The notes beneath the pieces are model-generated. The model did not search any database and was not told the DNA's origin. It saw only the letters and a list, made by a program, of their open reading frames with translations. From the IMG/VR virus record IMGVR_UViG_2531839131_000010: 7,418 nt of DNA; one strand, given 5' to 3'. This document shows, one piece after another, positions 1 through 7,418 of the stretch; the first letter of the stretch is position 1; the number at the start of each line of letters is the position of its first letter. The stretch is from a virus (Duplodnaviria; Heunggongvirae; Uroviricota; Caudoviricetes). Both the position numbers and the translations under genes were made by a program.

Positions 1-3000
1 GTAATTATCATCTGCGCGGGCGCATTCTGCAGGTGCCGTCGAACTATAACCCGCAGACGCGGCAATACAGCGGTATCTGGGACGGAACGTTTAAGCCAGC
101 ATACAGCAACAACATGGCCTGGTGTCTGTGGGATATGCTGACCCATCCGCGCTACGGCATGGGGAAACGTCTTGGTGCGGCGGATGTGGACAAATGGGCG
201 CTGTATGTCATCGGCCAGTACTGCGACCAGTCAGTACCGGACGGCTTTGGCGGCACGGAGCCGCGCATCACCTGTAATGCGTATCTGACCACACAGCGCA
301 AGGCGTGGGATGTGCTCAGTGATTTCTGCTCGGCGATGCGCTGTATGCCGGTATGGAACGGGCAGACGCTGACGTTCGTGCAGGACCGACCCTCGGATAA
401 GGTGTGGACCTATAACCGCAGTAATGTGGTGATGCCGGATGATGGCGCGCCGTTCCGCTACAGCTTCAGCGCCCTGAAAGACCGCCATAATGCCGTTGAG
501 GTGAACTGGATTGACCCGAACAACGGCTGGGAGACGGCGACAGAGCTTGTTGAAGATACGCAGGCCATTGCCCGTTACGGTCGTAACGTCACGAAGATGG
601 ATGCCTTTGGCTGTACCAGCCGGGGGCAGGCGCACCGCGCCGGGCTGTGGCTGATTAAAACAGAACTGCTGGAAACGCAGACCGTGGACTTCAGCGTGGG
701 CGCAGAAGGGCTTCGCCATGTACCGGGTGATGTTATTGAAATCTGCGATGATGACTATGCCGGTATCAGCACCGGTGGGCGCGTGCTGGCGGTGAACAGC
801 CGGACCCGGACGCTGACGCTCGACCGTGAAATCACGCTGCCATCCTCCGGTACCACGCTGATAAGTCTGGTTGACGGAAGTGGTAATCCGGTCAGCGTGG
901 AGGTTCAGTCCGTCACCGACGGACTTAAGGTGAAAGTGAACCGGGTTCCTGATGGCGTTGCAGAATACAGTGTGTGGGGGCTGAAGTTGCCGACGTTGCG
1001 TCAGCGCCTGTTCCGCTGTGTGAGTATCCGTGAGAACGATGACGGCACGTATGCCATCACTGCCGTGCAGCATGTACCGGAAAAAGAAGCCATCGTGGAT
1101 AACGGGGCGCACTTTGACGGCGACCAGAGCAGCACGGTGAATGGTGTCACGCCGCCAGCGGTGCAGCACCTGACCGCCGAAGTCACCGCAGACAGCGGGG
1201 AATATCAGGTGCTGGCGCGCTGGGACACGCCGAAGGTGGTGAAGGGCGTGAGCTTCCTGCTCCGTCTGACCGTAACAGCGGATGACGGCAGTGAGCGGCT
1301 GGTCAGCACGGCCCGGACGACGGAAACCACATACCGCTTCACGCAACTGGCGCTGGGGAACTACAGGCTGACAGTCCGGGCGGTAAATGCGTGGGGACAG
1401 CAGGGCGATCCTGCCACCACCACCTTCCGGATTAACGCACCTGCAAAACCCGCCACCATTGAGCTGACGCCGGGGTATTTTCAGATAACGGCGGTCCCGC
1501 GTCTTGCGGTGTATGACCCGACGGTACAGTTTGAATTCTGGTTCTCAGAAAAACGCATCACGAACACAGCACAGGTGGAAAAATCTGCCCGTTATCTGGG
1601 GACAGGCAGTCAGTGGACTGTCCAGGGGAGCCGGATTAAGCCGGGGACGGATTTCTGGTTTTACGTGCGAAGCGTCAACCTGGTGGGAAAATCTGCTTTT
1701 GTGGAAGCCAGCGGGCAGCCCAGCAATGATGGTGAAGGGTATCTGGAAATTTTCCGGGGGCTGATAGATGAGACGCTTCTTGGTCAGGCACTGAAAGAGC
1801 GCATTGATGCTTCAGCGCTGCGTACGGAGGTCACGCAACTGGAAGAAGACATCCGTCAGCGGATGGACACGGATATCGCAGAAGTGACCCGGAAAATCGG
1901 GAAGGCGGAAAACACTCTCACGCAGCTGGTTGCGAAAAAGAATGAGGACCAGGCACTGGCCATCGCGCAGGTGAACCAGAAAGTGGACCGGGTGAGCAGT
2001 GAAATCTCACAGACTGTCAGCCAGGGGCAGTCAGAAAACGCCCGACAGATAGCACAGGTCCGCCAGTACGTGGATAAAAAAGGGAGTGAAATTACCTCGA
2101 CCACGGATAAAAAGCTGGGTGACCAGGCCGTGACCATACAGCAAATCCAGCGGGTTCAGTCAGACACGCGCAATGAGCTGAATGCCATGTATATGCTGAA
2201 GGTGCAGAAAACAAAAAACGGTATTCCCTATGTGGCTGGGATTGGCGCGGGGATTGAGGATGTTGATGGTCAGACGCTGAGCAGTATTCTGCTGCAGGCT
2301 GACCGTATCGCGATGATTACCCCGGAGAACGGCAACACCACGCCGCTGTTTGTGGCGCAGGGGAATCAGCTGTTCATGAACGACGTGTTCCTGAAGCGAC
2401 TGTTTGCGGTGAGCATCACGTCATCCGGTAATCCTCCGGCATTTTCCCTGACACCGGACGGGCGGCTGACGGCGAGAAATGCTGATATCAGCGGTAACGT
2501 TAATGCGAATTCTGGGACGCTCAACAACGTCACGATTAATCAGAACTGCCGGATCCTTGGAAAACTGTCAGCCAGCCATATTGAAGGCGATATTGTCAAA
2601 ACGGTGGGTAAGGCTTTCCCGCGAAATGGAAGTTATGCCAGTGGCACGATAACCGTCACGGTTTATGATGATCAGGGATTCGACCGGCAGATTATCATTC
2701 CGCCGGTATTATTTCGTGGTACGAAACACCAGAATTTCAACAGTCATAACCAACAGTCATACTGGTATTCAACCTGTAAGCTGCAGGTACTGAAGAACGG
2801 ACAGGAAATCTTTCAGCAACCCGCGACGGATGTCAGCAGGGTATTTTCATCCGTCATTGATATGCCTGCCGGACACGGCCATGTCACCCTGACTTTCAAT
2901 GTTTCTTCATATGGTGCTAATAACTGGACGCCAACGACCAGTATCAGCGACCTTCTTGTTATTGTGATGAAGAAATCTACAGCCGGTATCAGTATCAGTT

Positions 3001-3002
3001 GA
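1..3002 (+). CDS. J: Tail tip / central tail fibre host-specificity protein, lambda J family (5'-truncated by the window edge; reading frame enters at nt 3)
   Basis: The frame is open from nt 3 to the TGA at 3000-3002; the GTG at 33 in the ORF track is internal, not the true start. The translation ([76 protein letters not shown]...) matches my recollection of phage lambda gpJ almost residue for residue over the first ~560 codons, including the fibronectin-III-like segment ([21 protein letters not shown]...[17 protein letters not shown]). A second conserved block (YVAGIG...[18 protein letters not shown]...[37 protein letters not shown]) follows a divergent coiled-coil segment, and the C-terminal ~150 residues diverge from lambda J. 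Confidence 0.95.
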
Positions 3003-3020
3003 ATTTTATAACCCCAATAC

Positions 3021-3048
3021 GGGCGCCAGAAATGGCGCCTTTTTTATT
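3021..3048 (+). terminator. Rho-independent terminator downstream of J
   Basis: Perfect GC-rich hairpin GGCGCC (3022-3027), 6-nt loop AGAAAT, GGCGCC (3034-3039), followed directly by TTTTTTATT. It begins 19 nt after the J stop codon. Confidence 0.7.
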
Positions 3049-3069
3049 GCAGAAAAGCGAGAGGTAATT

Positions 3070-3669
3070 ATGCGTAAATTATGTGCTGTTATTCTGTCCG
3101 CAGTAGTCTGGCTGGTTGCCGCTGGTACGCCAGCGAGCGCAGCAGAACATCAGTCCACGCTGAGCGCGGGGTATCTTCATGCCCGTACGAACGCTCCCGG
3201 TAGTGATGATCTGAACGGGATTAACGTGAAATACCGTTATGAGTTTACGGACATGCTGGGTGTTGTGACGTCATTCAGTTATGCCAATGCCAAAGATGAG
3301 CAAAAAACGCATTACAGCGATACCCGCTGGCATGAGGATTCCGTGCGTAACCGCGGGTTCAGTGTGATGGCGGGGCCGTCTGTTCGCGTGAATGAATGGT
3401 TCAGCGCGTATGCGATGGCGGGTATGGCTTACAGCCGTGTGTCGACTTTCTCCGGGGATTATATCCGCGTAACTGACAACAAGGGGAAAACGCACGATGT
3501 GCTGACCGGAAGTGATGACGGTCGCCACAGCAACACGTCTCTGGCGTGGGGAGCTGGCGTGCAGTTTAACCCGACCGAATCCGTGGCCATTGATATTGCT
3601 TATGAAGTCTCCGGCAGTGGCGACTGGCGCACTGACGGTTTCATCGTGGGTGTCGGTTATAAGTTCTGA
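3070..3669 (+). CDS. lom: Lom/Ail-family outer-membrane beta-barrel protein (prophage-encoded, virulence-associated)
   Basis: 199-codon ORF with a GAGAGG Shine-Dalgarno 5 nt upstream of the ATG. N-terminal signal peptide MRKLCAVILSAVVWLVAAGTPASAAE. The C-terminus ...SGSGDWRTDGFIVGVGYKF matches lambda Lom as I recall it, with internal Lom-like blocks (GINVKYRYEFTD, SVMAGP, SAYAMAG) and a terminal aromatic residue typical of outer-membrane beta-barrels. Same position as lom in lambda, between J and stf. Confidence 0.93.
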   Translation: MRKLCAVILSAVVWLVAAGTPASAAEHQSTLSAGYLHARTNAPGSDDLNGINVKYRYEFTDMLGVVTSFSYANAKDEQKTHYSDTRWHEDSVRNRGFSVMAGPSVRVNEWFSAYAMAGMAYSRVSTFSGDYIRVTDNKGKTHDVLTGSDDGRHSNTSLAWGAGVQFNPTESVAIDIAYEVSGSGDWRTDGFIVGVGYKF

Positions 3670-3700
3670 TTAGCCAGGTAACACAGTGTTATGACAGCAT

Positions 3701-3726
3701 GCCTGTTCAATCAGGCGGGCTTTTTT
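3701..3726 (+). terminator. Possible weak rho-independent terminator after lom
   Basis: Short hairpin GCCTG (3701-3705), loop TTCAAT, CAGGC (3712-3716), then GGGC and TTTTTT (3721-3726). The stem is only 5 bp and separated from the T-tract by 4 nt, so this is tentative. Confidence 0.3.
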
Positions 3727-3737
3727 GTGGGGTGAAT

Positions 3738-6700
3738 ATGGCAGTAAAGATTTCAGGTGTACTGAAAGATGGGGCGGGTAAACCTGTCGTAAATTGTGCG
3801 ATTGAACTGCGGGCCAGAAGAACCAGCCCGACCGTTGTGGCGCACGTTGTCGCCACTTGTGTGACGGACAATAACGGTGCTTATGTGATTGAGGCTGAGC
3901 CGGGGTATTACGAGGTTGCGCTTCACCGTAACGGCTGGCAGCCAACCCGTGTCGGGGATATTTATGTGGCACCGACTGATGCACCGGGGACACTGAATGC
4001 GTTTCTGGATGCACCAAAGGATAGTGATTTACGTCCGGAGGTGATGAAGCGCTTTGAGGAAATGGTGGATGCGGTTGCCCGGCAGTCGGAGCAGGTCACC
4101 AATGATCGTGAAAGGGCAGAGGCGGTAGCGGAGGCAGCAACAAACGCAGCGAACTCTGCTCTTGACAGTAAAAATAAGGCAGAAGATCTAAAAAATAAGG
4201 CACAGCAAAATGCCGAAGCCGCTGCAGAAAGCGAACGACAGGCCGGGCAACATGTCGCTGATGCGCAGAAGATTAAGGGTGATTGCCAGACGCTGGCGGA
4301 TAACGTACAGCAGAATGCAGAATCCGTTGCCGAAGATAAAAAGCAGGTGGCACAGCTGGCATCATCTGCCACACAGGATGCGGCCCGCGCAGAGCAGGCT
4401 GTCAAGGATGCTGACTCGATAGTCCGGAAAGCGGTCGATAAACTCGGTGAAGCTGCAACGCTGACCGGCGAGGCAAAAGCCAGCGCCGAAGCGGCAGCAA
4501 AAAGCGAACAGAACGCGAAACAGCACAGGGACGAGGCGCAACGGATAGTTGATGACCTGAAGGGAAGCAATGCTTCCACGACAGAAAAAGGCCTGGTGCA
4601 ACTCTGTAGTGATACGGACAACGACAGCGAAGAACTGGCAGCCACACCGAAGGCCGTCAAAACCGTCATGGACGAGACGAAAACAAAAGCGCCGCTGGAC
4701 AGCCCGGCATTCACCGGCACGCCCACCACACCAACCCCACCGGACGATGCTGCCGGTCTGGAAACAGCGAACGCGGCATTTGTCCGCAAACTGCTCGCTG
4801 CACTGGTTGACTCGTCACCGGAAGCCCTGGACACGCTGAACGAGCTGGCAGCGGCGCTGGGAAATGACCCGAATTTTGCGACGACAGTCACCAAAGCACT
4901 GGCAGGTAAACAGCCACTCAGTGACGTGTTAACCGCAATCAGTAATCTGGAAGAACGGGCAGATAATCTTCTGTGCTTTAATCAGGACGGAAATGCTTCA
5001 CTGTCTCCACTGTCAGAAAAAGCCCGGTCACTGCTGGCACAGGCCACAGTGGAAGCTATGCGCAATGAGCTTGAGCTGAAAAGCGCAGCGGTAATGGATA
5101 TTCAGACAGACATTCACGACAGCACGAAAGGCCGCATTGCGCTTCCCGGTGCGTATGGTTACGGAATGACGGACGCCGGAGCGCGTTCAATTATTGCCAG
5201 CGATATGGCGACTGTAGCCAGAACCGCTCACAACCTGCACCCGGGACGCTATTACACCTTTGCCACACGAACGGAAGAAACAACCGGGATAACAGAAATT
5301 ATCTGGCTGGATAATGGCCGGGCCGACAAAACCAGCCAGACAGCAACAAAGCTGGTTCTGTTTTTTGGAAAAGACGGACGGATTCTTATGACCGTTCGTG
5401 GCGATAATATCTCCGCCCCGGTCACCTGGACGAATCTGACGCCACAACTTGGCAATGCAGCACAGAAGGATGCGCAGGAGAATATTTACGACCGCACCGA
5501 AGGCCGTCTGGCGATTCCCGGCATGTTTGGATTCGGGAAAGTATTTTTCATCGGCGACAGGACCGAGTTTAAAACAGAGGCCGATTTTCTCCGCTGGGTA
5601 AAAACGGCAAATCCCGGACGCTATGCCGTTTATGCAGATACAAATGCGGTAATACAGGGCGTGCTGTTCAAGGGTACCGTTGAAATTATCTGGCCGGAAC
5701 CTCAAATCAGCCATGATACGGCATATGTGGCCAAAATCATTATTTTTTACGGTATTAACGGTCATATTTATTACAATCGCTACTGGACTACCGGAGGTGG
5801 TTATCTGGTTGGCTGGGAAAACCTGAAGGTTGATGAGGCTTCACTCCGGGCACTGATTGAAACCCGCGCGCCACTGAACAGTCCGGCACTGACCGGAACG
5901 CCGTCCACGCCAACACCACCGGATGATGCAGCAGGTAATGAAATAGCCAATGCGGCGTTTGTCCGCAAACTGCTCGCCGCACTGGTTGGCTCATCACCGG
6001 AAGCCCTGGACACGCTGAACGAGCTGGCAGCGGCACTGGGCAATGACCCGAACTTTGCGACAACCGTCACTAATGCACTGGCAGGTAAACAGCCGCTTAA
6101 CGATATGTTAACGGCTATCAGCAAGGCAGGGGTGGGACAAAACTCTCTCCTTTATTTTGGTGATAACTTTAAAGCAAAAGCAATTCCATGCAGCAACAAG
6201 GCTCGCTCATTACTGGCACGAAACACGCCTGAAGCCATGCGCACGGAGCTTGAACTGAAAGCGGCTGCGACGATGGAACCCCAGAGCGATATCCGCGACC
6301 GCACACCGGGCAGACTGGCACTGTCCGGCATGCATGGATTCGGTCAGGCATTCACCAGTGCCGACGCTCTGACATTTAACGGGCAGGCCGATTTTGTTGA
6401 ATGGCTGAAAAAGGCCGCCCCGGGGCGTTATGCGGTCAGTATTGCGGACTCTTCCATGCTGCTGGTTGGCACCAAGAAATTTAACGGCACCATTGATGTG
6501 ATGTGGTCGCCCTTTGATAACGATGAGTCAGACACAATACGTAAATTCAAAACGCTGCTGTGTTTTAACCAGTATTACGAAGGTGAGCACAGTATTCATC
6601 GCCTGACTTACCGCTGGAGTGGAAACAACTGGAATGCAACAGTAAGCCCTGTCATTTACGACGGCGATTCGCTGGCGTTCTTACTGTCCCGGACAGCAGG

Positions 6701-6998
6701 CTCAGGCTCATATTTCAAATACCCGGCAGTGGGTGTTCCAGTGCTGGCTGTTTATCGCGGAACAACTTTCGGGGATAAAGAAATCAATATTGGCCTGGGT
6801 GATGTGGTGCAGGGGTCACAACTGGGCGGAGTTAATCTTTCGTGCTTAATATCTTCTCCTGGGGTTGGCTCCTACAATTCCGCACCGAGTGCAGGAGCTA
6901 CAGGGTACACTTTCCCGGGGCGTTATATGGCGCTATCCGGGGTCAGGGACTCTAAAGGAATAACCGGTCGTATCTGCCTGTTTGTGCGCATCGAGTAA
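3738..6998 (+). CDS. stf: Side tail fibre protein (lambda Stf family N-terminus; long mosaic fibre with duplicated collar segments and repeated distal domains)
   Basis: Open frame from 3699 to the TAA at 6996-6998. I place the start at the ATG at 3738 because the product then begins MAVKISGVLKDGAGKPV..., matching the lambda Stf N-terminus (MAVKISGVLKDG...) as I recall it, and a G-rich SD-like element (GGGGTG) lies just upstream. The ATG at 3699 sits inside the putative lom terminator hairpin. An Ala/Glu/Lys/Gln-rich coiled-coil shaft follows, then the conserved phage tail fibre segment SPA(F/L)TGTP(T/S)TPTPPDDAAG...ANAAFV...LDTLNELAAALGNDPNFATTVT.ALAGKQP, present twice. Confidence 0.9.
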   Translation: MAVKISGVLKDGAGKPVVNCAIELRARRTSPTVVAHVVATCVTDNNGAYVIEAEPGYYEVALHRNGWQPTRVGDIYVAPTDAPGTLNAFLDAPKDSDLRPEVMKRFEEMVDAVARQSEQVTNDRERAEAVAEAATNAANSALDSKNKAEDLKNKAQQNAEAAAESERQAGQHVADAQKIKGDCQTLADNVQQNAESVAEDKKQVAQLASSATQDAARAEQAVKDADSIVRKAVDKLGEAATLTGEAKASAEAAAKSEQNAKQHRDEAQRIVDDLKGSNASTTEKGLVQLCSDTDNDSEELAATPKAVKTVMDETKTKAPLDSPAFTGTPTTPTPPDDAAGLETANAAFVRKLLAALVDSSPEALDTLNELAAALGNDPNFATTVTKALAGKQPLSDVLTAISNLEERADNLLCFNQDGNASLSPLSEKARSLLAQATVEAMRNELELKSAAVMDIQTDIHDSTKGRIALPGAYGYGMTDAGARSIIASDMATVARTAHNLHPGRYYTFATRTEETTGITEIIWLDNGRADKTSQTATKLVLFFGKDGRILMTVRGDNISAPVTWTNLTPQLGNAAQKDAQENIYDRTEGRLAIPGMFGFGKVFFIGDRTEFKTEADFLRWVKTANPGRYAVYADTNAVIQGVLFKGTVEIIWPEPQISHDTAYVAKIIIFYGINGHIYYNRYWTTGGGYLVGWENLKVDEASLRALIETRAPLNSPALTGTPSTPTPPDDAAGNEIANAAFVRKLLAALVGSSPEALDTLNELAAALGNDPNFATTVTNALAGKQPLNDMLTAISKAGVGQNSLLYFGDNFKAKAIPCSNKARSLLARNTPEAMRTELELKAAATMEPQSDIRDRTPGRLALSGMHGFGQAFTSADALTFNGQADFVEWLKKAAPGRYAVSIADSSMLLVGTKKFNGTIDVMWSPFDNDESDTIRKFKTLLCFNQYYEGEHSIHRLTYRWSGNNWNATVSPVIYDGDSLAFLLSRTAGSGSYFKYPAVGVPVLAVYRGTTFGDKEINIGLGDVVQGSQLGGVNLSCLISSPGVGSYNSAPSAGATGYTFPGRYMALSGVRDSKGITGRICLFVRIE
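4686..4943 (+). repeat. Intragenic direct repeat, copy A (86-codon tail fibre collar segment inside stf)
   Basis: Encodes KAPLDSPAFTGTPTTPTPPDDAAGLETANAAFVRKLLAALVDSSPEALDTLNELAAALGNDPNFATTVTKALAGKQPLSDVLTAIS. It recurs 1179 nt downstream with about 10 amino-acid differences out of 86 by my count, and near-identical nucleotide runs such as ccggaagccctggacacgctgaacgagctggcagcgg. Confidence 0.9.
5865..6122 (+). repeat. Intragenic direct repeat, copy B (86-codon tail fibre collar segment inside stf)
   Basis: Encodes RAPLNSPALTGTPSTPTPPDDAAGNEIANAAFVRKLLAALVGSSPEALDTLNELAAALGNDPNFATTVTNALAGKQPLNDMLTAIS. Same frame and orientation as copy A, offset exactly 1179 nt (393 codons). Confidence 0.9.
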
Positions 6999-7011
6999 CG
7001 GGGAATAAAAC

Positions 7012-7418
7012 ATGAAAATCAGAGCGGTAAAGGGCATCAGAAACGCCCATTATCTTGAAAATGGTGCGGTTGACTGCGAGGTGTTATTTGAAGGTGAAAC
7101 GGAATTCGTCCCGTATACCGCCATGCAGGATGATACCGCACCGACAGGCCAGCGCATCTGGGAAGAGTTGCAGAACGGCAAATGGGGCGAAATCGCCCCT
7201 TTCACTGTCACGCCGGAACTTATCGCCGCGGCGAAGGATGCCAAAAAGCAGGAAATCGAGGCATGGCGCACAGAACAGGAAGCACTGCCGTTCACCTTTG
7301 AATGGAACGGTCGCACCTGGAACGCTGGCCCCGACTCAATGGCCCGTCTTTATCCGGTAGTAATGGCGGCGAAATCCGATACGGCACGAACCGCCCTTGC
7401 ATGGGGTGATGCCGATAA
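7012..7418 (+). CDS. Putative tail fibre assembly / chaperone-like protein (3'-truncated by the window edge); function inferred mainly from position
   Basis: ATG at 7012 is preceded by GGGGAA (7000-7005) with a 6-nt spacer and lies only 13 nt after the stf stop, suggesting translational coupling. The frame stays open to the window end (MKIRAVKGIRNAHYLENGAVDCEVLFEGETEFVPYTAMQDD...FEWNGRTWNAGPDSMARLYPVV...). It is absent from the ORF track only because no stop falls inside the window. It occupies the tfa slot of the lambda J-lom-stf-tfa order. The sequence does not resemble lambda Tfa at the N-terminus, so the family assignment is uncertain. Confidence 0.5.
   Translation, partial: MKIRAVKGIRNAHYLENGAVDCEVLFEGETEFVPYTAMQDDTAPTGQRIWEELQNGKWGEIAPFTVTPELIAAAKDAKKQEIEAWRTEQEALPFTFEWNGRTWNAGPDSMARLYPVVMAAKSDTARTALAWGDAD

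Follow-up and report, generated by a model that had tools for sequence, protein, structure and literature searches.

Gene J and its surroundings

The window, a 7,418-nt stretch of DNA from a tailed virus (Caudoviricetes; IMG/VR record IMGVR_UViG_2531839131_000010), opens inside gene J (nt 3–3002, + strand), which encodes the central tail fibre or tip attachment protein. An open reading frame in frame 3 runs from nt 3 to a stop codon at nt 3000–3002; the alignment of its 999 codons with lambda J begins at lambda residue 235. The 5' end of the gene lies beyond the window, as do the codons for the N-terminal 234 residues, a part that comprises FNIII-A and the first of the hub domains; if this part is lambda-like, the full-length protein is predicted to have ~1233 residues. 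Matches to five Pfam families exceed the curated cut-offs and follow the lambda order (Phage-tail_3, Ig_J, Ig_J_second, Phage_Tail_Tip, and Ig_GpJ_C), and the protein matches the PHROG 'central tail fiber J'. HMMER detects the solved gpJ chains 8iyk (E = 2e-96), 8xck (E = 8e-98), and 9wca (E = 5e-144); our literature search found no paper describing PDB entry 9wca ('A8 gpJ 713'). BLASTP against lambda J returns 88% identity over 622 residues and 53% over 297 residues.

Downstream of J lie lom (nt 3070–3669), a full-length Ail_Lom gene, and stf (nt 3699–6998), whose product is an unusually long side fibre of 1099 residues with the N-terminal attachment domain usual for lambda-type side fibres (Pfam phage_tail_N). 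Judged by its domain set, its similarity to solved gpJ structures, and the J-lom-stf context, the window J is a member of the lambda family of tip attachment proteins.

A three-part mosaic J gene

Sliding DNA identity places breakpoints at ~nt 1400–1440, 2430–2480, and 2750, and by this measure the J gene is a mosaic of three exchangeable modules, which are lambda-like, PhiR49_2-like, and phage 21-like. The lambda-like module comprises the hub domains and the first FNIII domain (nt 3–1442). At the protein level, it is 98% identical to lambda J over res. 1–376 and 95% over res. 377–480; the DNA stays 96–99% identical as far as ~nt 1400, interrupted by a lower stretch (86–92%) around nt 860–1080. 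Past this point, identity to lambda drops to 86% and then to 78%.

The PhiR49_2-like module starts with the second FNIII domain (res. 481–578; nt 1443–1736), which is 68% identical to lambda and 99% identical to PhiR49_2. Between nt 1443 and 2430, DNA identity to PhiR49_2 is mostly 99–100%, with dips to 91–97%. An earlier note on this DNA had described some 560 codons as matching lambda very closely and the tail tip as otherwise lambda-like; both descriptions hold up to the end of the first FNIII domain but fail for res. 481–578, and everything from the second FNIII domain through the shaft to the upper fibre comes from another lineage, with 99–100% DNA identity to PhiR49_2. This type of module, in which a second FNIII domain is followed by a long shaft and an upper β-prism, is known from PhiR49_2, PhiR40_1, and many E. 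coli prophages.

The central straight fibre, a β-prism (res. 727–866; nt 2181–2600), overlaps the Pfam Phage_Tail_Tip match (res. 712–839) and corresponds to the block at ~nt 2230–2560 that the earlier note had rightly singled out as conserved. It is 69% identical to lambda, 91% to PhiR49_2, 89% to WGPS8 and phi330, and 73% to phage 21. A recombination junction falls inside this fibre at ~nt 2430–2480, where the DNA goes from 99% identical to PhiR49_2 to only 72–77%. The last ~250 nt of the gene (nt ~2750–3002) are 99–100% identical to phage 21.

An extended helical shaft

The second FNIII domain and the β-prism are connected by an α-helical shaft (res. 579–726; nt 1737–2180), supported by AF2 helices and a hydrophobic period and equivalent to lambda residues 813–861. 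MAFFT and HMMER agree on a single 101-residue insertion between lambda residues 838/839 and 840, which MAFFT assigns to res. 606–706 (101 codons, nt 1818–2120). This site, lambda 839/840, is exactly the border of the upper helix and segment 841–861. The shaft measures ~153 residues in the window J versus 53 in lambda, about three times as long, and the distance from the conserved E-x-YL motif to YVAGIG is 165 residues versus 64. A helical segment longer than lambda's, as proposed from the first inspection of the sequence, is thus confirmed. Over 157 residues aligned without gaps, the shaft is 98% identical to PhiR49_2 and 66% identical to a prophage of E. coli N96.

A single-sequence, monomeric AF2 model contains helices at res. 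577–590 and 592–729, the latter a continuous 138-residue helix predicted with moderate confidence (block-mean pLDDT 56–77); in the fibre and tip the model scores below 50. A single chain cannot build the β-prism, and 3–4 of the available sequences cover the insert. The hydrophobic residues of the shaft core recur with a period of 3.65. A Pfam search identified no extra domain between Ig_J_second and Phage_Tail_Tip, and the AF2 helix 592–729 runs uninterrupted. From the monomer model and the periodicity, we infer that in the resting virion the shafts of three chains would associate as a trimeric coiled coil. The resting central fibre would then most likely be ~15 nm longer than that of lambda (101 residues at ~0.15 nm each), and a longer shaft is expected to hold the tip domain farther from the tail tube. 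Lambda spans 29.7 nm from its FNIII collar to the fibre tip, and a continuous coiled coil would put the window J at ~45 nm.

The shaft contains four 29-residue units

The shaft and its junction with the β-prism contain four tandem units of 29 residues (nt 1875–2222), which we call U0 (nt 1875–1961), U1 (nt 1962–2048), U2 (nt 2049–2135), and U3 (nt 2136–2222). U3 straddles the shaft/β-prism junction and is the sole unit present in lambda. Self-similarity of the window shaft is significant at lag 29 (z = 5.9) and lag 58 (z = 4.1), and in a relative, P0122, the lag-29 signal reaches z = 15.4, with seven units stacked in register. Among individual units, U1 resembles U2 (z = 7.9, 0/2000 shuffles), U3 resembles lambda residues 841–870 (z = 8.3), and the phage 21 unit resembles both U2 (z = 10.1) and U1 (z = 6.5). 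Pairwise tests of U3 against U0–U2 gave no significant similarity, so the count of one unit in lambda rests on the register and the lag analysis. What ties the units together is solely the 29-residue register that begins with 'IAEV/IAQV/IQQI', along with the lag analysis; a register starting at 'ALAIAQV' made the junction unit look unlike the rest (z = 1.3 and −0.7). Reading the insert as simple copies of the lambda switch segment has no statistical support. Tandem Repeats Finder reported no array in the shaft DNA because the units are too diverged at the nucleotide level.

By these comparisons, the extra length is made up of additional copies of a 29-residue helical unit (~8 helical turns) and contains no foreign domain. 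The window J has four copies, phage 21 and WGPS8 have two, lambda has one, and one distant relative has seven. In addition to the extra units, the N-terminal helix is ~15 residues longer, and the part of the shaft ahead of the units spans 46–55 residues. The steps in length do not divide evenly by 29: phage 21 is 28 residues longer than lambda here, and the window J exceeds phage 21 by another 73. Among representatives at 50% identity, linker lengths include 56 (n = 13), 84 (n = 21), 157 (n = 2), and 255 (n = 1), among others. In 17 units drawn from only six related proteins, Ala occupies position 2 in all but one (16/17), and a seven-residue block at positions 13–19 is conserved on all faces of the helix. 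By sequence, this conservation exceeds what a plain spacer needs.

The receptor-binding tip is of the phage 21 type

The receptor-binding domain (res. 867–999; nt 2601–2999; Pfam Ig_GpJ_C, res. 877–999) is 95% identical to its counterparts in phages 21 and 1W over 133 residues without gaps. Identity decreases to 77% for WGPS8, N96, and phi330, 62% for PhiR49_2, 45% for lambda, and 43% for phage 434. The comparison with lambda covers 128 aligned residues and leaves a 5-residue insertion, NQQSYW, in the window; the earlier view that this C-terminus departs from lambda J is therefore correct. In phage 21, the equivalent residues are J 1028–1160, of which 7/133 differ from the window. The dN/dS ratio between the two domains is 0.05 at dS 0.52, indicating that the protein sequence of the tip is held constant while the DNA drifts. 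Just upstream, window residues 864/865 are Ile-Val, as in phage 21 (I1025/V1026), which is the ancestral state.

The native receptor of phage 21 is LamB (PMC11336670, PMC12803456). Extrapolating from 95% identity, the window tip probably binds LamB as well, and the different receptor specificity that had been proposed for this allele is unsupported. That the divergent domain instead recognizes a receptor other than lambda's, such as OmpC, OmpF, or FhuA, strikes us as unlikely, even though the tip is as distant from lambda and 434 as stated above. The phage with a 77%-identical tip, phi330, cannot infect an ompC deletion (PMC12502783), a single J substitution, I1025T, opens OmpC use to phage 21, and seven residues separate the window tip from that of phage 21. 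Yet the Ile-Val pair is retained in the window, the protein sequence of the tip is held constant relative to phage 21, and the OmpC requirement of phi330 could reside in its side fibres: J and side fibres were not separated in that study, and OmpC binding by Ur-lambda is a side-fibre function. A literature search for receptor data on long-shaft phages returned none. For receptor prediction, the case carries a caution, as a J C-terminus unlike that of lambda can still be a LamB binder.

Selection on the insert and assortment of shafts and tips

The insert evolves with a dN/dS of 0.19–0.30 and is free of indels relative to lineages diverged to dS ~1; by these substitution patterns, it is under purifying selection. 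A scan for the insert DNA was positive in 771 of the 5,426 complete E. coli genomes (~14%) but in just two of the 50,697 sequenced-phage records. Two plaque-forming phages have the same shaft at 98% identity.

These observations bear on whether the difference in length is a neutral repeat polymorphism or the gene a decaying prophage remnant. Tandem repeats expand and contract readily, many E. coli J genes are fragmented or frameshifted (for example, in strain 2012C-4431, the closest relative among complete genomes), and many database entries are partial. Nevertheless, the reading frame is intact over 999 codons, the insert is constrained and constant in length between lineages, shaft lengths fall into few discrete classes, and the shaft is carried by plaque-forming phages, all of which makes neutrality or decay very unlikely.

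Shafts of different lengths are combined with the same tip. The phage 21-type tip is found with one unit in phage 1W, two in phage 21, and four in the window, and the WGPS8-type tip with two units in WGPS8 and phi330 and four in N96. Shaft length and receptor domain thus assort independently, suggesting that shaft length is a separate tuning parameter, of reach or stroke, rather than a matter of receptor choice. Together, phage 1W, phage 21, and the window J form a natural 1-2-4-unit series with the same tip.

A model for the long-shaft J protein

Taken together, sequence comparison and structure prediction favor the reading, to which we assign a probability of roughly 0.6, that the window J is a functional recombinant allele of three modules with a unit-expanded helical shaft and a LamB-binding tip of the phage 21 type. 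The framework comes from lambda, for which a domain scheme is available and residues 841–861 convert from helix to strand upon LamB binding (PMC11101478). In the resting virion, three J chains would form a long trimeric coiled coil that displays the tip beyond the tail tube. Once the tip binds LamB, the shaft would have to collapse to bring the tube to the outer membrane. The likeliest route of collapse would be that of lambda, in which the unit adjoining the β-prism turns into strands. The extra units may fold back as helices or, as we hold only tentatively, also convert in a coiled-coil to β-prism switch like that of F-type pyocins.

The second of these fates extends the preferred reading, in that all four units would be stored-energy fold-switch material and ~116 residues of coiled coil would become β-prism layers seeded by the existing prism; unit number would then set the stroke or the energy released. 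The precedent is the F7 pyocin fibre, where a 163-residue coiled-coil segment refolds into a β-prism, following a scheme in which a non-switching N-terminal part of 20–60 residues precedes a long trimeric coiled coil and then a β-prism (He et al. 2026 preprint, PMC12874032). The predicted architecture of the window J would fit this order, with a 46–55-residue N-terminal helix, a long putative coiled coil, and a β-prism seed, and the lambda counterpart of the first half of U3 becomes strands. Twenty-nine residues would suit two 11-residue strands and two turns. Composition points the same way: Thr, Val, and Ile make up 26% of the units and 23% of an F2 pyocin fragment, versus 8% of the lambda shaft and 12% of the coiled coil in the window's side fibre, and Chou-Fasman P-β averages, which are soft evidence, are 1.01, 0.99, 0.89, and 0.88, respectively. 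Position-2 Ala and the conserved block at positions 13–19 would also fit switching material, and an HMMER match connects the F2 pyocin fibre with the shaft/prism junction, at E = 5e-5 when the prism is included and 0.44 for the shaft region alone. Several observations weigh against an extensive switch. The SxSxxMxxLxS motif, which in the fold-switching fibres recurs in alternating orientation (He et al. 2026), is not enriched in the window shaft (2 strict matches versus 1.76 expected, P = 0.52), and both matches are confined to U3, whereas the F2 pyocin control has 6 versus 2.4 expected (P = 0.02). The small positions of the motif are often Gln, Lys, or Arg here, and Gln at such positions blocked the F7 switch (PMC12874032). 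The authors of the fold-switch study state that the extensive switch is absent from lambda (He et al. 2026), and the unit statistics draw on 17 units from only six related proteins. A sharper version, in which each 29-residue unit acts as a quantised helix-to-strand 'spring' module and the copy number (1, 2, 4, 7) sets fibre shortening and energy release upon receptor binding, appears doubtful to us. Were it true, it would offer a ready-made series for studying the pyocin fold-switch mechanism on a genetically tractable lambda chassis.

A different use of the shaft is suggested by the F2 pyocin, in which three side fibres dock on the extended shaft of the central fibre through a distinct insertion domain (PMC13455828, PDB 25vf). 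By analogy, the window shaft could be where side fibres, or some other protein of the virion, dock: the gene just downstream encodes a side fibre of unusual length, and the conserved surface block of the units could be a binding site. However, the predicted helix is uninterrupted by any inserted domain, the side fibre has its own lambda-type attachment domain, and in PhiR49_2, whose shaft is the same, the side fibre is much shorter (687 residues). We regard docking as very unlikely.

Relation to known tail fibres

How non-contractile tails convert receptor binding into tail opening is an active research question; the lambda shaft undergoes a small helix-to-strand change, and F-type pyocins a very large one. 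The window J shares with lambda gpJ (NP_040600; 8IYK, 8XCG-8XCK) the hub, two FNIII domains, α-helical shaft, β-prism, Ig-like receptor-binding domain, and J-lom-stf order; it differs in its ~153-residue shaft of four units rather than one and in the low identity of the second FNIII domain, fibre, and tip (68%, 69%, and 45%). Phage 21 J (UMO75436, 1160 residues) has nearly the same tip, without indels and with the shared I1025/V1026, and its shaft contains one copy of the window's 29-residue unit plus the junction unit. It diverges in having two units within an 84-residue linker, compared with four within 157 residues in the window, and in its second FNIII domain (70%) and fibre (73%).

The J proteins of PhiR49_2 and PhiR40_1 (PV340570 and PV340560), phages plated on E. 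coli ECOR13, agree with the window in the shaft (98% over 157 residues), second FNIII domain (99%), and upper fibre (91%), but end in a different type of tip, 62% identical and lacking the NQQSYW insertion. The central fibres of F-type pyocins (F7, PMC12874032; F2, PMC13455828) likewise have an extended helical shaft between FNIII domains and a β-prism. Their sequence similarity to the window J is weak and extends across the shaft/prism junction, consistent with distant homology only, and the window J departs from them in its unenriched SxSxxMxxLxS motif, in having no insertion domain in the shaft, and in its own Ig-like receptor domain. The window allele presents a pyocin-sized shaft of countable 29-residue units on an otherwise lambda-type protein, with a tip whose close relative in phage 21 has a known receptor.

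The window J allele already carries annotation as J. Since it is so annotated and also common (the insert is found in ~14% of complete E. coli genomes), the allele is an ordinary variant of J, more instructive than surprising.

Domain organization of the window J protein

The J gene, encoding the central tail fiber, extends on the + strand from nt 3 to a stop codon at nt 3000–3002; its open frame 3 of 999 codons runs off the left end of the window and aligns to lambda J from residue 235. On sequence grounds, the product is a lambda J family member carrying every testable defining feature. It contains the Pfam domains Phage-tail_3, Ig_J, Ig_J_second, Phage_Tail_Tip, and Ig_GpJ_C in lambda's order and matches the solved gpJ chains 8iyk, 8xck, and 9wca. 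Identity to lambda is 98% in the hub (aa 1–376), 95% in the first FNIII domain (aa 377–480), and 68% in the second (aa 481–578), falls to 34% over the 56 alignable residues of the shaft (aa 579–735), and measures 69% in the β-prism fiber (aa 736–866) and 45% in the C-terminal domain (aa 867–999). The earlier note had proposed a near-identical start of ~560 codons, followed by a lengthened coiled coil, a conserved block, and a divergent C-terminus. The close match at the start is present, but near-identity stops at about codon 470; the β-prism fiber is the conserved block, and the aligned C-terminal domain is indeed unlike that of lambda.

The helical segment is also longer, as had been claimed. 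MAFFT places a single 101-residue insertion at window aa 606–706 (nt 1818–2120), between lambda residues 839 and 840, and the HMMER match to gpJ breaks at the same point. Between the conserved E-x-YL motif and YVAGIG lie 165 residues in the window, compared with 64 in lambda and 434 and 92 in phages 21, WGPS8, and phi330.

The shaft is built from 29-residue units

The long segment is predicted to be helical: single-sequence AF2 modeling yields helices at window aa 577–590 and 592–729 (block-mean pLDDT 56–77), and the core hydrophobic residues recur with a period of 3.65. A 29-residue periodicity runs through the shaft (lag 29, z = 5.9; lag 58, z = 4.1), whose four units stack in register. Units 2 and 3 are clearly related (z = 7.9, 0/2000 shuffles), and both are also related to the one unit that phage 21 and WGPS8 have in addition (z = 4.9–10.1). 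The last unit, which spans the boundary between shaft and β-prism, corresponds to lambda's only one (z = 8.3 against lambda 841–870), and a relative from the library of 50%-identity representatives (P0122) has a stack of seven in-register units, with a lag-29 z of 15.4. Judged from these sequence relationships, the insertion is not a foreign domain but part of a shaft of 29-residue units. A literature search found this unit architecture and the 1-2-4-7 series nowhere described, and they are the sole new element reported here.

Across the representatives, the second FNIII domain is joined to the prism by a linker of 56 residues in 13 proteins, 84 in 21, and 157 in two, with single cases of 110, 134, 142, 217, 237, and 255 residues and longer. 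The length steps of +28, +73, and +98 are not exact multiples of 29, and the N-terminal helix of the shaft also differs in length, by 11–15 residues. In one representative with a phage 21-type J and a 134-residue linker (P0130), 'QQIQKVQVDTNNNL' occurs twice with prism sequence between the copies. This apparent ~50-residue internal duplication across the shaft/prism junction could be real or an assembly artifact.

The receptor-binding tip

The tip, comprising the last 133 residues of J, is 95% identical to those of phages 21 and 1W, 77% to WGPS8, N96, and phi330, 62% to PhiR49_2, 45% to lambda, and 43% to 434, and is thus of the phage 21 type. LamB is the native receptor of phage 21 (PMC11336670; PMC12803456), in which the J substitution I1025T confers use of OmpC and additional J changes confer use of OmpF (PMC11336670). 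Window aa 864–865, equivalent to phage 21 positions 1025–1026, are Ile-Val, the ancestral state. Divergence of the tip domain from phage 21 amounts to a dS of 0.52 and a dN of 0.027, so the protein was kept constant while its DNA drifted. Because of this constancy, the near-identity to the phage 21 tip, and the ancestral Ile-Val, the most economical prediction is a LamB binder, sharing lambda's receptor despite 45% identity.

A receptor specificity other than lambda's, which the earlier note had drawn from the divergent C-terminus, is not supported by this near-identity to a LamB-using phage. It nevertheless retains a small probability, since seven tip residues differ between the window and phage 21, and phi330, whose tip is 77% identical, requires OmpC (PMC12502783). 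However, the contributions of J and the side fibers were not distinguished in the phi330 work (PMC12502783), and in Ur-lambda it is the side fibers that bind OmpC (PMC12617516).

PDB entries 9wca/9wcb ('A8 gpJ 713') hold a fusion of a WGPS8/N96-type tip to a lambda gpJ713 frame, ~77% identical to the window tip as taken from the match to WGPS8/N96 sequences rather than from direct computation. A literature search for these entries found no paper describing them.

Mosaic origin and distribution

Sliding-window DNA identity shows that the J gene is a mosaic. From nt 3 to ~1400, identity to lambda is 96–99%, dipping to 86–92% around nt 860–1080, and identity to phage 21, N96, and PhiR49_2 is broadly similar to that with lambda. 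Between nt ~1440 and 2430, the window is 99–100% identical to PhiR49_2 in most sliding windows (91–97% in a few) and only 53–82% to lambda; the shaft is of the type found in PhiR49_2 and E. coli prophages. Past nt ~2430, identity to PhiR49_2 declines to 72–77%, and nt ~2750–3002 are 99–100% identical to phages 21 and 1W. Within the tip domain, a ~135-nt patch (nt 2613–2747) drops to 67–84% DNA identity to phage 21 between flanks of 90–100%, with nearly identical protein, which suggests a further small recombination or an older lineage of the piece.

An E. coli P0299917.7 protein (NCBI) matches the C-terminal 519 residues of J exactly. The full combination is absent from all complete E. coli genomes and phage records searched, where nt 1740–3002 find at best an 85% match over their whole length. 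The shaft-plus-tip region has its closest complete-genome relative in E. coli O178:H19 2012C-4431 (locus L003, 3651–7263; 85% identity in DNA, 89% in protein), where the annotation lists J as a pseudogene with a frameshift. Decaying prophages therefore house some of the long-shaft J genes.

Comparison of the 303-nt insert among the window and the O178:H19 and N96 prophages shows no indels and a dN/dS of 0.19–0.30, with dS up to ~1. Insert DNA is present in 771 of 5,426 complete E. coli genomes (14%), 614 of them at ≥95% identity; carriers include ST131 strains, and E2348/69 at 75%. The 50,697 phage records contain it just twice, in PhiR40_1 and PhiR49_2. The shaft allele, which carries the annotation J, is by these counts widespread among prophages and rare in cultured phages, though it does occur in viable ones. 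The host used for plating PhiR40_1 and PhiR49_2 (PV340560, PV340570; locus L002, 2601–6299) was ECOR13, a natural isolate, rather than K-12 or C.

Three shaft lengths accompany the phage 21-type tip: one unit in 1W, two in phage 21, and four in the window. The WGPS8-type tip is joined to two units in WGPS8 and phi330 and to four in N96, and PhiR49_2 carries four units with a tip of a third type. Tip type and shaft length thus assort independently, which makes the length a parameter separate from receptor choice.

Possible rearrangement of the shaft

At the established coiled-coil rise of ~0.15 nm per residue, the extra 101 residues would, if coiled coil, add ~15 nm and, in the resting virion, place the tip domain at a greater distance from the tail tube. 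Upon receptor binding, the shaft would have to collapse so that the tube reaches the membrane. The lambda shaft is α-helical at residues 809–861, between the FNIII domains and the β-prism 'central straight fiber'; LamB binding flips it, with residues 809–840 forming a shorter helix and 841–861 two β-strands atop the prism, and the span between the FNIII domains and the distal end of the receptor-binding domain contracts from 29.7 to 13.2 nm (PMC11101478). The window insertion falls precisely where these helix-keeping and strand-forming parts adjoin, at 839/840.

The extra units may switch fully from coiled coil to β-prism, a reading we regard as tentative and somewhat doubtful, or they may fold back as helices, like lambda's upper helix. 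A precedent for the switch is the F7 pyocin fiber, where a 163-residue coiled coil becomes β-prism and blocking the conversion abolishes killing; similar switches are predicted in 21 of 24 siphophage fibers, lambda being without an extensive one (2026 preprint, PMC12874032). The window shaft has a predicted architecture like that of F7, with an N-terminal helix of 46–55 residues, ~116 residues of units, and a prism seed, and lambda itself partly switches in the homologous junction unit. Each 29-residue unit could hold two 11-residue strands and two turns, Ala occupies unit position 2 in 16 of 17 units, and a seven-residue block is conserved on all helix faces. The units are rich in Thr/Val/Ile (26%, P-beta 1.01, on Chou-Fasman propensity scales, which give soft evidence), as is the F2 pyocin fragment (23%, 0.99), with far lower shares in the lambda shaft (8%) and the window side-fiber coiled coil (12%). 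However, although the long shaft is common to window J and F-pyocin fibers, window J fails the motif test of their fold-switching class: SxSxxMxxLxS is not enriched (2 versus 1.76 expected, P = 0.52), in contrast to the F2 control (6 versus 2.4, P = 0.02). Motif positions meant to be small are often Gln, Lys, or Arg in the window units; in F7, Gln in these places prevented the switch (PMC12874032). It is unlikely that the shaft instead docks side fibers, as the F2 pyocin shaft does (PMC13455828), since neither Pfam nor AF2 reveals an insertion domain in it and the side fiber carries a normal lambda-type attachment domain.

Genes downstream of J

J is followed by lom (nt 3070–3669, full-length Ail_Lom) and the side tail fiber gene stf (nt 3699–6998, + strand, phage_tail_N). 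The stf ORF has 1099 codons, compared with 774 aa for Ur-lambda Stf; its true start codon is probably the nt 3738 ATG (MAVKISGVLKDG), because Pfam phage_tail_N begins at aa 14. Its product contains a large internal duplication (aa 328–552 versus 721–954, 129/225 identical) and a ~120-residue module repeated three times (aa 459–580, 583–709, and 852–956), a layout that looks as if two distal fiber modules were joined in series. A + strand ORF at nt 7012–7418 (135 codons visible; Pfam DUF4376, E = 1e-6) runs off the right end, and a gene of this kind is also found after stf in related E. coli prophages.

Follow-up and report, generated by a model that had tools for sequence, protein, structure and literature searches.

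A conserved in-frame repeat of the collar segment in the side tail fibre gene of a lambda-like E. coli prophage, with the collar core as a probable recombination joint

The window, by which we mean the whole 7,418-nt stretch of viral DNA that was analysed, covers the distal tail region of a lambda-like E. coli prophage and carries J, lom, stf and a DUF4376-type gene. The part of J that lies in the window has Pfam matches to Phage-tail_3, Ig_J, Ig_J_second, Phage_Tail_Tip and Ig_GpJ_C, and it aligns from position 1256 of L011 with the J gene of that locus. L011 is a sister lambdoid prophage with the gene order I-J-lom-stf-DUF4376, and its identity to the window is 90-94.5% throughout its length. 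The order J-lom-stf, which is the gene position of a lambda-type Stf, is found in both. The features referred to below are as follows.

33..3002, plus strand: tail tip protein J, C-terminal ~990 codons, with the 5' end beyond the window (Pfam)
3070..3669, plus strand: lom, Ail/Lom outer-membrane protein gene (Pfam PF06316, E = 2.7e-123, full length)
3738..6998, plus strand: stf, side tail fibre gene, 1086 aa from its probable start (ORF; homologues)
3738..4130, plus strand: N-terminal tail-attachment domain of stf, phage_tail_N (PF08400, E = 2.7e-42, aa 14-144 of the 1099-aa ORF)
4131..4574, plus strand: Ala/Glu/Gln-rich region, presumed coiled-coil shaft (sequence composition)
4575..4694, plus strand: Phage_fiber_2 repeat, …ATPKAVKTVMDETKTKAP (PF03406, E = 7e-16, aa 293-332)
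4686..4943, plus strand: collar copy A, 86 codons (repeat search, alignment; A-type diagnostic residues)
4815..4855, partner 5994-6034, plus strand: 41-bp tract identical in both collar copies, inferred crossover zone (nucleotide alignment)
4944..5072, plus strand: linker A, predicted helical segment (54% identical to linker B)
5073..5444, plus strand: knob-like domain 1a (D1a) and neck, aa 459-582 (paralogue of D1b and D2)
5445..5846, plus strand: knob-like domain 1b (D1b) and neck, aa 583-716, variable among long alleles
5865..6122, plus strand: collar copy B, 86 codons (repeat search, alignment; B-type diagnostic residues)
6123..6251, plus strand: linker B, the most variable segment among long alleles (entropy 0.91 bits)
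6252..6668, plus strand: knob-like domain 2 (D2) and neck, aa 852-990 (46% identical to D1b)
6669..6995, plus strand: C-terminal tip, presumed receptor-binding end (entropy peak in the last ~90 residues)
7012..7418, plus strand: downstream DUF4376-type gene, 5' part only, exiting the window (PF14301, E = 1e-6; phrog_1141, E = 1e-63)

The stf reading frame is open from an ATG at 3699 (3699-6998, 1099 codons), and the true start is probably the ATG at 3738, which gives a protein of 1086 aa, because the homologues and the lambda tail fibre chain in PDB 9e7m begin at MAVKISG. This chain (94 residues) matches stf residues 1-92, from residue 1, with E = 4e-21, and the PF08400 match covers the same end of the protein, so that stf carries the N-terminal docking domain of a lambda-type Stf. 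Over its full length the protein is 98% identical to a 1086-aa homologue from E. coli (P0001). The coil region differs in length between stf alleles, and the myovirus-type alleles lack 42 aa there. The tail fibre family PHROG 2636 is matched over its whole profile with E = 1e-283, in four stretches; this profile of 568 positions represents the short, single-unit form, and stf matches its distal part repeatedly. The DUF4376-type gene begins at the ATG at 7012, with its first 136 codons (407 nt) inside the window, and is found after stf in every stf homologue examined. Its product is presumed to be a fibre assembly or accessory protein, and within the 136 in-window codons we found no match to a Tfa-type chaperone (Caudo_TAP, PF02413). 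In L011 the only sign of a site-specific recombinase further downstream is a 40-aa resolvase fragment, a weak match.

The two collar copies lie in the same frame of one ORF and are separated by 307 codons that encode a linker and two knobs. They share 76 of 86 amino acids and are 83.7% identical at the nucleotide level, with 42 of 258 nt differing and with unique flanks; among the codon differences, 26 are synonymous and 10 non-synonymous. A direct-repeat search of the window returned a 257-nt repeat (4689-4945 vs 5868-6124, 85% identity, spacing 1179) and no other direct repeat longer than 25 nt. A first, sequence-only reading of the window had placed two collar copies at 4686-4943 and 5865-6122 of a single ORF, with an offset of 1179 nt (393 codons) and, by eye, ~88% protein identity. 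The coordinates proved exact, the offset was reproduced by alignment, and the measured protein identity is 88.4%. The same reading had proposed a nucleotide alignment of the copies as a way to locate a recombination core, and this alignment yielded a candidate: the longest perfect tract shared by the collars is 41 bp, with a further 20-bp perfect tract on either side, and it is embedded in ~150 bp at 90-97% identity within the 258 bp at 84%. In the collar core, synonymous sites have diverged about half as far as in the collar flanks, as expected for a recombination joint; codon or nucleotide constraint could also be the cause. The duplication had been described as an 86-codon segment, and the segment itself holds, but its limit does not, since homology extends over ~230 aa (aa 328-554 vs aa 721-956, 55% identity in a BLASTP of the halves). 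With E = 7e-66 for this protein self-match, the similarity of the repeat is far beyond chance.

Read from its N-terminus, stf consists of the N-terminal domain, the coiled coil, Phage_fiber_2, a first group of collar A, linker A, D1a and D1b (module 1 being its part after the collar), and a second group of collar B, linker B, D2 and the tip. Module 1 holds two paralogous copies (aa 459-562 vs 583-690, 33% identity, E = 9e-16) of a domain that is single in module 2. These segments vary unevenly among 119 long alleles: knob 1a (0.17 bits), both collars and Phage_fiber_2 are nearly invariant, and the entropy is high in linker B (0.91 bits), in knob 1b (0.76 bits) and in the distal tip (0.77 bits), whose last ~80 aa are hypervariable. 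The variability of knob 1b is thus on a par with that of the distal tip. Searched in isolation against Pfam at E ≤ 10, the linker, D1a, D1b, D2 and the tip gave nothing meaningful. An AF2 monomer model of D1b is confident at residues 40-126 (pLDDT 80-91) and contains one helix and five or six strands, and the model of D2 has its secondary-structure elements in the same order. A model of D2 with the tip, built from a 12-sequence alignment, has a mean pLDDT of 60 and a poor tip, and Foldseek against the PDB returned no match at E < 0.01. BFVD returned tail fibre repeat proteins from phages Goslar and Av-05, at 39-42% identity. Buth et al. (2018, PMC6116203) count 5m9f, 5efv, T4 gp34 and the pyocin fibre among the knob-like domains found in saccharide-binding fibres, and the D domains may adopt a knob fold. 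The ~125-aa knob-like domain and the tip are widespread among prophages of E. coli and Salmonella, and two virulent phages, Goslar and Av-05, have them as well.

In all, the fibre is made up of two collars, three knob-like domains and a single variable tip at the C-terminus. The description of two successive distal modules in the sequence-only reading goes too far: module 1 comprises a linker and two knob-like domains, and only module 2 is tipped. Because it lacks a tip of its own, module 1 is not a full second distal module; a shaft extension made of two knob-like domains is the better description. In its long form the fibre is most likely longer and has an extra knob pair, and knob 1b may, by analogy with Knob2 of R-pyocin fibres, be a candidate proximal (second) sugar-binding site beside the tip.

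A homologue search in a database of 5.8 billion proteins found thousands of relatives, of which 144 were retrieved. Two collars are present in 122 of the 144, which are 1030-1090 aa long and come from E. coli, E. marmotae and Salmonella. The two-collar form is annotated in complete chromosomes, namely those of a W-like strain deposited as DH5alpha (L002) and of strain A36 (L003), and BLAST also matched chromosomes of E. coli W. A megablast census of 5,426 complete E. coli genomes found the full module 1 in 32, and a single-collar junction into linker-B-like sequence in at most 71, the latter being an upper bound as part of the linker cross-matches. For collar typing, 111 two-collar homologues and 22 single-collar proteins were used. 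Most or all of the 111 two-collar homologues carry D2, F6, L22, T/M24, E60, I65, M66 and S76 in their first collar, and the corresponding B-type residues in these homologues are N/K2, L6, N/T22, I24, N60, V65, T66 and N76. Judged by these residues, A and B are separate orthologous collar types. Since the two types are conserved apart and differ by 26 synonymous codons, the sequences show the duplication to be older than the diversification of these alleles and to have been maintained by purifying selection. The recent module insertion that the sequence-only reading had offered as one source of the repeat is contradicted by the same two observations.

Short alleles with the geometry of a deletion between the collars occur naturally. 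A myovirus-type prophage of E. coli SC418 (L001) has a 654-aa stf allele, whereas L002 has one of 1046 aa at the same prophage position, a difference of exactly 392 codons; the 5' end of the single collar of L001 is A-type and the 3' end B-type, with the change at the identity core. L011 is the more telling case. Its 707-aa stf lacks exactly window positions 4919-6097 (1179 nt). Along its collar, 33 consecutive diagnostic sites are A-type and those that follow are B-type, with one switch, and this places the crossover directly 3' of the 41-bp core. The flanks of L011 differ from the window by 5.5-10%, and the L011 event is therefore old. Among the single collars, all 22 are A-type at the 5' diagnostic positions and 15-19 of the 22 are B-type at each 3' position; part of this pattern could come from co-adaptation between a collar half and the flank next to it, in place of crossover history. 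One-collar, two-knob intermediates of 777-924 aa were also found, and in alleles such as L005 and P0130 1a/1b-type knobs stand directly ahead of a tip. In a search for a recent deletion, a synthetic 693-aa protein with the A x B segment deleted was used as the query against the 5.8-billion-protein database, and among its best 120 matches there was no short allele at least 95% identical to the window allele, the closest short forms being 82-86% identical overall. The closest module 2 among the matches listed is that of P0129 (tip 98%, D2 92%), which has a different coil. The expectation that in-register recombination would leave an intact, shorter fibre, and that alleles joining copy A to the module after copy B could be found, is borne out by L011 and L001.

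Taken with the conservation of the two collar types, we consider it probable that the repeat is an old, stably inherited in-frame duplication or insertion in a modular stf gene, with the collar core as the joint through which its forms interconvert. The repeated unit would consist of a collar, a linker and a knob-like domain, present twice in stf with two knobs in the first unit, and the nearly invariant collar core (…AAFVRKLLAALV.SSPEALDTLNELAAALGNDP…) would act as the joint for homologous recombination. A crossover between copy A and copy B would remove exactly 393 codons and give the natural short form, and the event that separates long and short forms may have run in either direction, as deletion from a long allele or as insertion into a short one. 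In the course of evolution, alleles that carry one, two or three knobs and a variety of tips would have interconverted through the collar core, and the same route would have let alleles pass between prophages of the lambda-like and of the myovirus type. Experiments have shown that phages and prophages exchange stf segments by homologous recombination: Lambda Red recombines stf DNA that is ~12% diverged with that of Rac at ~2e-6, and this 12% divergence lowers recombination ~100-fold relative to identical DNA (De Paepe 2014, PMC3945230). By analogy, intragenic deletion between the collars should be possible but rare.

Several other explanations were weighed against this one. Repeats are a classic source of assembly errors, and the sequence-only reading had itself raised an artefactual duplication of the collar; we reject such an origin, to which we assign practically no probability, since the copies are diverged at the 42 positions given above between unique flanks, the ORF is intact, and the same architecture is present in many independent records, among them the complete chromosomes of E. 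coli W and A36. The proposal that the repeat is a built-in route to host-range variation needs closer attention. In its active form, A x B recombination during lytic growth or in lysogens would delete module 1 at an appreciable frequency and create in each lysate a short-fibre subpopulation of different host range, as a form of bet-hedging. The geometry is suited to this, with direct collar copies in frame and in register and with a 41-bp perfect core inside ~150 bp of 90-97% identity, the deletion product is viable in nature, and phage Rad52-like recombinases act on stf DNA that is ~12% diverged (PMC3945230). However, the best 120 matches include no short allele at the 95% level, the perfect homology amounts to only 41 bp in 84%-identical DNA, and the flanks of L011 have diverged from the window. 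Frequent exchange would moreover homogenise or delete the A and B types, which are distinct in more than 100 alleles with their 26 synonymous differences, and the frequency expected by analogy, ~1e-6 or lower, is at the level of ordinary mutation. An active switch thus appears improbable, and the route to host-range variation is not upheld in that form. There is likewise little chance that the diverged collar pair is kept as a low-frequency toggle of length and specificity, in which a phage Rad52-type recombinase would give short variants and, by unequal exchange between genomes, triple-unit variants in every burst; if true, this would be a recombination-based host-range bet-hedging device distinct from invertase and DGR systems.

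A different question is whether module 1 amounts to a second, complete module for receptor binding, in which case the fibre would recognise two different receptors with two equivalent distal modules. Knob 1b varies as much as the distal tip, alleles such as L005 and P0130 place knobs of the 1a/1b type right before a tip, and knob-like domains occur in saccharide-binding fibres, in which the variable Knob2 of the R-pyocins is a proposed binding site (PMC6116203). On the other hand, module 1 has no counterpart of the C-terminal tip of ~110-140 aa, knob 1a hardly varies, and the support for the fold is weak. We regard dual specificity of this kind as somewhat unlikely, and return to the old, stably inherited repeat with the collar core as its joint as the reading that we prefer.

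The collar core is not peculiar to this prophage. It matches 689 phage records, including lambda, P1/P7, P2-like, Klebsiella and Pseudomonas phages and 372 Mycobacterium phages, and it matches many PHROG tail-fibre families, in agreement with the earlier identification of the repeated segment as a linker widely shared among tail fibres. A close precedent is gene S of phage P1/P7, which also has two in-frame direct collar copies in one fibre ORF. Compared with the window collars, those of P1 S (aa 255-329 and 329-411) show 48-67% identity, and window collar B is 85-87% identical at the nucleotide level to P1/P7 Sc b2. GenBank labels the P1 copies 'repeated elements b1 and b2' and places them in Sc, the constant part, and in-gene repetition of the collar motif is therefore already documented. 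In P1, however, the copies are immediately tandem (2 x 74 codons) and the distal module is chosen by Cin-mediated inversion downstream, whereas the window copies are offset by 393 codons and have a two-knob module between them, so that a crossover from one to the other would change the content of the fibre. Within the window we found no inverted crossover sites and no template/variable repeat pair of the kind used by Cin/Gin/Min, shufflons or DGRs; the inverted repeats present are only 20-23 nt long, 74-85% complementary and scattered, and the collar copies are direct.

Lambda Stf resembles the window protein in its gene position after J and lom, its N-terminal domain, its Phage_fiber_2 repeat and its one collar, over which the Stf of lambda imm434 is 62% identical, with a single collar match in the sampled record. 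The tip of lambda Stf is gp37-like, and the protein has a Tfa chaperone. The window stf differs in its two collars, its three knob-like domains, its uncharacterised tip and the DUF4376-type gene that follows it. StfR of the E. coli K-12 Rac prophage (1120 aa) is similar in length, shares the family name and has phage_tail_N and a Phage_fiber_2 repeat; it was considered as a precedent for the doubled architecture and rejected, as it has no collar, knob or tip homology and its distal architecture is different. The R-type pyocin fibres (PA0620) are alike in that rod segments alternate with duplicated knob-like domains and in that variability is focused in one knob and the C-terminal domain; Knob2 and a lectin domain at the C-terminus are their diverse parts (Buth et al. 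2018, PMC6116203).

The natural long and short alleles described here document both states in one prophage backbone. The stf repeat is an instance of the known modular and mosaic evolution of tail fibres, a paradigm that reportedly goes back to Haggård-Ljungquist in 1992 and Sandmeier in 1992 and 1994, and the mechanism is not new. It provides a coordinate-level example of how a fibre changes in length and domain content, with a 41-bp core in a widely shared collar as the joint. For work on chimeric side tail fibres, such as those on lambda-based delivery particles (PMC11338833), the collar core offers a naturally validated fusion point. The analysis also identifies an uncharacterised knob-like domain of ~125 aa and a tip without a Pfam family. 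The series of alleles with one, two and three knobs is a natural test set with which the effect that fibre length and extra knobs may have on adsorption could be examined.

Fibres of the collar/knob/tip family are found on two kinds of tail, with loci L001-L003 and L005-L009 on one side and the window and L011, a sister lambdoid prophage with a short, single-collar stf, on the other. In the lambda-type setting stf stands after J-lom, while in the myovirus setting the fibre gene lies behind the baseplate J/gp47 genes and a tfa gene. The N-terminal domains of lambda-type and myovirus-type fibres share just ~48-50% identity, and the coil of the myovirus-type fibre is shorter than the lambda-type coil by 42 aa. 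In all examined homologues of the family, on lambda-like and myovirus-type prophages alike, the gene 3' of stf is of the DUF4376 type, which in the window is the following:

7012-7418, DUF4376-type gene (PF14301, phrog_1141)

This gene is not a Tfa chaperone of the Caudo_TAP type. At L011, the region 3' of the DUF4376 gene (7934-8960) holds small ORF pieces matching Caudo_TAP and, weakly, a resolvase, which may be relics of an invertible tail-fibre cassette.

Hundreds of phages of Mycobacterium and Gordonia carry the collar core (SSPEALDTLNELAAALGNDPNFATT) in their minor tail proteins, with 58-76% identity in those sampled. Its matches in phage records fall at 751 places in 689 records, so some of these records must carry more than one copy. 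In many NCBI records the stf tail fibre homologues are labelled 'shikimate transporter', evidently a misannotation that has spread.

Within the window, the stf ORF opens at ATG 3699, and translation from the ATG at 3738 would begin with MAVKISG (window 3699-3740), as the homologues do and also the chain in PDB 9e7m that represents the tail fibre protein. Codons 1-13 counted from ATG 3699 are probably untranslated. The coil contains 25-nt direct repeats (4212-4236 and 4485-4509, 273 nt apart), which encode AEAAAESE and AEAAAKSE, respectively. Its Ala-rich region is overlapped by one further reading frame:

3962-4894, - strand, antisense ORF of 310 aa

This frame is most likely a side effect of GCN-rich coding rather than a gene. 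At the other end of the fibre, the PGRY motif, which marks every knob-like domain, reappears close to the C-terminus of the tip (6900-6960, …GYTFPGRYMALSG…), and the stf tip may contain a fourth, strongly diverged copy of the knob-like domain; the D-domain HMM picked up no fourth copy there.

Among 119 long alleles, the stf proteins with two collars, knob 1a and collars A and B are almost without variation, and variability reaches its maxima in knob 1b (window 5562-5828), linker B (6123-6251) and the distal tip (6759-6995). The fibre resembles those of R-pyocins in having two variable regions set apart along its length.

Follow-up and report, generated by a model that had tools for sequence, protein, structure and literature searches.

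Three copies of a predicted knob-like domain in the distal part of a lambdoid side tail fibre

The stretch of DNA analysed here (the window; 7,418 nucleotides of the Caudoviricetes record IMGVR_UViG_2531839131_000010, corresponding to the whole of contig APYL01000108.1 in assembly GCA_000357185.2) holds the end of a lambdoid prophage tail operon, with the side tail fibre gene stf lying between lom and a Tfa-like assembly gene (Table 1). From its N terminus, the stf product is laid out as anchor, coiled coil, first collar module, a type A unit, a type B unit, second collar module, another type B unit, and a tip. Taken whole, the protein matches PHROG 2636 (E 1e-283), and its N-terminal domain matches the Pfam family phage_tail_N (PF08400; E 2.7e-42). 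The true start of the gene is probably ATG 3738; counted from there, the protein and the lambda Stf collar chain 9e7m_Ta align from their first residues on (E 4e-21), and the extension that begins at 3699 contains a terminator-like hairpin (3701-3720) with a T-run. The Phage_fiber_2 region also matches the Mu/P1 S protein (5yvq/8ju3).

Table 1. Genes of the window and segments of the side tail fibre gene
Feature	Position (nt)	Strand	Details
J, C-terminal part	33-3002		
lom	3070-3669		
stf, side tail fibre gene	3738..6998	+	1086 aa from ATG 3738; gene caller: ATG 3699, 1099 aa
N-terminal tail-attachment domain, common to lambda Stf	3738..4130	+	PF08400 residues 1-131; PDB 9e7m/9mgh residues 1-92
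Phage_fiber_2 repeat (PF03406)	4575..4694	+	Pfam match residues 280-319, E 7e-16
Collar-plus-helix module 1 (APLDSPAFTGTP ... ELELKSAAVMDIQT)	4689..5108	+	73% identical to module 2
Unit 1 (type A, W-[LIV]-D-N signature), predicted knob-like domain	5109..5468	+	HMM i-E 1e-32
Unit 2 (type B), predicted knob-like domain; unit used for structure model	5481..5840	+	
Collar-plus-helix module 2	5868..6287	+	Repeat of module 1
Unit 3 (type B), predicted knob-like domain fused to tip	6288..6653	+	HMM i-E 1.6e-31
C-terminal tip domain, partner of last unit	6654..6995	+	114 aa; homologous tails in family
Tfa-like tail fibre assembly gene, truncated by contig end	7012..7418	+	Weak DUF4376 match

An earlier reading of these letters alone (the sequence-only reading) had proposed that three stretches in the distal part of the fibre are diverged copies of one domain, and every motif string that it listed was found exactly where it had been placed. 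The N-terminal motif occurs as DIHDSTKGRIALPGAYGYG (nt 5109-5165), NIYDRTEGRLAIPGMFGFG (nt 5481-5537), and DIRDRTPGRLALSGMHGFG (nt 6288-6344), beginning at aa 471, 595, and 864, respectively, of the ORF from 3699. The PGRY motifs of units 1, 2, and 3 lie at nt 5241, 5613, and 6420 and the EIIW, EIIW, and DVMW motifs at nt 5295, 5682, and 6495; the starts of units 1 and 2 are spaced by exactly 124 codons. Self-alignment, shuffle z-scores, and a family HMM all bore out the three copies. By BLASTP, unit 1 is 32% identical to unit 2 over 98 aa (E 1.6e-11), unit 2 is 48% identical to unit 3 over 73 aa (E 1.3e-20), and unit 1 is 27% identical to unit 3 over 93-120 aa (E 9e-8). Smith-Waterman scores for the same three pairs were 118, 177, and 94 (shuffle mean, 27; sd, 4.6), giving z = 19.5, 33.0, and 14.7; when only the sequence after residue 50 was compared, which excludes the listed N-terminal and PGRY motifs, the values were 8.1, 4.6, and 3.1. 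Run over the six-frame translation of the window, the family HMM retrieved three full-length copies, at nt 5109, 5481, and 6288 (i-E 1e-32, 3e-49, and 2e-31), and no fourth. An additional PGRY near the C terminus was considered as a possible fourth unit and rejected, as the unit profile proved unrelated to that of the tip in hhalign. We conclude that the three stretches are homologous and represent one ~118-residue alpha/beta domain. That a few short motifs recur by chance, with no domain repeat behind them, is almost certainly wrong: apart from the low overall identity of units 1 and 3, nothing speaks for it, while the E values (9e-8 to 1e-20), the z-scores (15-33), a single HMM that spans all three units end to end, and the presence of the same domain in 94 independent sequence clusters speak against it.

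The three units have no counterpart among Pfam or NCBIfam models, and when 42 diverse members of the family were scanned against Pfam, no match was better than E 0.016. The sole library match of the units was PHROG 2636, which is annotated "tail fiber protein" and carries no domain-level description. Units 1, 2, and 3 match it at positions 332-452, with E 1.4e-10, 6.5e-37, and 5e-67, the last value being for unit 3 together with the tip (positions 332-568). Sequence and profile searches of the PDB, run with the whole protein and with unit and tip profiles, gave no match for the units or the tip. The likeness of GRLAIPGAFGxGK to a P-loop NTPase, the V-ATPase A subunit (5x09/3m4y), reached E 0.24-0.44 over 27 residues and was put down to chance; a Walker A motif (GxxxxGK[ST]) was rejected because the position after G19 is variable and no Ser/Thr comes next.

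A three-unit profile searched against 1.84 billion representative proteins retrieved 94 clusters at E <= 1e-3 and 70 at E <= 1e-10, with one to three copies per protein. The family proteins that were scanned (n = 10) are all tail fibres and have either the lambdoid PF08400 or the P2-type PF12571 anchor; in some of them, Peptidase_S74, Collar, or Gp34_trimer domains occur far downstream. Among 50,697 phage records, 13 have the domain (Rac-SA53, SerU-LTIIb, phiP27, the Vequintavirinae phages Av-05 and TH18-like, the jumbo phage Goslar, and one 'Actinobacillus' phage). Close DNA relatives of units 1 and 2 were found in 45 of 5426 complete Escherichia coli genomes. This is a small family, and all of its members that were looked at are fibre proteins of phage tails. 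A homologue search with a single unit gave 11 matches, all of them short fragments. Some fragments belonging to the family carry the wrong label 'shikimate transporter'.

Unit 2 was modelled as an AF2 monomer. A first alignment of 10 sequences gave a mediocre model (pLDDT 65); with 42 diverse family sequences, the pLDDT was 88.2 and the pTM 0.77, with the core above 90 and the N-terminal 20 residues at only 57-65. The predicted elements are a short strand (28-30), a helix (33-42), and strands at 46-52, 63-70, 85-91, 96-102, and ~113-115, so arranged that one helix packs on a 5- to 6-stranded antiparallel sheet. Fibre proteins were among the top Foldseek matches in the PDB (9EUF chains 8 and 5, 6CL6, and 5M9F), although these matches were weak (E 0.09-0.5). 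In BFVD, structure matches began with Goslar and Av-05, which are true homologues, and continued with numerous fibre proteins.

This predicted fold is that of the knob-like domains described by Buth et al. in 2018 from a pyocin fibre, which are built from a 5- to 6-stranded antiparallel sheet with loops and, within one of these loops, a helix; their sheets are buried in the trimer and hydrophobic on both faces, their loops lie outside, and they often occur in tandem (PMC6116203). The relatives of the class named by Buth et al. are 5EFV, 5M9F, T4 gp34, and 6EU4 (PMC6116203). The modelled unit has the 5- to 6-stranded antiparallel sheet, variable loops, and optional short helix of the class. It is also placed as knobs are, between rod-like segments and often in tandem: a linker of 4-9 aa joins units 1 and 2, units follow collar/helix modules, and tandem pairs occur in 9 of the 16 family proteins with more than one unit. 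Across the family, column entropy rises from the N-terminal motif (1.0 bit) through the strands and PGRY region (1.5-2.5) to four loops, at residues 20-32, 53-62, 71-84, and 103-110 (2.7-3.1). Runs of hydrophobic positions, five in strand 4 and three in strand 5, fit a sheet buried on both faces. Loop variability, strand hydrophobicity, and the poor modelling of the conserved N-terminal motif in a monomer agree with a trimeric knob without proving it.

By predicted fold, the closest likeness is to Knob1 and Knob2 of the R1/R2 pyocin fibres (6CL6 and 6CU2; PMC6116203), with related tower/knob domains in phi11 gp45 (5EFV), phage K gp144 (5M9F), the phi812 receptor-binding proteins (9EUF), T4 gp34 (5NXH), and AS12 gp42 (6EU4). 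Unlike these, the units are ~118 aa long rather than ~83 aa, share no detectable sequence similarity with them, and have a strongly conserved 19-residue N-terminal motif and a PGRY motif of their own. An hhalign comparison of the unit profile with a Gp34_trimer segment likewise found no relation (probability, 0.1%). The suggestion that the domain may be an uncharacterised fold stands in part: Pfam, NCBIfam, and PDB sequences do not match it, but its predicted fold belongs to a known class. On the model, the units are members of the knob-like class in structure and a separate family by sequence.

The N-terminal attachment domain (PF08400; 9E7M) and the lom-stf-tfa order are shared with lambda (Ur-lambda) Stf and with K-12 StfR. 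In contrast, the distal part of lambda Stf and K-12 StfR is a T4 gp37-like, His-rich needle; the lambda Stf-type needle binds OmpC (PMC12617516). Needles of this type are iron-binding and are formed by HxH repeats. The repeated domain had not been recognised, from its letters, as the Gly/His-rich tip of lambda- or T4-type fibres, and rightly so: neither lambda stf nor K-12 StfR is hit by the unit HMM or the tip HMM, and the GAHTHS repeats present in StfR are absent from the stf protein of the window. Describing the tip as 'StfR-type' was also rejected, since K-12 StfR has a gp37-like tip and contains neither the unit nor this tip.

Across the family, units fall into two types, with type A resembling unit 1 (W-[LIV]-D-N) and type B resembling units 2 and 3. 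Type A never stands directly before the tip: 1-9 aa on, there is always a further unit, of type B in six proteins and of type A again in one. Non-adjacent type B units are always separated by 148-149 aa, which corresponds to one collar module. Most family proteins (55/70; 79%) end 99-119 aa past their last unit, and all 55 of these tails are homologous to aa 986-1099 of stf. The tip had no Pfam or PDB sequence match, and its SH3-like resemblance ('LVLALYDY') was not significant (E 0.35). The tip is the probable receptor- and chaperone-binding end of the fibre.

The layout of collar 1, unit 1, unit 2, collar 2, and unit 3 is as first described, and the similar helix reported before units 1 and 3 is real (57% identity over 44 aa, E 4e-12). 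This helix closes a longer repeat, whose two copies (aa 328-470 and 721-863) share 73% identity over 143 aa (E 9e-59). At the DNA level, a direct repeat of 257 nt (4689-4945 versus 5868-6124; 85% identity) recurs in frame 1179 nt apart. Collar module 1 matches the tail collar fibre gp4 of 9d93 (E 6.5e-10), and collar module 2 is 85-87% identical in DNA over ~120 nt to the constant part (Sc) of the P1/P7 S gene. The near-identical collar modules probably serve as recombination joints at which [collar-A-B] blocks are gained or lost in frame. The Sc match also raised the idea of an invertible distal segment of the Mu/P1/e14 type. This was rejected, as no cix/hix-like site was found even with 3 mismatches allowed; the window has no meaningful inverted repeats, and the contig stops before any invertase gene could appear.

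Comparison with relatives segment by segment points to mosaic inheritance. Rac-SA53 tail3 (ALP46863.1) and the family proteins P0012 and P0013 are true homologues with the layout collar-A-B-collar-B-tip. Against Rac-SA53, identity is 96% in collar 1, 87% in unit 1, 70% in unit 2, and 79% in collar 2, and 32% in unit 3 and 35% in the tip; at this level of identity, unit 3 and the tip constitute a different specificity cassette. Against P0026, the same fibre minus the collar-A-B block, the anchor is 97% identical, collar 2 95%, unit 3 86%, and the tip 96%. The identities of unit 3 and tip co-vary over six homologues (32/35, 90/71, 33/39, 73/66, 86/96, and 57/70%), while units 1 and 2 track collar 1 and not the tip. 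The Tfa-like protein shares 78% identity with Rac-SA53 tail4, has no relation to K-12 TfaR, and co-varies in type with the tip. Unit 3 and the tip, probably together with Tfa, thus behave as one exchangeable cassette. To judge from these alignments, the [collar-A-B] block acts as an in-frame lengthening of the shaft that a fibre may have or lack, with the collar repeats as the sites of gain and loss.

The domain family also occurs, as A-B or A-A tandems, in the Vequintavirinae proteins Av-05 gp078 and vB_EcoM_TH18 peg80 and in Goslar A0A482GGW0. Unit 1 is 71% identical to its counterpart in Av-05 gp078, and the relatedness to Av-05 extends to DNA (80-85% identity over 140-220 nt). In contrast to the fibre of the lambdoid prophage described here, the Vequintavirinae and Goslar fibres belong to virulent myoviruses and have other N-terminal anchors and distal ends.

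The reading that we favor, at a probability of about 0.6, is that the units are knob-like trimeric beads in the distal shaft, arranged as a tandem A-B pair and a B-tip specificity cassette. In the Stf trimer, each unit would surround the fibre axis as a three-lobed bead. Its N-terminal strand (DIxDRTxGRLAxPGxFGxG), the best conserved element, and the central strands, hydrophobic on both faces, would probably make up the inter-chain core and help to set the trimer register, with the variable loops probably facing solvent. The units may in this way give the distal shaft its folding register and a rigid, spaced structure. Units 1 and 2 would be a tandem knob pair within the shaft, comparable to Knob1-Knob2 of R-pyocin fibres, and unit 3 with the 114-aa tip would be an exchangeable specificity cassette, probably folded with the help of the downstream Tfa-like protein. 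The tip is the most likely site of primary receptor contact, possibly shared with unit 3. To this the knob loops may contribute weak, secondary binding of surface glycans; an accessory role of the variable loops in carbohydrate contact is possible, as pyocin Knob2 and the K1F beta-prism suggest by analogy.

A more direct role in binding had been put forward as possible for the units in the sequence-only reading. Developed in full, this would make them the main receptor- or carbohydrate-binding domains of the fibre, with three lectin-like sites per chain and multivalent binding to lipopolysaccharide (LPS), O-antigen, or capsule. Knob-like domains do occur in saccharide-binding fibres, with sialic acid as the ligand of the K1F beta-prism. 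Within the pyocin fibre, variability is greatest in Knob2, which Buth et al. argue helps to set the killing spectrum (PMC6116203). Each unit here has four highly variable loops, and unit 3 diverges as fast as the tip. Unit 1, however, keeps 87-91% identity between fibres that are only 35-39% identical in the tip, and its 71% identical counterpart in a virulent Vequintavirinae phage likewise argues against a main receptor-binding role. In some family proteins the units are placed in the middle of the fibre, with 700-990 aa between them and the unrelated distal ends downstream, which can be as different as Peptidase_S74 and Gp34_trimer. A dedicated tip, which the sequence-only reading had left out, follows the last unit and is conserved in most of the family, and the invariant Gly, Trp, Tyr, and Pro residues of the units look structural, unlike a conserved binding pocket. 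Receptor binding is for these reasons not the best reading of the units, and we consider it unlikely that they are the main binding domains.

A very unlikely alternative is that the units are docking platforms, either for a Tfa-like chaperone or adhesin that remains attached or for a second fibre in a branched apparatus, as in the Vequintavirinae. The domain is present in Vequintavirinae fibres, and these phages have several different tail fibres (PMC12143355). Tfa type also co-varies with the cassette, but the tip alone explains that co-variation equally well. Branching is not known for lambdoid Stf fibres, which also counts against docking.

A bolder reading, which we regard as unlikely, holds that the knob units are independent, spaced glycan-binding sites and that the collar repeats are a built-in recombination system stacking or removing entire binding modules ([collar-A-B] and [collar-B-tip]). 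If this were true, each fibre would have, with the tip, two or three separated contact zones, and its length and valency would be tuned in frame, inside a domain family that is common to temperate lambdoid, P2-like, virulent rV5-like, and jumbo Escherichia phages.

Both the fold class and the way in which tail fibre genes recombine as modules are already well known, and the general understanding of tail fibres is unchanged by these results. The results add, modestly, a clear domain grammar, exact boundaries of the modules, and two unannotated domain families. Neither of these adjacent domains, the knob-like unit of ~118 aa and the tip of ~110 aa, has a Pfam, NCBIfam, or PDB entry, and defining them would improve annotation. 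The module boundaries that follow from the grammar of A-B pairs, a 149-aa collar joint, and a B-tip cassette could help in engineering lambdoid or P2-type fibres and in predicting host range from sequence.

The collar region of the side tail fibre gene (stf) carries a direct repeat of 257 nt (4689-4945 versus 5868-6124) with 85% identity overall and 90-92% centrally. The copies are in frame, spaced by 1179 nt or 393 codons, and recombination between them would remove exactly the segment made up of the collar, unit 1 and unit 2. A natural homologue of 662 aa (P0026), which shares 97% identity with the window fibre in the anchor, 86% in unit 3 and 96% in the tip, resembles the product of such an event. 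Collar module 2 (window 5977-6098) also matches the S tail fibre gene of phages P1 and P7 within its constant part (Sc, "repeated element b2"), at 85-87% DNA identity over ~120 nt. No inversion site of the cix/hix type was found in the window.

Coordinates of the features discussed in the text
Feature	Window (nt)	Other coordinates	Remarks
Terminator-like hairpin	3021-3040		Directly after J
Terminator-like hairpin plus T-run	3701-3720		Downstream of lom
Unit 1 DNA match	5157-5377	L002 3001-3221; L003 3001-3137 (matched database records)	
C-terminal tip, 114 aa	6654-6995		Second unannotated domain family
Fourth PGRY motif (YTFPGRYMALSG)	6915-6926	aa 1073-1076 of ORF from 3699	Near C-terminus
Tfa-like gene	7012-7418		Incomplete at contig end; weak DUF4376 match

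In 55 of 70 members of the unit's family, the tip (consensus GGLxLAAYxG...RG....GSRL...LPGxYxALSG...GLFxRIA) is the partner of the final knob unit. Sequence searches of Pfam and the PDB gave no match for it, and a resemblance to SH3-like domains was not significant (E = 0.35). The fourth PGRY motif falls within the conserved tip motif LPGxYxALSG; profile comparison ruled out a fourth unit at this position (hhalign probability, 0.5%). The adjacent Tfa-like protein is 78% identical to tail4, the Tfa partner of the homologous Rac-SA53 fibre, and is unrelated to TfaR of E. coli K-12; therefore, chaperone type follows tip type.

The real start of stf is probably the ATG at 3738, giving a protein of 1086 aa, because residue 1 of the solved lambda Stf aligns with the product of this codon (MAVKISG...) and because the gene caller's start (ATG 3699) lies upstream of the hairpin and T-run that follow lom. 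Both stf and tfa are downstream of the two terminator-like hairpins. Between window positions 3000 and 7418, the search for sigma-70-like promoters returned 0 matches versus 3.2 expected.

Several tail fibre fragments encoding the unit, and even full genes, are named "shikimate transporter" in NCBI/RefSeq (homologues P0001, P0003, P0004, and P0009; RefSeq records H35 to H37 from E. coli STEC306-308), which looks like a propagated misannotation. A phage whose recorded host is Actinobacillus pleuropneumoniae (PP818812.1) has a tail fibre gene with ~86% DNA identity to the stf of this E. coli prophage; either its host assignment or the origin of the sequence deserves a check.

At the DNA level, unit 1 is 80-85% identical to tail fibre genes from virulent members of the Vequintavirinae (Av-05, TH18, 18-1-2, and others), and the jumbo phage Goslar also carries the domain family of the unit. 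Taken together, these similarities point to a fairly recent exchange of the unit 1 module between temperate and virulent coliphages.
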